DNA of 64,000 bases from an uncultured Alphaproteobacteria bacterium (GTDB lineage Bacteria; Pseudomonadota; Alphaproteobacteria; HIMB59; GCA-002718135): positions 2,074 through 66,073 of the forward strand of contig CACGJH010000006.1 in assembly GCA_902573325.1 (NCBI GenBank), read 5' to 3'. The position numbers were made by a program, and so were the translations under genes. The notes beneath the pieces are model-generated. The model made no database searches. It was not told the origin of the DNA and was given only the letters and a program-made list of their open reading frames with translations. Positions 1-64,000 of the stretch are shown here, one piece after another; the first letter of the stretch is position 1; each line of letters starts with the position of its first letter.

Positions 1-2
1 AA

Positions 3-857
3 ATGAAATCAAATCCCTATACCTATGGAATAATTTTAACTCTTTTAACTTATTTATCTTTTGGTATTTTAGATACAATTCAAAAAACAGCAGTTCAATA
101 TCACTCTGTTTTTGTATTGTTGTTTGTAAAGTTTACTTTTTGTTTTATATTCTCTTTTTTTATTGCAAAAAAAAATAAAGTTAAAAAATTTTATCTTTCA
201 AATAATTACAAGATACAAATAACTAGATGTATTTTATCTGTATGTGAATCTTGTTTTTTTGTATTATCTTTTAGGCACTTAGCTCTGGCAGATGCTCACA
301 CAATAGGATCTTTAGCCCCTGTTCTAGTTTTAGTTTTTTCTTATTTAATTTTAAAAGAAAAAATAAATGTAGCTACTTGGTTAGCAATTTGTGTAAGTTT
401 TTGTGGAGTTATTCTAATAATGCGACCTGGATTAACTATATTTAATCCATATCTAATTATTCCATTATGCGCTGCTTTTTTCTATTCACTATTTCAAATA
501 GCAACAAGATTAAATGCTAGGTATGATGATAATGAAACTATGTTATTCTACAATGGTTTTATAGGTGCTATCATTACATTTGTACTATCACTTTTTTTCT
601 GGCAACCGCTACATTCATTTTCTTTTATCTTTTTTATTTTTTTAGGTATCTTTTTTTGTACTGGGTTATTTTTACAAATTAAGGCATTGAGTGTTACACC
701 GGCAAGTATTTTAGCACCTTATAATTATACTATAATTGTTTGGGGAATAATTTTTGGTTTATTAGTATATGAAGAAGTCCCAGATATATTTACGATTATA
801 GGAGCAATTATTATTGTTTCATCTGGAATATTTATATTTAGATATTCTTATAAGTAG
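3..857 (+). CDS. EamA/DMT-family (drug/metabolite transporter) permease
   Basis: 284 aa and about 10 hydrophobic segments. Two-fold internal EamA-like organisation, typical for the family. Substrate unknown. Confidence 0.7.
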   Translation: MKSNPYTYGIILTLLTYLSFGILDTIQKTAVQYHSVFVLLFVKFTFCFIFSFFIAKKNKVKKFYLSNNYKIQITRCILSVCESCFFVLSFRHLALADAHTIGSLAPVLVLVFSYLILKEKINVATWLAICVSFCGVILIMRPGLTIFNPYLIIPLCAAFFYSLFQIATRLNARYDDNETMLFYNGFIGAIITFVLSLFFWQPLHSFSFIFFIFLGIFFCTGLFLQIKALSVTPASILAPYNYTIIVWGIIFGLLVYEEVPDIFTIIGAIIIVSSGIFIFRYSYK

Positions 858-906
858 TTTTAATTTCTTTGTATCAATTAAAAAATTAATGTTATAAATT
901 TACTTT

Positions 907-2391
907 ATGTTTATTGGAATCGATCTTGGAACTTCATCAATCAAAATGATTTTAATTGATCAAAATCAAAGCATTCTTGCATCCGCTAATTCAAGTCTTA
1001 CTGTACAATCACCTAAAGATGGTTTTAGTGAACAAAATCCACAAGAATGGATTGATTCAACAATGGAATGCTTGGAGGCTTTAAAATCAAAAAAACCAAA
1101 AGAATTTTCACAAACTATTTCAATAGGAATATCCGGTCATATGCATGGGGCTACTTTAATAGATAAGGATGGAGAAGTTATTAGACCGTGTATCCTTTGG
1201 AATGATACAAGATCATATCAAGAGTGTGAAGAATTTGAAAAACAAAATTTTGATGTACGATCAATTTCAGGAAATATTACTATGCCTGGTTTTACTGCAC
1301 CAAAAATAAATTGGATAAAAAATAATGAAATAGATAATTTTAAAAAAATTTTTAAAGTTCTACTTCCTAAAGATTATTTACGATTTGTTCTTACTGGTGA
1401 ATTTTTTTCTGAAATGTCAGATGCATCTGGAACATTATGGCTAGATATTCAAAAAAGAAAATGGTCCAATCAGCTTTTATCTTGCTCATTTTTAGAAGAA
1501 AAACACATGCCAGATCTTGTGGAAGGGAATGAGCAGACAGGATTTTTAAAAAAAGATTTAAAAGAGAAATTTAATTTTATCAATAATGTTAAAGTTGTGG
1601 GTGGGGCAGGGGATAATGCTGCCGCAGCAACTGGTATGGGTATAACAAACAAAAACCAATCATTTATATCTCTTGGAACTTCAGGGGTTTTTTTTACTCC
1701 TACTGAAAATTTTTTGAGTAATACTGGAGATGCAGTACATTCTTTTTGTCATTGTTTACCAAATAAATGGCACCTAATGTCTGTTATGTTAAGTGCAAGT
1801 AATTGTTTAGATTGGATTTGCTCTATTACCAATACTTCAATTGCCGATACACTTAATAATGTAGAGCAATTTTATAATGATAAAAATTCTAAAAAAAATT
1901 CATCGTATTTTTTACCTTATTTGTCTGGAGAGAGAACCCCTCATAATGATCCACATATTAGAGGTTCGTTCCATTCTATAAAAACAACTACAAATGTAAC
2001 AGATTTACAGTATGCAGTAATTGAAGGTGTCAGTTTTGGAATATTAGATGGAGTAAATTCTATTTTGAAAGTTAATAATAACTTTGATCAAATATTTATG
2101 GTTGGAGGAGGTTCAAAAAGTTCATTTTGGATTGAATTGCTCGCAGCACTTTTAAATAGAAAGTTAAGTGTTTGTGATCAAAGCGAATTTGGTGCTGCAC
2201 TTGGTGTTGCAAGATTAGCTATGTATCAAGATGCTACTATTGATAATAAAGAAAATATTATTAGTGAAATAAAAATAAGTAAAACTTATGAGCCTAATGA
2301 TGATAACATTGATCTTTTATTACAAAGATATTCAATTTGGAAAGATTTATATAACAGTAATAATAAGATTGCTCAAAATCTAAGTTTTTAA
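907..2391 (+). CDS. xylB: Xylulokinase (FGGY carbohydrate kinase)
   Basis: N-terminal IGIDLGTSSIK phosphate-1 motif, GGAGDNAAAATG, and a C-terminal GGGSKSSFW motif. 494 aa, the usual XylB length. Confidence 0.8.
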   Translation: MFIGIDLGTSSIKMILIDQNQSILASANSSLTVQSPKDGFSEQNPQEWIDSTMECLEALKSKKPKEFSQTISIGISGHMHGATLIDKDGEVIRPCILWNDTRSYQECEEFEKQNFDVRSISGNITMPGFTAPKINWIKNNEIDNFKKIFKVLLPKDYLRFVLTGEFFSEMSDASGTLWLDIQKRKWSNQLLSCSFLEEKHMPDLVEGNEQTGFLKKDLKEKFNFINNVKVVGGAGDNAAAATGMGITNKNQSFISLGTSGVFFTPTENFLSNTGDAVHSFCHCLPNKWHLMSVMLSASNCLDWICSITNTSIADTLNNVEQFYNDKNSKKNSSYFLPYLSGERTPHNDPHIRGSFHSIKTTTNVTDLQYAVIEGVSFGILDGVNSILKVNNNFDQIFMVGGGSKSSFWIELLAALLNRKLSVCDQSEFGAALGVARLAMYQDATIDNKENIISEIKISKTYEPNDDNIDLLLQRYSIWKDLYNSNNKIAQNLSF

Positions 2392-3794
2392 TAAATATTT
2401 TTTAAAAAATTAATTTTTTCTTCTAAAATTTCAGAAAATAAAGGAAACTGTTTTGGTGTGTCACCCCAAAGCTCTACACAATTTGCAAATTTAACAACTT
2501 TATCTTTTTCTAAATAATATTTGATCCATTCCCAACTCGGTTCATAATATTCAAAATTTAATTTTTTATCTCTAATTTTCAACATAAAAACATACCAACT
2601 TGCAATTGCATCAATACAGTTTTCTGGAATTATTTTTTTTTCAAAGCAATTATGTATGGTCGGTAGTATAAATATTGGAAATTTACCTACTCCATCCATT
2701 GCAATTCTCTCTAATCTATCAGCAATATTTCTATTTTTAAATCTTTCATAAATTGTGATCATATATTCCTCTAAATTAAAGGGTTTGTGTGAAAGTGCTG
2801 GTATTATTTCTTTTTGTTGAATTTCAAAGAAATATTGTTCTAAATTTTTATCAGATATAGCTTCATCATAAGTTGTGTAACCCTTAAGTGCACCAAAATA
2901 ACTTAATGCTACGTGAGCTCCATTAAGAATTCTAATTTTTGCTTCTTCATAGGGCAATACATCACGCACAAACTTGACACCAACGTCTTCAAGCCTTGGT
3001 CTTTCATTAATGAAGTCATCCTCTATTATCCATTGAATAAATGGCTCAGCCATGACACCACAGTTTTCATCTAAACTAAATTTTTCCATTATTTCAGACT
3101 TTAAAAATTCAGGAGTTCTAGGAGTAATTCGATCAACAACACAAGAGGGAAAACTTACATTACTTTCTATCCATTCTAAAAGCTCAAATTCATTAGATGC
3201 TAATAAATATTGTTTTAAACAGTCTTTTAATACTATTCCATTTTCCCTAATATTATCACAACATAGCAATGTGATTTTTTTATTTGTAGATAACATCCGT
3301 TTTTTTAAGGCTGTCATGAGATATGCATAAATGATATTGTTTTCTTTTCCATCAATATTATTTTTAATAATTTCTAGATTTAAATTTAATTTATTTTTTT
3401 CATTTATATAGTAACCACTTTCAGTAACAGTCATTGTCACTAATTTTACATCTGGATTTGAAAGAGCATCCTCAGCTTCATCTTTATTTTTACTCCAATC
3501 TATTAATTCAATTATCGAATTAATTTCTTTGTATTCTTCTTCTCCAGATGTAGAAATTGTTTTAAGAATATATTTTCCTTTTCTTAATTTAAGATTATCA
3601 ATTTTTTTTCTATCCTCTTTTCTTAAATTAATTCCACATATTCCCCAATTAAGATCATTAGATGTGTTAAGATATTCATTTATATAGTTTGCTTGATGTG
3701 CTCTATGAAAATTGCCTACACCAAGGTGAACAATTCCAGTTTTGCAATTCTCTCTATTAAAAGATGAAATAGCTAATTCATTATTTTTCATCAA
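2388..3794 (-). CDS. Mannitol-dehydrogenase-family polyol dehydrogenase (mannitol 2-DH / D-arabinitol 4-DH / fructuronate reductase type)
   Basis: IVHLGVGNFHRAHQA N-terminal Rossmann signature of the long-chain mannitol dehydrogenase family. 468 aa. Its stop overlaps the xylB end and its start overlaps the next dehydrogenase. Confidence 0.8.
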   Translation of the reverse strand: MMKNNELAISSFNRENCKTGIVHLGVGNFHRAHQANYINEYLNTSNDLNWGICGINLRKEDRKKIDNLKLRKGKYILKTISTSGEEEYKEINSIIELIDWSKNKDEAEDALSNPDVKLVTMTVTESGYYINEKNKLNLNLEIIKNNIDGKENNIIYAYLMTALKKRMLSTNKKITLLCCDNIRENGIVLKDCLKQYLLASNEFELLEWIESNVSFPSCVVDRITPRTPEFLKSEIMEKFSLDENCGVMAEPFIQWIIEDDFINERPRLEDVGVKFVRDVLPYEEAKIRILNGAHVALSYFGALKGYTTYDEAISDKNLEQYFFEIQQKEIIPALSHKPFNLEEYMITIYERFKNRNIADRLERIAMDGVGKFPIFILPTIHNCFEKKIIPENCIDAIASWYVFMLKIRDKKLNFEYYEPSWEWIKYYLEKDKVVKFANCVELWGDTPKQFPLFSEILEEKINFLKNIY

Positions 3795-4821
3795 TTTTAA
3801 TTTGAAGTTTTACATCAGTAGGCCTATGTTCTGCTGCTCTTATAAATGCTTCAACACTTTCTTCAAATTTAAAAGTATGTGTAATCATCGGTTTAACATC
3901 AATTTTTCCTCGTTCTAGAAGTCTTATTGATGGTTCATATTGATGCGAATACCTATGCACAGTTTGAAATTCAAGACCTTTAGCAAATAGTACTGCCCAG
4001 TTCATAGGCACTGGTTCAGCATTATTTCCAATTAAAACAACATGTGCACCAGGTGAGCAGCAAGTAAAAATCGCTTCATATGCCTTCACTGCTCCACTGC
4101 ATTCAAAAAACCTATCAACCCCCCATCCATTAGTTTCATCCATAATTTTTGTTTCTAAATTTTCTTTAGATAAATCTACTGGAATAAGATCAGGGTAATA
4201 ATTACACATCTTTAATTTTTCACCCAAAATATCAGCTATATAAACTTTTGCGCATCCACCAGCTAAAGCTGAAAGAGCTGTTACTAAGCCAATTGGTCCA
4301 CATCCCATCACTAAGCCAATTTGGCCAGGTTTTATTTTAGCTTTTGTAACTCCTTGCATTCCTACTGCTAAAGGCTCAACCATTGCTCCTTCGGCGTAAG
4401 AAAGGTTATCTGGAATTTTAAAAACCATATCACTTGGAAAAATAACTTCGGGTGTTAAACAACCATGAATAGGTGGAGTTGCCCAAAATTTTACGTCCTG
4501 ATCATAATTGTAGATACCAAGTTTATATTCTTTTGTACTTTTACTTACTATTTGTGGTTCAATACAAACTCTATCACCAACCTTCAAATTTTTTTCATCC
4601 TTACCTACTTCAATTATTGTACCTGAACCTTCATGACCCAAAACCATTGGAGCATTAACATTCCATTGTCCAATTTTTCCATGTTCATAATAGTGTATAT
4701 CTGATCCACATATTCCCACAGTATGCATTTTGATCTTTACATCATTCAAACCAACCTTATTTGGTAGATCAATATCTCTTAAATTTAATTCAAGTTTTTT
4801 TTCTAAAACTAATGCTTTCAT
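3781..4821 (-). CDS. Zn-dependent sorbitol/xylitol (L-iditol 2-) dehydrogenase, MDR superfamily
   Basis: GICGSDIHYY and GHEGSGTIIEVG zinc-ADH motifs plus a GCGPIGL NAD fold. 346 aa. Confidence 0.8.
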   Translation of the reverse strand: MKALVLEKKLELNLRDIDLPNKVGLNDVKIKMHTVGICGSDIHYYEHGKIGQWNVNAPMVLGHEGSGTIIEVGKDEKNLKVGDRVCIEPQIVSKSTKEYKLGIYNYDQDVKFWATPPIHGCLTPEVIFPSDMVFKIPDNLSYAEGAMVEPLAVGMQGVTKAKIKPGQIGLVMGCGPIGLVTALSALAGGCAKVYIADILGEKLKMCNYYPDLIPVDLSKENLETKIMDETNGWGVDRFFECSGAVKAYEAIFTCCSPGAHVVLIGNNAEPVPMNWAVLFAKGLEFQTVHRYSHQYEPSIRLLERGKIDVKPMITHTFKFEESVEAFIRAAEHRPTDVKLQIKIDEK

Positions 4822-4904
4822 GACTGTTAATAAATAACATATTTTTAAATATAAATTATTATAATTTTTGATGAAATTTATATTTTGTTAACATATTGTA
4901 AGTA

Positions 4905-5672
4905 TTGATGATTATGGATCAATTCAAACTAACTAATAAAGTTGCTATTGTAACCGGTGGGACAAGAGGAATTGGTCTATCGATTGCACATGCTCTTGCA
5001 GAAGCTGGAGCAAAAATAATTGTCACTAGTAGAACAGATAAATATGATGGTTTAAAAAGTTTAAAAAAAGCAAATTATGATGTTGCTTTTTTAAAGGGTG
5101 ATATTACTAAACCAGATGAACCTCAAAAAATTATAAATTATGTATTAGAGGAATATAATTCAATTGATATCCTAGTTAATAATGCAGGTGTTGCTCAACA
5201 TGGAACTATGGAAGAATTTAATGATGATTTATTGGATAAAATTATGAATACAAATGTTGATTCTGTTTTTAGAATGTGTCGTTCAGTTTTGCCACAAATG
5301 AAAAAACAAGGTGAAGGAGTGATTTTAAATATAGGTTCGATATCTGGGGTAGTATCAAATATTCCTCAACCTCAAGTGGCATATAATGCATCAAAAGCTG
5401 CAGTACATATGTTAACAAAAAGTTTAGCAAGTGATTTTGCAGAAAATAATATTCGTGTAAATGCTATTGCTCCAGGTTACATCGATACAGAAATGACAAA
5501 ACTAACTAAAGAAAACGAACATTGGTATGAAACTTGGAATAGCATGACACCGCTCAAAAGAATGGGTAAAGCAAGTGAAATTGCATCTGCAGCACTTTTT
5601 TTATGTAGCCCTGCTTCAAGTTACATTACAGGTGAAGTATTAGTTGTAGATGGAGGATATACCGTTAGATAA
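4905..5672 (+). CDS. Short-chain dehydrogenase/reductase (SDR)
   Basis: TGGTRGIGLSIA cofactor motif, NNAG, and YNASKAAV catalytic Tyr-Lys. 255 aa. The start could be one of three ATGs in MMIMDQ. Confidence 0.8.
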   Translation: MMIMDQFKLTNKVAIVTGGTRGIGLSIAHALAEAGAKIIVTSRTDKYDGLKSLKKANYDVAFLKGDITKPDEPQKIINYVLEEYNSIDILVNNAGVAQHGTMEEFNDDLLDKIMNTNVDSVFRMCRSVLPQMKKQGEGVILNIGSISGVVSNIPQPQVAYNASKAAVHMLTKSLASDFAENNIRVNAIAPGYIDTEMTKLTKENEHWYETWNSMTPLKRMGKASEIASAALFLCSPASSYITGEVLVVDGGYTVR

Positions 5673-5678
5673 GATTAA

Positions 5679-6242
5679 TTATTCTTTAAAAAGAAAAATA
5701 TTTGCTCTTATATTTATTTTGTCTTTAAGAATTGTTGTGTTTTTCCAATTACCAGTCCCAATTTCAAAGTCATTTCTGGAAAAAGATATCTCACTTCTTA
5801 CCTGAACCAACTCACTAGCTAATTTTATAATTTCAATATCAAGAGGGATTTTTTGACTTTTACCTTTTATTGTTAATTCACCTATTAAATTAATTTTATT
5901 ATCTTCGTAATTAAATTTAAAATTATTGGTATCAATAAGACCAAATGGAAATTTTTTAGCATCAAAAAAAACCTCACTCAGTACTAAATCTTTATATCGT
6001 TTATAGTTTAAGTCTAAACTATCAATACTAACATTTATTAGTGCCTTATTATTATTTTCATTGGACAAATCCAAAGAAACAAAACCATCAAATGTATTAA
6101 ATTTACCAGTAACATTTTTTGCAAACAAAACTGGAACTTCAAATTCTATACTAGAAATATTTTTATCTATAGTCCATAAATCATTAGCTGCACTCTGCTT
6201 ACAATACAGAAATATAAAAAATAAACTAAATATAACTTTCAA
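5679..6242 (-). CDS. YceI-family periplasmic (polyisoprenoid-binding-like) protein
   Basis: Signal peptide, then W-x-ID-xx-S-x-I-x-F and GKFNTFDG motifs typical of YceI-like domains. Confidence 0.65.
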   Translation of the reverse strand: MKVIFSLFFIFLYCKQSAANDLWTIDKNISSIEFEVPVLFAKNVTGKFNTFDGFVSLDLSNENNNKALINVSIDSLDLNYKRYKDLVLSEVFFDAKKFPFGLIDTNNFKFNYEDNKINLIGELTIKGKSQKIPLDIEIIKLASELVQVRSEISFSRNDFEIGTGNWKNTTILKDKINIRANIFLFKE

Positions 6243-6654
6243 TATATTTTCTTGCTAGTTCATCAGCTTTCTCATTAAATTCGAAACCAGCGTGTCCTTT
6301 AACCCATTTCCATGTTACATTATGTTTATTAATTAGATTATCTAATTGCATCCATAATTCTTTATTTTTCACTATTTTTTTTGTTGAAGTTTTCCATCCA
6401 TTTTTTTTCCAATTTGTAATCCATGATTCAATACCATCTTTTACATATTTGCTATCGGTATAAATGATTAATTCTTTTTTTATCTCAAAATATTCCAGTG
6501 CTTTTATTGCTGCTGTAAGTTCCATTTTATTATTAGTTGTGTGTTGATCACCACCATTTAATAAAATTTCTTTATTATTATCTAATATCACGACACCCCA
6601 TCCACCTATACCAGGATTCCCAGAACATGCGCCATCTGTATAAATATTAATCAT
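6226..6654 (-). CDS. rnhA: Ribonuclease HI
   Basis: IYTDGACSGNPG, TNNKMEL and WVKGHAG-x-NE-x-AD RNase H motifs. 142 aa. Confidence 0.9.
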   Translation of the reverse strand: MINIYTDGACSGNPGIGGWGVVILDNNKEILLNGGDQHTTNNKMELTAAIKALEYFEIKKELIIYTDSKYVKDGIESWITNWKKNGWKTSTKKIVKNKELWMQLDNLINKHNVTWKWVKGHAGFEFNEKADELARKYIESYI

Positions 6655-7604
6655 TATTCAAAAATATCATTTTGTTGATGCCATCTTAAAATATTCAAAT
6701 ATTCAAATGGATCTTTTTTAACAACTACTGCATCAGGTGGATGAAAAATATAATCGTGCACTCTTGTACATAATATTCTAACAGCAGCAGCTCTTAATAA
6801 AATATTTAACGATTTCTTTTCAAGATCACTTAATTCTCTCAACTTTTGATATTCCCCAAGAATTACCAAGCAGTTCTCTTTGTTAAAGTATTGTCCATTT
6901 TCACTAAAGCACCAATCATTAATAACTATGGCTAAATCGTAAATATAAAAATAATAACATGCAAAATAGAAATCTATTACTCCAGAAATTTTTTCATCTT
7001 TAAAAAAAATATTATCTCTAAACAAATCAGCATGTATGACACCACAAGGAATATTTGTTGGCCAATAATTTTCTAAATAGTCTATTTCATTTTTTAACAA
7101 ATACATTGTTTCATTAAACTTTTTGGATTTATTATTAATGCACTTTTTGTAAATTTCTTTCCAATCCTGTAAATCTAAACTGTTAGGTCTTTTTTCATCA
7201 AAATTTATGGTAAGATTGTGTAAATCAGCAACCATTTTTCCAACTTCTCTACACATTTCAGAGTTAGGTTTTTCAATACTTTTACCTTCCAGAAAAGATA
7301 TTATTACAGCTGTTTTATTTTTTATTCTTTTTAAAATTTTTCCATTTTTATCTGAGATAGCTTTTGGACATTTAAAATTATTTTTATTTAAAAAGTTTTT
7401 TAAATTTATAAAAAAAGGTAATTCTTGCTCAGTTACTCTTTTTTCAAAAATTGTTAAAATATATGGTTGATTATTACAAAAAATTTTAAAATTTGAGTTC
7501 TCTATCCCATCTACAATTTCTTCAAAACTGTCTAAATTTCCAATTGAGTAATCAGAAATAAAGTTTTCGATATCTTCTTTAAGTAATTTAGTAAAGACTG
7601 CCAT
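6654..7604 (-). CDS. thrB: Homoserine kinase, type II (APH/choline-kinase fold)
   Basis: 316 aa with VIHADLFRDNIFF and ISGVIDF kinase motifs. Sits in the alphaproteobacterial ispH-thrB-rnhA synteny. Confidence 0.7.
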   Translation of the reverse strand: MAVFTKLLKEDIENFISDYSIGNLDSFEEIVDGIENSNFKIFCNNQPYILTIFEKRVTEQELPFFINLKNFLNKNNFKCPKAISDKNGKILKRIKNKTAVIISFLEGKSIEKPNSEMCREVGKMVADLHNLTINFDEKRPNSLDLQDWKEIYKKCINNKSKKFNETMYLLKNEIDYLENYWPTNIPCGVIHADLFRDNIFFKDEKISGVIDFYFACYYFYIYDLAIVINDWCFSENGQYFNKENCLVILGEYQKLRELSDLEKKSLNILLRAAAVRILCTRVHDYIFHPPDAVVVKKDPFEYLNILRWHQQNDIFE

Positions 7605-7607
7605 CTT

Positions 7608-8549
7608 CTATACGTTTAGTTTTTGCGGCACTTTAAAAAATACATCTTCTTTTTGGTAAAATCCTTCATTTATATTTATTTCAAAATTTTTTTTCAAATT
7701 ATCGAGAAGTTTTTTAACAAGTACTTCTGGTGATGATGCACTTGCTGTTATTCCTATATTTTCAGATTCTTGAAATATATTTAAATTTAATGAATCTACA
7801 TCTTCTACTAAAATAGCTTTTTTTGATCCATAATTTTTTGCTACTTCAACTAATCTTAGGGAATTTGATGAGTTACTTGCACCAATTACTAAAAAATAAT
7901 CACATTGATTCGCTATCTTTTTGACCGCTTCTTGTCTATTTGTTGTAGCATAACAAATATCATTTTTTTTTGGTTCTATGACATTACTAAAATATAATTT
8001 TATCTCTTTTATTATATCTTTTGTATCATCTACTGATAGCGTTGTCTGAGTAACATATGCAATCTCATCATTTTGTTTTAAAGGCAATTTTTTTACATCT
8101 TCAACTTTTTCTACTAAATGAATTTTTTTATCTGTTTGGCCCATAGTTCCAATAACTTCAGGATGATTTCTATGACCAATTAAAATTACTGGCAGATTTT
8201 TTTTATCAAAATTTTCAACTTCTTTATGGATTTTGCTAACAAGCGGACATGTTGCATCATAATATACTAAATTTAAACTTAATGCTTCCTCTGGGACTGC
8301 TTTTGGAACACCATGTGCAGAAAAGATAACTGGCCTACTTCTATCTTCAATCTCATTTAATTCTTCTACAAAAATAGCTCCCTGTGATTTGAGATTTTCA
8401 ACAACAAATTTATTATGCACTATTTCATGACGAACATATACTGGCGCTCCATATTTTTTTAGAGCGCCCTTTACCATTTCTATAGCCCTATCTACACCTG
8501 CACAAAATCCCCGAGGTCCTGCAAGAAATATATTAAGTTTTTTTGTCAT
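7608..8549 (-). CDS. ispH: 4-hydroxy-3-methylbut-2-enyl diphosphate reductase
   Basis: GFCAGVDRAI, SAHGV, and ATCPLV / CYATTNRQ cluster-ligand motifs of IspH/LytB. 313 aa. Confidence 0.9.
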   Translation of the reverse strand: MTKKLNIFLAGPRGFCAGVDRAIEMVKGALKKYGAPVYVRHEIVHNKFVVENLKSQGAIFVEELNEIEDRSRPVIFSAHGVPKAVPEEALSLNLVYYDATCPLVSKIHKEVENFDKKNLPVILIGHRNHPEVIGTMGQTDKKIHLVEKVEDVKKLPLKQNDEIAYVTQTTLSVDDTKDIIKEIKLYFSNVIEPKKNDICYATTNRQEAVKKIANQCDYFLVIGASNSSNSLRLVEVAKNYGSKKAILVEDVDSLNLNIFQESENIGITASASSPEVLVKKLLDNLKKNFEININEGFYQKEDVFFKVPQKLNV

Positions 8550-8633
8550 TCAAATCTATTACCATTAATTTTGGTTAGTTAATAATACTATAGATTTTGA
8601 AAATCTTTTAATATTAAATTATTAATATTGTAA

Positions 8634-8659
8634 GTAGATTTTGGAGTAACTAAATCTAC
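8634..8659 (-). terminator. Hairpin immediately 3' of atpF (possible atp operon terminator)
   Basis: 8-bp inverted repeat, GTAGATTT at 8634-8641 and AAATCTAC at 8652-8659, with a 10-nt loop. It lies 3 nt past the atpF stop. No clear U-tract on the minus strand, so this is weak. Confidence 0.3.
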
Positions 8660-8661
8660 TG

Positions 8662-9147
8662 CTAGTTCTTTAGAACAGAGTTAAATTCGGTAATTGACTC
8701 TTGAATTAAAGTAGATTTTTTATCCTTACTTAGATTTTGAAGTAGAATATTTCTAGTAGCCTCTATTGCAACACTTGAAATATAACTTTTGATAGAATTA
8801 TTGGTATCTCTAACTAATTGTTCAATTTTATTTTCTGCCAATATTTTTCTTTTTTCAATTTGATCAGTTAATTTAGTGGCGGATATATCTTTCAATTCAG
8901 AAATTCTTTTCTCAGATTCTAACTTTAGATTTTGTATTTCTTTCTCTACTTTAGATTCTCTCTCCCTAAGTTCATCTAAAGCTTTTTGAGCCTCGTTTTT
9001 TAAATTCTCAACTTCATCAATTTTATTTTTTATATCTTTAATTTGTGCATCTAAACTAGATGTAAGGATTTTTCGTACTGGATTAAAAATAGCTGCAATA
9101 AATAATATAAAAGATACCGCTACCCAAAATTGAGGATCAGAAAACAT
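8662..9147 (-). CDS. atpF: F0F1 ATP synthase subunit b
   Basis: One N-terminal TM helix followed by a long charged coiled coil. Last gene of the atpI-B-E-F'-F order. Confidence 0.8.
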   Translation of the reverse strand: MFSDPQFWVAVSFILFIAAIFNPVRKILTSSLDAQIKDIKNKIDEVENLKNEAQKALDELRERESKVEKEIQNLKLESEKRISELKDISATKLTDQIEKRKILAENKIEQLVRDTNNSIKSYISSVAIEATRNILLQNLSKDKKSTLIQESITEFNSVLKN

Positions 9148-9638
9148 TAGTTAAAACTACCTTTTTGTGTTTCAATAACTTTATTAAGTTCATTGTCTGA
9201 CAATTCTATATCTGTAATTTTTCCAACAGTCAGTTTTGTAATATTAACTATTTCATTGTTAATATTTTTCATTTGATCATCTTTACTTTTTAAAATTTCT
9301 TTTTCTGCATCAGAAACTTTTTTTTCTAAATCTTTATCAAGTGAAGAAATTTGAGAAGAAACATCTTCTTGTAAAGCATTGATTGTTTCTTTAATTTTCT
9401 CATCTGTTTCTAGTTTAGCTTTATTGATTTGATCATTAATTTTTTTTTCAATTTCCATTGCCTGTTCTTGAAGCTCTTTTGCTGAAGATAAATTTTCATC
9501 TATTTTATTTTGTCTTTTCTCTAAAACTGTAGCTATTCTTGGTAGTGATACCCTCCATAAAAATACAAATAGAAAAGTAAAGAATACAGCTAACCAAAAG
9601 AGCTGTGAAACAAAAAACTCTGGATTTAATTGAGGCAT
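9147..9638 (-). CDS. F0F1 ATP synthase subunit b'
   Basis: Same architecture as subunit b. The paralog sits between c and b, as in alphaproteobacterial F0 operons. Confidence 0.8.
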   Translation of the reverse strand: MPQLNPEFFVSQLFWLAVFFTFLFVFLWRVSLPRIATVLEKRQNKIDENLSSAKELQEQAMEIEKKINDQINKAKLETDEKIKETINALQEDVSSQISSLDKDLEKKVSDAEKEILKSKDDQMKNINNEIVNITKLTVGKITDIELSDNELNKVIETQKGSFN

Positions 9639-9655
9639 TAATTAATTATTGAGTT

Positions 9656-9880
9656 CTATCCAAACAAAATAACTAACGCAATAACTAGCGCGAAAAGAGC
9701 AATCGCTTCAACTAATGCGAAACCTAACATTGTCATTGTAAAAACTTCACCTCTTGCTGCCGGATTTCTTCCAACTGCTTGAATAAAAGATGAGAAAATA
9801 TTCCCAATTCCAATACCTGATCCAATAACACCGATAACGGCTAAACCCGCTCCGATTACTTTTGCTGCTTCAATTTCCAT
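9656..9880 (-). CDS. atpE: F0F1 ATP synthase subunit c
   Basis: 74-aa two-helix proteolipid with a GxGxGxG-type helix, an RNP loop, and the conserved carboxylate in LVEAIAL. Confidence 0.9.
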   Translation of the reverse strand: MEIEAAKVIGAGLAVIGVIGSGIGIGNIFSSFIQAVGRNPAARGEVFTMTMLGFALVEAIALFALVIALVILFG

Positions 9881-9898
9881 AAGACCTCCTATTTTAAA

Positions 9899-10633
9899 TT
9901 AATGTAAATGATAAGCATCGTTAATATATAAACACGTCAGTATTGCAAACACATATGCTTGCAAAAAAGCAATTAAAATTTCTAATCCTGTTAAAGCTAC
10001 AATGAAAGCTAAAGGAAAAACTCCTGTAAAAAATGGCATGGAAACAACAAAACCTGCAAACACTTTTAGTAGTGTGTGACCAGCCAGCATGTTTGCAAAT
10101 AATCTAACTGATAAACTTATAGGTCTTGATAAATAAGAAATTACCTCAATGGGAATAAGCAGTGGATGCATGTAAAACGGCACACCTGGTATATAGAAGA
10201 AAGTAAAAAATTTAATACCATGGTTAACAAATCCAAGAATAGTTACGCCAATAAATACAACTGCTGCTAATGCAAATGTAACAATGATGTGACTCGTGAA
10301 AGTAAATTGATATGGTACCATTCCAACCATATTTCCAATTAGTACAAACATGAATAAAGAGAAAACGAATGGGAAATATCTTTTTCCATTATCTCCAACT
10401 GTATCAGAGAGTAACTGAGCAATAAAATTATACATCAATTCTGAGATAAGCTGCATCCTAGAAGGAATAATTGTTCTGGTGTTCACTGTTAAAGTCAAAA
10501 ATAGAGTAATCACTAGAACGGTAATTAGCATTGCAAAAGATGAGTTTGTGAAAGAAATATTATAACCTCCAAGTTCAATATTAGATATTGGATCTATTTC
10601 GAACTGTTTTAGAGGACTATCTTTTGCGGCCAT
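9899..10633 (-). CDS. atpB: F0F1 ATP synthase subunit a
   Basis: LSVRLFANMLAGH motif containing the essential Arg. 244-aa polytopic membrane protein. Confidence 0.9.
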   Translation of the reverse strand: MAAKDSPLKQFEIDPISNIELGGYNISFTNSSFAMLITVLVITLFLTLTVNTRTIIPSRMQLISELMYNFIAQLLSDTVGDNGKRYFPFVFSLFMFVLIGNMVGMVPYQFTFTSHIIVTFALAAVVFIGVTILGFVNHGIKFFTFFYIPGVPFYMHPLLIPIEVISYLSRPISLSVRLFANMLAGHTLLKVFAGFVVSMPFFTGVFPLAFIVALTGLEILIAFLQAYVFAILTCLYINDAYHLH

Positions 10634-10654
10634 AATTGCTATTGAATATTAAAA

Positions 10655-10942
10655 TTACCTTTGCTTTTCAATGCGACGCATTACACGATAAACGTTCAAA
10701 AATCCAGCTAATGCGCCAAATATAAAGAAAATAATTAAGCCTATTGGTTTAGTATTAAAGTAATTATCCACAATAAGCCCAATTCCAACGCCAACAACTA
10801 GTGCAGCTATAATTTCTGTACTAATTTTAAAACCAAATCCTGCACCACTTTCTTTTTTTTTAATATTAGGTTCTTTATTTTGATTATCCACATCATTAAT
10901 TTTTTTACCTAATTCTTCTAAATTTTTATTTTTATAATTCAT
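10655..10942 (-). CDS. atpI: ATP synthase protein I (AtpI/AtpZ-like)
   Basis: 95 aa with two TM helices, at the first position of the F0 operon. Overlaps the smc stop by 11 nt. Confidence 0.55.
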   Translation of the reverse strand: MNYKNKNLEELGKKINDVDNQNKEPNIKKKESGAGFGFKISTEIIAALVVGVGIGLIVDNYFNTKPIGLIIFFIFGALAGFLNVYRVMRRIEKQR

Positions 10943-13580
10943 TAGTAGTATCTTGTTCTTTTATCTCAATTGCTTTTTCAAGATCAACGGAAACTAATTG
11001 TGATACACCTTTCTCAGGCATAGTAACACCAAATAATCTATTTACTCTTGCCATTGTCATTCTATGGTGAGTTATTACTAAGAATTTTGTTGATGAAGTT
11101 TTGGCTATTTCCTCGACTAATGAACAAAATCTATCAACATTAGTATCATCTAATGGAGCGTCAACCTCATCAAGTACACAAATGGGAGCTGGGTTTGATA
11201 AAAATACAGCAAATAATAATGATAAGGCTGTAAGAGCTTGCTCACCTCCAGAAAGTAAATTTAGATTTTGTAATTTTTTTCCAGGAGGACTAGCAAATAT
11301 TTCTAAACCAGCTTGAAGAGGATCTGACTCATCTGTAAACTTTAGATAAGCTTTTCCACCACCAAACAACCTGGTAAATAACTTTTGAAAATTTTCATTT
11401 ACTATTCCATATGCAGCAAGTAAGCGTTGTCTACCTTCTGTATTAAGTGAGTCAATTGCATCTCTTAGTTTTGCAATTGCACTTAAAAGGTCGCTTTGAT
11501 CTTTCTTTATCGTATTAACTTTTTCTTCTAAATCTTTTGACTCTTGTTCTGCGAGAAGATTAACACCACCTAAACGTTCTTGCTCTCCAATTAGTCTTTC
11601 TAGCTTTTTTTCTAAATAATCAGTCTCGCCTAAAACTTTATTTGGATTAATTTCTCCAATATTGTAAAGTTCTTCTAGATCTACACTCAATCTTTCTTTT
11701 ACTTGAGTAGATAATAATTTAATTGCTTCATTAATTGTATTAATTTGACCTTCAGTTCTAATTCTCTCTTCTCTCAATTCATTTAATTTAATTTCCTCTA
11801 GTTTTAATTTCTTATTGATTTCATTAGAATTTTGCTCAGTTTGACGAAGTTGCTCAGCTATTTGCTCGTAAGAATATTTATTTTCATCAATCAATTTTTG
11901 TATTTTTAATTTTTCACTTGATACATCTTCAGGAACGGATTGGAGATTTGATAATTCACCAATTAATGAACTTTGCCTTGAATTTAACTCTTCTATTCTT
12001 TGATTTGCTTTTGCAGAAATATCATTCCATTGTTTTTCTTCTGCACTCAATTGCTTTATTCTTCTATTTTTTAGTTGCTCTAATATAGCTTTAGTAGAAT
12101 TATTTTGTTTACCTTTAGATACATATCCATCCCATCTCCAAATTTCTCCTAGTTTGCTAACTAATATTTGTCCTGGTTTTAAGTTTTTTTGAATTTCTAA
12201 AATATTTTCTTTATTTTCTATTAATCCAACAAATTCTAACTTCTTTTTCAAATTATCTGGAGCTTTGATTAGAGAGGAAAATTTTGTAATATCTGAATTA
12301 AAGGAAGAATCTTCCACATCCAATTTTCTCCAAAAAATACTTTGTTCTTCATCGATAGATGCAATTAACTCATCTGAAAAAACTGCAGCAATTGCTTGTT
12401 CAAGACCATCTTCAAAGTCTAGATAATCAATTATTGGATTATTATTTTTTTTATTAGTACCATTTTCAGTATTTAAATCATCTTCAGTTTGAATAAAAAG
12501 ATCACCTTGTTGTTTTAATAGATTTGATTTTTCTTCCCGTACTCTTTCAAGATTCTGTTTTGCATCTTCGAATAAAAACTTCTCTCTATCAATATCATTT
12601 TTAATTTGCTCTATACGGACTTTTGTTTCATCTACTGCAATATTTGCTCTTTCAATTTCTTTTTCTTGATTTTCTAAACTAATTGAGTATTTCTGCAGCT
12701 CAGCTGCAATCTTACTTTCTTGGAGTCTAAGGTTTGGAAGACTTTCTTGAACTTTTTCAAATTCAACATTTATTTTTGCTACAACTTGTGTTTGGTCATT
12801 GACAGCATTCGTTTCAGACTGAATTTTTTCATTGGCATTTTTTAATTTATCTTTTTCATCTATCCATTTCTTATAAAATAATCTTGCCCTTGCTTTAGTA
12901 ATATCTTTTTGAATGTATTTGTATCTTTCAGCTTGTTTAGATTGTTTCTTTAATATTGTAAGTTGTTCATCTTGTGCTTTTAATACGTCCTTTACACGCT
13001 CTAAATTATTTTCAGTAGCATTTAATCGTAATTCAGCTTCGTGTCTTCTTGAGTGAAGACCAGTAATTCCTGCAGCTTCTTCCAGTAATGTCCTTCTTTG
13101 TTCAGGTTTAGCTGCGATAATAGCTCCAACTCTACCTTGACTAACCATCGATGTTGAACGAGCACCTGTTGCTGCATCAGCAAATAGCAATTGCACATCC
13201 TTTAATCGCACCTCCTTCCCATTAACTCTATATTCTGAGCCTTCACCTCGCCAAATTCTTCTGGTTACTTCAATAGTATCATTTTCATTGAAAATACTTG
13301 GTGCTTTTCTTGCTTTATTATCTAAATCTATAGTAACTTCGGCAATATCCCATGCTGGTCTATCATCTGTACCATTAAAGATAACATCATCTAATTCGCT
13401 TCCTCTCATTTGTTTTGGAGAAAGCTCACCCATAACGAATCTAAAAGCTTCAACGAGATTGGATTTACCACATCCATTTGGCCCCACAATACCGGTCAAA
13501 CCATTTTCAATTAAAATTTCTGTTGGTTCAACAAAAGACTTAAAGCCTTTGACTTTAAGGGTCTTAAAATTAATCATCAA
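10932..13580 (-). CDS. smc: Chromosome segregation protein SMC (unusually short, 882 aa)
   Basis: Walker A GPNGCGKSN at the N-terminus. LSGGEQALTALSLLFA signature and Walker B VLDEVDAPLDD at the C-terminus. Long heptad-rich arms and a weak hinge-like centre. Confidence 0.85.
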   Translation of the reverse strand: MMINFKTLKVKGFKSFVEPTEILIENGLTGIVGPNGCGKSNLVEAFRFVMGELSPKQMRGSELDDVIFNGTDDRPAWDIAEVTIDLDNKARKAPSIFNENDTIEVTRRIWRGEGSEYRVNGKEVRLKDVQLLFADAATGARSTSMVSQGRVGAIIAAKPEQRRTLLEEAAGITGLHSRRHEAELRLNATENNLERVKDVLKAQDEQLTILKKQSKQAERYKYIQKDITKARARLFYKKWIDEKDKLKNANEKIQSETNAVNDQTQVVAKINVEFEKVQESLPNLRLQESKIAAELQKYSISLENQEKEIERANIAVDETKVRIEQIKNDIDREKFLFEDAKQNLERVREEKSNLLKQQGDLFIQTEDDLNTENGTNKKNNNPIIDYLDFEDGLEQAIAAVFSDELIASIDEEQSIFWRKLDVEDSSFNSDITKFSSLIKAPDNLKKKLEFVGLIENKENILEIQKNLKPGQILVSKLGEIWRWDGYVSKGKQNNSTKAILEQLKNRRIKQLSAEEKQWNDISAKANQRIEELNSRQSSLIGELSNLQSVPEDVSSEKLKIQKLIDENKYSYEQIAEQLRQTEQNSNEINKKLKLEEIKLNELREERIRTEGQINTINEAIKLLSTQVKERLSVDLEELYNIGEINPNKVLGETDYLEKKLERLIGEQERLGGVNLLAEQESKDLEEKVNTIKKDQSDLLSAIAKLRDAIDSLNTEGRQRLLAAYGIVNENFQKLFTRLFGGGKAYLKFTDESDPLQAGLEIFASPPGKKLQNLNLLSGGEQALTALSLLFAVFLSNPAPICVLDEVDAPLDDTNVDRFCSLVEEIAKTSSTKFLVITHHRMTMARVNRLFGVTMPEKGVSQLVSVDLEKAIEIKEQDTTNEL

Positions 13581-14192
13581 CTATTGTGATAATATTTTAT
13601 CGATGATTTGTCTAAACTCTTTTATGTTTTTATTACCGGAATACAGAACTCCATTAACAATGAATGACGGTGTGGAGCTTATTTTATATTCTCTCTCAAC
13701 TTCTAATCTGCCTTCAAGTATTTGAGTCTCTATATCAACATTGTCTAAACATGCATCAAAGTCCTCTTGCTGCATACCACCGCTTTGCATAATTTTGTAT
13801 AACTCAGATTTTGTTTTAGAGAGGTCTCTATTAACCCAATTATTTTGAAGCTTATAAAGGCCATTCATATAATCATATCTTACATCTTCTGTGACACATC
13901 TTAAAATCATACTTCCAGCAAGAGCAGGATAATTTAGGGGAAAATCACGAAAAATAAACTTTACTTTACCAGTATCAATAAACTCTTTTTTTAACTCTTC
14001 TAGAGTATCATTATGAAAATCTGCACAGTGACTACAAGACATTGAAGCATATTCTATAATTGTGATTGGAGCATTGTCTTCCCCAATATAAAAATCATTA
14101 TCTTTAACATCAAGTATTGAGTTTTCAGCTGCTTTGGCATTAATAAAAAGTAGTGATAGTATAATAGAAATAAATAAAATTTTAATTTTCAT
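13581..14192 (-). CDS. DsbA-family thiol:disulfide oxidoreductase
   Basis: Signal peptide, a CSHC active site and a thioredoxin fold. Abuts the smc start with zero spacer. Confidence 0.8.
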   Translation of the reverse strand: MKIKILFISIILSLLFINAKAAENSILDVKDNDFYIGEDNAPITIIEYASMSCSHCADFHNDTLEELKKEFIDTGKVKFIFRDFPLNYPALAGSMILRCVTEDVRYDYMNGLYKLQNNWVNRDLSKTKSELYKIMQSGGMQQEDFDACLDNVDIETQILEGRLEVEREYKISSTPSFIVNGVLYSGNKNIKEFRQIIDKILSQ

Positions 14193-14713
14193 TATTTGTC
14201 CTCAGTTGTAATTTTATTACCTAAATTTAATAGCGATTTTTTCAAATCTGAATTTTGAAATTCTTTAACGTTTTCTTCAACAAATCTTATGTCATCTTTG
14301 TTTATTTGTTTTTTCTTACTTTGTTTCATATGACTATGTTTAGGTATGTAATTTTGATTAATTCTCAAGTCCATAATAGCTTTATAGCCAAAATAAGTAT
14401 TAATTTTTTCAATTATAGTGTCCTTAAAGTGTTGAAACTCAATGGCTGCAGCCGGTGCAACACTCACATTTAGATAATTTTTATATACTGTCTCACCTAA
14501 ATCATTTTCAAAATCACGCACCCTTGAAACATTTAACGGCTCTGAATATTCTTTAAAATAACTCCCAGCAATTTCAGGCCACTTGGAGTTAATTACAAAT
14601 TCTGTACGATTATATTTAGAGGCAAATTTTCTATTTACCTTCCTCAGAGTATCGCCAATAGATTGTGGAACAAATGTTCTTTTTTGTTTTAAATTTTTTT
14701 TGTCCATATGCAT
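14192..14713 (-). CDS. DUF721 (DciA-like) protein
   Basis: The W-P-E-I-A-G ... LNVSV-x-AAAIEFQ pattern is typical of DUF721. Lies in the conserved mutY/DUF721/dsbA/smc neighbourhood. I moved the start to ATG 14713; the track's 14767 start would overlap the mutY start. Confidence 0.6.
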   Translation of the reverse strand: MHMDKKNLKQKRTFVPQSIGDTLRKVNRKFASKYNRTEFVINSKWPEIAGSYFKEYSEPLNVSRVRDFENDLGETVYKNYLNVSVAPAAAIEFQHFKDTIIEKINTYFGYKAIMDLRINQNYIPKHSHMKQSKKKQINKDDIRFVEENVKEFQNSDLKKSLLNLGNKITTEDK

Positions 14714-14746
14714 AAATAATTTATAGTACCTAAATATGAAAGCAAT

Positions 14747-15796
14747 ATGTTTAAACACGAAACACAAGTAATAAAGTTTTTACTTCAATGGTATTCTATG
14801 AATGCCAGAAAATTACCATGGCGGAAGAAAAATAATCTAAATTTACCTCATCCATACTTTGTATTTGTAAGTGAGTATATGCTTCAACAAACAACAGTAA
14901 ATACTGTAAAAAATAAATTTAATGAATTTATTTTAAAATGGCCTTCACTAAATAAATTAGCGCAAACTTCAGAGCCAAATATCTTGAAATTCTGGTCAGG
15001 TCTTGGTTATTATTCAAGAGCGAGAAATTTATTAAAGTCTGCAAAAATAATTAAAAATAATTTTAAAAATAATATACCACAAACTTATAATGAACTCATC
15101 CAACTTCCTGGTATTGGAGATTACACTGCAAAAGCAATTCTTGGAATAGGATATAATAAATCAGTCATGCCACTTGATGCTAATATTGAGAGAATTTTGG
15201 TTAGGTTGCATGCTATTGATAAACCAATAAATAAAGTAAAAAATAAACTTAAAGATTTGGGAAATAAATTCATCTCAGATAAATTTTCTTCAAACTTAAT
15301 TCAGTCTTTTATGGATTACGGATCAGAGATCTGCCTTCCGCGAAACCCTAAATGTAATATTTGTGGAATTAATAAATTTTGCCAATCATATAAAAAGAAT
15401 TTACAGCAAAAAATTCCTTTTAAACAAAAAAAGAAAAGTAATAAGCCAATAAAGTACACAAGAGCTTACGTAATTGTGAATGAAAAGAATGAAATTCTAG
15501 TACGAAGTAGACCAAATAAAGGAATGTTGGCCTCTATGCTTGAAGTACCAAATGATGTCTGGGTTAAAAATAAAAAATTGCTAACTACTGATCAAGACAT
15601 ACAAAAAATAAAAACAAAATTACAATCTAAAGGTTCATTTGAATATTCATTTAGTCATTTTGATTTAGAAACAGAAATTTTTTATGGATATGTTAAAAAA
15701 GCAAAATTATCAAAAAGTAATTGGATAAAGAAATCATCTTATTCTAGTTCTAGAATGCCAACTGTTATGAAAAAAATAGTAGATATAGCAGTATAA
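14747..15796 (+). CDS. mutY: A/G-specific adenine DNA glycosylase
   Basis: HhH-GPD region (LPGIGDYTAKAIL), a 4Fe-4S C-x6-C-x2-C-x5-C cluster loop (CLPRNPKCNICGINKFC), and a C-terminal NUDIX-like domain. Confidence 0.85.
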   Translation: MFKHETQVIKFLLQWYSMNARKLPWRKKNNLNLPHPYFVFVSEYMLQQTTVNTVKNKFNEFILKWPSLNKLAQTSEPNILKFWSGLGYYSRARNLLKSAKIIKNNFKNNIPQTYNELIQLPGIGDYTAKAILGIGYNKSVMPLDANIERILVRLHAIDKPINKVKNKLKDLGNKFISDKFSSNLIQSFMDYGSEICLPRNPKCNICGINKFCQSYKKNLQQKIPFKQKKKSNKPIKYTRAYVIVNEKNEILVRSRPNKGMLASMLEVPNDVWVKNKKLLTTDQDIQKIKTKLQSKGSFEYSFSHFDLETEIFYGYVKKAKLSKSNWIKKSSYSSSRMPTVMKKIVDIAV

Positions 15797-15798
15797 AT

Positions 15799-16563
15799 TT
15801 ATGCAAAGAATTTTTTTGCGTTCATAAAAATTTTATACCCATCACCGAATTTTTTAGAACTATTGTTTTGCCAATTAGGAACATGATAATGATAAAATGC
15901 TCTTTCTGGGTGAGGCATCATTGCAAGAACATTCCCATTTTGATTTGTTAACGCAGCTATATCATCTTTAGATCCATTAGGATTAAAGGGAAACTGACCT
16001 TTTGCTAATTTTTTATGGTTATTAATGTATTGTAAGCCAATAAGGTTATTAGCTTTGATACTTTTAAGTAGATTAATAGGTATCATGAATTGTCCTTCTT
16101 GATGGGCGACAGGCAAGTTTAAGATACTAATATTTTTTAGCCATGGTGATTTATTATTATTTACTTTTACATCAACCCATCGACACTCATAGCTCCCAGA
16201 TTTATTTTCAATCATTGCAACTTCTGGATCTTTTTTATTTAGGCTTGGAACTAACCCAAGATTAATTAATATCTGGCATCCATTACAAATGCCTATAATT
16301 AATTTATCCTTTAATGAAAAATCTATTAGCTGATCATACAAATTGGTCAGAATTTTTTTCGCCATTGCATTTCCTGAACCTGTATCATCGCCATACGAAA
16401 AACCACCAGGTATAGCGAATACTTGATAGTTATTAAGTTGTTTAGGATTTTGTATTAGATCATTAATATGAACAATTTTTCCTTCAAAACCTACTACTTC
16501 AAATGCATGTAGTGTTTCATTTTCACAATTAATACCATAACCTGATAAGACTAATACGTTCAT
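15799..16563 (-). CDS. purQ: Phosphoribosylformylglycinamidine synthase, glutaminase subunit
   Basis: Class-I amidotransferase with GICNGCQIL (nucleophile Cys) and MMPHPER (His). 4-nt overlap with purL. Confidence 0.85.
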   Translation of the reverse strand: MNVLVLSGYGINCENETLHAFEVVGFEGKIVHINDLIQNPKQLNNYQVFAIPGGFSYGDDTGSGNAMAKKILTNLYDQLIDFSLKDKLIIGICNGCQILINLGLVPSLNKKDPEVAMIENKSGSYECRWVDVKVNNNKSPWLKNISILNLPVAHQEGQFMIPINLLKSIKANNLIGLQYINNHKKLAKGQFPFNPNGSKDDIAALTNQNGNVLAMMPHPERAFYHYHVPNWQNNSSKKFGDGYKIFMNAKKFFA

Positions 16564-19490
16564 AACCCTTTAATATTTTGTTTGTATGACTTAGCAAAAT
16601 CTGAAATTTTACTTCTAATAATTTTTTTGTTATCTTTAAACTCAACTACATCTGAGCCCGTACATTTGCCAATAATTGTATAATCAGAACCTTTAAATAT
16701 TTTTTTAAAATTGGCTAACTTATTTTTTTTCATGGAAACAAGAATTCTACTTGGTGTTTCAGAAAATAAAAATTGGTCAACTGAGATTTTATTTTTTAGT
16801 TTTAAATCAATGGTTAAACCTTTCTTTGAAGCAATTGCCATCTTGGTAACTGCAATTCCAATTCCACCCAAATCTATTCCAATTGCAGAATTTATAATTC
16901 CTAGTTTATTAGCTTTTTCAAAATTTCTATATGTGCAAAGTGCATCATTGCTATTTACAACTGGATTTTTTGATTTTTCATAACCTACAATTTTGGAATA
17001 AACACTATCCTGTAATTCATTACGGGTATTTCCTAAAACTAAAAGAATATCACCATCATCGGGTGTCATTTTTGTTAAGTGTGAAATTTTATCGACTACT
17101 CCAATAGAAGAAATCAGCAATGTTGGAGGTATTGAAATTTTTACTGATTTTCCAGTTTTATCAAAACCTTTAAAATCATTAAACATACTATCTTTTCCTG
17201 AAATAAAAGGTGTTTGGTAAGCAACTGCATAATCATAACAAGCTTTTGCTGCTTCTTTCAATTGATATAAGCGATCAGGTTCATCTGAGCTGCACCAACA
17301 AAAGTTATCAAGAATTGCAATTTTTTTTGAGTTGGCACCACTTACAATTAAATTTTTATATGCTGTATCAATAGAGCACCCAGCCATATCATAAGGATTT
17401 GTTTCGGCGTACTGAGGATATGCAGCTTGAGAAAGAGCTATTGATTTTTCATCATCAAATAGAGGTTTAATAGCAGTAGTATTTCCAAAAACTCTGCCTT
17501 CGCCTTGTAATGGTTTTATAATAGAGGTAGCTTGTACTTCGTGATCATATTGCGTGGCTATAAATTCTTTTGATACAATATTTGGACTAGAGAGAAGTTT
17601 ATGTAGCTTATCTATCAAAGAACATTTCTTAATTATTTTTTTCTTTTCTTTTTTAAATTTTGGAAAAGATGTTTTTAAATTTAATTTTGGATAACCTTCA
17701 TGAAGAAATTCCATATCTAAATTGAGAATTTCAGTTTTGTTGTATTTTACTATGGCTTTATCTTTTTTAATAAACTTACCAATTATTGTTGCTTCCACAC
17801 CTCTTGCATTAAATCTCTTAATAACTTTTTTTACGTTCGCTGGAGGTACTGCTAGTGTCATTCTTTCTTGTGATTCAGAAACCCAAATCTCCCAAGGATA
17901 TAATCCATTATATTTGAGAGGAACTTTTTCAAGATTAACTATAAAACCACCACTCTCTTTTGCCATTTCTCCTATTGATGATGATAATCCTCCTGCTCCA
18001 TTATCAGTTATACTTGAGTAAAGATTTTCATCTCGCAATTCTCTAATGATGACATCAGACATTTTCTTCTGTGTTATTGGATCACCAATTTGTACTGCAG
18101 AGACTGGACTATTAGGATCTAATTCTTCTGATGAAAATGTTGCACCGTGAATACCATCTTTTCCTACTCTACCTCCAGCCATTACTATAATATCTCCTGG
18201 ATTAGCTTTTTTCTTATGTGATAATTTTCCTTTTATTTTTTTTGGAATAATCCCAACTGTTCCACAAAACACAAGAGGCTTTCCTGCAAACCGATCATCA
18301 AAATACACATTACCTTGAGGGGTAGGGATACCTGAACAATTTCCTCCAACTCTAACACCACTGATAATACCTTTAGCAATAAAATTTGCTGAAAGCATTG
18401 GATCCTTATTATTTTTTTGACGATACAATTGATATTTCTTATTCGGGTCTGCTAAATAATATGCATACGTATTCGCTATAGGTTTTGCTCCTTTCCCAAA
18501 TCCAAGACAATCCCTATTAACACCAACAATTCCAGTGATTGCACCACCAAATGGATCTAAGGCTGAAGGTGTATTATGTGTTTCAACTTTATGACAAATA
18601 ATCCAATCTTTATTAAATTCTATTCCACCAGCATTATCCGTAAAAAGAGAAACACAAAAATTATCTTTTCTTAATTGAATAATTTTTTCAGTAGCGCCTT
18701 TAATGTATTTTTTAAATATACCTTCTTGAATATCATCAATCTTAGCTGAAAATATTTTGTGTTTACAGTGCTCGGACCACGTCTGTGCTAATGTTTCAAT
18801 TTCTACGTCTGTTGGTTTACGTTTTATAGTGGAAAAATAATTTCTTATGACTTTTAAAGATTCTAGATCTAAGCCAAGTGTTCCTCTTCTAGATTTATCA
18901 TTTTCTTCAATACCAAGTTTACCAATAAGACTGAGTTGATGATCAGAAATATCTAAATTAATTTCTTTTTTACTATATTTTTTTTTCGGTAATTTTACCT
19001 TTTCTATTTTAAATTGATTTTTTTTAAAATTATTTAAATATTGTTTAAATGGATAAATCTTAATTGTTTGAATTAAGGGATTTGCTTCATTTTTAGATAT
19101 TTTGGTAATATCTTCTTTTCTTCCTTTTATTAAAATAATTTTTGTTGAACCAAGTTCAAAGCTTTTAAAACTACTTTTAAGATTATCTTTGATTATCTCT
19201 TTTACAGTTGTAGCAATATTATCAGTTACACCTGGTAAAAATTTTATTTCTACAACCCAGTTAAAATTACTATAACTAGATAAAACCTTTTTTACATTTT
19301 TTTTTGTTAATATTGTTTGAGAAACGTAATTAGAAATAAGTTTACTTATTTTATTAAACTTTTGATCATCAAGATTTGTCGAAAAGAAATATCCATCTAT
19401 AATTTTGATGGATTTATTATTGTGTTCTTTTTGTAGTGAACTTTCTTTCCCTGTCTTCTCAATAGAGAGAATTTGAATTGTATTTGTCAT
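16560..19490 (-). CDS. purL: Phosphoribosylformylglycinamidine synthase, synthetase subunit with about 180-aa N-terminal extension
   Basis: SEHCKHKIF motif at aa 239-247 and duplicated AIR-synthase-like domains (DNGAGGL, GKDGIHGATFSS). The N-terminus contains a PurS-like FLPGVTDNIATTV segment. 976 aa. Confidence 0.9.
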   Translation of the reverse strand: MTNTIQILSIEKTGKESSLQKEHNNKSIKIIDGYFFSTNLDDQKFNKISKLISNYVSQTILTKKNVKKVLSSYSNFNWVVEIKFLPGVTDNIATTVKEIIKDNLKSSFKSFELGSTKIILIKGRKEDITKISKNEANPLIQTIKIYPFKQYLNNFKKNQFKIEKVKLPKKKYSKKEINLDISDHQLSLIGKLGIEENDKSRRGTLGLDLESLKVIRNYFSTIKRKPTDVEIETLAQTWSEHCKHKIFSAKIDDIQEGIFKKYIKGATEKIIQLRKDNFCVSLFTDNAGGIEFNKDWIICHKVETHNTPSALDPFGGAITGIVGVNRDCLGFGKGAKPIANTYAYYLADPNKKYQLYRQKNNKDPMLSANFIAKGIISGVRVGGNCSGIPTPQGNVYFDDRFAGKPLVFCGTVGIIPKKIKGKLSHKKKANPGDIIVMAGGRVGKDGIHGATFSSEELDPNSPVSAVQIGDPITQKKMSDVIIRELRDENLYSSITDNGAGGLSSSIGEMAKESGGFIVNLEKVPLKYNGLYPWEIWVSESQERMTLAVPPANVKKVIKRFNARGVEATIIGKFIKKDKAIVKYNKTEILNLDMEFLHEGYPKLNLKTSFPKFKKEKKKIIKKCSLIDKLHKLLSSPNIVSKEFIATQYDHEVQATSIIKPLQGEGRVFGNTTAIKPLFDDEKSIALSQAAYPQYAETNPYDMAGCSIDTAYKNLIVSGANSKKIAILDNFCWCSSDEPDRLYQLKEAAKACYDYAVAYQTPFISGKDSMFNDFKGFDKTGKSVKISIPPTLLISSIGVVDKISHLTKMTPDDGDILLVLGNTRNELQDSVYSKIVGYEKSKNPVVNSNDALCTYRNFEKANKLGIINSAIGIDLGGIGIAVTKMAIASKKGLTIDLKLKNKISVDQFLFSETPSRILVSMKKNKLANFKKIFKGSDYTIIGKCTGSDVVEFKDNKKIIRSKISDFAKSYKQNIKGL

Positions 19491-19497
19491 TATGAGT

Positions 19498-19547
19498 ACG
19501 AATCAACTTAATTTACTATATTAATAGTTTACTCGTTAACGATTCGT
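19498..19547. promoter_or_regulatory. Inverted ACGAATC / GATTCGT repeat in the divergent purL-purM promoter region
   Basis: ACGAATC at 19498-19504 and GATTCGT at 19541-19547. The second lies inside the odd palindrome AACGATTCGTT at 19538-19548. Both contain GANTC. Confidence 0.25.
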
Positions 19548-19563
19548 TTAAAACTAATTAAAT

Positions 19564-20598
19564 ATGACAACATATAAAGAAGCAGGTGTTGATATAGAAA
19601 ATACAGATGCCCTTGTCGACGATATTTCTCAGCTAAGTAAATCAACAAATAGAAATGGAAATTTTGATAAAATTGGTGGATTTGGGGGCATTTTTGATCT
19701 TAAAAATTGTGGATATGAAGACCCTTTATTGGTGTCTGGAACAGATGGCATAGGGACAAAAATATTACTAGGGATTGAAACTGACATTTTAGATGGTTTA
19801 GGTCATGATCTTGTTGGTATGTGTCTAAATGATATTCTTTGTCATGGGGCAGAGCCATTATTTTTTTTAGATTACTATGCTTCTTCCAAGATTAATAAAA
19901 ATTCTTTTTTAAAAATTATGAAAAGCATCACTGAAGCTTGCAAGATAAATAATTGCTCTCTTATTGGTGGTGAAACAGCAGAGATGCCTGGGCTTTATAA
20001 AAAAGATGATTTTGATTTTGCTGGATTTTGTGTTGGTGCTGTAGAGAGAAAAAAAATTCTACCTAAAAGAGATGTCATGAAAGAAGATGATCTTCTATAT
20101 GGGATTAGATCTTCAGGCTTTCATTCAAATGGATATTCTCTCATTAGAAAAGTTTTAAAAGATAAAAATATAGATCTACATAAAGAAACAGAATTTAAAT
20201 CATCTTATGAAACAAATGCAGCAGCCTTAATGGCTCCAACAAAATTATATTTTCCTTTTTTAAAAAAAATTTTAACAACAAATCTTATCAACGGTATTTC
20301 TCATATTACAGGTGGAGGTATTGTTGGTAATGCTCCAAGAATGCTCTCTGAAAATTTATCAGCAAGGATTGATAAAAAATTTATTTGTGATGAAGAAATT
20401 TTCCAATGGTTTCAAAGTTTAGCTAATATTTCAGATGAAGAAATGTTGAAGACATTTAATTGCGGATTAGGTTTGATAATGACTATTTCAAAAAATAATT
20501 ACAAAGAATTTGAACAATTAATAAAAGATGAAAATTTAGATATTTTTGAAATTGGGAAAATAGAAGTTAACAAATCATCAAGGTGCACAATTAGTTGA
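19564..20598 (+). CDS. purM: Phosphoribosylformylglycinamidine cyclo-ligase (AIR synthase)
   Basis: YKEAGVDI start, DGIGTK, and GGETAEMPG motifs. 344 aa. Confidence 0.9.
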   Translation: MTTYKEAGVDIENTDALVDDISQLSKSTNRNGNFDKIGGFGGIFDLKNCGYEDPLLVSGTDGIGTKILLGIETDILDGLGHDLVGMCLNDILCHGAEPLFFLDYYASSKINKNSFLKIMKSITEACKINNCSLIGGETAEMPGLYKKDDFDFAGFCVGAVERKKILPKRDVMKEDDLLYGIRSSGFHSNGYSLIRKVLKDKNIDLHKETEFKSSYETNAAALMAPTKLYFPFLKKILTTNLINGISHITGGGIVGNAPRMLSENLSARIDKKFICDEEIFQWFQSLANISDEEMLKTFNCGLGLIMTISKNNYKEFEQLIKDENLDIFEIGKIEVNKSSRCTIS

Positions 20599-21164
20599 AA
20601 AAATTACAAGTTGCTATTTTCATATCGGGAAGAGGTTCCAATTTAGAATCACTAATACAATCATCATTGAAAAAACAAAGTTTAGTAGAGGTTCAATTGG
20701 TAGTCTCTAATAACTCCAAAGCAAAAGGTTTAACTATTGCCAAAAAAAATAAAATTCCATTCATACATTTTATTCCAAGAAAAAATTTTGAAAACAAAGT
20801 CATGAAGTATCTAAAAAATATTGATATCATTTGTTTGGCTGGTTTTATGCAAGTTTTAGACTCAAAATTTGTCAGGCAGTGGCGATCGCGATTAATCAAT
20901 ATTCACCCATCTTACCTTCCAGCTTTCAAAGGTTTAAATGCTCAGGATCAGGCCATAAAGGCTAAAGCGAGCTATTCTGGTTGTAGTGTTCATTACGTAA
21001 GCACTAAAATTGACTCTGGAAAGATTATATTGCAAAAAAAAGTAAAGATTTTGAAGAAAGATAATACCGAATCACTCTCAAAGAAAATATTGATAGAAGA
21101 GCATAAGGTTTATCCAAGAGCATTACAGATGGTTGCAAAAACACTTTTAACAAGACAACAGTAA
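20595..21164 (+). CDS. purN: Phosphoribosylglycinamide formyltransferase
   Basis: SGRGSNL, INIHPSYLP and SGCSVHYV motifs. The start codon is TTG at 20595, overlapping the purM TGA (TTGA). Confidence 0.85.
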   Translation: MKKLQVAIFISGRGSNLESLIQSSLKKQSLVEVQLVVSNNSKAKGLTIAKKNKIPFIHFIPRKNFENKVMKYLKNIDIICLAGFMQVLDSKFVRQWRSRLINIHPSYLPAFKGLNAQDQAIKAKASYSGCSVHYVSTKIDSGKIILQKKVKILKKDNTESLSKKILIEEHKVYPRALQMVAKTLLTRQQ

Positions 21165-21165
21165 G

Positions 21166-22653
21166 ATGAAAAATCGACAAAATTTCTTAAAAAAATTCGA
21201 AGTAAGGCAATCATATGTTCCCAGATTTAATGAGGAGTGTGGTGTTTTTGGAATAAGTGGAACCAAAGATGCTGCTGCTTTAACAGCTCTTGGCTTGCAT
21301 GCTTTGCAACATCGTGGTCAAGAAGGTTGTGGAATCGTCAGTTATGATGGCAACTCCTATCACTCAGAAAGAAAATTTGGATTAGTTGGAGATAATTTTA
21401 CGAAGAAACACTCATTAGAAAAGTTAAAGGGAAAAATTGCTATAGGGCACAATCGTTATTCAACCACGGGTGGTGAAACAATAAGGAATATACAACCTTT
21501 TTATGCTGACCTTCATGGTGGAGCTATTAGTATTGCTCATAATGGCAATCTAACCAATGCACTCCTTCTAAGAGAGCAAATGGTTCGTGAAGGAGCAATA
21601 TTTCAAACAACATCTGATACTGAAACTATTGTTCAACTTGTAGCTCGTTCAAAAAAGAGAGATATTTTAAATAAAATTATTGATGCTTTAATGCAAATTC
21701 AAGGTGGTTATGCTTTATCAATTATTGCTAATGGTACATTGATTGGTGCACGAGATCCACTAGGTATTCGACCACTTGTTTTAGGTAAATTTAAAAATGC
21801 ATTTATCCTTGCCTCTGAAACTTGTGCTTTAGATATTATAGGTGCAAAATTTATCCGCGAAATTGAAAATGGAGAAGTAGTAGTTATTAAAGATAATAAA
21901 GTTGAAAGTAGAAGACCATTTCCAAAAAAACAAATTAAACCATGTGTTTTTGAATATATTTATTTTTCACGACCTGATAGTATTTTAAAAAATAAAACTG
22001 CCTATGAATATAGAAAAAATTTAGGTACATACTTAGCAAAAGAAACCGATATAAAACCGGATGTAGTCGTACCTGTTCCAGACTCTGGTGTTCCCGCTGC
22101 GCTTGGTTTTAGTCAAGAGTCTGGTATTCCTTTTGAGTTAGGATTAATACGAAATCATTATGTGGGTAGAACATTTATTGAGCCAACTCAGCAAATTAGA
22201 AGTTTAGGTGTAAAGTTAAAATTAAATCCTAACCAAAGTTCTATTAAAAAAAAGAAAGTTGTTTTAATTGACGATTCATTAGTTCGTGGAACAACATCCA
22301 CTAAGATAATAAAAATGCTTTATGATTTTGGAGCAAAAGAAGTCCATATGCGTATTGCTTCACCAGCAATCAAATATCCAGATTTTTACGGAGTTGATAC
22401 TCCGACCCAAGAGGAATTATTGGCTGCAAATAAAAATTTAGAGGAAATGCGTAAATATATTGGTGCTAAATCGTTAAAATTTTTATCATTAGATGGTCTT
22501 TATCGAGCTCTTGGTTATGATGAGAGAGATAATGATAATCCTCAATTTACTGATCATTATTTTACAGGAGAGTATCCGGTCAGACCTTTAGATTACTTGA
22601 ATGACGAAAGCTTAAAAAAACTATCATTTTTAAGTCTTGCTTCAAATAACTAA
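21166..22653 (+). CDS. purF: Amidophosphoribosyltransferase
   Basis: Ntn-type ECGVFGI, with the catalytic Cys after a propeptide. HNRYSTTG and a PRTase loop VLIDDSLVRGTT. 495 aa. Confidence 0.9.
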   Translation: MKNRQNFLKKFEVRQSYVPRFNEECGVFGISGTKDAAALTALGLHALQHRGQEGCGIVSYDGNSYHSERKFGLVGDNFTKKHSLEKLKGKIAIGHNRYSTTGGETIRNIQPFYADLHGGAISIAHNGNLTNALLLREQMVREGAIFQTTSDTETIVQLVARSKKRDILNKIIDALMQIQGGYALSIIANGTLIGARDPLGIRPLVLGKFKNAFILASETCALDIIGAKFIREIENGEVVVIKDNKVESRRPFPKKQIKPCVFEYIYFSRPDSILKNKTAYEYRKNLGTYLAKETDIKPDVVVPVPDSGVPAALGFSQESGIPFELGLIRNHYVGRTFIEPTQQIRSLGVKLKLNPNQSSIKKKKVVLIDDSLVRGTTSTKIIKMLYDFGAKEVHMRIASPAIKYPDFYGVDTPTQEELLAANKNLEEMRKYIGAKSLKFLSLDGLYRALGYDERDNDNPQFTDHYFTGEYPVRPLDYLNDESLKKLSFLSLASNN

Positions 22654-22673
22654 TTAATGAGTTATTTTTTTTC

Positions 22674-23951
22674 ATGAACGTTCTTGTCATTGGTAATGGT
22701 GGAAGAGAGCACGCACTATGTTATGGTATAAAACAATCTCCTAATTGTTCTAATTTATATTGTATACCTGGAAGTGATAGTATCAGTGAGATTGCTTCTT
22801 CGACTATCACAGATGTTAATGATCATGATGCTATTCTTCAATTTTGTCTAGAAAATAAAATCGATCTCGTGGTCATAGGTCCAGAATTGCCTTTAACTAA
22901 AGGATTATCAAACCTTTTAATGAACAATACTATATTAGTTTTTGGTCCTGATCAAATGGGAGCAGAGTTAGAAAAATCAAAAAAGTTTACAAAAGATATT
23001 TGTAAAAAATTAAATATTGCAACAGCTGCCTATAACGTATTTGACAACTATGATGATGCCTTAAATTTTTGTCAAAACCAATCCTATCCTCTTGTTATCA
23101 AAGCTGATGGTTTAGCAGCAGGAAAAGGAGTTATTATTTGTCAAAAAAAGGAGGATGCAAAAGATGCGCTGATTAAATGTTTTAAAGATAATTCTTTTGG
23201 TGATGCTGGTTCAGTTGTTGTTATTGAAGAATTTTTAGTTGGTGAAGAGGTAAGTTTATTTTCACTTGTTGATAAAAATGGATTTGTGTTGCCACTTACA
23301 ACAGCACAAGATCATAAAAAAATCTTGGAAGGAGAAAAAGGCTTAAACACTGGTGGTATGGGAGCCTACACACCTGTTCCTTCTATTTCATCAAATAAAA
23401 TGAATGAATTATCCAAAACATTTGTTGAGCCTATCGTTCAACATCTTGCTCAACAAGGCATCAAGTATCAAGGCATGTTTTATGCAGGATTAATTCTAAC
23501 AGATAAGGGTCCAAATTTACTCGAAATCAACGTTCGTTTTGGTGATCCGGAAACCCAAGCAATTATTCCATTATTAGAAACAGATTTATTAGAACTCCTT
23601 CATGCTTCAGCGTTAGGTACTTTAAATGAAATGAAACAAATTAAGTGGAAAAATGATTACGCTATGACAGTAGTAATGGCTGCTGAAGGCTATCCTGAGA
23701 ATTATAAAAAATTCACATCAATTAATAATTTAGAAAATCTTGCTTTAACAAAAGATGAGTATCTGTTTCATGCAGGAACAATACTTAAAGAAAACAAATG
23801 GTTATCTAATGGGGGCCGTGTATTAAATATCTCTAGTACGGGTAAAGATTTAAAAACTATAAGAGAAGCCATTCACAATTTAATCAATCAAATTAAATGG
23901 GATGAGGGATATTATCGAAAAGATATTGGCTGGAGATATATTGATGAGTAA
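22674..23951 (+). CDS. purD: Phosphoribosylamine-glycine ligase
   Basis: MNVLVIGNGGREHAL start, an ATP-grasp core, and EINVRFGDPE. 425 aa. Confidence 0.9.
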   Translation: MNVLVIGNGGREHALCYGIKQSPNCSNLYCIPGSDSISEIASSTITDVNDHDAILQFCLENKIDLVVIGPELPLTKGLSNLLMNNTILVFGPDQMGAELEKSKKFTKDICKKLNIATAAYNVFDNYDDALNFCQNQSYPLVIKADGLAAGKGVIICQKKEDAKDALIKCFKDNSFGDAGSVVVIEEFLVGEEVSLFSLVDKNGFVLPLTTAQDHKKILEGEKGLNTGGMGAYTPVPSISSNKMNELSKTFVEPIVQHLAQQGIKYQGMFYAGLILTDKGPNLLEINVRFGDPETQAIIPLLETDLLELLHASALGTLNEMKQIKWKNDYAMTVVMAAEGYPENYKKFTSINNLENLALTKDEYLFHAGTILKENKWLSNGGRVLNISSTGKDLKTIREAIHNLINQIKWDEGYYRKDIGWRYIDE

Positions 23952-24849
23952 TGCATTTTTAGTTGAAGGAAAAACGAAAATTATAGAGAAAACAAATGAT
24001 CAAAACGTTATTCGAATTGTAACAAAGGATTTTTTAACAGGTGGGGATGCTGCGAAGAAAGAGGAAATTAAAGATATTGGAATTCAAAAGACAAAACAAA
24101 CAAGTAATGTTTTTAGCTTGCTAACCAAGGCAGGTATTGCAACATCATTTATTGAACAAGATTCGCCAAATAGTCTTTTAAGTTACAACTGTAATATGCT
24201 TCCTTTAGAATTTGTAGTTAGACGTTATGCTTGGGGAAGTTATTTAAGTAGAAACATTCAATTTTTAAAAGACAAAAGTCATCCCCATAAATTTGAAAAC
24301 TTAGTTTGGGAAATATTTCATAAACAAGCTGTTGTTATTCCTCCTCATGTTGCAAAACCTGTTCAAATGGATGAGAGTGAAGCAAGAAGACAATTTTTAA
24401 AAGATGGAAAATGGGAAGAGGGTGTATTTACAGATCCTTTTGTAAAAACTGGAGAAGAATGGGAATTATTTTCTGCAAAACAACCTATTACAAACAAAAG
24501 CTTGATGAAAACCAAAAAAATATTGTCTGATCAGGAATTAGAAATAGCTATTAATGGAATTATTCTGCCAAGTTTCGAGCTTATAGAAGACAAATGGAAA
24601 ACTATTGAGACAATTGATGGTCCTATTCATTTGGTAGATATTAAGTTTGAGCTTGGTTTTAAAGTATCGGATAACTCGTTAGTTCTATCTGATGTTGTTG
24701 ATAATGATAGTTGGCGAATATGGCCTGGCGGAGATCCAACTAAACAATTAGATAAACAATCTTTTCGTGAAGGAGAAGATTTAGTAAATGTTGCTAATAA
24801 ATATCAACTGGTAACACAACTAACTGATCAATTTAATTTAAGTAAATAA
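23944..24849 (+). CDS. purC: Phosphoribosylaminoimidazole-succinocarboxamide synthase (long form)
   Basis: GKTK motif near the N-terminus and a SAICAR synthetase-like LEFVVRRYAWGS segment. I chose the start at ATG 23944 (8-nt overlap with purD) rather than the track's 23902. Confidence 0.8.
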   Translation: MSNAFLVEGKTKIIEKTNDQNVIRIVTKDFLTGGDAAKKEEIKDIGIQKTKQTSNVFSLLTKAGIATSFIEQDSPNSLLSYNCNMLPLEFVVRRYAWGSYLSRNIQFLKDKSHPHKFENLVWEIFHKQAVVIPPHVAKPVQMDESEARRQFLKDGKWEEGVFTDPFVKTGEEWELFSAKQPITNKSLMKTKKILSDQELEIAINGIILPSFELIEDKWKTIETIDGPIHLVDIKFELGFKVSDNSLVLSDVVDNDSWRIWPGGDPTKQLDKQSFREGEDLVNVANKYQLVTQLTDQFNLSK

Positions 24850-24850
24850 T

Positions 24851-25894
24851 TTATTTATCAATAATCGTTATATGACCCATTTTTCTTTTATGTTTAATTT
24901 CTGTTTTTAAATAGTCATAAAAAAATTCATTATCCTTAAAAGTTTTATTTCGATACGGTGTTATATCATCACCAATTAAATTAATCATTTTGGCATTATA
25001 CAATTTTTTTGTCTCAATTTTTTCTAAGCCACATACTGCTCGTACATGATTTTCAAATTGACTAATATTATGAGAATTCATTGTTAGATGTCCAGAATTA
25101 TGAACACGAGGAGCAATTTCGTTAGCATATAAATTATCATCAGTATCAATAAAAAATTCTACACATAACGTTCCAATATAATCTAGTTTTTCTACAACTT
25201 GTTTTGCCCACTCAATTGATTTTATTCGTATGTCATCAGAGATATCACTTGGTATTGTTGAATATTTTAAAATTTGTTCTTCATGAACATTCTCAATAGG
25301 ATCATAGATCTCATAACTATTTTGATCAAAACGAGTAATGACGACTGATATTTCTTTTTTAAGATGAATGAGTTTTTCTAAAATATATTCTATTGTAAAA
25401 TCAATCTCTTTCGTAATATCATCTACAGTGTTTAATTTATACTGACCTTTGCCATCGTACCCTAACGTTGTTGTTTTTAATAGACCTGGAAGCAAGTCTA
25501 CATTTTCACTCAAATCCTTTTCATTTTTTACAATTACATATTTTGTTGTTGTTATATTGTTATCATTGAGAAATTTTTTTTCTGTTTCCCGGTGTTGAAT
25601 GAGTTGATTAATTTCAGGTTTCGGTAAAACTTTTTTCTTTTCATTAATCTTTTTGAGTATTTCGAAGGGAATATTTTCAAATTCATATGTAACAAGATCA
25701 ACTGCATTAATAAAATTATTTATCGTTGTATCATCATCATACTGACCAAAAATGAATTTAGTCGCAAAGTGTTTCCCGGGTGCATCAGGATCATCACTTA
25801 ATATAACGGTTTGTATATCTATTTTTTTTGCAGCATCTGCTAAAAGACTTCCTAATTGTCCACCACCGATAATACCAAGTGTGGGTGTATTCAT
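24851..25894 (-). CDS. purK: N5-carboxyaminoimidazole ribonucleotide synthase
   Basis: IGIIGGGQLG N-terminus, an ATP-grasp fold and NEIAPRVHNSGH. Directly downstream of purE. Confidence 0.85.
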   Translation of the reverse strand: MNTPTLGIIGGGQLGSLLADAAKKIDIQTVILSDDPDAPGKHFATKFIFGQYDDDTTINNFINAVDLVTYEFENIPFEILKKINEKKKVLPKPEINQLIQHRETEKKFLNDNNITTTKYVIVKNEKDLSENVDLLPGLLKTTTLGYDGKGQYKLNTVDDITKEIDFTIEYILEKLIHLKKEISVVITRFDQNSYEIYDPIENVHEEQILKYSTIPSDISDDIRIKSIEWAKQVVEKLDYIGTLCVEFFIDTDDNLYANEIAPRVHNSGHLTMNSHNISQFENHVRAVCGLEKIETKKLYNAKMINLIGDDITPYRNKTFKDNEFFYDYLKTEIKHKRKMGHITIIDK

Positions 25895-25897
25895 GAC

Positions 25898-26389
25898 TTA
25901 TGGTTTTTGTTTAACAGCTTTTGATTGTTTACTTCGATAATTTTTTAGATTTTTCTTAATTTCTTTATTTGTAAGAGCAATAATGGAAGCTGCATATAAA
26001 CCGGCATTCATTGCGCCGTCCTCACCGATTGCTACACTGCCAACAGGGATACCTTTTGGCATTTGTACTATTGATAACAAACTATCTAATCCTTTTAATT
26101 TACGACTTTCTACTGGTACGCCGATTACAGGTATAGTTGTTAATGATGCAATCATTCCTGGTAAATGCGCAGAGCCTCCTGCACCGGCAATAATGACAGA
26201 AATATTATTGTCTTCCGCTGCTTTGGCAAATTTAAACATTCTCTCTGGTGTGCGGTGTGCAGAAACAATTTTGGTTTCAAACTTAACTTTCAGTAATCTT
26301 AAAATTTTTTCACAATTTTTCATGGTAGCATAATCAGACTTGCTTCCCATCACAATTGCTACCTTATGTTTTGTTGATGCTGACATCAT
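25898..26389 (-). CDS. purE: N5-carboxyaminoimidazole ribonucleotide mutase
   Basis: [16 protein letters not shown] and [10 protein letters not shown] motifs. 163 aa. Confidence 0.9.
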
Positions 26390-26431
26390 TTTTATTTTAT
26401 TGTATCAATTCAATGATGATTCGATACATTA

Positions 26432-27547
26432 TTACATAATGACATCGTGGACATTACTTTCACGGGCTCCAGCTTTTGAAATAAAGACAAATTTACAGTT
26501 GCCTTGCATTTTCTTAATCGTTTTATGACCAGTGTAGCCCATCGAAGATTTTAAACCACCAACAAGTTGATAGGCTACATCTTCTATTTTACCTTTGTAT
26601 GGAACCATTCCTTCCACACCTTCTGCTACTAATTTTTTGGAATTCTTTGTTTCTTCTTGTGAGTATCGATCAAAAGATCCTTTTTGCATTGCTCCTACAG
26701 AACCCATACCTCTATAGGATTTAAATTTTTTACCTTTAATCGTTAGTAATTTTCCTGGTGACTCTTCAGTGCCGGCAAATAAGGAGCCTATCATACAAGC
26801 ACTTGCACCACCTGCTATAGCTTTCGCAATATCACCTGATGTTTTTATTCCTCCATCTGCAATCACAGGAATTTTAAATTTTTTGGCAACTTGAAATGTA
26901 TCCATTACAGCTGAGAGTTGAGGAATACCAACACCAGTTACAACTCTTGTAGTACAAATTGATCCTGGTCCAATACCTACTTTGATAGCATCAACACCAG
27001 CACTAATTAAATCTGATGCAGCTTTTTTTGTAGCAATGTTTCCAACTATAAGAGGGGTTTTCTTTAAAACTTTTTTTGCTTTTTCAATAAACTGTAAAGT
27101 TGTTTTTGTATGTGCATGAGCAACATCAATAAAGACTATATCAACGCCGACTTTTAATAATTCTAATAGTCGTAAGTAAGCATTATTTTCAACACCAATT
27201 GCTGCTCCTACTGCAATCTTTTTGTTAGAATTAATTACAGCATTTTGAAATTTTTTATTGTTAACTTTAAAACTATGAACTTTTTTGACAGCACTTGCTT
27301 GTTTATCAATTGGCATATTACGGTGAATAACACCAAGACCACCATTAAGTGCTAAATTGATCGCCATCTTATTCTCTGTCACGGTATCCATAGCAGCAGA
27401 AAGTATAGGAATATGTAATTTGACTTTTCCAATGGTAATCGATGTATCTACATCTTTTGGTTTTATCTCCGAATACGCTGGTGAGAGCAGAACATCATCA
27501 AAAGTAACGGAATAATTAGTATTTATCTGGTAGGCCATTTCCAACAA
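26432..27547 (-). CDS. guaB: IMP dehydrogenase lacking the CBS/Bateman subdomain
   Basis: [11 protein letters not shown] catalytic loop, [10 protein letters not shown], and a flap with an R-Y dyad (DRYSQ). Only 371 aa: about 20 residues (aa 91-110) sit where a CBS pair of about 120 aa normally does. Confidence 0.75.
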
Positions 27548-27610
27548 TATTTATTTTGTTTCGATTTGTAAAATAAATAGTTCAAATAATAATTTTTGAA
27601 CCCCTTCTTC

Positions 27611-28090
27611 TTAAATTTTATATTCGAAGTTCTGTGTTGTAGGGTTAATCTTAATTAATCTTGCACCATTTCGAATATGATAGTGTGTAGCAACAGGAGT
27701 TAAAGGCGAAATGGTAATGATACTTTCAAACTGCTTTTTTGATTTGATATATTTTTGCAGCTCTTTCATAATTTTTTTTCCTGCCCCTTTTTTAAAAGAC
27801 CATAGCGTATAGGCGATTGGAATGGTTGCTTGATCTTCTTCAACACTCATCAAATCCATTTCTTTAATTGTTGCGGGTATTTCATTTGTAAAGGCAAAGC
27901 AGGCAATACCCTCAATATCATCCTTATATTTAAGGCCAAAAATTTTTCTTCCTTTTGATGTACGAAATTCATTATCGAGTTCTGGGCGTACTGGATCGTC
28001 TGATGGATTAACACCATCTAGTTCTACTAGCTCCGTTTTTTTGATCCAACTAAAGAAATCAAACTCGTATTTGTATCTGCCAATTTTCAT
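27611..28090 (-). CDS. Hypothetical protein, possibly GNAT-fold acetyltransferase
   Basis: 159 aa. The WSFKKGAGKKIMKEL segment resembles the GNAT R/Q-x-x-G-x-G/A acetyl-CoA loop. No other recognisable motif. Confidence 0.4.
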   Translation of the reverse strand: MKIGRYKYEFDFFSWIKKTELVELDGVNPSDDPVRPELDNEFRTSKGRKIFGLKYKDDIEGIACFAFTNEIPATIKEMDLMSVEEDQATIPIAYTLWSFKKGAGKKIMKELQKYIKSKKQFESIITISPLTPVATHYHIRNGARLIKINPTTQNFEYKI

Positions 28091-28210
28091 TTAAAGTATG
28101 TAAAGCTTTATAAGATTTGATAAATAAAGATAGTGAATATTTTGTTAAGAAAGTTGCCACTAATTACTTACTGTCAAATTTTACTAATATAAATTCTTGT
28201 TACATTAAAA

Positions 28211-29527
28211 ATGTCATCGAAATCATCTATTCAAAATATTTTTAAATTATCTATCCCTATTTTCTTTGCAAATTTAGTTATTCCTTTTGTGGCTATTGTT
28301 GATACAGGCTTAATGGGTAATCTTGATAACGCTAGTTACTTGGTTGCTACCAGTATTGCGGCAAGTGTCTTTTCCATTCTTTTTGGGAGTTTTGGTTTTT
28401 TACGATCAGGTACGGTTGGAATGATTGCTCAAGCAGATGGATCTAAAGATTATGAAGAAATCATAAATATTTTTTTACGCAATATTACTTTTGTTATTAT
28501 TATTTCTCTCCTATTAGTTATTCTTCAAAGATATATTTATAATATTTCTCTATCTATTTTTGAGTTATCACAGGAAACAAAAATATATTTTAAAGATTAT
28601 TTTACCTTTCGTATTTACTCCTCTTTTGGAGAGCTAACCATCTTTGTAATTACAGGATTATTTATTGGTTTACAAAAAACAAAAACATCTAGTCTTATTG
28701 TTGGGTTTTATTCTATTGCAAATATAATTTTAAGCTTAGTTTTTGTTTTATATTTTAATTTAAATGTTTTAGGTGTTGCCTTAGGCACTCTCGTAGCCTC
28801 AACACTGACAACAATAATCTTTTTATTCTATACAATCTATGACTTAAGCAAGATGACTAAATTGGAATTCAATACAAAAAAAATTTTTAATCTTAGTAAG
28901 ATAAAAAATATTTTTAATATTAATCTTAATATATTTATCCGATCTCTTCTTCTTGCTTTTGCCTTCTTATATTTTACCTATCTTGGTAATTCTATCAGTG
29001 AAGAAATAGTAGCGGCAAATACCATTTTACTAAATTTTATAATGTTATCAGCTTATGTTCTTGATGCTTATGCTTTCTCTACAGAAGGTATTGTAGGGTT
29101 TTCTATTGGATCAAAAAATAAACAATTATTAAGAGATGTCATAAAAAATTCCTTTATCCTAAGTACAGCAACTGGATTAGTAATATGTGTAATCTTTTTC
29201 TTTAGTAAAAATTATTTCATTATTACGATGACAGATTTACCTGACATTCGAGAAATTAGTTTTTCCTTTTCCTACTGGGTAATCATCATTCCTTTTGCAG
29301 CCTCTTTTTGTTTTCAATTTGATGGTATTTTTGTTGGTGCTTCGCAAACAACAGAACTGCGTAATGCGATGATCGTATCTGTTGCCATCTATATTGTTGT
29401 CTCTTTCTTTTTAATAGCAAGTTTTGGCAATACAGGATTATGGCTATCTCTTTGCCTTTTCTTTATTGCAAGAGCACTTACTTTGTTTGTCTACATGCCT
29501 AGAATTTATGGCCGTATCCATGAATAA
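28211..29527 (+). CDS. MATE-family efflux transporter (DinF-like)
   Basis: 438 aa and about 12 TM helices. The N-terminal PIFFANLVIPFVAIVDTGLMG segment is typical of MATE proteins. Confidence 0.8.
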   Translation: MSSKSSIQNIFKLSIPIFFANLVIPFVAIVDTGLMGNLDNASYLVATSIAASVFSILFGSFGFLRSGTVGMIAQADGSKDYEEIINIFLRNITFVIIISLLLVILQRYIYNISLSIFELSQETKIYFKDYFTFRIYSSFGELTIFVITGLFIGLQKTKTSSLIVGFYSIANIILSLVFVLYFNLNVLGVALGTLVASTLTTIIFLFYTIYDLSKMTKLEFNTKKIFNLSKIKNIFNINLNIFIRSLLLAFAFLYFTYLGNSISEEIVAANTILLNFIMLSAYVLDAYAFSTEGIVGFSIGSKNKQLLRDVIKNSFILSTATGLVICVIFFFSKNYFIITMTDLPDIREISFSFSYWVIIIPFAASFCFQFDGIFVGASQTTELRNAMIVSVAIYIVVSFFLIASFGNTGLWLSLCLFFIARALTLFVYMPRIYGRIHE

Positions 29528-29573
29528 TTCTATTAAATTTAAAAAAAATACTTAAAAAGAGAAATAATTTAAC

Positions 29574-29600
29574 AAATAGGTCGGCCACAAGCCCTATTTT
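29574..29600 (+). terminator. Possible intrinsic terminator after the MATE gene
   Basis: AAATAGG at 29574-29580 pairs with CCTATTT at 29593-29599 around a GC-containing loop, followed by only a short T-run. Confidence 0.3.
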
Positions 29601-29634
29601 AAAATAAAAAAGGCCAAACGTTATTAAAAGTTTT

Positions 29635-32079
29635 ATGTTTGTAGATTTGGTCAAAAAAAATAAATTTATAATTCTTTTTCTATTTTTATGTTTCAATTGT
29701 TTGTTTAATAGTTCTTTAAAAGCAAATCCAACTTTTATCGATGGTACAGTCGTTGATGATCGAGGTGGAGATGATAATACTGCTGCAGAACAATTTACTT
29801 CTGGTTTATCATTTAATAATGATGGAACTAAAATGTATATTGTAGGGACTTTTAGTGATGATGTCCATGAGTTCACTCTTACTACTCCTTTCGATATATC
29901 AACAAGAACTTATGATGCAGGTGACTCCTATGACTTGGACGACAAAAGTGGGACACCAACAAGTGTTAAATTTAATAATGATGGAACTAAAATGTTTATG
30001 GTATCACATACTCGAGACATCCATGAGTATTCTCTACCTGCTTTCGATGTCTCAGAGGCTTCATTTGAACAAACTAAAACATTAACCGAGTTATCAACTG
30101 AACCTAAGGATGTAGAATTTAATGCTGATGGTACCAAAATGTTTATTTTAGATACATCAAGTATCTATGTCTATACGTTGTCTACTGCCTTTGACATATC
30201 AACCGCATCTTATGATAATTATGCTTTCTCTACAGCTGATTATGAAACTGGATTAAAAGCATTTGATTTTAGCGATGATGGTAAGGTGATGATTATTTTG
30301 GGTAACGTTGATGATACCTTTCACGAGTATTATCTTTCTACTGGTTTTGATTTAACAACCGCCTCACATGTTAGCAGTTTTGCACTTGCTGGTGCTTTCT
30401 TTGATCAACAACCTAAAGGTATGGCATTTAATAACACTGGTTCCAAAATGTTTTTTTTGGGAGGCACCGATACTGATAAAGTTTTTGAATTTACCCTAGT
30501 ATCAAACTATAATTTAAAATTACCAACATTGAGCTCTTCTTCACCAGCGGATAATGCTACAGGTGTTTCAGTAGATGCTAATATAGTTTTAAATTTTAGT
30601 GAAAAAGTGAATGTTGATAATGGTAACATTACTATTCATAAAACTTCTGATGACACAACAGTTGCAACAATAGATGTAACAAGTAGTAATGTTACAGGAA
30701 CTGGAACTTCTCAAATAACTATTAATCCAACTGATGATTTAGAATATGGTGTTGCATATTATGTTTTAATTCCTGCTACAGCATTTGTTGATAATACAAG
30801 TGGATACTATGCAGGTATATCATCAACAACGGCTTTAAGTTTTACTGTTAGCGATGATAGATTGGACCCAACAACAATTAAAGATGTTGTAGGCTCCATA
30901 GATGCACAAAGTGAATTAGCAAAAAACTATATTAGTCAGTCTATTGATACTATCTCAAATCGTTTACGATTTTTAAGACAAAACAGATTGAGTAATTCAT
31001 TATCAAGCCAAGGCTTACAAATAGATCTTGGTAATACAATTCTTGCCTCATTAGCAAATGATAACATAGAAAAAAATACCAATTCCATCATGCCAGATAA
31101 TTGGTCTGCATGGACATCTGGATCAACTTATCTGTCAACAATTGGTGATAGTACAAATTCATCATCACAAGAAACTGAAGGGCAAGCAGTGGCCTTAGGA
31201 TTTGATAAAAAATTGAGTGATAGTGATTTTCTTGGTTTTGCTATTCAGTATGGTGAAAGCGATACGGATATTGGAACAAATGGAACAAGTATTGATAGTG
31301 AAAATATGAATTTTTCTATCTACCGAACGAAACCACTTGATAATAATAACTTTATCGAAACATTATTAGGTGTAGGGTTAATAGAAAGTAATTTAAAAAG
31401 AGTCCATAATTCTAATGTATTAACTGGTACACGGGATGGAACACAAATATTTGGCTCCATCAATTATGGTAAAACAATTGACCGCGGTGATTTTAATATA
31501 ACACCAATTGGACGTCTTGATTTAGGTTATACTAAACTTGATGACTACAAGGAGACTGGAATAAACGCTTTGTATTATGCAAGTCAGAGAATTGAAAGTG
31601 GATTAGCTTCATTTGGTTTTGAATTTAGTGATAATATTCAACTTAATGAAAATAAATTACAACCATTTGGATCACTTAAATTTATTACTGATTTTAGTAA
31701 CAAATCTGATGCCAAGATCAATTATGTAACAGATACTTCAACAATTTATACGTACACACAAAAAGCAAATTCAGATCATTTAATAAGTTCAATGATTGGA
31801 TTGAGATATACCGCTGGAGATTATTTAAATATTAACTCCAGTTATAGTAGGGTACAAGGTAACAGGAGCGAACGAAGAGATACTATAGACTTTGCTATTA
31901 ACTTTATTTCAAATCGTGAGACACAATATAGTCTGTCATTAGCCGGTGATGAAAATGCAGAGGCTAAACTTGGTATATCAAAAAATATATATGGTTTTGA
32001 TTTAGGGTTTAATGCCAGTGAGTCTCTTAGTGCTAATCCAAATCAAGAAGCGGAATTAATTCTGACTTACAATTTTTAA
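29635..32079 (+). CDS. Autotransporter outer-membrane protein with repeat/Ig-like passenger
   Basis: Signal peptide (…SSLKA|NP). Five repeats of about 50 aa, a Big_5-like Ig domain (aa 297-405 approx.), a linker helix (ISNRLRFLRQNR), and a C-terminal beta-barrel of about 290 aa ending LTYNF. Confidence 0.8.
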   Translation: MFVDLVKKNKFIILFLFLCFNCLFNSSLKANPTFIDGTVVDDRGGDDNTAAEQFTSGLSFNNDGTKMYIVGTFSDDVHEFTLTTPFDISTRTYDAGDSYDLDDKSGTPTSVKFNNDGTKMFMVSHTRDIHEYSLPAFDVSEASFEQTKTLTELSTEPKDVEFNADGTKMFILDTSSIYVYTLSTAFDISTASYDNYAFSTADYETGLKAFDFSDDGKVMIILGNVDDTFHEYYLSTGFDLTTASHVSSFALAGAFFDQQPKGMAFNNTGSKMFFLGGTDTDKVFEFTLVSNYNLKLPTLSSSSPADNATGVSVDANIVLNFSEKVNVDNGNITIHKTSDDTTVATIDVTSSNVTGTGTSQITINPTDDLEYGVAYYVLIPATAFVDNTSGYYAGISSTTALSFTVSDDRLDPTTIKDVVGSIDAQSELAKNYISQSIDTISNRLRFLRQNRLSNSLSSQGLQIDLGNTILASLANDNIEKNTNSIMPDNWSAWTSGSTYLSTIGDSTNSSSQETEGQAVALGFDKKLSDSDFLGFAIQYGESDTDIGTNGTSIDSENMNFSIYRTKPLDNNNFIETLLGVGLIESNLKRVHNSNVLTGTRDGTQIFGSINYGKTIDRGDFNITPIGRLDLGYTKLDDYKETGINALYYASQRIESGLASFGFEFSDNIQLNENKLQPFGSLKFITDFSNKSDAKINYVTDTSTIYTYTQKANSDHLISSMIGLRYTAGDYLNINSSYSRVQGNRSERRDTIDFAINFISNRETQYSLSLAGDENAEAKLGISKNIYGFDLGFNASESLSANPNQEAELILTYNF
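29797..30516 (+). repeat. Five tandem intragenic repeats of about 50 aa (F-N-x-D-G-T-K-M-F/Y … F-D-I/L-S-T)
   Basis: The repeat cores are FNNDGTKMY, FNNDGTKMF, FNADGTKMF, FSDDGKVMI and FNNTGSKMF. A 26-nt exact DNA repeat (atttaataatgatggaactaaaatgt) occurs at 29811-29836 and 29970-29995. Confidence 0.75.
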
Positions 32080-32084
32080 ATATA

Positions 32085-33155
32085 CTAATTCAGTTTATCT
32101 TTACGGTAATTAGATCGTATTTCGTCTAGCAGGATTGATTTAGATTTATCTTTCACATGCCAAAAATCCCAACCATTGCAACTTGGCAATCCTTGTATCT
32201 TTGCTCCCATTTGATGAATAGATCCTGTTAAATCTTTTATTTTAAGTGTACCATCAATACTGACCGTTGCTTTAAAACGTTCTTTCTTATCTGTTAATAC
32301 TGCACCAGGTGGAATAATTCCTTGCTCGACTAATTCACCAAAAGGAACTTTTGGTAAATCTTTTCTGCTCTTTGCAATAGTTACAACTTCTTTTTTCAAT
32401 ACTTTTGTATTCTTTAATCGTTCTTTTGAAAGTTTAACGTAGTCTTTATCTTTTTCTATACCAATAAAGTTACGTTGTAATTTTTTTGCAACAACAGCTG
32501 TTGTCCCACTTCCTGAAAATGGATCAAGAACAAGATCACCTTTGTTTGTCGATGCTAATAGAATTCTGTAGAGTAGAGCTTCAGGTTTTTGTGTTGGGTG
32601 TGATCGTTGATTGTTATCTTTACGTAATCTTTCTTTCCCAGAACAAATAGGAATATACCAGTCACTCCGCATTTGTTTTCCTTCATTTAGTTCTTTAAGA
32701 TTTTGATAGTTAAATGTGTATTTTGCTTCTCTTGATGTTGTGCACCATAAAAGTGTTTCATGGGCATTTGTGAAACGTGTACCACGAAAGTTTGGCATAG
32801 GGTTTGTTTTATGCCAAATAATATCATTCAAGATCCATAAGCCTTCGTCTTGGATTGTAGAACCTACACGTAAAATATTATGATAACTCCCTATGACCCA
32901 AAGCGCTCCACCTTTTTTTAGAACACGTTTACATTCACTAAGCCATGCATTGGTAAATTGATCATATTCTTTATATGTGCTAAATTTATCCCAATCTTGT
33001 GTAACAGCTTCGACCGTTGTTTGATCAGGTCTGTATAATGTATCCTTTAATTGAAGATTATATGGTGGATCAGCAAAAATAAGATCAACCGAATGATCTT
33101 TTAATTTTTTCATTTCCTTAATGGAATCACCCAAAATAATTTGATTTTTCTTCAT
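32085..33155 (-). CDS. ccrM: N6-adenine DNA methyltransferase, CcrM type (GANTC)
   Basis: Beta-class order: DPPY (IFADPPYNL) near the N-terminus and FSGSGTT late. C-terminal domain of about 80 aa, as in CcrM. 356 aa. Confidence 0.85.
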
Positions 33156-33167
33156 AATTGATAAAAA

Positions 33168-33221
33168 GAATCTTTAAGCAGATATGGAATCAGGTCAATT
33201 GAGTTATCAACAGGTGGAATC
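33168..33221. promoter_or_regulatory. Cluster of three GANTC (GAATC) sites upstream of ccrM
   Basis: GAATC at 33168-33172, 33187-33191 and 33217-33221, with a fourth at 33124-33128 in codons 10-11 of ccrM. Three of the four share the extended form TGGAATC. Confidence 0.4.
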
Positions 33222-33259
33222 TTTAGGTAGGGATAACCTTAAAATTCGGCTATAAACAT

Positions 33260-33282
33260 AAAAAAAGGGGTCCGAAGACCCC
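33260..33282 (-). terminator. Strong intrinsic terminator (UUCG tetraloop hairpin plus U7)
   Basis: The minus strand reads GGGGTC-TTCG-GACCCC followed by TTTTTTT (plus-strand A-run 33260-33266). It lies 125 nt downstream of the rnhB stop. Confidence 0.7.
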
Positions 33283-33407
33283 AAGAATAGTTCATCAAAT
33301 GGGAGGAATGATGAAACCTAATACCTATTTAGTGTTTGTCGCATCTTTTTGAAGCATAATAATATAATATTTGGTATGCATTCTTTGCATGGAAAAATTT
33401 GGGTAAT

Positions 33408-34022
33408 TTATTTTTTTAATAACGATTTAATTGGTTCAAACGATTTTCGGTGAAATTGAGTTACACCGTGTTTGTGTATTGCATCAATATGTTTTTTAGT
33501 TCCATAACCTGCATTTTTTTTCCAATCATAAAATGTAAACTTACTATCAAGAATACTCATCAGTCGATCACGGTGAACTTTTGCAATAATAGATGCACTT
33601 GCGATAGATAAAGATTTTTTATCTCCTCCTATTATAGATTTTTCATTTTGATAATTTAATGAAAAGTTTCCATCAATAATAAGATGTGGATTTTCAAAAT
33701 TAAATTTTTTAATTACTCTTTTCATTGATAATTTTGTTGCTTCCAAAATATTAATTGTATCTATTTCTTTTACGCTAGCGTAGCCTAAGTAATATTGAAG
33801 TTTTTTTTCTTTTTGTAATTTTTTAAAAAATAAGAATAATTTTTCTCTTTGTTTTGCTGTATGTTTCTTTGAGTCAGTAATGGGTATTTCTGATTCTAAA
33901 TTATCATAATTAGAAAAATAACATCCACAACTCACCACTGGGCCTGCTAATGGGCCTCTGCCAACTTCATCTAAACCAATTACAGGTCCATTAATTGATT
34001 TCTCTATAGAAAAATCAGTCAC
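33408..34022 (-). CDS. rnhB: Ribonuclease HII
   Basis: GLDEVGRGPLAGPVV and ASIIAKV motifs. 204 aa. Confidence 0.9.
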   Translation of the reverse strand: MTDFSIEKSINGPVIGLDEVGRGPLAGPVVSCGCYFSNYDNLESEIPITDSKKHTAKQREKLFLFFKKLQKEKKLQYYLGYASVKEIDTINILEATKLSMKRVIKKFNFENPHLIIDGNFSLNYQNEKSIIGGDKKSLSIASASIIAKVHRDRLMSILDSKFTFYDWKKNAGYGTKKHIDAIHKHGVTQFHRKSFEPIKSLLKK

Positions 34023-34549
34023 TACTTTTCATTTAATCTTGGCATGATTTCAACAAAATTACAGGGCTTGTGTCTAATGTCTAATTGATATTGTAAAATT
34101 TCATCCCAGCCGTCCTTGCATGCACCCGTAGATCCAGGTAAACAAAAAACATATGTACTATTTATTAAGGCTGCAACTGCACGTGATTGAATTGCCGATG
34201 TACCAATTTTTTCAAAACTAACTTGGCGAAATAATTCACCAAATCCATCGATATGTTTACTAGCAATAGCGTTTACAGCTTCTGGTGTAGTATCTCTTCC
34301 TGTGAGTCCAGTCCCACCAGTTGTAATAATGCAATCAATCTCTTTTTCTTTTGATATTGTATCTAAGGTATCTTTTATTTGAGAAACATCATCTGGGATA
34401 ATTGTCCGTTTAATCATTTTATGACCAGCATCAGTAATGCGCTGTTCTAATGTATCTCCAGATGTATCATTTTCTTTAGTTCTTGAATCTGAAATTGTAA
34501 TAACAGCAATATTTATGGGAACAAAATCTAGAGACGTATCAATTGGCAT
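34022..34549 (-). CDS. moaB: MoaB/Mog-family molybdenum cofactor biosynthesis protein
   Basis: MoCF_biosynth fold with ITTGGTGLTGRD and PGSTGA motifs. 175 aa. Confidence 0.7.
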   Translation of the reverse strand: MPIDTSLDFVPINIAVITISDSRTKENDTSGDTLEQRITDAGHKMIKRTIIPDDVSQIKDTLDTISKEKEIDCIITTGGTGLTGRDTTPEAVNAIASKHIDGFGELFRQVSFEKIGTSAIQSRAVAALINSTYVFCLPGSTGACKDGWDEILQYQLDIRHKPCNFVEIMPRLNEK

Positions 34550-34555
34550 AACCTA

Positions 34556-36301
34556 TTAATAAAGCGGATCATTTCCATTTGCTAGCATTTTTAGGGAACG
34601 CATTTCTTTATTATTTTTATTTTGGTAAATCCAATATTTTGTTAAGATTTTTTCAATAAACCATCTTGTTTCTCTTGATGGAATACTTTCCATAAAAAAG
34701 AGTGAGTCTTCCATATAATTTGTTTCATTTTTCCATTTTTGTAAATTTCCTGGACCGCCATTATAAGCTGCTGCGAGAAATATAAGATTTCTTGAAACCT
34801 GCTCTAGATCAAGAAGATACGTCAAGTATTCTTGCCCAACCTCTAAATTTATTTCTGGATTTTTAAGAATATTACTATTGCTTTGTTTTACATCTTTACT
34901 TGTTGTAATAAATTTTGCCGTAGAAGGTAATACTTGCATTAAACCTATGGCTCCGTCTTTACTTTTAGCTTTTATATTAAACATCGATTCTTGATGCATA
35001 AAGGCGTGGAGTAATTCTTTTTCTAATTTAAAACCATCTCGGGGCTTCCAAACACTAGTAGGGTAGTAGAGATAGGTTGGAACATCCATACCAAAATTTT
35101 CTAACTTATTAACTATTTTTAATTGAGTATAGGCAAGGTCAAAATTTTCAGCAATTTGAATAGACTCCTTCGCTATTTCTTTATTTAAAATAGAATTGAT
35201 ATGAATAATTTCCTTTTCTAATTCATCCGCAAAACCAACCTGTATCAGAGTCTGTATCCTTTTTCCTGCTGGTATATTTAAAATAGTACTATTATTTTTA
35301 TTAAGATCAGTATGCTCTACCCATTCAATTTTTTTATCTACTCCTAAAATTTCTAGTGCAAGCATACCATAAAAACTATTTGGATTATTTGATGCTCTTT
35401 TTAACCAAAAATTAATATCATCATAGCGACCAAGTTTTGCATATGATCTAGCTGTCCAAAAACTTCCTGACGTTTGGTGCCACGCATCATCTTTTAAACT
35501 AATGGAAAAAAGAGAAAAATATTTTGCAGCATCTTCATATTTTTCTAGTCTCCAAGAACATAGACCGGCTGTCCAAGCTGCATAAGGAACATATTTAGCA
35601 GAATTAACAAGAGCTTCAGAAGCATATTGAATTGCTAAATCATTTTTATTTGCTAAGAAATATCCTTTTGCTATTAATTCTTTTTGTTGATCTATCTCAA
35701 CTTGATCTAATAATAGATCTACATCTCTTTGATTTAATAGTTGTACTGCTCCTGTTGGCCAACCTTTATTCACTCTTGATTTGATACCATTAATTAATTT
35801 TCTTTTTTCAGCTCTCTGATTGTTCGATAGTTTCTTTGAACTTGTATATTTACTGGTTTTTTTACTTATTACTTGTTCTGACTCTATACCAATTGGAGCA
35901 CTAGGTTTAGTAGGACTTTTATAACCTGCTGGCATTCTTCGAATAGCCAATTTATAAATTTGTTTTGCTTGAGGGTGATCATTATATTTTTTAAGCCAAT
36001 AATATAATTCTAAATACTTTGATCGATAACAATTAGGATGTAAAAATTTCTGTGCATAAATATGACCAAGCAAAGATTTATTTTTTATTTTTAAAATAAA
36101 ATTATTTGCACTTTTCCATTTGCATTTTTCCTGAAATTTATAAGCTTGTTGATAATTATATACATCTTCTTCACTAAGAACCTTTGTAGAGAAAATACTA
36201 TCATATTTGATGACTATATCTTGTTGGTATGCATAGATTTGTTCCGAAAAAAAAACGAAGAATATAAAAAAACAAATAATAGAAAATTTTTTATGATTCA
36301 T
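34556..36301 (-). CDS. Soluble lytic murein transglycosylase (Slt family)
   Basis: The C-terminal SLT domain has the catalytic ES (HQESMFN), GLMQV and AYNGGPG. Signal peptide after MNHKKF. The start at 36301 forms an ATGA overlap with the upstream gene's stop. Confidence 0.75.
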   Translation of the reverse strand: MNHKKFSIICFFIFFVFFSEQIYAYQQDIVIKYDSIFSTKVLSEEDVYNYQQAYKFQEKCKWKSANNFILKIKNKSLLGHIYAQKFLHPNCYRSKYLELYYWLKKYNDHPQAKQIYKLAIRRMPAGYKSPTKPSAPIGIESEQVISKKTSKYTSSKKLSNNQRAEKRKLINGIKSRVNKGWPTGAVQLLNQRDVDLLLDQVEIDQQKELIAKGYFLANKNDLAIQYASEALVNSAKYVPYAAWTAGLCSWRLEKYEDAAKYFSLFSISLKDDAWHQTSGSFWTARSYAKLGRYDDINFWLKRASNNPNSFYGMLALEILGVDKKIEWVEHTDLNKNNSTILNIPAGKRIQTLIQVGFADELEKEIIHINSILNKEIAKESIQIAENFDLAYTQLKIVNKLENFGMDVPTYLYYPTSVWKPRDGFKLEKELLHAFMHQESMFNIKAKSKDGAIGLMQVLPSTAKFITTSKDVKQSNSNILKNPEINLEVGQEYLTYLLDLEQVSRNLIFLAAAYNGGPGNLQKWKNETNYMEDSLFFMESIPSRETRWFIEKILTKYWIYQNKNNKEMRSLKMLANGNDPLY

Positions 36302-37002
36302 TTTTTTAATTTTTCTTGTAACATTTGTAAATCTTCCCAAGAATGTTTTTTATATTGAGGAGATCGAAGTAAAAAAGCTGGATGATAGGAGGCTATTGTA
36401 GGAATACCTTCTTCTAGATTGAGTGATTTGTATTCATGCCATTTGCCTCTTAGTTTTCCAAGCGCAAGAGGAGTTGATAAAATGGCTTTTGCTGCGACAC
36501 CACCTAATAGGAAGATAAATTTAGGTTTGATGATATCAATTTGTCTTTGCAAAAATGGTAAAAATTCTAAAATTTCATCGTCATTAGGCGTTCTATTTTC
36601 GGCTGGACGCCAATTAACCACATTAGTAATATAAACGTCTTCTCTTTGTAAATTAATGGCCAAAAGCATTTTATTTAAAAGTTGTCCGGCTCTTCCAACG
36701 AATGGAATTCCTTGTTGATCCTCATCTCTGCCTGGTGCTTCACCAATTAACATTACTTTTGCATTTAAGTTACCATCATAAACTACCAAATTTTTTGCTG
36801 TTTTTTGAAGAGGTGATTTGTGATTTTTAAGATCTTCAATAACACCATCTATTTTAGATTTTTTATCCCCAGTATCCTTGTGGAAATTAGGCTGCTCTAA
36901 TTTTTTCTCATTCTCAAACCAGTTTCTAGGAGAATCTTGAAGAAAATAATTTACCCCTGAGTTAATAACAAATTCTAAATTTTCTTTATTTGATTGATTC
37001 AT
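36298..37002 (-). CDS. Uracil-DNA glycosylase, family 4
   Basis: GEAPGRDEDQQGIPFVGRAGQLL motif (GEAPG-x-x-E) and a C-terminal HPAFLLR motif. Confidence 0.8.
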   Translation of the reverse strand: MNQSNKENLEFVINSGVNYFLQDSPRNWFENEKKLEQPNFHKDTGDKKSKIDGVIEDLKNHKSPLQKTAKNLVVYDGNLNAKVMLIGEAPGRDEDQQGIPFVGRAGQLLNKMLLAINLQREDVYITNVVNWRPAENRTPNDDEILEFLPFLQRQIDIIKPKFIFLLGGVAAKAILSTPLALGKLRGKWHEYKSLNLEEGIPTIASYHPAFLLRSPQYKKHSWEDLQMLQEKLKK

Positions 37003-37049
37003 GTAAAATTACAATTATCTATTCATAGTGTAACTATACTATATTTGAA

Positions 37050-38360
37050 ATGGTTTATTTAATTAAAACACTAAAATTTATCTTAATTTTTCTGGTTATT
37101 AATTCTGGAGCTTTAGCTCTAACAAGTTCATCTTTTTTAATCTCACAATCTGCCTTTAATAATTATGATTATAGTTCCACTTTATTTAAATTTAATATGG
37201 ATAAAGTAACCCTATCTCAAGACAGCCTTTTAGATAAAGCTATTGCTGCTATAATTACAGAGGATCTAGTCTTGGCTGTAAAAATTGCTGATAAAATCTT
37301 AAGTGAAAATAACAATAACCCAGAAGCTTTAATTATAAAAACTACTTCTCTTTACAAAGATAAAAAATTTAAAGACATCAGTGAACTAAGGGATAATATG
37401 CTGCAACCAAGTGAATTATTAGACTTTATTTTTTTTGCTGATAACAGACTTAAAAATAATAGTACTATAAGTAATGCTCTAGTTGAATTGGTATCATCTT
37501 CATATTCAAATAATGAACAAAGTCGTTTAAATTATAATTTTTTATTATTTTATACTTCACTCGCAAAAATACTTGATCCAAAAAACGACAGAGCAATGAT
37601 TATTAAAGCGGAGTTATTTTCACAAGTTGGACAAGATAAGGTTGCATCAGATATATATGCGAAGATAGATAAAGAAAGTATTTATTATTTAGATGCTCAG
37701 AATAGTCTTGCTAGACATTACTTATTCAATAATACTTATGAGGAAGCTGAGACTAAAATTAAATCATTAGTTGAAAATAATAATGACAATTATTCTCTAA
37801 AAAAAACTTTAGGTGATTTTTATCGTTATAATAAAAAGTATGATTTAGCATTAGATATTTATGATGAAATGATCAAAGAAAACCAGGACGATCTTTGGAA
37901 TATTTTTTATATGAGAGGTATTTGCTATGAACAAAAAGATGAATGGGACTTAGCTGAAAAAGATTTTTTGCGATCCTTAGAAATTAAACCTGGAACGCCA
38001 AATGTTTTAAATTATCTTGCATATGGTTGGGTTGAAAGAAATATTAAACTAGACCGTTCTTTGAAAATGTTGGAGGAGGCATATAAAGCCAATCCTGATA
38101 GTTTTTATATTATAGACAGTTTAGCGTGGGCTCATTTTAAACAAAATAACCTTTCAGAAGCGGCAAGGTTAATGGAAAAGGTAATAGATATTGCCCCTGG
38201 TGAAGCAATATCTCTAGACCATCTTGGTGATATTTATTATGCTATGAATAGAAAAAGAGAAGCAATTCATTTTTGGCAACAAGCGTTAGAGTTGGCTGAA
38301 CCAGAAGATGAAATAACTGAAGATGTTCAAAGCAAATTAGATAATATTAATGCCGGATAA
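37050..38360 (+). CDS. TPR-repeat protein (exported)
   Basis: Signal or TM N-terminus and multiple TPR-like helical repeats. Sits upstream of ispE, as in many alphaproteobacteria. Confidence 0.65.
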   Translation: MVYLIKTLKFILIFLVINSGALALTSSSFLISQSAFNNYDYSSTLFKFNMDKVTLSQDSLLDKAIAAIITEDLVLAVKIADKILSENNNNPEALIIKTTSLYKDKKFKDISELRDNMLQPSELLDFIFFADNRLKNNSTISNALVELVSSSYSNNEQSRLNYNFLLFYTSLAKILDPKNDRAMIIKAELFSQVGQDKVASDIYAKIDKESIYYLDAQNSLARHYLFNNTYEEAETKIKSLVENNNDNYSLKKTLGDFYRYNKKYDLALDIYDEMIKENQDDLWNIFYMRGICYEQKDEWDLAEKDFLRSLEIKPGTPNVLNYLAYGWVERNIKLDRSLKMLEEAYKANPDSFYIIDSLAWAHFKQNNLSEAARLMEKVIDIAPGEAISLDHLGDIYYAMNRKREAIHFWQQALELAEPEDEITEDVQSKLDNINAG

Positions 38361-39186
38361 AATAATTGAAAAATCACCTGCCAAAATAAATTTATTTTTA
38401 AAAATTATAAATAGAAGAGATGATGGTTTTCATAATATTCGTACTGGAATAACATTTATTGATCTTTTTGATGAGATAACTGTTCAACCTCACAGCAAAT
38501 TTCAAGTAATCTATACAGGTAATTTCGCTCCAAAAAACAATCTATTTGAGGACTGCATTATTGATAAATTATTTTCTTATATAAATGAAGATAAACCTAA
38601 ACTTCTTTTTACTATATCAAAAAATTTTCCTTATGAAGCTGGTTTAGGTTCTGCTTCCTCTAATGTTGCAAGTGTTATAAAAATTTTAGAAAATCTTGAG
38701 ATAATAAAAAAGAAAAATATATTTGATTATGTTGATCTTGGCTCTGATGTCCCTATTTTTTTGAATCAAAAAGATGCTCTAGTTAGAGGGAGGGGTGATT
38801 TAATTGCTAATGTTCATTTTCCAAAATATTATTTCTTACTAATTAGACCATCTTTTAAATGTTCTACAAAAAAAATGTATGATTCATTTCAACTTTCAGA
38901 TTTTGATTATAATACTGACTTTGATTTAGAAGAAATTAATGATCAAGACTCTGGAAATGATTTTGAAAAAATTCTTAAAAAAAATGAACCTGAATTTTTA
39001 TCAATTATAAATTTCTTGGAGGATTTTGACGATGTTATATTTTCAAGATTAACTGGGAGTGGTTCTTGTATTTATAGTGTATTTGAAAAAAAAGAGCATG
39101 CTATAAATGCACAAAAAAAATTTCAACAAAGCTTTTCAAATCTATGGACACATCTAAGTGAAAATAATTTGGTTAATCTATTTTAA
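38350..39186 (+). CDS. ispE: 4-diphosphocytidyl-2-C-methyl-D-erythritol kinase
   Basis: PAKINLFLKI N-terminus and the GHMP kinase motif PYEAGLGSASSN. 278 aa. Confidence 0.8.
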   Translation: MPDKIIEKSPAKINLFLKIINRRDDGFHNIRTGITFIDLFDEITVQPHSKFQVIYTGNFAPKNNLFEDCIIDKLFSYINEDKPKLLFTISKNFPYEAGLGSASSNVASVIKILENLEIIKKKNIFDYVDLGSDVPIFLNQKDALVRGRGDLIANVHFPKYYFLLIRPSFKCSTKKMYDSFQLSDFDYNTDFDLEEINDQDSGNDFEKILKKNEPEFLSIINFLEDFDDVIFSRLTGSGSCIYSVFEKKEHAINAQKKFQQSFSNLWTHLSENNLVNLF

Positions 39187-40741
39187 ATTCTTTCTTAAAT
39201 TCTTTAATTGAAAGTACTTCATTTATTGGCTTGTCCCACCTAATTCTATGAATTCGAGGAAAACGCATAGCGACACCTGATTTATGTCTCGTGCTGGGGA
39301 ATACATCGTCAAAGGCTACCTCTAAAATAATTTCTCTTTTTACTTCTCTAACAGGACCAAATTTATTGGTAGTATTATTTCTAATAAATTTATCTAAAAC
39401 TAATAGCTCTTTATCTGTGTAACCGGAATATGCTTTTCCTATAGGAACTAATTCATTTTCTTTCCAAACACCAAACGTAAAATCTGAATAATATGATGAT
39501 CTTTTGCCATGTCCTCGTTGAGCATACATTAAAATAGCATCAACTAGTTTTGGATTTTTTTTCCATTTGTACCAATACCCCTTTTTTCTTCCTGGTAAAT
39601 ATTCACTATTTTTAAGTTTAATCATTACACCTTCATTTAAATCATCATAAAAATTATTTTTATATTTAGTTAATTCTTCCCATGTTGAAAAATTAATGAT
39701 GGTAGATAAATCAATTTGATTAGTTGTATTTTCTTTTTGAAATTTTTCTAAATATTTTCTTCTTTCAACGAGAGATAATTTTCTTAAATCTTTTCCCTTA
39801 TAAAAAAGGATATCATAAGCTCTTATGAAAACAGGAAACTTTTTTTGAAGATCTTTTGACGCTTTTTTTCTATTTAATCTTTGTTGTAGATCATTAAAAC
39901 CAGAGGGCTTAAAATTTCTACCCACAAGTAATTCCCCGTCAATCACCGCATCACCTTTAGTAGTTTCAATTATTTCTGGGAATGCAGATGATATATTATC
40001 ACCTGTTCTTGAGAATAGTGAAACACTGTTTGATGAAACCATAAGCTGAACTCTGATCCCATCCCATTTATATTCTGCTTGAAATTCATTCGCGTCTAAT
40101 CTTTTAAAATCTTTTTCCTCATCAATAGGATTAGCAAGCATCATAGGATGAAATAATTTTTTAAAATCTATTTTTGGTTTTGATGTTTCATTTTTTAACC
40201 ATTGAAATAAATTTTCATATGGAAATTCTAGACCATGCCAAATTTCCTCAATCTCATTTACAGATTTATTATACAAATCAGCTAAGGCCGTTTTAACCAA
40301 TCTTTCTGAGACCCCAATTCGCAATCCACCCGTGCAAATTTTAATTAAAGTCCACCTTTCATTATTAGATAGTTCGCTAAAAACTTTACTAAACTCTGTA
40401 TTAATTTCTGACTTTTTAATTTTTTTTATATTTTCTATTAAGGTAGATAAATTTTGTGATTTACCTTTTTTATTTGTCGGCCAAATTAATGATATTGTTT
40501 CTGCTAAATCTCCAACATAGTCATATGAGTAATCAAATAAATGTTGATCTACTTGTTCATAGACAAGTTCTCTGAGTTTAGATGCTTTAATAAATTGAAA
40601 TGAAAGTTGGTCAGATAAAATTGCAAGTGCATATGCACGGTTGATATCAAGAATTTTAAAATAATCTTGAAGTAATTTAATTTTAGTATTTCGACTTGGT
40701 GTTAAAATCAAATTGTGAAGTAAGGAAGAAAATTTTTTCAT
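39173..40741 (-). CDS. ATP-dependent DNA ligase (ligase-associated DNA damage response type)
   Basis: Adenylation motif I EYKWDGIR, an OB-fold C-terminus and 522 aa. Adjacent to the MBL exonuclease, Lhr-like helicase and PdeM genes. Confidence 0.85.
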   Translation of the reverse strand: MKKFSSLLHNLILTPSRNTKIKLLQDYFKILDINRAYALAILSDQLSFQFIKASKLRELVYEQVDQHLFDYSYDYVGDLAETISLIWPTNKKGKSQNLSTLIENIKKIKKSEINTEFSKVFSELSNNERWTLIKICTGGLRIGVSERLVKTALADLYNKSVNEIEEIWHGLEFPYENLFQWLKNETSKPKIDFKKLFHPMMLANPIDEEKDFKRLDANEFQAEYKWDGIRVQLMVSSNSVSLFSRTGDNISSAFPEIIETTKGDAVIDGELLVGRNFKPSGFNDLQQRLNRKKASKDLQKKFPVFIRAYDILFYKGKDLRKLSLVERRKYLEKFQKENTTNQIDLSTIINFSTWEELTKYKNNFYDDLNEGVMIKLKNSEYLPGRKKGYWYKWKKNPKLVDAILMYAQRGHGKRSSYYSDFTFGVWKENELVPIGKAYSGYTDKELLVLDKFIRNNTTNKFGPVREVKREIILEVAFDDVFPSTRHKSGVAMRFPRIHRIRWDKPINEVLSIKEFKKEFKID

Positions 40742-41727
40742 TCTATTTCTTCATCACTTCTTCCTTGGATGGAAAGGGGCTTTGAAACAAGATTTTGTTT
40801 CTTACAATAATAAACTAATGCATCTTCCTGACCATGTGTAATAAGAATATTTTTCGCTTTTGATTTTTTAATTGTATCTAGTAATTCATTCCAATCGCTA
40901 TGATCACTAATAATTAAAGGTAATTCAATACCTTGTTGTTTTGCTCTTTGCTTAACTGTCATCCATCCACTTGCCATACAAATAATAGGATTAGGAAATC
41001 GTCTTGACCAACGATCCTTTAATGCTGAAGGAGGGGCAATAATTATTTTACCCTCATAAAAGCTTTTATCCTTTGAAGAAACTTTTTCAAACTTTCCAAT
41101 ATTAATTTTTTCTTTTGAATAATATTGGCATAACTTTTCTAGAGAGCCATGAATATAAATTGTCTCATTATATTTGTGCTGACGTAAAAGATTCATCACT
41201 CTTTGCGCTTTTCCAAGTGCATACGCACCAACAATATGACAATTATTTTTATTTATCTTTACAGATCGAATGAGTTTTTGAATTTCATCTTTGGGATCTG
41301 GATGTTGAAATATGGGTAATCCAAATGTTGCTTCGGTAATTAAAGTATCACATTTAACTAGTTTGAAATTTTTACATGTTTCGTCTTTTCCTACTTTATA
41401 ATCACCTGTGATGACTAAACGATGATTATTTTTTTCAATTAAAACTTGAGCACTTCCTAAAATATGTCCTGCAGGGTATAATGTAAAATCAAAGTTTTTA
41501 ATCGAATATTTTTGCCCGTATCTAAGAGAAGTAAATTTCTTTGCACATTTATCTCCGTAGCGAATTTTCATTATGTCTATTGTCTGTCTAGTAGCAATAA
41601 CATGATCATGTCCAAATCGAGCATGATCTGCGTGACCATGTGTAATAATTGCTGTTTTTTTCGGCAATATTGGATCTATATGTACATTTATATCTTTGAT
41701 AAATAGCTGATGGTTAATGAAATCCAT
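40738..41727 (-). CDS. Ligase-associated DNA damage response exonuclease (metallo-beta-lactamase fold)
   Basis: THGHADH metal motif, 329 aa, and a 4-nt overlap with the ligase gene. Confidence 0.8.
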   Translation of the reverse strand: MDFINHQLFIKDINVHIDPILPKKTAIITHGHADHARFGHDHVIATRQTIDIMKIRYGDKCAKKFTSLRYGQKYSIKNFDFTLYPAGHILGSAQVLIEKNNHRLVITGDYKVGKDETCKNFKLVKCDTLITEATFGLPIFQHPDPKDEIQKLIRSVKINKNNCHIVGAYALGKAQRVMNLLRQHKYNETIYIHGSLEKLCQYYSKEKINIGKFEKVSSKDKSFYEGKIIIAPPSALKDRWSRRFPNPIICMASGWMTVKQRAKQQGIELPLIISDHSDWNELLDTIKKSKAKNILITHGQEDALVYYCKKQNLVSKPLSIQGRSDEEIE

Positions 41728-44160
41728 ATGAATATAAATAAATCGAATCCCTTATTATTACACCCCCTAAATAAGTGGATGAAGAAAAAAAAATGGTCCT
41801 GGTTTCCTCATCAAATTGAAACGTTTCATCATGTTCGAACTGGGTCTGATGTTGTTGTATTTGCTCCTACTGGTGCTGGCAAAACATTAACAGGGTTTAT
41901 TAATCCAATAGATGATTTAATAAAATTAAAAAAATTTAAAGGTCTTCATACTCTCTATATTTCTCCATTAAAATCTCTTGCAAACGATATTGTGAGAAAT
42001 TTAGAGAAACCTATTAAAGAGCTTGATTTAAATATTTCATTTCAAGTAAGAACAGGAGACACAACACCATATAAAAAACAAAAACAAAAACAAAAACCTC
42101 CTAATATCCTTATTACAACTCCAGAGTCACTTGCATTATTAAATTCGTATGAGAATGCGAAAGAATTTTTTCACAATCTTAAATATATAATTATTGATGA
42201 GATACACACTTTTTTGGATAATAAGAGAGCTGATCTTCTAAGTTTAAATATTGAAAGACTACAAACTTTCTCTCCAAATTTACAACGAATAGGCTTGTCA
42301 GCAACTCTCAAGAATAAACAAGATGCCAAAAAATGGCTTTGCCGCAAAAAACCAAAAATAATTTTTTATGAAAATTCAGTTTTACCTAAGATTAAAATTC
42401 TAGAATCAAAAGAACGCATCCCTTGGTCTGGTCATATGGCTACGTATTCTATTAATGAAATCTACAAAGAAATAATGAAATCAAAATTAACTATTATTTT
42501 TGTTAATACGAGGGCACAAGCCGAATATATGTTTAAAAACTTATGGCTAATTAATAAGAAAAAATTAAAAATTGCTGTTCACCATGGTTCATTAGAAAAA
42601 AACTTACGTTTAAAAGTAGAAAATAATCTTAGCAAAGGATTAGTTGACTGTGTTGTTGCGACCTCTTCTTTAGAACTCGGATTAGATTATGGAGATGTAG
42701 AAAAAATTATTCAAGTTGGAGCACCTAAAGGAATTAATAGATTATTACAGCGTGTAGGAAGATCAAATCATAATTTAAATACACCTTCAAAAGCAATTTT
42801 AGTACCCACTAATCGTTTTGAATTTATCGAAGCAAAAGCTGCTATTGAAGAAATAAAAAAAAATAACTTAGATAAAATAGATTTAAAAGAAGGAAGTTTT
42901 GATGTTGTAGCTCAACATATTTTTGCAACGGCTTGTGCGGGGCAATTTGATATTAATGATCTCTACAAAGAAATTATCAAAGCATATCCATACAAAAAAT
43001 TAAAACTTAATGATTTTAAACAATTGATTAATCTCATACAAGATGGCGGATATGTTTTAAAAAATTATGATCAATTTAAGAGAATCTTCCAACTGAGAGA
43101 AAATAAAAATATTTATAAGCTAGTAAATAAAAGAGAAACACGAAAATACCGCATGAATGTTGGAACAATAATTGAAAATCCTATGTTAAAAATAAAACTT
43201 GGAACGAAAACGTTAGGGAATATAGAAGAAGTTTTTGTTCAAAATCTTTCTCAAGGTGATTCATTCATATTTGCAGGTCAAGTACTAGAATTTCAATTAA
43301 TGAAAAATAATTTAGTACAAGTTAAAAGAAGTAAATCTTTAATTTCAAAAATTCCGTCATACTCTGGAGGCAGAATGCCATTATCAACAAATTTGGCTAA
43401 CTCAGTTAGGGCTTTATTGGCAAAAAGTAATATGCGGGATTTATATCCAGAGCAAATTACTGAATGGTTAAAAAGACAAAAAAATATATCTAAAATTCCT
43501 AAAAAAGATGAATATCTAGTGGAACAATTCCCTCGAAAAAAAAATTTTTATACTGTTATCTATACTTTTGCAGGATGGCATGCCAATCAAACACTAGGAT
43601 TTTTATTGCTTAGAGGCTTCAAGGAATTTGATTATAAACCTCTAGGTTTTGTCGCAAATGATTATGCTATTGTTTTATGGTCTTTAAAAGAAGTTAAAGA
43701 AATCAAAACAATTCTAAATTTAGGATTGTTAGATAAACATTTAGATAATTATCTTGAAGAAACCTCAATAGTCAAAAGATTATTTAGAGATAATGCTATT
43801 ATATCTTGTTTAATAGAAAGAAGGTTGCCAGGGATGGAAAAAACTGGAAAGCAAGTTTTATTTAGTTCTGATCTAATTTATACAGTTCTAAAAAAAAATG
43901 AACCAGATCATATTCTTTTAAAATCATCATATGAAGACGCAAAAAAGAATATGATTGATTATGATAGACTTAGAGAAATCTTAAAAAAAATTGATAAAAA
44001 AATTATATTAAAGAAACTTACATGTATCTCACCATTGGCTGTTCCAATTATTCTTGAAATAAATAGAGAAAATTTATCAAAAAAAGAAACTGATGAATAC
44101 ATTTTAGAGGACTTAGAAAATGAAATATTAAAAGAGGCTAATGTACTATCAATCAATTAA
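41710..44160 (+). CDS. Ligase-associated DEXH-box helicase (Lhr-core-like)
   Basis: Walker A APTGAGKT, DEIH box, SATL, and a conserved Lhr-type C-terminal domain. An alternative start at ATG 41728 would abut the divergent exonuclease start. Confidence 0.85.
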   Translation: MVNEIHMNINKSNPLLLHPLNKWMKKKKWSWFPHQIETFHHVRTGSDVVVFAPTGAGKTLTGFINPIDDLIKLKKFKGLHTLYISPLKSLANDIVRNLEKPIKELDLNISFQVRTGDTTPYKKQKQKQKPPNILITTPESLALLNSYENAKEFFHNLKYIIIDEIHTFLDNKRADLLSLNIERLQTFSPNLQRIGLSATLKNKQDAKKWLCRKKPKIIFYENSVLPKIKILESKERIPWSGHMATYSINEIYKEIMKSKLTIIFVNTRAQAEYMFKNLWLINKKKLKIAVHHGSLEKNLRLKVENNLSKGLVDCVVATSSLELGLDYGDVEKIIQVGAPKGINRLLQRVGRSNHNLNTPSKAILVPTNRFEFIEAKAAIEEIKKNNLDKIDLKEGSFDVVAQHIFATACAGQFDINDLYKEIIKAYPYKKLKLNDFKQLINLIQDGGYVLKNYDQFKRIFQLRENKNIYKLVNKRETRKYRMNVGTIIENPMLKIKLGTKTLGNIEEVFVQNLSQGDSFIFAGQVLEFQLMKNNLVQVKRSKSLISKIPSYSGGRMPLSTNLANSVRALLAKSNMRDLYPEQITEWLKRQKNISKIPKKDEYLVEQFPRKKNFYTVIYTFAGWHANQTLGFLLLRGFKEFDYKPLGFVANDYAIVLWSLKEVKEIKTILNLGLLDKHLDNYLEETSIVKRLFRDNAIISCLIERRLPGMEKTGKQVLFSSDLIYTVLKKNEPDHILLKSSYEDAKKNMIDYDRLREILKKIDKKIILKKLTCISPLAVPIILEINRENLSKKETDEYILEDLENEILKEANVLSIN

Positions 44161-44794
44161 TTTTGGTAATGAAGAATTTCATGCTTATCCAAATAAATCT
44201 CTTTATTGGAAAAGATTAAATACCCTGATCGTATCAGATTTACATATGGGAAAATCGATTAGTTATGCAAAGAATAAGCAATTCTTGCCTCCGTATGATA
44301 CAAAAGAAATATTAAACAAAATTTTTGTTAGTCTAGATAAAATTAAACCAAGTAATTTAATTATAGTTGGTGATTTATTACACGATGTTTTTTCAACTTT
44401 GAGCATAAAAGATCAAGATTATAAAAATCTTAGTCAATATATGAAAAATACTGATTTCATATGGATCAAGGGTAATCATGATAAAAATATACAAATTGAA
44501 GGTTTTAAAAATTTTACAAATTACAAAATTGGTAAATTTTTATTTACACACATACCTATCAAAACATCTTTATTTCAAATTTGTGGTCACTATCATCCAA
44601 AAGTAAAAATTGTTCACAGAGGGAAAACTATTTTTAAAACATCATTTGTACATAATAAAAAAATATTAATTTTACCAAGTTTTGGAATTTTAACGGGTGG
44701 ACTGGATGTTCATTCTAAACAAATAAGTGATGTATTAGGTAAGAATAATTTGAGTATTTATCCTGTGGGACAGGATAAAGTTTATAAATTATAA
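44141..44794 (+). CDS. pdeM: Ligase-associated metallophosphoesterase PdeM
   Basis: Calcineurin-like motifs SDLHMGK, GDLLHD, GNHD and GHYH. 217 aa. Overlaps the helicase end. Confidence 0.8.
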   Translation: MYYQSINFGNEEFHAYPNKSLYWKRLNTLIVSDLHMGKSISYAKNKQFLPPYDTKEILNKIFVSLDKIKPSNLIIVGDLLHDVFSTLSIKDQDYKNLSQYMKNTDFIWIKGNHDKNIQIEGFKNFTNYKIGKFLFTHIPIKTSLFQICGHYHPKVKIVHRGKTIFKTSFVHNKKILILPSFGILTGGLDVHSKQISDVLGKNNLSIYPVGQDKVYKL

Positions 44795-45210
44795 TTAAAG
44801 TAATTGATAATTACAATGCTAACTAAAATAATAAAATTCAATATAAATAATAAAACAGAAAGCAAATGCATATATTTAAAATTAGATGATGCTTTTTGAT
44901 CGCCATCTAATTCTTTATCTCTTAAATTATTAATTTTGGGTGTTAAATAATTTCTATTAATAATAAAACTTACAGCCACTATTACTAATAAAATAGAATT
45001 TAAATTATTAGCTGAAATATAACTAAGGATTAAAGATAAAAGAGCTATTATAAACCCAAATAAAAACATTCTAGGAAAAATTGTTCTTAAAAATTTACTG
45101 CTGGCGTTAGTACTTAATGTGGCAAAGACTGAGGGCGAGACGACAGCCATAAAGAAAATCATAGATCCTATAAGGATTGTTACTAAAAAATTAAGAGTAT
45201 AGATTATCAT
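44782..45210 (-). CDS. DUF4149 (TMEM205-like, CopD-clan) membrane protein
   Basis: 142 aa with four TM helices. The N-terminal pattern …FFMAVVSPSVF…FLRTIFPRMF is typical of DUF4149. Assigned from memory of the family. Confidence 0.5.
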   Translation of the reverse strand: MIIYTLNFLVTILIGSMIFFMAVVSPSVFATLSTNASSKFLRTIFPRMFLFGFIIALLSLILSYISANNLNSILLVIVAVSFIINRNYLTPKINNLRDKELDGDQKASSNFKYMHLLSVLLFILNFIILVSIVIINYFNYNL

Positions 45211-45217
45211 CAGTTAA

Positions 45218-45242
45218 AATTGCTCTTATATAAAGAGCAATT
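45218..45242 (-). other. Perfect 10-bp stem / 5-nt loop hairpin between the TPR and DUF4149 genes
   Basis: AATTGCTCTT at 45218-45227 pairs with AAGAGCAATT at 45233-45242. The stem ends 8 nt upstream of the DUF4149 start codon. On the minus strand it is followed by TTTTAAC. Confidence 0.45.
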
Positions 45243-45249
45243 GTTATAT

Positions 45250-45720
45250 TTATGAATTATCAATTGCTGTTTTTAATTTTCTATATTCCATAGAATTAGT
45301 TCCAGCTATTGTTTCTAATTTTAATAACATTTCATTAGCTTTATTCATATTACCAAGGGTGATGTAAAGTTCACCAAGATATTCATGTGCTCCTAAATGT
45401 TCAGGATTTGCGTCTAAAGCAATTCTATATGCTTCAAAGGCCTTATCTAGATTTGGCTCACTGTGCTTTCTGTAACTAAAACCAAGTAAGTTATATACAT
45501 CAGCTTTTTTTTCACCTAAGTCTTTACGCTTCGCAATTTTTTCAAGTAATTTAATAGATTTATCAAATTTCTTATAATAAACTAATTCGTAAGCCTTATC
45601 GTATAATTTTGTAACTTGTTCGCTAGCTGAAATGCTAGTTGCACTATCATCTGAGCTAGTACTAGCGGCAAATGATGTGGAACTTATAAATAATAATGTA
45701 AGAAATATTCTAATCATCAA
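45250..45720 (-). CDS. Small exported TPR protein
   Basis: Signal peptide MMIRIFLTLLFISSTSFAAS and two or three TPR motifs (…YNLLGFSYRK…AYRIALDANPEH…). Confidence 0.65.
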   Translation of the reverse strand: MMIRIFLTLLFISSTSFAASTSSDDSATSISASEQVTKLYDKAYELVYYKKFDKSIKLLEKIAKRKDLGEKKADVYNLLGFSYRKHSEPNLDKAFEAYRIALDANPEHLGAHEYLGELYITLGNMNKANEMLLKLETIAGTNSMEYRKLKTAIDNS

Positions 45721-45774
45721 GATGAGATATGTGGGTTTAAACCAATTTCAATATTTGTATGTGAATTAATTTAA

Positions 45775-46233
45775 TTAATGGCAGGCAATATTATATTTTT
45801 TTAATCTGTAATAATTATATGGCCACGGCGTTAGAAAGCCTGCAAGAAGCATTATAGGTATTACCCACCATACAAGTTTAGCGCCACCCATAATGATCCA
45901 GTCAACTGCATTCATGGCTATTTCCATAGACACCATTGAAATTAAACTCATTCCTATGGCTGTTTTAAAAGCTTTGCTGAAAATCATTTGTCTTGATAAA
46001 ACGACAGTCTCTAAAATGATGCTAGTAATAATACCATTAATGATTGCTAGGATCATAATATAAAGAGTAGGCCAAGGAATGCCAGTTAATTGAAAATAGA
46101 GTATGGTTCCTAAATCGCCAATGCTACATCCTAGCAAACACCAAGCAGTATTTTTAGCGCTTCTTCTCCATGTATGTTTACATTTCCAATGAAAACGTGG
46201 AGCTGGTTTTTTTAATGTTTCAGCTACAGACAT
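45775..46233 (-). CDS. DUF4396-like integral membrane protein
   Basis: 152 aa with four TM helices. A Cys/His-rich N-terminal segment (HWKCKHTW…AWCLLGCSIGDLG) resembles the DUF4396 signature. Confidence 0.5.
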   Translation of the reverse strand: MSVAETLKKPAPRFHWKCKHTWRRSAKNTAWCLLGCSIGDLGTILYFQLTGIPWPTLYIMILAIINGIITSIILETVVLSRQMIFSKAFKTAIGMSLISMVSMEIAMNAVDWIIMGGAKLVWWVIPIMLLAGFLTPWPYNYYRLKKYNIACH

Positions 46234-46238
46234 TTAAA

Positions 46239-47669
46239 TTATATTCCTTGTTTGAATTCGAAAGTCTTTTTTATATCATTAATTTCATAACTATCAATTG
46301 TGCCATTAGTCCATTTAATTGATATATTTTTAATTACTTCATCTGGGCGTAAACCATAATGTGCTATTGGTTCCATTTGACATAAATATCCTGAGCCAGC
46401 ATCAATAGTCTTGGCGTGATTTCTTAAATTTGTATGTAATGTAACAGTTGCACCTCTAGCTGGAGCACCAAAGGTGTTAAGAGGTTTAATTCTAATATAG
46501 TTTGTATTTGATACATTTGCTTTAAATAAACTCAGTGGTTGAGCTCCAGATTCACCATGTGAAATAAGTAATTCTAAAATTCCATCTCCATCAATATCAG
46601 CAACAGCAGCACCTGTTCCTAGACCCTGAGTTTCAAGTGCTTCGTCTAACTTGATTTCTTCTAAGTTTCCTTCATCAAGAATACGAAAAAGTTTATTTGG
46701 TTGACCGATATTATTTAAAAAAATTTCATCATAACCATCATTATCAAAATCTGCTGATATAACTGTCCGTATTCTACTAGGTGATCTAAAATCTAATGAA
46801 GACATATCAAGAAAAGATTCTTTTTGTTTTACAAAAATACGATGATAACCTTCCCAGTTACTTGTTATAATATCAAGTTCGCCTCTATACAAAAAATCAG
46901 TTAAAGCGGTTCCGCGACCATTTTGAAAAGTATCTTGCACATTTTTTTCAATCGCAATATCATCAAAATTACCATTAATATTTTTATATAAGAAATTTGG
47001 ACCTCTCTCATTAGCTGCAAATATATCCATATTATCAGAAACTATATGTCCTGAAATTACCGCTCTTCCTCCAGTTATTTGATCAATTCCAAGCATTGGA
47101 GCTAAATCTTCAACTTCATTTTCTTTAATTTCGTAAAATCTAGTAGGACCTCCATAATTAGCAACATATATGCCGTACTTTCCCGATCCATTTCTGTCTA
47201 CACAAACAACAGATCTGCCTGCGGTTAAATTTAAATTTTCTAAATTTTTTTCTAACTCAAAATAATCGAATATTTTGTTATTGTTATCCAGTAATCTGTC
47301 AGAGTATTTTTTTTCTCCACTATACGTATCAGTATTTAAGAAATAAATTTCTTCAAAACCATCCTGATCAATATCACAAGCTGATACACCAATAGTATTT
47401 CTATCTTCATCAACAAATAAAGGATCTTGAATTATATTAATTAGTTTTCCATTTTTATAGCTAAGAGCTAAATTAGAGTAACCAAAACCTGCAACAACAA
47501 ATTCAAAAGCTCCATCTTTATTAAAGTCAGTTACTGAAACTCCATAGCTTAATCGATCATTATTATTTTCGATTATATCAGAAATATTAGAGAAAAATTC
47601 TGCCTTAGCCATATTAGATATCAATATAATAAAAATAAAAATTAACTTTTGCATTTCAAGTGTTTTCAA
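46239..47669 (-). CDS. CRTAC1-family protein (FG-GAP/VCBS repeats plus ASPIC/UnbV C-terminal domain), exported
   Basis: Signal peptide. Six D-x-D/N-x-D-G Ca-binding-like repeats (e.g. DFNKDGAFE, DIDQDGFEE, DFDNDGYDE, DIDGDGILE). C-terminal GATVTL…DAGSGYLCQMEPIAHYGL. Confidence 0.75.
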   Translation of the reverse strand: MKTLEMQKLIFIFIILISNMAKAEFFSNISDIIENNNDRLSYGVSVTDFNKDGAFEFVVAGFGYSNLALSYKNGKLINIIQDPLFVDEDRNTIGVSACDIDQDGFEEIYFLNTDTYSGEKKYSDRLLDNNNKIFDYFELEKNLENLNLTAGRSVVCVDRNGSGKYGIYVANYGGPTRFYEIKENEVEDLAPMLGIDQITGGRAVISGHIVSDNMDIFAANERGPNFLYKNINGNFDDIAIEKNVQDTFQNGRGTALTDFLYRGELDIITSNWEGYHRIFVKQKESFLDMSSLDFRSPSRIRTVISADFDNDGYDEIFLNNIGQPNKLFRILDEGNLEEIKLDEALETQGLGTGAAVADIDGDGILELLISHGESGAQPLSLFKANVSNTNYIRIKPLNTFGAPARGATVTLHTNLRNHAKTIDAGSGYLCQMEPIAHYGLRPDEVIKNISIKWTNGTIDSYEINDIKKTFEFKQGI

Positions 47670-48355
47670 TTTGCCAATCTGATAAAAATATCGCCCATTC
47701 CAAAATTAAGTTCTTCAAGAGGCATACTATTTCTAGCTTCGCACATGGGTCCAGTTATTTGGTCATTTTTTATATAATCTAAATCGTAAGCATCACATTT
47801 TTTTGGGTTATGTAATAAACCAATAACAAGTTTGTTATCTACTGAGTATGTATATTCTTTATTTAATTCATTACCTTTACAAAAATAATCTCTATTAACT
47901 AGTTCAGGAAAATCATTTTTGTTACATGGATTATCAATAACGATTGTATAGATATCTTTTGATTGATCTTTAAAATCAACATTGATTTTTTTTGTTTCTG
48001 AATATTTCATTACATCGCATAAGCAAGGCCAACAACATTTATAATATTGACCACAAATTTTTTCATCATTTTCTGAATTAGTAAGAAAAATTTCATCTGG
48101 TTGAGCATCTGGAGGAATTAGAGAACCTGAGACAGCACAGTATAACTTATTAAATTGCATAAACTCTTCATATTCTAAGTTTTGATCTAAAATATATTTA
48201 AAAAATCTTGGTCCTGCTGCATTTCTATTCCCATCAGGAAAAATAGTTGACCAATCGTTAACAAGTCTTTCGTACATTTTTTCGGTATTCGCATTAACCT
48301 GAGTCATGGATGAAAAAATTAATAGGCATGAAATTATTGTAAGTAATTTAGGCAT
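47666..48355 (-). CDS. Exported cysteine-rich protein of unknown function
   Basis: Signal peptide (…TQVNA|NTE) and 10 Cys in the mature part, including C-x5-CC-x2-C-x-C (CGQYYKCCWPCLCD, nt 48017-48037 for CCWPCLC). 4-nt overlap with the CRTAC1 gene. Confidence 0.6.
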   Translation of the reverse strand: MPKLLTIISCLLIFSSMTQVNANTEKMYERLVNDWSTIFPDGNRNAAGPRFFKYILDQNLEYEEFMQFNKLYCAVSGSLIPPDAQPDEIFLTNSENDEKICGQYYKCCWPCLCDVMKYSETKKINVDFKDQSKDIYTIVIDNPCNKNDFPELVNRDYFCKGNELNKEYTYSVDNKLVIGLLHNPKKCDAYDLDYIKNDQITGPMCEARNSMPLEELNFGMGDIFIRLAN

Positions 48356-48517
48356 AGAAATTAAATAGTTTTAGCTTTAAAAATGTAAATCCCTTGTTTT
48401 GAAGTAATCTTGTATCAATAAGGATCACTTTTTAAGCTTTTTAATACTATTTATGGTATTGTCGCACTTGAAGAATTTGACTTATTTTATGCTAAATACT
48501 AGAGAGTGATCATAATT

Positions 48518-48592
48518 TGGGGCGTCGCCAAGCGGTAAGGCACCGGTTTTTGGAGTCGGCATTCGTAGGTTCGAATCCTACCGCCCCAGCCA
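48518..48592 (+). tRNA. tRNA-Gln (anticodon TTG)
   Basis: Hand-folded cloverleaf. Acceptor TGGGGCG/CGCCCCA, anticodon loop TTTTGGA, T-arm GTAGG-TTCGAAT-CCTAC, and an encoded CCA. Closely resembles E. coli tRNA-Gln. Confidence 0.9.
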
Positions 48593-48595
48593 AAT

Positions 48596-49183
48596 TTAAA
48601 ATCTTTTTTGTATTTCGTTTAGATAGTTAACACTTTTCCAATATAAATCTTCAAATCTTTGGAAAATGTTAATTTTAATTATTTCTTTTTCTTTAATACC
48701 CCAAATATTTTTTTTATCTATCCAACCTCTGTAATCACCAAATGACACTAAGCACCAATCAATTTTACATTTTTCTAAAAACACAATATTTCCACTTCCT
48801 ATTTCTCCAATAACATTACCATTTAAAGTGTTTAATAATTTTATAGTTTTATTATCATTTGATAAAACAATACCGGTTCTAATACCAGATATTAAACTTT
48901 TATGAATCCATCCAAAATTTTTCTGAAAATCTTCTACTTTTCTCCAATCTTCATACTCTTCTAATACTTTTAAGGGGTAATTTTTTTTTACGTATTTAAT
49001 TTCAATAGGATAATTCTTACTTGGGCCAACACGTATATTTGCATCATTAGATTTTAAAGATATATACCTTGGAATTTCTAGGCCAGTTTCTTTACCAATT
49101 TCTGCATTACATATTTGGGAAAAAATAATTATTGAAATAAATGCGATTATGATTTGCATGCTAATATTTTTATAAAGTAGCAT
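48596..49183 (-). CDS. Exported protein with two bacterial SH3-like domains
   Basis: Signal peptide and two repeats of about 60 aa ending in W-x-K/L-V…GWI motifs (…DWRKVEDFQKNFGWIHKSLI; …DWCLVSFGDYRGWIDKKNIW). Confidence 0.6.
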   Translation of the reverse strand: MLLYKNISMQIIIAFISIIIFSQICNAEIGKETGLEIPRYISLKSNDANIRVGPSKNYPIEIKYVKKNYPLKVLEEYEDWRKVEDFQKNFGWIHKSLISGIRTGIVLSNDNKTIKLLNTLNGNVIGEIGSGNIVFLEKCKIDWCLVSFGDYRGWIDKKNIWGIKEKEIIKINIFQRFEDLYWKSVNYLNEIQKRF

Positions 49184-49213
49184 ACGATTTACATAAAGTG
49201 TATAATATTATAA

Positions 49214-49290
49214 GCGCCTGTAGCTCAATTGGATAGAGCGTATGACTACGGATCATAAGGTTAGGAGTTCGACTCTTCTCAGGCGCGCCA
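49214..49290 (+). tRNA. tRNA-Arg (anticodon ACG)
   Basis: Hand-folded cloverleaf. Acceptor GCGCCTG/CAGGCGC, D-arm GCTC…GAGC, anticodon stem TATGA/TCATA with loop CTACGGA, T-loop TTCGACT, and an encoded CCA. Confidence 0.9.
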
Positions 49291-49348
49291 AAAATAAAAA
49301 ATGTTATTATATGAATTTGTCAAAATCTGTATTAATTAAAATAATAAA

Positions 49349-50371
49349 ATGATAGTTGATATAAATTCCACAAAAATAAAAAGTGATAAACAATTATCAA
49401 ATTTATTTGTTAACGCAAATTTTAATAATTTATCTATTAACTGCAATATACTTAAAGGTAATTTTTATTCTGATTCATTTTATTATTTTCCAATTACTGA
49501 AAATAATAAAACATTTTCATCATTATTTATTAGAGATATTAACAATATTTCTCATTTTTATTCCCAAAAATTTTTTGATAGTTTTGAAGAAAATAAAAAA
49601 TCACTAAAAAATTTTAAAGACATTTATATTCTTGGATCAAATGCAGGTAATAATTATTACTCAAATTTAATACATTTTCTTCCAAGAATTTTCTTTAATA
49701 AAAAAACAAATCTCAAACTAGCAATTCATAGAAACTCATCAAATAAATATAGAAAATTCATTGAAAGTATTTTAAGATCTCTAAATATCGAATTCACTTT
49801 TGTTTTTCTAGATGATGATTTTTATTACTTTACAGATTCAGAGTTTCCTCAGTTTTTTAGTATTAATAATTCTATTGAAATACTAAAAAATTTTTTAAAT
49901 CCAAAGACAAATTTAGAACTGAGCAAGAAAATATATGTAACCAGAGAAGATTCTAATTATAGAAAAATTATTAATGAAGGTGATGTTGTAAAACTTTTAA
50001 GAGAAAAAGGTTACAAAGTGATTAACCCACAGTTATATGAAATATCAGAGCAGATAGAAATTTTTTCAAATGCAGAAAAAATTATTGCTCCACATGGTTC
50101 CAATTTAGCAAATATTATCTTTTGTAAACCTGGAACTGAAATTTTTGAAATAACTCCCTCTTTTAAAATTAACGAAAAAATTCTTGAAGAGAGATATTTA
50201 AACTTATCTTTAATTAATAATCTTAAGTATAATAAAATTATTTCCGATACAATTGATGTTGAAAATCATTCACCTCTGGCAAAAAAATATATTCACAATG
50301 ATGTTTTATCTCAAAGTAATTACTATAAAAATCTAATAGTTAAAATTCAGAATCTGCGTGAACTAATTTAA
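49349..50371 (+). CDS. Glycosyltransferase family 61 (DUF563)-like protein
   Basis: The C-terminal segment APHGSNLANIIFCKPGTEIFEI matches the GT61/DUF563 H-G-A-G-L-x-N…PG core. Sampled 60-nt lines are only about 18-22% GC. Confidence 0.6.
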   Translation: MIVDINSTKIKSDKQLSNLFVNANFNNLSINCNILKGNFYSDSFYYFPITENNKTFSSLFIRDINNISHFYSQKFFDSFEENKKSLKNFKDIYILGSNAGNNYYSNLIHFLPRIFFNKKTNLKLAIHRNSSNKYRKFIESILRSLNIEFTFVFLDDDFYYFTDSEFPQFFSINNSIEILKNFLNPKTNLELSKKIYVTREDSNYRKIINEGDVVKLLREKGYKVINPQLYEISEQIEIFSNAEKIIAPHGSNLANIIFCKPGTEIFEITPSFKINEKILEERYLNLSLINNLKYNKIISDTIDVENHSPLAKKYIHNDVLSQSNYYKNLIVKIQNLRELI

Positions 50372-50372
50372 T

Positions 50373-51395
50373 TTAACAATTTTTCAAATAAATTGGAATT
50401 ACAACGCTAATATTGGTTTCTAAATTTTTACAAATTTTTTTGAAAGAATATTCGTCAATAGGTTGGTTTTGATATTTAGCCAATAAATTTTCAATAAGAG
50501 AATTAGCAACTTTATTTTCATAGATTTTATAATTGTCAAATTTGTTTTCTTTGATGATTAATTCAAGAAGCGTCTCATAATTTAAAATCTCATCAACTAA
50601 AAAATTATTTTTCGCTTGATTACTATTATAAATTAAAGCTCCAATATCATTTTTTAAAACTGAAATTTCAATTTTACGACTTTTAGAAACTTTTGTAATA
50701 AAGTCACTATAAACATCATCGACTATATTTTGTAAGTGTCTTATTTCATCAGTTTTAGGTCGTCTGAATGGATTAAATAAATCTTTACCATCTCCCGCAT
50801 TCTGATTAAAAACTTCTATGCCTTCTTTAGTTTCAATTGATTGACCAAAGACTCCAGAAGATAAGCTTAGTGGCGTATTATAATAAAACCAACTTGGTCC
50901 GCTTACTCCAATACTACCTATAATTGAGCCATAGGATGCAAATATTTTGTCACCTGTAGTTGCAACCCAATATCCACCTGATGCTAAAATTTCTTTTGTA
51001 AAAAAATATACTTTAGTGTTAGTAGCTTGTTTAAATTCGTAAATAATTTGCTCCAATTCAGCCGTAGCACTAACAGTCCCACCAGGACTATTAATAATAA
51101 TAATTAGAATACTAACTTTTAATTGTTTTAATTCTTCCAAATAAGATTTTACTTGAGTGGGGCTTATATAATCATAAAAATTATTTCCAAATAGATTACT
51201 GTGATTATTAAAAATTGGCCCATTCAAATTAATTTTTGCTATAATATTATTGGAAGTTTCGATGCCATCGGTCATAACAAAATATTTTTTTTGTAAATCA
51301 TTTGTAAAATGCAGCAAAATATTAATAATGATTAAAAAAATTAATACTGCACTTAAAAAACCTAAAGTTCTTAAAAAAACACTAAAAAATACCAT
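50373..51395 (-). CDS. sppA: Signal peptide peptidase SppA, 36K type (S49)
   Basis: N-terminal TM helix. INSPGGTV and ASGGYW motifs of the ClpP/crotonase-fold S49 peptidases. Confidence 0.75.
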   Translation of the reverse strand: MVFFSVFLRTLGFLSAVLIFLIIINILLHFTNDLQKKYFVMTDGIETSNNIIAKINLNGPIFNNHSNLFGNNFYDYISPTQVKSYLEELKQLKVSILIIIINSPGGTVSATAELEQIIYEFKQATNTKVYFFTKEILASGGYWVATTGDKIFASYGSIIGSIGVSGPSWFYYNTPLSLSSGVFGQSIETKEGIEVFNQNAGDGKDLFNPFRRPKTDEIRHLQNIVDDVYSDFITKVSKSRKIEISVLKNDIGALIYNSNQAKNNFLVDEILNYETLLELIIKENKFDNYKIYENKVANSLIENLLAKYQNQPIDEYSFKKICKNLETNISVVIPIYLKNC

Positions 51396-51446
51396 TTTTT
51401 AAAAATATCATAACTTTGGATAATTCGAATTTTTTTTTGTTTTCTT

Positions 51447-51474
51447 CTTGAATAGACTTTAATAATGCTTAAAT
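51447..51474 (+). promoter_or_regulatory. Candidate sigma32-type promoter of groESL
   Basis: CTTG at 51447-51450, then 17 nt, then CTTAAAT at 51468-51474. The alphaproteobacterial consensus is CTTG-N17-CYTATNT. It sits immediately upstream of CIRCE. Confidence 0.3.
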
Positions 51475-51476
51475 AA

Positions 51477-51503
51477 CTAGCACTCTCATAATGAGAGTGC
51501 TAA
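51477..51503 (+). promoter_or_regulatory. CIRCE element (HrcA operator)
   Basis: CTAGCACTC-N9-GAGTGCTAA against the consensus TTAGCACTC-N9-GAGTGCTAA: one mismatch. Lies 43 nt upstream of groES. Confidence 0.9.
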
Positions 51504-51545
51504 TAAAAAATGATTTAATTTCAATTAGTTAACAAAAGAGGAAAT

Positions 51546-51851
51546 ATGAATTTTAGACCTTTACATGACAGAGTCTTAGTCAAAAGAGTAGACTCTGATC
51601 AAAAAACAGCAGGGGGAATAATTATCCCTGACACTGCCCAAGAAAAACCAATGGAAGGTGAAGTATTAGAAGTTGGTTCTGGAGCAAGAGATGAAACAGG
51701 AAAACTAGTACCTTTGGATGTCAAAAAAGGAGATAAAATACTTTTTGGAAAATGGTCTGGTACTGAAGTAAAAATGAACGGTGATGACTTTTTGATTATG
51801 AAAGAGTCTGACATCATGGGAATTATAACTTCAGGCAAGAAAAAAAAATAA
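51546..51851 (+). CDS. groES: Co-chaperonin GroES
   Basis: [12 protein letters not shown] start and mobile loop …[10 protein letters not shown]… 101 aa. Confidence 0.95.
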
Positions 51852-51854
51852 TAA

Positions 51855-53540
<1,686 letters not shown>

Positions 53541-53565
53541 TTATAAAATAAATTTTTTTAGAAAG

Positions 53566-53592
53566 GGGCAAATTTATTTGCCCTTTTTTTTT
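53566..53592 (+). terminator. Intrinsic terminator of groESL
   Basis: GGGCAAAT at 53566-53573 pairs with ATTTGCCC at 53576-53583, followed by T9 at 53584-53592. The T-run overlaps the stop codon of the convergent gpx gene. Confidence 0.7.
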
Positions 53593-54127
53593 AGATTAAA
53601 CGATCAATCTGATTAATAATTTTCGAACTGTCTGGTTTTGTCATAGAAGACCAAGATTTAATAAGCTGTCCATTTCTATCAAATAAATATTTGTAAAAAT
53701 TCCATTTTGGTTTTTCGTTATACTCCTCATCAATCCATGCATAAATTGGATGAGCATTGCTTCCTTTCACATCCATTGGTGAAGAGGTAACAAAACCTAC
53801 ACCATAATTAACTAAACAAATTTGTTTAATATCCTCGGTGTCTAAGTACTCTTGATTGAAGGAATTGCTTGTTGTAGCTATTATTGTTAAATCAGTATTT
53901 TTATAGTTCAAAAATAAATTTTGGAGGTCAGCATACTGAGGAGTGAAACCACACCTAGATGCTGTGTTCACTATTAAAATTGGCTTACCATCAAACTTCT
54001 CTAAATTTACTTGATTACCGTCTATATCTTCAAATGAAAAATTGTATAAATTCACTATCTCATTAGCTAATAATGTATTCTTTAAGTTAAGCATAATCAA
54101 AAAAACAAGTAAAAATTTAAATTTCAT
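53591..54127 (-). CDS. Glutathione peroxidase (Cys type)
   Basis: NTASRCGFTPQY active-site motif and WNFYKYLFDRNG. Signal peptide present. Confidence 0.85.
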   Translation of the reverse strand: MKFKFLLVFLIMLNLKNTLLANEIVNLYNFSFEDIDGNQVNLEKFDGKPILIVNTASRCGFTPQYADLQNLFLNYKNTDLTIIATTSNSFNQEYLDTEDIKQICLVNYGVGFVTSSPMDVKGSNAHPIYAWIDEEYNEKPKWNFYKYLFDRNGQLIKSWSSMTKPDSSKIINQIDRLI

Positions 54128-54153
54128 GTTAGTGTGTAATAAATATATCGCTT

Positions 54154-55290
54154 ATGGAAACATTCAATAGCTTCACAGACCTTTTTTTTGATGTTTGGAA
54201 TAACGGTGTTTTTGGCATAAATGCTACAGATATCATAGTAAGCCTTGTAATTTTCCTTCTTTTTTATTTACTCAGAAGGCTTATAGCTAGATTTATTCTT
54301 AATCGATTATCAAGAATTGTTTCAAAAACTTCCAATCAAATTGATGACGCTGTTATTGAAGTACTTGATGGGCCATTAAAATTTCTCCCTGTCGTTTTAG
54401 GTTTTTTTATAGCTTCTTCATATTTAGATGTTTCTGATAACAACCAAGATTTTTTAGATTTACTAAACAGATCATTAATTACAATTTTTATATTCTGGCT
54501 ACTGCATCAATTGATTATACCGTTTTCATTTGTAATAAAAAACTTTGAGTCAAAAATTTCAAAACCTTTAGTTGATTGGACGCTTAAAGGTTTAAAAATT
54601 CTTATTATTGTTCTTGGAACAGTAGCAATTTTAGAATTGTGGGGAATAAGAGTGGGACCAGTAATTGCAGGATTAGGTTTATTTGGTGTAGCCGTTGCAC
54701 TGGGTGCTCAAGATTTATTTAAAAATTTAATTAGTGGTATCATGATACTAATGGAAAAGAGGTTTACTGTTGGTGATGTTATATTAGTTTCAGGTGAAGT
54801 AGAGGGAGTTGTTGAACAAATTGGATTTAGATCAACCCTTGTTAGAAGATTTGATTCAACTCCAGTAATGGTTCCAAATTATAAATTTGCAGAGCAGTCT
54901 GTAACTAATTACACAAGAAGACATCATAGACGTATAAGATGGCTAATTGGATTAGAATATAGAACTAGTATTGATCAATTAAAAAATATCAGAGACGAGA
55001 TAAATAATTTAATTGAAAAAGATGATAACTTTGCAAAAAATCAAAATGCAAGTTTCTACGTTAGAATAGATAGTTTTTCTGATAGTTCTATTGATATGCT
55101 AGTACAAACATTTACTGTTACGAATGAATGGGCAGAATTTTTAAAAATAAAAGAAAACCTTGCTGTCAAAATAATAGAAATAGTTGAAAATAATGAAGCT
55201 GGTTTTGCTTTTCCGAGTCAATCTCTTTATGTTGAAAAATTATCAGATGAAAAAACAGAAATTTTTAACCCTCAATCTACTAAGAAATAA
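54154..55290 (+). CDS. Small-conductance mechanosensitive channel (MscS family)
   Basis: Pore helix and beta domain, GAQDLFKNLISGIMILMEKRFTVGDVI. 378 aa. Confidence 0.8.
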   Translation: METFNSFTDLFFDVWNNGVFGINATDIIVSLVIFLLFYLLRRLIARFILNRLSRIVSKTSNQIDDAVIEVLDGPLKFLPVVLGFFIASSYLDVSDNNQDFLDLLNRSLITIFIFWLLHQLIIPFSFVIKNFESKISKPLVDWTLKGLKILIIVLGTVAILELWGIRVGPVIAGLGLFGVAVALGAQDLFKNLISGIMILMEKRFTVGDVILVSGEVEGVVEQIGFRSTLVRRFDSTPVMVPNYKFAEQSVTNYTRRHHRRIRWLIGLEYRTSIDQLKNIRDEINNLIEKDDNFAKNQNASFYVRIDSFSDSSIDMLVQTFTVTNEWAEFLKIKENLAVKIIEIVENNEAGFAFPSQSLYVEKLSDEKTEIFNPQSTKK

Positions 55291-56294
55291 TGAATGAAAA
55301 TAATCGCGTAATTTCTGGCTCACTTTTTATATTGGCCAGTATCGCTGTTGCATTCATTTTAAATTTCTCTCAACCTATAATGGTTCCATTTGTTTTAGCA
55401 CTTCTTTTAAGGATATTAATTGATCCAATAATTGATTTTCAGACTATAAATCTTCGAGTACATAGATTTATAGCAGTTTTTATTAGTATATGTTTAATTG
55501 TTCTTTTATTCTCAATTATTGTTCCTTTCATTGTTTCTTCTGTAGCTACATTCTTGGAGTCTGCAGATGACTATAATCAAAAAGTAATAATTTTGATTGA
55601 GGCAGTCATAATACAACTTCAACAATTTGAAATTGATATTGATAGAGAAACAATTAGAAATACAATTGCAGAGTTACCCATTACTAATTGGGCTGCTACT
55701 ATATTAAGTAACAGTGCGAATTTTATTTCAAAGTTTCTCCTAGTTGTAATAATCACACTTTTTTTATTACTTGGCACTCCTCCTAAGAATACCTCTGATG
55801 AGTGGAATGACATTATTAGATTAGTAAAAAAATATATATTTACAAAATTTTTAACATCAGCTTTTACAGGTATTGCTGCAGGATTAATTTATTGGTTTTT
55901 AGGTTTAGAATTAGCCTTCATTTTTGGCAGCTTAACATTTATTTTAAATTTTATTCCAGTTATTGGTTCTGTAATTGCTGTCTTACTTCCACTCCCAATT
56001 GCTTTCCTTCAATATAACGATCCAACACTAGTTGTATTAATAATAATATTGCCTACGATTATTCATCAAATAGTAGGAAATTTTGTAGAACCAAAAATAT
56101 TTGGTGAGAGTTTTGGATTACATCCAATTACGATTATTTTATCCTTAATTTTCTGGGGAATGATTTGGGGGTTTATTGGAGTTCTTCTTGCAGCACCTTT
56201 AACTGCAATTATCAGAATTACATTTGAAAGATTTGAAACAACCAAACAAATTGCAAGATTATTAGAAGGTAAGATTCATATTAAAGAAAATTAA
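55290..56294 (+). CDS. AI-2E family (UPF0118/PerM) transporter
   Basis: 334 aa and about 8 TM helices. Conserved C-terminal segment …NFIPVIGSVIA… and …EPKIFGESFGLHP…. Confidence 0.7.
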   Translation: MNENNRVISGSLFILASIAVAFILNFSQPIMVPFVLALLLRILIDPIIDFQTINLRVHRFIAVFISICLIVLLFSIIVPFIVSSVATFLESADDYNQKVIILIEAVIIQLQQFEIDIDRETIRNTIAELPITNWAATILSNSANFISKFLLVVIITLFLLLGTPPKNTSDEWNDIIRLVKKYIFTKFLTSAFTGIAAGLIYWFLGLELAFIFGSLTFILNFIPVIGSVIAVLLPLPIAFLQYNDPTLVVLIIILPTIIHQIVGNFVEPKIFGESFGLHPITIILSLIFWGMIWGFIGVLLAAPLTAIIRITFERFETTKQIARLLEGKIHIKEN

Positions 56295-56776
56295 CTTAAT
56301 ATTTTTTTACATATATCATAACTAAATCCAGCTCTTGCCATTTTTGCTAATTTTTTTTCATAGCTTTCATTTTTTTCCAACAACTTCTTTTTCTTAGCAA
56401 ATATTCTTGCTGACTCTAACTCCCAATTTTCATTATCTTGTTTCATTAAGTTTAAATTATTTTGAATTTGAGATTTATTTACTCCTTTTTTTATCAAATA
56501 ATTGAAAATAAAATTATTAGATTTTCCAGAATTTGATAAAGATAGAATTTTTGTTGAACTATATCTATCGTCATCAATAAATTTATTTTTTTCTAATTTT
56601 AAAATTATACTTTCAATAATATCTATAAGTTTTTTTTTCTCAAAATTTGATACATTTAATCTTAAAATTTTTCTTTTAAGTACATTGACTAAATTATTCT
56701 TTGAGGAATCGTATTTACTTAAGTAATCAACTGCGTATTTTAAGAGTTTTTTTTCGTCCACTAAATTAATATACAA
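56291..56776 (-). CDS. recX: RecX-family regulatory protein
   Basis: Repeated three-helix pattern: …AVDYLSKYDSSKNNL…, KFIDDDRYSS…, YLIKKGV…, …MARAGFSYDICKKIL. The apparent start is TTG at 56776. Confidence 0.6.
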   Translation of the reverse strand: MYINLVDEKKLLKYAVDYLSKYDSSKNNLVNVLKRKILRLNVSNFEKKKLIDIIESIILKLEKNKFIDDDRYSSTKILSLSNSGKSNNFIFNYLIKKGVNKSQIQNNLNLMKQDNENWELESARIFAKKKKLLEKNESYEKKLAKMARAGFSYDICKKILS

Positions 56777-56809
56777 ATAATATAAATATATTAAAAGAAA
56801 ACTCTTAAT

Positions 56810-57580
56810 ATGATTTACTATAATTATCTTTGTTTTCTTACATTAGTAAAAAAAGAAGTGTTTAGGTTCTTAAAAGTTGGAATACAAACTGTGATTGGAC
56901 CTGCCATTAGCTCTTTATTATTTCTAGCTGTTTTTAGTCTAGCTCTTGGTAGATCTGTTAATTCAATAAATGGTATTGATCTTCCTTATTTTATTGCACC
57001 GGGTTTGATAATGATGACTATGCTTCAAAACTCTTTTGCCAATTCCGCATCAAGTATCGGTCAATCAAAATTTCAAGGTAATATTGTAGACATATTGATG
57101 GCCCCATTAAACAATGTTGAATTAGCATTCGGATTTATAATTGGCTCAGTTTGCAGGGGTGTTGTGTGCGGTATAGTAACAACTTTAGGAGTGATGATAT
57201 TTGTACCTCTTCAGGTTCATTCTTATATGGCACTATTATTTTTCACATTAATGGGATGCACAATGATGGGAACCTTGGGTACAATTGTTGGCATTTGGGC
57301 GGACAAATGGGATCAACAACAAGGTATAACTAACTTTATTGTTTTACCTCTTACTTTTTTATCAGGAACATTCTATTCAATTGCAAGACTTCCTGATTTT
57401 TGGCAGACAGTTTCTTCATTTAATCCATTCTTTTACAATATTGATGGCTTCAGATATGCTTTTACGGGTATTTCTGATAGCTCGTTAATTCATGGCTCAA
57501 TATTCTTAATAATTATTAATATTATATTAATTTTAATATGCTATTTTATGTTTCTCAAAGGATATAAAATTAAATTTTAA
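56810..57580 (+). CDS. ABC-2 type transporter permease (YadH/NodJ-like)
   Basis: 256 aa with six TM helices and ABC-2 membrane-domain organisation. No ATPase gene adjacent. Confidence 0.65.
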   Translation: MIYYNYLCFLTLVKKEVFRFLKVGIQTVIGPAISSLLFLAVFSLALGRSVNSINGIDLPYFIAPGLIMMTMLQNSFANSASSIGQSKFQGNIVDILMAPLNNVELAFGFIIGSVCRGVVCGIVTTLGVMIFVPLQVHSYMALLFFTLMGCTMMGTLGTIVGIWADKWDQQQGITNFIVLPLTFLSGTFYSIARLPDFWQTVSSFNPFFYNIDGFRYAFTGISDSSLIHGSIFLIIINIILILICYFMFLKGYKIKF

Positions 57581-57582
57581 AT

Positions 57583-58761
57583 ATGGTTAACAAACCCTTA
57601 TCAAATGTTATGCCAACTTATGGCAATAAAACTCTTGAATTTGTAAAAGGAAAAGGATGTTATTTATACACTAGTCAAAACAAAAGATTTTTAGATTTTG
57701 CAAGTGGAATAGCTGTAAACTCTCTTGGTCATTGTCATCCAAAACTAATAGAGGCACTGAATAAGCAATCGAAACAACTCTGGCATGTTTCAAACTTATA
57801 TAAAATAAAAAAACAAGAACAATTTGCAAAATTACTTTGTAAAAATTCTTTTGCAGACAAAGTGTTTTTTACTAATTCTGGAACTGAGTCTATTGAATGT
57901 GGAATTAAAATAATCAGAGCATATCATTCATATCACAAGACAAAAAAAACAGAGATTATTACTTTTGATGGTGCCTTTCATGGAAGAACTTACGGTGCAC
58001 TCTCAGCACAAAAAAATAAAAAATACTCTAATGGCTTCGGCCCTATGCTTAGAGGCTTTAAACAAATTGAATTTAATAATAAAAAAAAATTAATATCTGC
58101 AGTAAATAAAAAAACAGCCGGTATTATTATTGAACCAATTCAAGGAGAAGGTGGTATTCGTCCTGCTAATCTAAGTTTTTTAAAACTATTAAGAGAGATC
58201 TGTAATGAAAACAAAATCTTACTTTTTTTTGATGAAGTTCAATGCGGATTTGGGAGATCTGGTAAATTATTCTCTCATGAATGGGCAAAAATAAAACCTG
58301 ATATCATGTCTGTTGCAAAAGGTATAGGATCTGGTTTTCCACTTGGAGCTTGTTTGTCAACAAACAAAGCATGTGTTGCAATGACTAAGGGTAGTCATGG
58401 ATCAACCTATGGTGGTAATCCGTTAGCTATGAGTGTAGGTTTAGAAGTTTTAAAAGTTGTCTCTAATAAAACATTTCTTTCAAAGATTGATAATAAAGCC
58501 AGATATTTTTGGAAAAATTTAAAAGAATTGGAGAATACATCTAATATTATTTCAGAGGTTAGGGGTGCAGGACTTTTATTGGGTATCAAAACAAATATTA
58601 GCAATATAGATTTTTCTGAACAACTTAAAAAAAATAAATTACTAAATGTACCTGCTGCAGATAATACAGTAAGATTAGCACCACCACTTATTGTATCTTA
58701 TAAAGAGATTGATAAATCAATTTCAATAATTAAAAAAAGTATGAAAGAGTTATCTAAATGA
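57583..58761 (+). CDS. argD: Acetylornithine (succinylornithine-type) aminotransferase
   Basis: Class-III aminotransferase motifs: FTNSGTES, DEVQCGFGRSG, and PLP-Lys in SVAKGIGSGFP. Confidence 0.85.
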   Translation: MVNKPLSNVMPTYGNKTLEFVKGKGCYLYTSQNKRFLDFASGIAVNSLGHCHPKLIEALNKQSKQLWHVSNLYKIKKQEQFAKLLCKNSFADKVFFTNSGTESIECGIKIIRAYHSYHKTKKTEIITFDGAFHGRTYGALSAQKNKKYSNGFGPMLRGFKQIEFNNKKKLISAVNKKTAGIIIEPIQGEGGIRPANLSFLKLLREICNENKILLFFDEVQCGFGRSGKLFSHEWAKIKPDIMSVAKGIGSGFPLGACLSTNKACVAMTKGSHGSTYGGNPLAMSVGLEVLKVVSNKTFLSKIDNKARYFWKNLKELENTSNIISEVRGAGLLLGIKTNISNIDFSEQLKKNKLLNVPAADNTVRLAPPLIVSYKEIDKSISIIKKSMKELSK

Positions 58762-59651
58762 AACATTTTATTGATATTAACAATTTTAAAAAAACAGAAA
58801 TTGATGAAATAATTGCACTTGCAAAAAAAATAAAAAAAAATCCAAAAAAATATTCTTCATCTTGTAAAAATAAAACTCTCGGTTTAATTTTTGAAAAGCA
58901 GTCACTAAGAACACGATTAAGCTTCAATGTAGGAATGCAAAAATTAGGGGGTTTTGTTTTAGAACTGCAAAGTAAAGATATTGGTTTTGATAATAAAAGA
59001 GAAAAAGCAGAAGATGTTCTTAATGTATTAAGTCAATATATTGATTGTTTGATGATAAGAAATAATAATCACAAACAAATAGTAAATTTAAGCAAAGAAA
59101 ATATTCTTCCAATAATAAATGGCCTAACCGAATATAGTCATCCGTGTCAAATACTTGGAGATTTTTTAACACTTCAAGAGAAGTTTAAAAATTATAAAAA
59201 TGTAAGTATTGCTTGGATAGGTGATTATAATAATGTTTTGCGCTCACTTATTCATTTGCAAAATATTTATAATTTTAAACTTAATGTTATTATTCCCAAT
59301 CAAATTTTTAAAAATTATAAAAAAGAATTTCTAAAATATAAGAATAAAAATATGAAATACTTTGATGATCCTTTTGAAGGTGTAAAAAAATCAAATTGCA
59401 TAATGACTGATGTTTGGGTTTCAATGGGTGAAAAAAATAATAAATCTAAATATTTTAAAAATTTTACTGTGAATAAGAAAATTATGACTAATGCATCAAA
59501 TAATGCAATATTTATGCATTGTTTACCAGCAAAAAGAGGGAAAGAAGTAACTTCAGATGTACTTGATGGTAAAAACTCTGTTGTATTACAACAAGCAAAA
59601 AATAGAATGTATATTCAACAAGCGATATTGATTTATGTACTTAAAAAATAG
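58758..59651 (+). CDS. argF: Ornithine carbamoyltransferase
   Basis: S-x-RTR (SLRTRLSF), HPCQ and HCLPA motifs. 297 aa. 4-nt overlap with argD. Confidence 0.85.
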   Translation: MKHFIDINNFKKTEIDEIIALAKKIKKNPKKYSSSCKNKTLGLIFEKQSLRTRLSFNVGMQKLGGFVLELQSKDIGFDNKREKAEDVLNVLSQYIDCLMIRNNNHKQIVNLSKENILPIINGLTEYSHPCQILGDFLTLQEKFKNYKNVSIAWIGDYNNVLRSLIHLQNIYNFKLNVIIPNQIFKNYKKEFLKYKNKNMKYFDDPFEGVKKSNCIMTDVWVSMGEKNNKSKYFKNFTVNKKIMTNASNNAIFMHCLPAKRGKEVTSDVLDGKNSVVLQQAKNRMYIQQAILIYVLKK

Positions 59652-60207
59652 TTTTATTTTAATTTTTTTTATTATTCTGTCTTGTCAGCCAGTTGAGATA
59701 TTAAAACCAGTTCAAATTGATACGGCTAGATTTGAAAAAATATCAATAAATGCTGAAATAATTGAAGTTAATAAAAAATACAATTCAGTATTTTCCAAAT
59801 CTAATATTGAGGATCAATTACAAAAATCTCCAATTAATTTAATGGTTGAATGGAATAGCAAAAACATTCTTAAACTTGGAAACGAAAACAAGTTAGTTAT
59901 AAATATTTTAGATGCATCTATTAAAAAAAATGAAATAATGAATGTTGGTGCTAAAAAATATGAGGAAAGAACAATATTTAATTACGAACTATTTTATTTA
60001 GTTGAATATGAACTTTATGATAATAGTGGTTTTTTAATAGCTAATACAATAGTAGAAACTTCAAGATCCACAACTTCTCAAAAATATATTTCTTTAAATG
60101 AAACTGAAATAATTATTAATGATTTATTAGTTTCAACAATGAGAGATTATATAAATGAAACGAAAAACCAATTATCAATTTATATGAAAGATTACTTGAG
60201 TTTTTAA
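59635..60207 (+). CDS. Putative lipoprotein, unknown function
   Basis: Lipobox IILSC at aa 13-17. 190 aa, no recognisable domain. Overlaps argF by 17 nt. Confidence 0.5.
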   Translation: MYLKNSFILIFFIILSCQPVEILKPVQIDTARFEKISINAEIIEVNKKYNSVFSKSNIEDQLQKSPINLMVEWNSKNILKLGNENKLVINILDASIKKNEIMNVGAKKYEERTIFNYELFYLVEYELYDNSGFLIANTIVETSRSTTSQKYISLNETEIIINDLLVSTMRDYINETKNQLSIYMKDYLSF

Positions 60208-61652
60208 CTTCTCCAAAAGTTTATAGATAATAAAACTAATACTGTAAAAATTTCTAATCTTCCAATAATCATAGTAATTGATAATATCCATTTAGCTCCA
60301 CTATCTAATAAAAAATAATTTCCGCTAGGTCCAATTATTTCACCTAAACCGGGACCAACGTTTGATATTGCAGATGCTGCTGCTGAAAAAGCGGTTAAAA
60401 AATCTAAATTAAATAAGCTTAAACTTACTGCTGATAAAATAAATAAGAATATATACATAAAGAAAAAGCCCATTATTGAGTTATAAGTATTTTCATTAAC
60501 TGTTTTGCCATTAAATCGCATAACCAATACTGCATGAGGCTGAGTTAACTTTCTAATTTGTGTAATTGCTCCTCTAAACAAAATTTGTAATCTAAATATT
60601 TTAATTCCACCGGTAGTAGATCCTGCACATCCACCAACAAACATAATAATCATCATTATTACAATACCAAAACTACCCCAATTGGAAAAGTCACTACTAG
60701 TATAACCTGTTCCAGTTAAAATTGATGTAATATTGAATAAAGCAATTCTAAAAGCTGAAATTATATCTATAGATTGATTAGTAGTTAGCCAAATTGTCGT
60801 TAACAAAATAATTATAAACAAAATTAGAAAGAATAATTTTATTTGATCATCTTTAAAAATTAACTTTTTTTGATTGTGTAGAAATTGCAAATATAAGACA
60901 AATGGCAAACTGCCAACCAACATAAAAATGATGCTTATAATCTCAATTTGAAAAGAATTAAAATATAAAAAAGATTCATTGTAATTTGAAAATCCACCAG
61001 TTGATATCGTAGTCATTGCATGAATAATTGAATCAAAACCCTTCATTCCATTTACAAAATACAAAAGGGCACAAATAACTGACAAAAATACATAAAGTAG
61101 AAATAATTCAACTACAAACCGATTAACTTTAGGTATTGTTTTTTCATAAGGATCATCATGTTCCATATGTAGCAGCTGCATTCCACCAATTTGTAAAGTT
61201 GGCAATATCGCCATTGCAAGAACGATTATTCCTATTCCTCCAAACCATTGAAGAAGAGATCTCCAAATTAATATACCCTCTGATAAGTTTTCTAAATTGT
61301 TAATAACAGTTGCACCAGTTGTAGTAATTCCACTTACAGACTCAAAAAAAGCATCTGTATATGAAAGTGAAGATGATGAATATACAAATGGAATTGCACC
61401 AAAAAGAGATATTACTAACCAAGATGAAATTGTTAATAAAAATGCCTGCCTAACTCCAAGCTTAATATTTTTTTTTCTAAAAGAAAAATATAAAATTATA
61501 CCTATAAAAAATGTGATTAGACTAGAATAAAAAAACTGTAACCATTCATAATTACCATAATAAAGATCAAAACACATTGGTATTAGCATTGCCAATGCTT
61601 CAATACATATTAGTAAACCAATTATGTTCAATATCGACCTAAAGTCTCTCAT
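60204..61652 (-). CDS. trkH: Potassium uptake protein TrkH
   Basis: 482 aa. Repeated M1-P-M2 units with selectivity-filter-like TTTGAT, TGTGYT, STGGFS and GSTTGG loops. Confidence 0.85.
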   Translation of the reverse strand: MRDFRSILNIIGLLICIEALAMLIPMCFDLYYGNYEWLQFFYSSLITFFIGIILYFSFRKKNIKLGVRQAFLLTISSWLVISLFGAIPFVYSSSSLSYTDAFFESVSGITTTGATVINNLENLSEGILIWRSLLQWFGGIGIIVLAMAILPTLQIGGMQLLHMEHDDPYEKTIPKVNRFVVELFLLYVFLSVICALLYFVNGMKGFDSIIHAMTTISTGGFSNYNESFLYFNSFQIEIISIIFMLVGSLPFVLYLQFLHNQKKLIFKDDQIKLFFLILFIIILLTTIWLTTNQSIDIISAFRIALFNITSILTGTGYTSSDFSNWGSFGIVIMMIIMFVGGCAGSTTGGIKIFRLQILFRGAITQIRKLTQPHAVLVMRFNGKTVNENTYNSIMGFFFMYIFLFILSAVSLSLFNLDFLTAFSAAASAISNVGPGLGEIIGPSGNYFLLDSGAKWILSITMIIGRLEIFTVLVLLSINFWRS

Positions 61653-61665
61653 TCTTTTTTTTTAA

Positions 61666-62058
61666 TTAATTTAATTTGTTATTTTCAAATGGTGTATCTA
61701 ATGAAAACTGAGGTATTTGAACATCAAAAGTGTTACCATTATCATTTTGCATCTCGTAAGTTCCTTCCATAAAACCGGATGAAGTAGTTAAGGGTGTCCC
61801 ACTTGTATACTCAAATTTTTCACCTGGATTTAGTACAGGCTGTTCACCCACAACACCTTTTCCACGCACTTCTTGTAATGTGCCATTAGCATCAATAATT
61901 TTCCAGTGTCTGTTTACAAGTTGCACTTTTTCGTTACCTTGATTATCAATTGTTACCTTATATGCCCATACATAATGTTGATCTTCTGGCTCAGATTGAT
62001 CTTCAAGATAATATGGTTTTACAGTAATGTTTATTTTTTTTGTTGTTTTAGAATACAT
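61666..62058 (-). CDS. apaG: ApaG protein
   Basis: ApaG/DUF525 pattern: VQLVNRHWKIIDANG…VRGKGVVGEQPVLNPGEKFEYTSG. 130 aa. Confidence 0.85.
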   Translation of the reverse strand: MYSKTTKKINITVKPYYLEDQSEPEDQHYVWAYKVTIDNQGNEKVQLVNRHWKIIDANGTLQEVRGKGVVGEQPVLNPGEKFEYTSGTPLTTSSGFMEGTYEMQNDNGNTFDVQIPQFSLDTPFENNKLN

Positions 62059-62098
62059 TGAAGAAAGCTCAATATACCAAAATAATTGTAAACAAAAG

Positions 62099-63007
62099 TT
62101 AATTTGTTTTTTTTATTTCTACTCTTCTATTTGCTGGTTGTTTTGTATCATCTGGTGTATTTACAGCTAAAGATTCTTCCCCTTTGCCTAATATTTTAAT
62201 ACTATTTTGTTTGATACCATAATTAATTAAAATTTCTTTTACAACCTCAGCTCTTTTAATTGATAATGATAAATTATATTTATTTGTTCCTTTAGTGTCA
62301 GTATGTCCAACGACAAGATACTCATTAATAACACTTCCATAATTATTTAAAAATTTTTTTATTTTGTCTTTACTTACTTCAGATAAATTGAATTGATCAA
62401 AATCGAAATATATTATTTGCATTAATTCTTTATTTTCGTTTTTAGTAACAATTGTTACTTCATCTTTCGTTTCATTTTCTAAATTATTGTATTTCCCACT
62501 TGAAGTTTCTTGCTCGTTTTCCTGAGTCGATATTTTTTCATAAATATTATGTATGGCGTTCAAGAAATCATTCTTGCAACTATTAATATCCCATGTTTGC
62601 CAATTTTCTTCCTGTTGTTCTGACCAGCAATCTAATGATGAAATAGCTTTCGCTAAATTTAAAGGATCAATATTTTTTGCATCATTATAAATTATCATAA
62701 GGTTATCATATGCAATTCTTATTTCCTTGATATTTTCTTTTGGCAGTTTCCAATATGAAATATCTTCTGGATATATTTCATCAGTTTCTAAACTCTTGAG
62801 AGCTTTTTCAGAATATAGTTTTGCTGAATTCCAATCATGCATTTCTTCTGCTTCAAAAGTAGCTCTTTTTTTGTATTCGGACAATAAGTGTTCTTGAAAG
62901 TTTCTTGGCTTATTAGTTTCCATTTTAGATAGTTCTTTATAGCTAGCAGAGCATCCTGTTAAAAAAATTAGAATAGAGATAATTGATATTAAGTATTTAA
63001 ATTTCAT
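62099..63007 (-). CDS. OmpA-family lipoprotein
   Basis: Lipobox LTGCS. C-terminal OmpA domain (GHTDTKGTNKYNLSLSIKRAE…NRRVEI). Confidence 0.75.
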   Translation of the reverse strand: MKFKYLISIISILIFLTGCSASYKELSKMETNKPRNFQEHLLSEYKKRATFEAEEMHDWNSAKLYSEKALKSLETDEIYPEDISYWKLPKENIKEIRIAYDNLMIIYNDAKNIDPLNLAKAISSLDCWSEQQEENWQTWDINSCKNDFLNAIHNIYEKISTQENEQETSSGKYNNLENETKDEVTIVTKNENKELMQIIYFDFDQFNLSEVSKDKIKKFLNNYGSVINEYLVVGHTDTKGTNKYNLSLSIKRAEVVKEILINYGIKQNSIKILGKGEESLAVNTPDDTKQPANRRVEIKKTN

Positions 63008-63158
63008 AAAATTCTATTATCAAGTTTAGCTGTCAAAACTAAGACTAAATTTTGACCGAATTAAGGTCCACCATTTTTTTTGTATCATAGACATTTTATC
63101 ATTGCAGAGTATTTAAAGATTAAATACAGAATTAGCATATTTATTTAAGGAGTTTATA

Positions 63159-64000
63159 ATGATTAAACATTCTACGTCGGTGGATCAATCGGACAGAAAG
63201 GTTCCCTACAATTTAAGACAAAGTGGTCCTACACCAGTTCAAATGCTTATTTCAACCAGAGTGAGAAAATCACCTTATTGGCATTTGTCAATGGAGGCGG
63301 GATGTTGGAGAGCAACAGTTTATAATAGAATTTATCATCCGAGGGGTTATGTAAAACCAGAAGATGGTGGAGCAATGGTTGAGTATGAGGCAATTAAAAA
63401 TCATGTTACCATGTGGAATGTTGCAGTTGAAAGACAAATTCAAGTTAAAGGCCCTGATGCTGAGGCTTTTGTTGATTACGTTATAACTAGAGATGCAACA
63501 AAAATATCTCCAATGAGAGGAAGATATGTAATTCTTTGTAATCAATATGGGGGTGTTTTAAACGATCCTATTCTTCTAAGAATTTCTAAGGATGAGTTTT
63601 GGTTTTCTTTATCTGACTCAGACATCGGCTTGTATTTGCAAGGTGTAAATCATGATAATAGATTTAATGTCCATATTGATGAAATTGATGTAAGCCCAGT
63701 TCAAATTCAAGGCCCTAAAGCGCATGCTTTGATGAATGATTTAATAGGTGATCAAGTTAAAGTTGATGAAATGCCATTCTATGGACTTGCTGCTGCGAAA
63801 GTAGGTGGAAGAGATTGTATAATTTCTCAAACAGGTTTCTCTGGAGAGGCTGGATTTGAAATTTATTTATATGATTCCACTAAGTATGCTGATGATATGT
63901 GGAATGCTGTTTTAGAAGCAGGAAAAAAACATAATCTTATGGTCATAGCTCCAGCTCATCATCGAAGAATCCAAGCAGGAATTCTATCTTGGGGTCAAGA
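63159..64000 (+). CDS. GcvT-family aminomethyltransferase, DmdA-like (possible DMSP demethylase); 3'-truncated by the window end
   Basis: Absent from the supplied ORF track because it is open-ended. My hand translation from ATG 63159 (AAGGAG SD at 63147-63152) has no stop through 64000. It aligns by eye with DmdA-type proteins: …RKSPYW…TVYN…ERQIQVKGPDA…GGVLNDP…VSPVQIQGPKA…GFSGEAGFEIY…. Confidence 0.7.
   Translation, partial: MIKHSTSVDQSDRKVPYNLRQSGPTPVQMLISTRVRKSPYWHLSMEAGCWRATVYNRIYHPRGYVKPEDGGAMVEYEAIKNHVTMWNVAVERQIQVKGPDAEAFVDYVITRDATKISPMRGRYVILCNQYGGVLNDPILLRISKDEFWFSLSDSDIGLYLQGVNHDNRFNVHIDEIDVSPVQIQGPKAHALMNDLIGDQVKVDEMPFYGLAAAKVGGRDCIISQTGFSGEAGFEIYLYDSTKYADDMWNAVLEAGKKHNLMVIAPAHHRRIQAGILSWGQ

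What the first reader, a model, noticed from the sequence alone, without database searches (positions are those of the whole stretch)
44782..48355. Five-gene minus-strand cluster of exported or membrane proteins with no assigned function
The gene order is: Cys-rich secreted protein, CRTAC1-family FG-GAP/UnbV protein, DUF4396-like membrane protein, small secreted TPR protein, DUF4149 (CopD-clan/TMEM205-like) membrane protein. The junctions are a 4-nt overlap, a 5-nt gap, a 54-nt gap and a 39-nt gap. Every product has a signal peptide or TM helices. None has a known biochemical role in bacteria. In a genome this compact, keeping a co-oriented 3.6-kb block of unknowns suggests a coherent envelope function. 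The Cys/His-rich segments and the CopD-clan member make metal or redox handling one speculative reading; Ca-dependent surface binding by the FG-GAP protein is another. This is my best candidate for an undescribed system, but the operon status and the function are inference only.
Basis: partly seen in the sequence, partly recalled or inferred. Interest (0 to 1): 0.6.

Follow-up and report, generated by a model that had tools for sequence, protein, structure and literature searches.

The report
CRTAC1 homologue with new cysteine-rich partner
A SAR11-type marine bacterium carries a conserved cluster of exported and membrane proteins whose core is a close relative of animal cartilage acidic protein 1 (CRTAC1) paired with a previously undescribed cysteine-rich protein; marine protists encode the same two parts fused in one protein, so they very likely work together, but their function is still unknown.

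Summary
Five co-oriented minus-strand genes lie at 44782-48355, with the stated junctions, and every product has a signal peptide or TM helices. Four of the five domain calls are confirmed.

The cluster is not one equally linked five-gene unit.
- **Core pair.** The core is the 229-aa Cys-rich protein plus a true CRTAC1 orthologue (E 1e-106 to murine CRTAC1, PDB 9ETN). The two genes are adjacent in every SAR11-like locus whose contig reaches both (83 of 84 fetched), in both gene orders. They are also adjacent in a GC-54% marine bacterium. Marine protist proteins fuse them in both domain orders.
- **Cys-rich domain.** It matches nothing in Pfam, NCBIfam, PDB or BFVD, although the model is confident (pLDDT 90). 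It has 8 near-invariant Cys, and covariation indicates disulfides. It also occurs in giant-virus MAGs, usually fused to a DUF2237-like domain.
- **DUF4396 and TPR.** They join the pair only in the window's subclade (53 loci), probably as a four-gene operon ending at a hairpin or terminator.
- **DUF4149.** With DoxX in some genomes, it looks like a separate adjacent unit.

Function is unresolved. Copper or another thiophilic metal handled by DUF4396 is the best-supported guess. Overall: a real, conserved and undescribed module of moderate to high interest.

The parts
47666..48355 (-). Gene 1: secreted 229-aa Cys-rich protein. It founds an undescribed domain family with motifs FPxxNRNA, CxVSGS, CCxPCxCD, NPC and GMGDIF.
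   Evidence: ORF. Signal-like N-terminus ending VNA|N. No Pfam, NCBIfam or PDB sequence hit. AF2 pLDDT 90, pTM 0.85. No Foldseek match in PDB or BFVD. 845 homologues found and 491 clusters at 50% identity. Among 104 full-length domains, R44, N45, C73, G77, C107, C108, P110, C111, D114, P143, C144, G219, M220, G221 and F224 are 100% conserved. C101 and C187 are always present together or absent together: 44 with both, 60 with neither, 0 mixed.
46239..47669 (-). Gene 2: secreted CRTAC1 orthologue, a Ca-binding FG-GAP beta-propeller plus UnbV/ASPIC domain with no EGF domain. The likely true start is the ATG at 47654.
   Evidence: Pfam FG-GAP_3, FG-GAP and UnbV_ASPIC. phmmer against PDB finds 9etn_A, cartilage acidic protein 1, at E 1.4e-106 over query residues 33-462. 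Four DxDxDG motifs at residues 48, 99, 307 and 358. Junction sequence.
45775..46233 (-). Gene 3: DUF4396 inner-membrane protein with an invariant TM CxxxC motif (C32, C36) plus H15, E104, N108 and C-terminal H152.
   Evidence: Pfam DUF4396 at 8e-37. Hydrophobic segments. Alignment with actinobacterial homologues that carry His-rich tails. Median 97% identity across 53 loci. Extremely abundant in marine metagenomes.
45250..45720 (-). Gene 4: small secreted TPR protein, probably the last gene of the operon.
   Evidence: TPR_19 at 27.8 bits and other sub-threshold TPR families. Signal-like N-terminus with no lipobox Cys. Present in 51 of 51 loci that reach it.
45218..45242 (-). Conserved hairpin (AATTGCTCTT-loop-AAGAGCAATT, about -11 kcal/mol) between the TPR and DUF4149 genes. 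It is terminator-like or attenuator-like. It sits where DoxX-bearing relatives have a canonical terminator followed by DoxX.
   Evidence: The terminator scan lists this palindrome at 45218-45242, on the + strand. The stem is conserved in nearly all DoxX-less loci. In 8 DoxX-bearing loci, TPR is followed by AAGCCC...GGGCTT plus a T-run.
44782..45210 (-). Gene 5: DUF4149 (TMEM205-like) membrane protein with multiple TM segments. Probably a separate unit, paired with DoxX in some relatives.
   Evidence: Pfam DUF4149 at 4e-14. TM segments. Present in 49 of 49 type-A loci that reach it. Also upstream of CRTAC1 in 4 type-B loci at 36% identity.
48356..48393 (-). Conserved promoter-like element directly upstream of the Cys-rich start codon: GGGATTTACA, 16 nt, TATTTAAT, 4 nt (TTCT), ATG. 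It may give a very short or absent leader.
   Evidence: Read from the sequences. It is conserved even in L011, where the rest of the upstream region differs. The consensus scan did not call it. This is inference only.

Best explanation
**Shown**
- The locus encodes an extracytoplasmic two-protein module: a bacterial orthologue of CRTAC1 (Ca2+-binding FG-GAP beta-propeller plus UnbV/ASPIC domain) and a new Cys-rich protein, encoded by tightly coupled genes.
- Their linkage is conserved across SAR11 lineages in both gene orders, and in an unrelated marine bacterium.
- Marine protists encode the two as single fused proteins, in both domain orders.

**Inferred**
- The two proteins form a periplasmic or surface complex. 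The disulfide-stabilised Cys-rich domain would act as the specificity or ligand-handling subunit on the Ca-loaded propeller. Its invariant R44, N45, S76, D114, R208 and GMGD residues suggest a binding or catalytic site.
- In the window's subclade the pair was joined in a four-gene operon with a DUF4396 membrane protein and a secreted TPR protein.
- DUF4396 most likely moves or buffers a thiophilic metal, with copper the best guess, for or alongside the complex.
- The TPR protein would act as a periplasmic scaffold or chaperone.
- DUF4149, together with a DoxX/MauE-like protein in some genomes, is a neighbouring and probably separately transcribed membrane unit. It is recurrently but more loosely associated.
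- The ligand and the biochemical reaction are unknown.
For: **Pair linkage**
- In 83 of the 84 SAR11-like loci fetched (L001-L084) both genes are found side by side; the exception, L004, is a 3-kb contig that ends 0.5 kb past the Cys-rich gene.
- Type A loci run Cys-rich then CRTAC1; type B loci run CRTAC1 then Cys-rich, with a 4-nt overlap in 10 loci; one locus is divergent.
- L085 (GC 54%) has CRTAC1 directly followed by the Cys-rich gene.

**Fusions**
- P0201 and the P0260 cluster (10 members, 5 of them MMETSP transcripts) run Cys-rich then CRTAC1.
- P0432, P0436, P0438, P0440, P0452, P0453 and P0454 run CRTAC1 then the Cys-rich core.

**CRTAC1 orthology**
- 9etn_A matches at E 1e-106 by sequence.
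- The protist fusion model P0201 matches 9etn_A at Foldseek E 2e-50, TM 0.81.

**Cys-rich domain is real, folded and extracytoplasmic**
- pLDDT 90.
- Signal peptide.
- Perfect C101/C187 co-occurrence.

**Operon structure**
- Tight junctions.
- Conserved hairpin or terminator after TPR.

**Co-conservation of DUF4396 and TPR**
- Seen in 53 loci, down to 66% Cys-rich identity.

**Metal reading of DUF4396**
- Invariant CxxxC, His and Glu, with His-rich N- and C-terminal tails in Streptomyces homologues.
- On one Streptomyces plasmid its neighbours are a DUF305 protein and a four-helix-bundle copper-binding protein.
- It flanks a metal-resistance island in Acidihalobacter (PMC7760498).
- One Cys-rich family cluster is fused to a plastocyanin-like domain.
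Against: - There is no direct evidence of a physical complex. The AF2 model of the natural fusion folds both domains, but the linker is disordered and pTM is only 0.65, so docking is undetermined.
- The Cys-rich domain also occurs without CRTAC1: in giant-virus MAGs, in one GC-54% contig (L091), and fused to DUF2237, rhodanese or GNAT domains. CRTAC1 is therefore not its only partner.
- DUF4396 and TPR are absent from the type-B loci, so they are accessory at best.
- The copper link rests on one of three annotated plasmid contexts and one literature remark.
- No canonical copper genes are in the cluster.
- No expression data were available.
Confidence: 0.5

Rival explanations
1. All five genes form one copper (or other thiophilic-metal) homeostasis or resistance system. 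The Cys-rich protein would be a periplasmic metal binder, and DUF4396 and DUF4149 (CopD-clan) the membrane transporters.
For: - DUF4396 has an invariant CxxxC with His and Glu, and its homologues have His-rich tails.
- On a Streptomyces plasmid it sits among a DUF305 protein and a four-helix-bundle copper-binding protein.
- It flanks a metal-resistance island.
- A DUF4149 protein lies in the copper-responsive xan cluster of A. fumigatus.
- One Cys-rich family member is fused to a plastocyanin-like domain.
Against: - The cysteines of the Cys-rich domain covary like disulfide partners.
- No YHS, TRASH or HMA family is detected even at E<=1 in 50 members.
- The conserved core pair exists without DUF4396 in type-B SAR11.
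- CRTAC1 has no known transition-metal role.
- A hairpin or terminator separates DUF4149 from the other four genes.
- XanD deletion had no effect on any known xan-cluster metabolite.
Confidence: 0.17
2. The cluster is an extracytoplasmic thiol/disulfide or reduced-sulfur handling system. DoxX/MauE-like and DUF4396 (CxxxC) membrane proteins would pass redox equivalents to or from the Cys-rich protein. This resembles MauE/MauD maturing the disulfide-rich methylamine dehydrogenase small subunit, or the DoxX-rhodanese complexes of mycobacteria.
For: - A DoxX gene (weak MauE hit) sits between TPR and DUF4149 in 9 type-A loci, including the most divergent ones.
- Two Cys-rich family clusters are fused to rhodanese.
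- The secreted protein has 8-10 conserved Cys.
- An exported MsrB lies near the pair in some type-B loci.
- The MauE and mycobacterial DoxX analogies come from my own knowledge and were not tested.
Against: - DoxX is missing in the window and in most type-A loci, and it lies behind a terminator.
- Rhodanese fusions are rare.
- No thioredoxin-fold or Dsb-like gene is in the cluster.
Confidence: 0.12
3. The CRTAC1/Cys-rich pair is a Ca-dependent surface binding or adhesion (matrix- or glycan-binding) module like eukaryotic CRTAC1. DUF4396, TPR and DUF4149 would be functionally unrelated neighbours kept only by synteny in a compact genome.
For: - The protein is an orthologue of an extracellular matrix protein and has four Ca motifs.
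- A fasciclin gene lies between the pair in about 13 type-B loci.
- The protist fusions end in C-terminal hydrophobic, anchor-like segments.
- DUF4396 and TPR are absent in type B.
Against: - The 5-nt CRTAC1-DUF4396 junction is kept, and there is no terminator before TPR, across 53 loci down to 66% identity.
- DUF4149 recurs next to the pair in a second, independent arrangement.
- SAR11 is a free-living planktonic cell with no known adhesion lifestyle (own knowledge).
Confidence: 0.15
4. The module is part of a light- or photo-oxidative-stress-related envelope function of surface-ocean microbes.
For: - The Cys-rich domain is repeatedly fused or adjacent to DUF2237. DUF2237 is a marine-biased family statistically tied to proteorhodopsin and phototrophy (PMC5932025; bioRxiv 10.64898/2025.12.11.693642).
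- Type-B pairs are flanked by photolyase or cryptochrome-type genes.
- A giant-virus copy lies 5 kb from a viral rhodopsin.
- An FG-GAP gene on marine viral contigs (link to pelagiphage not established) peaks in daytime in one preprint.
Against: - All of this evidence is associative.
- There is no DUF2237 in the window or in any SAR11 locus flank.
- Neighbours on opposite strands in SAR11 say little about function.
- No chromophore-binding feature was found.
Confidence: 0.06

Closest known systems
Vertebrate cartilage acidic protein 1 (CRTAC1/ASPIC/LOTUS; murine structure PDB 9ETN)
   Same: Gene 2 aligns over about 430 residues at E 1.4e-106. It shares the FG-GAP propeller, the DxDxDG Ca motifs, the UnbV/ASPIC domain with the GSGYLCQMEPxAH(F/Y)GL motif, and secretion. 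The protist fusion model superposes on 9ETN at TM 0.81.
   Different: There is no C-terminal EGF-like domain. The protein is bacterial and periplasmic. It is encoded next to, and in protists fused with, a Cys-rich domain that has not been described for animal CRTAC1. The animal functions (Nogo-receptor antagonism, matrix protein) cannot apply.
Bacterial and cyanobacterial CRTAC1 homologues (Redruello et al. 2010, Gene 456:1, as cited in PMC8536980 and PMC3123361); PGAP 'CRTAC1 family protein'
   Same: It is already known that CRTAC1-like proteins exist in bacteria. Gene 2 is one of them.
   Different: The library searched holds no report of a conserved partner gene, of the fusions, or of the SAR11 operon. 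Elsewhere, CRTAC1-family genes sit in other contexts, for example between hydrazine-synthase-like subunit genes (PMC12758564).
Copper-handling membrane and periplasmic proteins (CopD clan; CopM-like DUF305; Csp-like four-helix-bundle copper-binding proteins)
   Same: DUF4149 is placed in the CopD clan (Pfam clan assignment from memory, not tested). A DUF4396 homologue sits among a DUF305 protein and a four-helix-bundle copper-binding gene on a Streptomyces plasmid. DUF4396 has CxxxC, His and Glu residues typical of metal sites.
   Different: No CopA, CopC, CopD, CueO or CusF, and no metal regulator, is in or next to the cluster. No metal-binding family is detected in the Cys-rich protein.
MauE/MauD-type maturation of a disulfide-rich periplasmic subunit; DoxX membrane oxidoreductases
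   Same: A small DoxX/MauE-like membrane protein is encoded beside a secreted protein with 8-10 conserved Cys in 9 related loci.
   Different: DoxX is absent from the window and lies behind a terminator. There is no MauD-like or thioredoxin-like partner. This is an analogy from memory only.
YHS/TRASH-type Cys metal-binding modules
   Same: The Cys-rich protein has a single Cys knuckle (CxVSG), a beta-hairpin, then CCxPCxC at the start of a helix. This resembles CPVSG...FCCxxC YHS-type proteins as I recall them.
   Different: No YHS or TRASH match even at E<=1 in 50 family members. The cysteines covary like disulfides. It should not be filed as a member.

Membership tests
CRTAC1 family | FG-GAP/VCBS beta-propeller followed by an UnbV_ASPIC domain | tested here: met
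   Pfam FG-GAP_3 4e-22, FG-GAP 2e-11, UnbV_ASPIC 1e-10.
CRTAC1 family | Full-length sequence similarity to animal CRTAC1 | tested here: met
   9etn_A at E 1.4e-106, 360 bits, query residues 33-462 against chain residues 18-487.
CRTAC1 family | Dx[DN]xDG Ca-binding loops in the propeller | tested here: met
   Four motifs at residues 48, 99, 307 and 358. Actual Ca binding was not tested.
CRTAC1 family | C-terminal EGF-like Ca-binding domain (vertebrate form) | tested here: not met
   No EGF family in Pfam, and the protein ends shortly after UnbV_ASPIC. Bacterial homologues are generally described without it (my recollection of Redruello 2010, cited; the paper itself was not read).
DUF4396 (PF14342) | Match to the family profile above the curated cut-off over the whole domain | tested here: met
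   127 bits against a cut-off of 27, profile positions 1-139 of 141.
DUF4149 (PF13664, TMEM205-like) | Match above the curated cut-off | tested here: met
   53 bits against a cut-off of 24.6.
CopD clan (for DUF4149) | Detectable relationship to CopD and its metal-ligand residues | not tested
   Only DUF4149 itself was hit at E<=0.1. The clan assignment is recalled from Pfam.
TPR proteins | TPR repeat profile above cut-off | tested here: met
   TPR_19 at 27.8 bits against a cut-off of 25. Eleven other TPR-type families are below cut-off. All NCBIfam TPR equivalogs are far below their cut-offs.
YHS/TRASH/HMA metal-binding domains (for the Cys-rich protein) | Profile match to a known Cys metal-binding family | tested here: not met
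   No family for the window protein at E<=0.1. None of these families appears in 50 diverse members at E<=1.
Single five-gene operon | No terminator or promoter between the genes, and co-transcription | tested here: inconclusive
   The first three junctions are tight. There is a conserved hairpin after TPR, and a canonical terminator there in DoxX-bearing relatives. No RNA data were available.
Known anti-phage defence systems | Match to PADLOC models | tested here: not met
   No hits for any of the five proteins.
Functionally linked gene pair (Rosetta-stone criterion) for Cys-rich plus CRTAC1 | The two proteins occur as one fused polypeptide in other genomes, and as neighbours in distant lineages | tested here: met
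   Fusions in both orders across 9 protein clusters. Adjacency in two gene orders in SAR11 and in a GC-54% bacterium.

The most novel reading that the evidence does not exclude
The Cys-rich protein defines a new, widespread marine extracytoplasmic domain that is the ancestral working partner of CRTAC1. It occurs in SAR11, other bacteria, protists and giant viruses. The SAR11 operon, with its DUF4396 metal-site membrane protein and TPR protein, would be the minimal bacterial form of a so-far unknown envelope system. Solving it would reveal the original biochemical function of the CRTAC1 family, including the human protein.
Probability: 0.3. Interest if true: 0.75.

Novelty: new variant of a known kind. 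Interest (0 to 1): 0.55.

Why it matters
- **Ecology.** SAR11 is the most abundant bacterial group in the ocean and its genomes are extremely streamlined. A 3.6-kb block of conserved unknowns kept in every examined genome of a subclade is therefore likely to matter. DUF4396 is 97% identical across species-level genomes.
- **A handle on CRTAC1.** CRTAC1 is a biomedically studied animal protein (osteoarthritis biomarker, Nogo-receptor antagonist) whose ancestral function is unknown. A partner domain linked by gene neighbourhood in bacteria and by fusion in protists gives a concrete, testable lead.
- **A family to curate.** The Cys-rich domain has about 490 clusters at 50% identity, a confident predicted fold, and no match in Pfam, NCBIfam, PDB or BFVD. 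It deserves to be curated as a new family.
- **A second open problem.** Its recurrent link to DUF2237, a light-associated marine unknown, ties two open problems together.

Tried and rejected
- **Locus search.** The 50-sequence alignment A2 was too divergent for the search for related loci. A1 was used instead, so the genome scan returned only SAR11-like genomes, capped at 80 of 460 confirmed hits.
- **Docking.** The AF2 model of the natural fusion P0201 gave pTM 0.65 with a disordered linker, so it was inconclusive. I prepared synthetic Cys-rich-linker-CRTAC1 concatenates with a paired alignment.
- **DUF4396 homologue search.** It returned only near-identical SAR11 proteins and gave no functional names.
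- **Plasmid contexts for DUF4396.** There were only four, and one was informative.
- **Exact look-ups.** Look-ups of the window's own proteins found no record, so the source assembly was not identified.
- **RNA and defence searches.** Rfam found only the two tRNAs. PADLOC found nothing.
- **Other Cys-rich contexts.** L091 and L092 showed no CRTAC1 neighbour.
- **YHS/TRASH idea.** I rejected it as a membership claim.
- **Literature.** There is no paper on this cluster. The SAR11 'unknome' preprint does not mention these families.

Full report
**Observation.** They are the Cys-rich protein (47666-48355), CRTAC1-like (46239-47669), DUF4396 (45775-46233), TPR (45250-45720) and DUF4149 (44782-45210), all on the minus strand. 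The junctions are -4, +5, +54 and +39 nt.
- Pfam confirms FG-GAP_3, FG-GAP and UnbV_ASPIC, DUF4396 (8e-37), TPR_19 (just above cut-off) and DUF4149 (4e-14).
- The Cys-rich protein matches nothing in Pfam or NCBIfam.
- All five products have a signal-like N-terminus or TM segments, and the propeller has four DxDxDG calcium motifs.
- The 4-nt overlap depends on a TTG start. A conserved ATG at 47654 would give an 11-nt gap.
- Composition (GC about 29%) is uniform with the surroundings.

**Surroundings.**
- Downstream, the DUF4149 gene converges on a ligase-associated DNA-damage cluster (ligase, exonuclease, Lhr, PdeM). This cluster is syntenic in relatives.
- Upstream lie a plus-strand tRNA-Gln (48518-48592), an exported SH3 protein and a tRNA-Arg.
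- Rfam finds only the tRNAs.

**Conservation.** I anchored on the Cys-rich protein. It has 845 homologues, and a scan of species-representative genomes gave 80 further loci. I annotated these with phmmer. Two arrangements exist.
- *Type A* (53 loci, 66-95% Cys-rich identity, including the window's closest relatives) always runs Cys-rich, CRTAC1, DUF4396, TPR, (DoxX), DUF4149.
  - All five genes are present in all 49 loci long enough to show them.
  - Median identities to the window are 90, 93, 97, 87 and 85%.
  - DoxX is present in 9 loci, including the most divergent ones.
- *Type B* (30 loci, Pelagibacteraceae including HIMB2226, 52-55% identity) runs CRTAC1 then Cys-rich.
  - In 10 loci the two genes overlap by 4 nt. 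In about 13 loci an antisense fasciclin gene lies between them. One locus is divergent.
  - There is no DUF4396 or TPR.
  - A 36%-identical DUF4149 lies upstream in 4 loci, tightly packed with a histidine phosphatase and CRTAC1.
- A GC-54% marine contig also has CRTAC1 (57-67% identity, with a frameshift in the assembly) directly followed by a 40%-identical Cys-rich gene.

So the invariant unit is the pair. DUF4396 and TPR are subclade-specific additions. DUF4149 is a recurrent but looser neighbour.

**Transcription units.** In DoxX-less loci the 37-39-nt spacer after TPR carries a conserved 10-bp hairpin of about -11 kcal/mol (window 45218-45242). In all 8 DoxX-bearing loci examined, TPR is followed by a canonical GC-rich stem plus T-run, and then by DoxX-DUF4149 with a gap of 0-7 nt (DoxX-DUF4149 spacing). 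The most economical reading is a four-gene operon plus a separate (DoxX-)DUF4149 unit. A promoter-like element conserved right before the Cys-rich ATG is inferred from the sequences. No expression data could be consulted.

**The CRTAC1 gene.** It is not merely 'CRTAC1-family'. phmmer against PDB sequences gives cartilage acidic protein 1 (9ETN) at E 1.4e-106 over 430 residues. The protist fusion model matches the murine CRTAC1 crystal structure at TM 0.81. Bacterial homologues of CRTAC1 have been reported before (Redruello et al. 2010, cited in PMC8536980 and PMC3123361). Their function is unknown.

**The Cys-rich protein.**
- *Size and diversity of the family.* A profile search of 1.84 billion cluster representatives finds 491 clusters at E<=1e-3.
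- *Conservation.* Among 104 full-length domains, the following are at least 95% conserved: R44, N45, C73, S76, G77, S78, G102, C107, C108, P110, C111, C113, D114, P143, C144, C159, C205, R208 and G219-M220-G221-x-I223-F224.
- *Structure.* AF2 gives a confident model (pLDDT 90, pTM 0.85) with no Foldseek match in PDB or BFVD and no PDB sequence match.
- *Disulfides.* C101 and C187 are present together in 44 sequences and absent together in 60, with no mixed cases. C113 and C205 are lost together in 4 sequences. This is the signature of disulfide partners in an exported protein. It makes a Cys-thiolate metal cluster less likely, though not excluded.

**Fusions.**
- *With CRTAC1.* Pfam and HMM scans of family members show natural fusions with CRTAC1 in both orders.
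  - Full Cys-rich domain then CRTAC1: P0201 and the P0260 cluster, which has 10 members, 5 of them MMETSP protist transcripts.
  - CRTAC1 then the Cys-rich core (profile positions about 25-147): seven further clusters from JGI, Logan and MERC.
  - This mirrors the two bacterial gene orders and is classical Rosetta-stone evidence that the two proteins act together.
- *With other domains.* DUF2237 (many clusters), rhodanese (2), a plastocyanin-like domain (1) and GNAT (1).
- *In giant viruses.* In IMG/VR, 19 loci, mostly giant-virus MAGs, carry the domain. It is usually fused to a weak DUF2237-like C-terminus, and once sits beside a separate DUF2237 gene. There is no CRTAC1 nearby.
- *What is known of DUF2237.* It is a marine-biased, rhodopsin-associated unknown (PMC5932025; bioRxiv 10.64898/2025.12.11.693642).

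**Physical docking.** This could not be settled. In the AF2 model of fusion P0201 both domains fold well, but the linker (233-254) is disordered and pTM is 0.65.

**DUF4396.**
- It is the most conserved gene of the block and is very abundant in marine metagenomes.
- Aligned with actinobacterial homologues, it keeps H15, T21, W22, C32-x3-C36, G39, E104, N108, P138, N140 and a C-terminal His. The Streptomyces proteins add His-rich N- and C-terminal tails.
- On one Streptomyces plasmid it lies among a DUF305 protein and a four-helix-bundle copper-binding protein. Two other plasmid contexts are uninformative.
- The only paper mentioning DUF4396 places it at the edge of a metal-resistance island (PMC7760498).
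- This makes a thiophilic-metal role, with copper the best guess, the leading but weakly supported reading.
- DUF4149 has no functional literature in bacteria. A fungal member sits in the copper-responsive xan cluster but was dispensable for biosynthesis.

**Interpretation.**
- *High confidence (about 0.8).* The Cys-rich protein and the CRTAC1 orthologue form a functional, probably physical, extracytoplasmic pair.
- *Moderate confidence.* In this subclade they are co-expressed with DUF4396 and TPR.
- *Low confidence (about 0.3).* DUF4396 supplies or removes a metal for the system.
- *Alternatives that remain open.* A thiol-redox role, a purely adhesive role with unrelated neighbours, and a light-linked role.
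- No known defence system or characterised pathway claims these genes.

**Novelty.**
- Bacterial CRTAC1 homologues are known.
- In the libraries and literature available here, the partner domain, the two-order neighbourhood, the two-order fusions, the giant-virus and DUF2237 connection, and the SAR11 operon are not described.
- I rate it a new variant of a known kind, namely a two-component form of the CRTAC1 family built around a new domain. A real chance remains that it is something categorically new once the function is found.

Noticed in passing
window 39173-44794: A ligase-associated DNA-damage-response cluster: ATP-dependent ligase, RMMBL-type exonuclease, Lhr helicase and PdeM phosphoesterase (TIGR04123 at 3e-51). 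The 3' end of PdeM overlaps the 3' end of the convergent DUF4149 gene by 13 nt. The cluster is syntenic with the operon in relatives L002 and L003.
   Followed up: partly
window 48518-48592 (tRNA-Gln, +) and loci L011, L014: The tRNA-Gln upstream of the operon looks like a rearrangement point. In L014 one end of the tRNA (the end distal to the operon) is replaced by unrelated sequence, and in L011 the tRNA is absent. The promoter-like element just before the Cys-rich ATG is kept in both. Genes further upstream differ between relatives (glycosyltransferases and carbamoyltransferase in L002 and L003). This suggests an island-integration or hypervariable border.
   Followed up: no
L086, L087, L093-L111 (IMG/VR, mostly GVMAG contigs, GC 23-36%): Giant-virus MAGs encode the Cys-rich domain, mostly as proteins of about 400-450 aa with an N-terminal TM and a weak DUF2237-like C-terminal domain. 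In L108 the DUF2237 is a separate adjacent gene. L086 and L087 also carry a eukaryote-type topoisomerase II, a cathepsin and a viral rhodopsin about 5 kb away.
   Followed up: partly
L055 7386-10678 and similar type-B loci; L059 3331-7823: In Pelagibacteraceae the CRTAC1/Cys-rich pair keeps other exported neighbours. These are a DUF4174 protein overlapping the CRTAC1 start, an antisense fasciclin-domain protein between the two genes, a signal-peptide-bearing histidine phosphatase, an SRAP protein and an exported MsrB. The pair is flanked by photolyase or cryptochrome-type genes.
   Followed up: partly
L091 1264-3634 (GC 54% contig): Two tandem paralogues of the Cys-rich domain (462 aa and about 325 aa) with no CRTAC1 nearby, next to pyruvate carboxylase. 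The N-terminal 220 residues of the first have no family.
   Followed up: no
window 48596-49183 (-): An exported protein with two bacterial SH3 domains (SH3_4 at 4e-24) sits between tRNA-Gln and tRNA-Arg. It is a syntenic neighbour of the cluster in L002 but is separated from it by the opposite-strand tRNA.
   Followed up: no
window 48394-48517: About 120 nt of non-coding sequence between the tRNA-Gln and the promoter-like element is well conserved among close relatives. It has no Rfam match. It probably holds the divergent tRNA promoter, but a small RNA or regulatory leader is not excluded.
   Followed up: partly
literature: PMC12758564; bioRxiv 10.1101/2025.10.05.680483: CRTAC1-family FG-GAP genes lie between hydrazine-synthase-like subunit genes in non-anammox Planctomycetota. 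An FG-GAP repeat gene on marine viral contigs (the authors discuss pelagiphage but state direct evidence is lacking) shows a daytime transcription peak and a tropical oligotrophic distribution. It might be related to the SAR11 CRTAC1 gene, but this was not checked.
   Followed up: no
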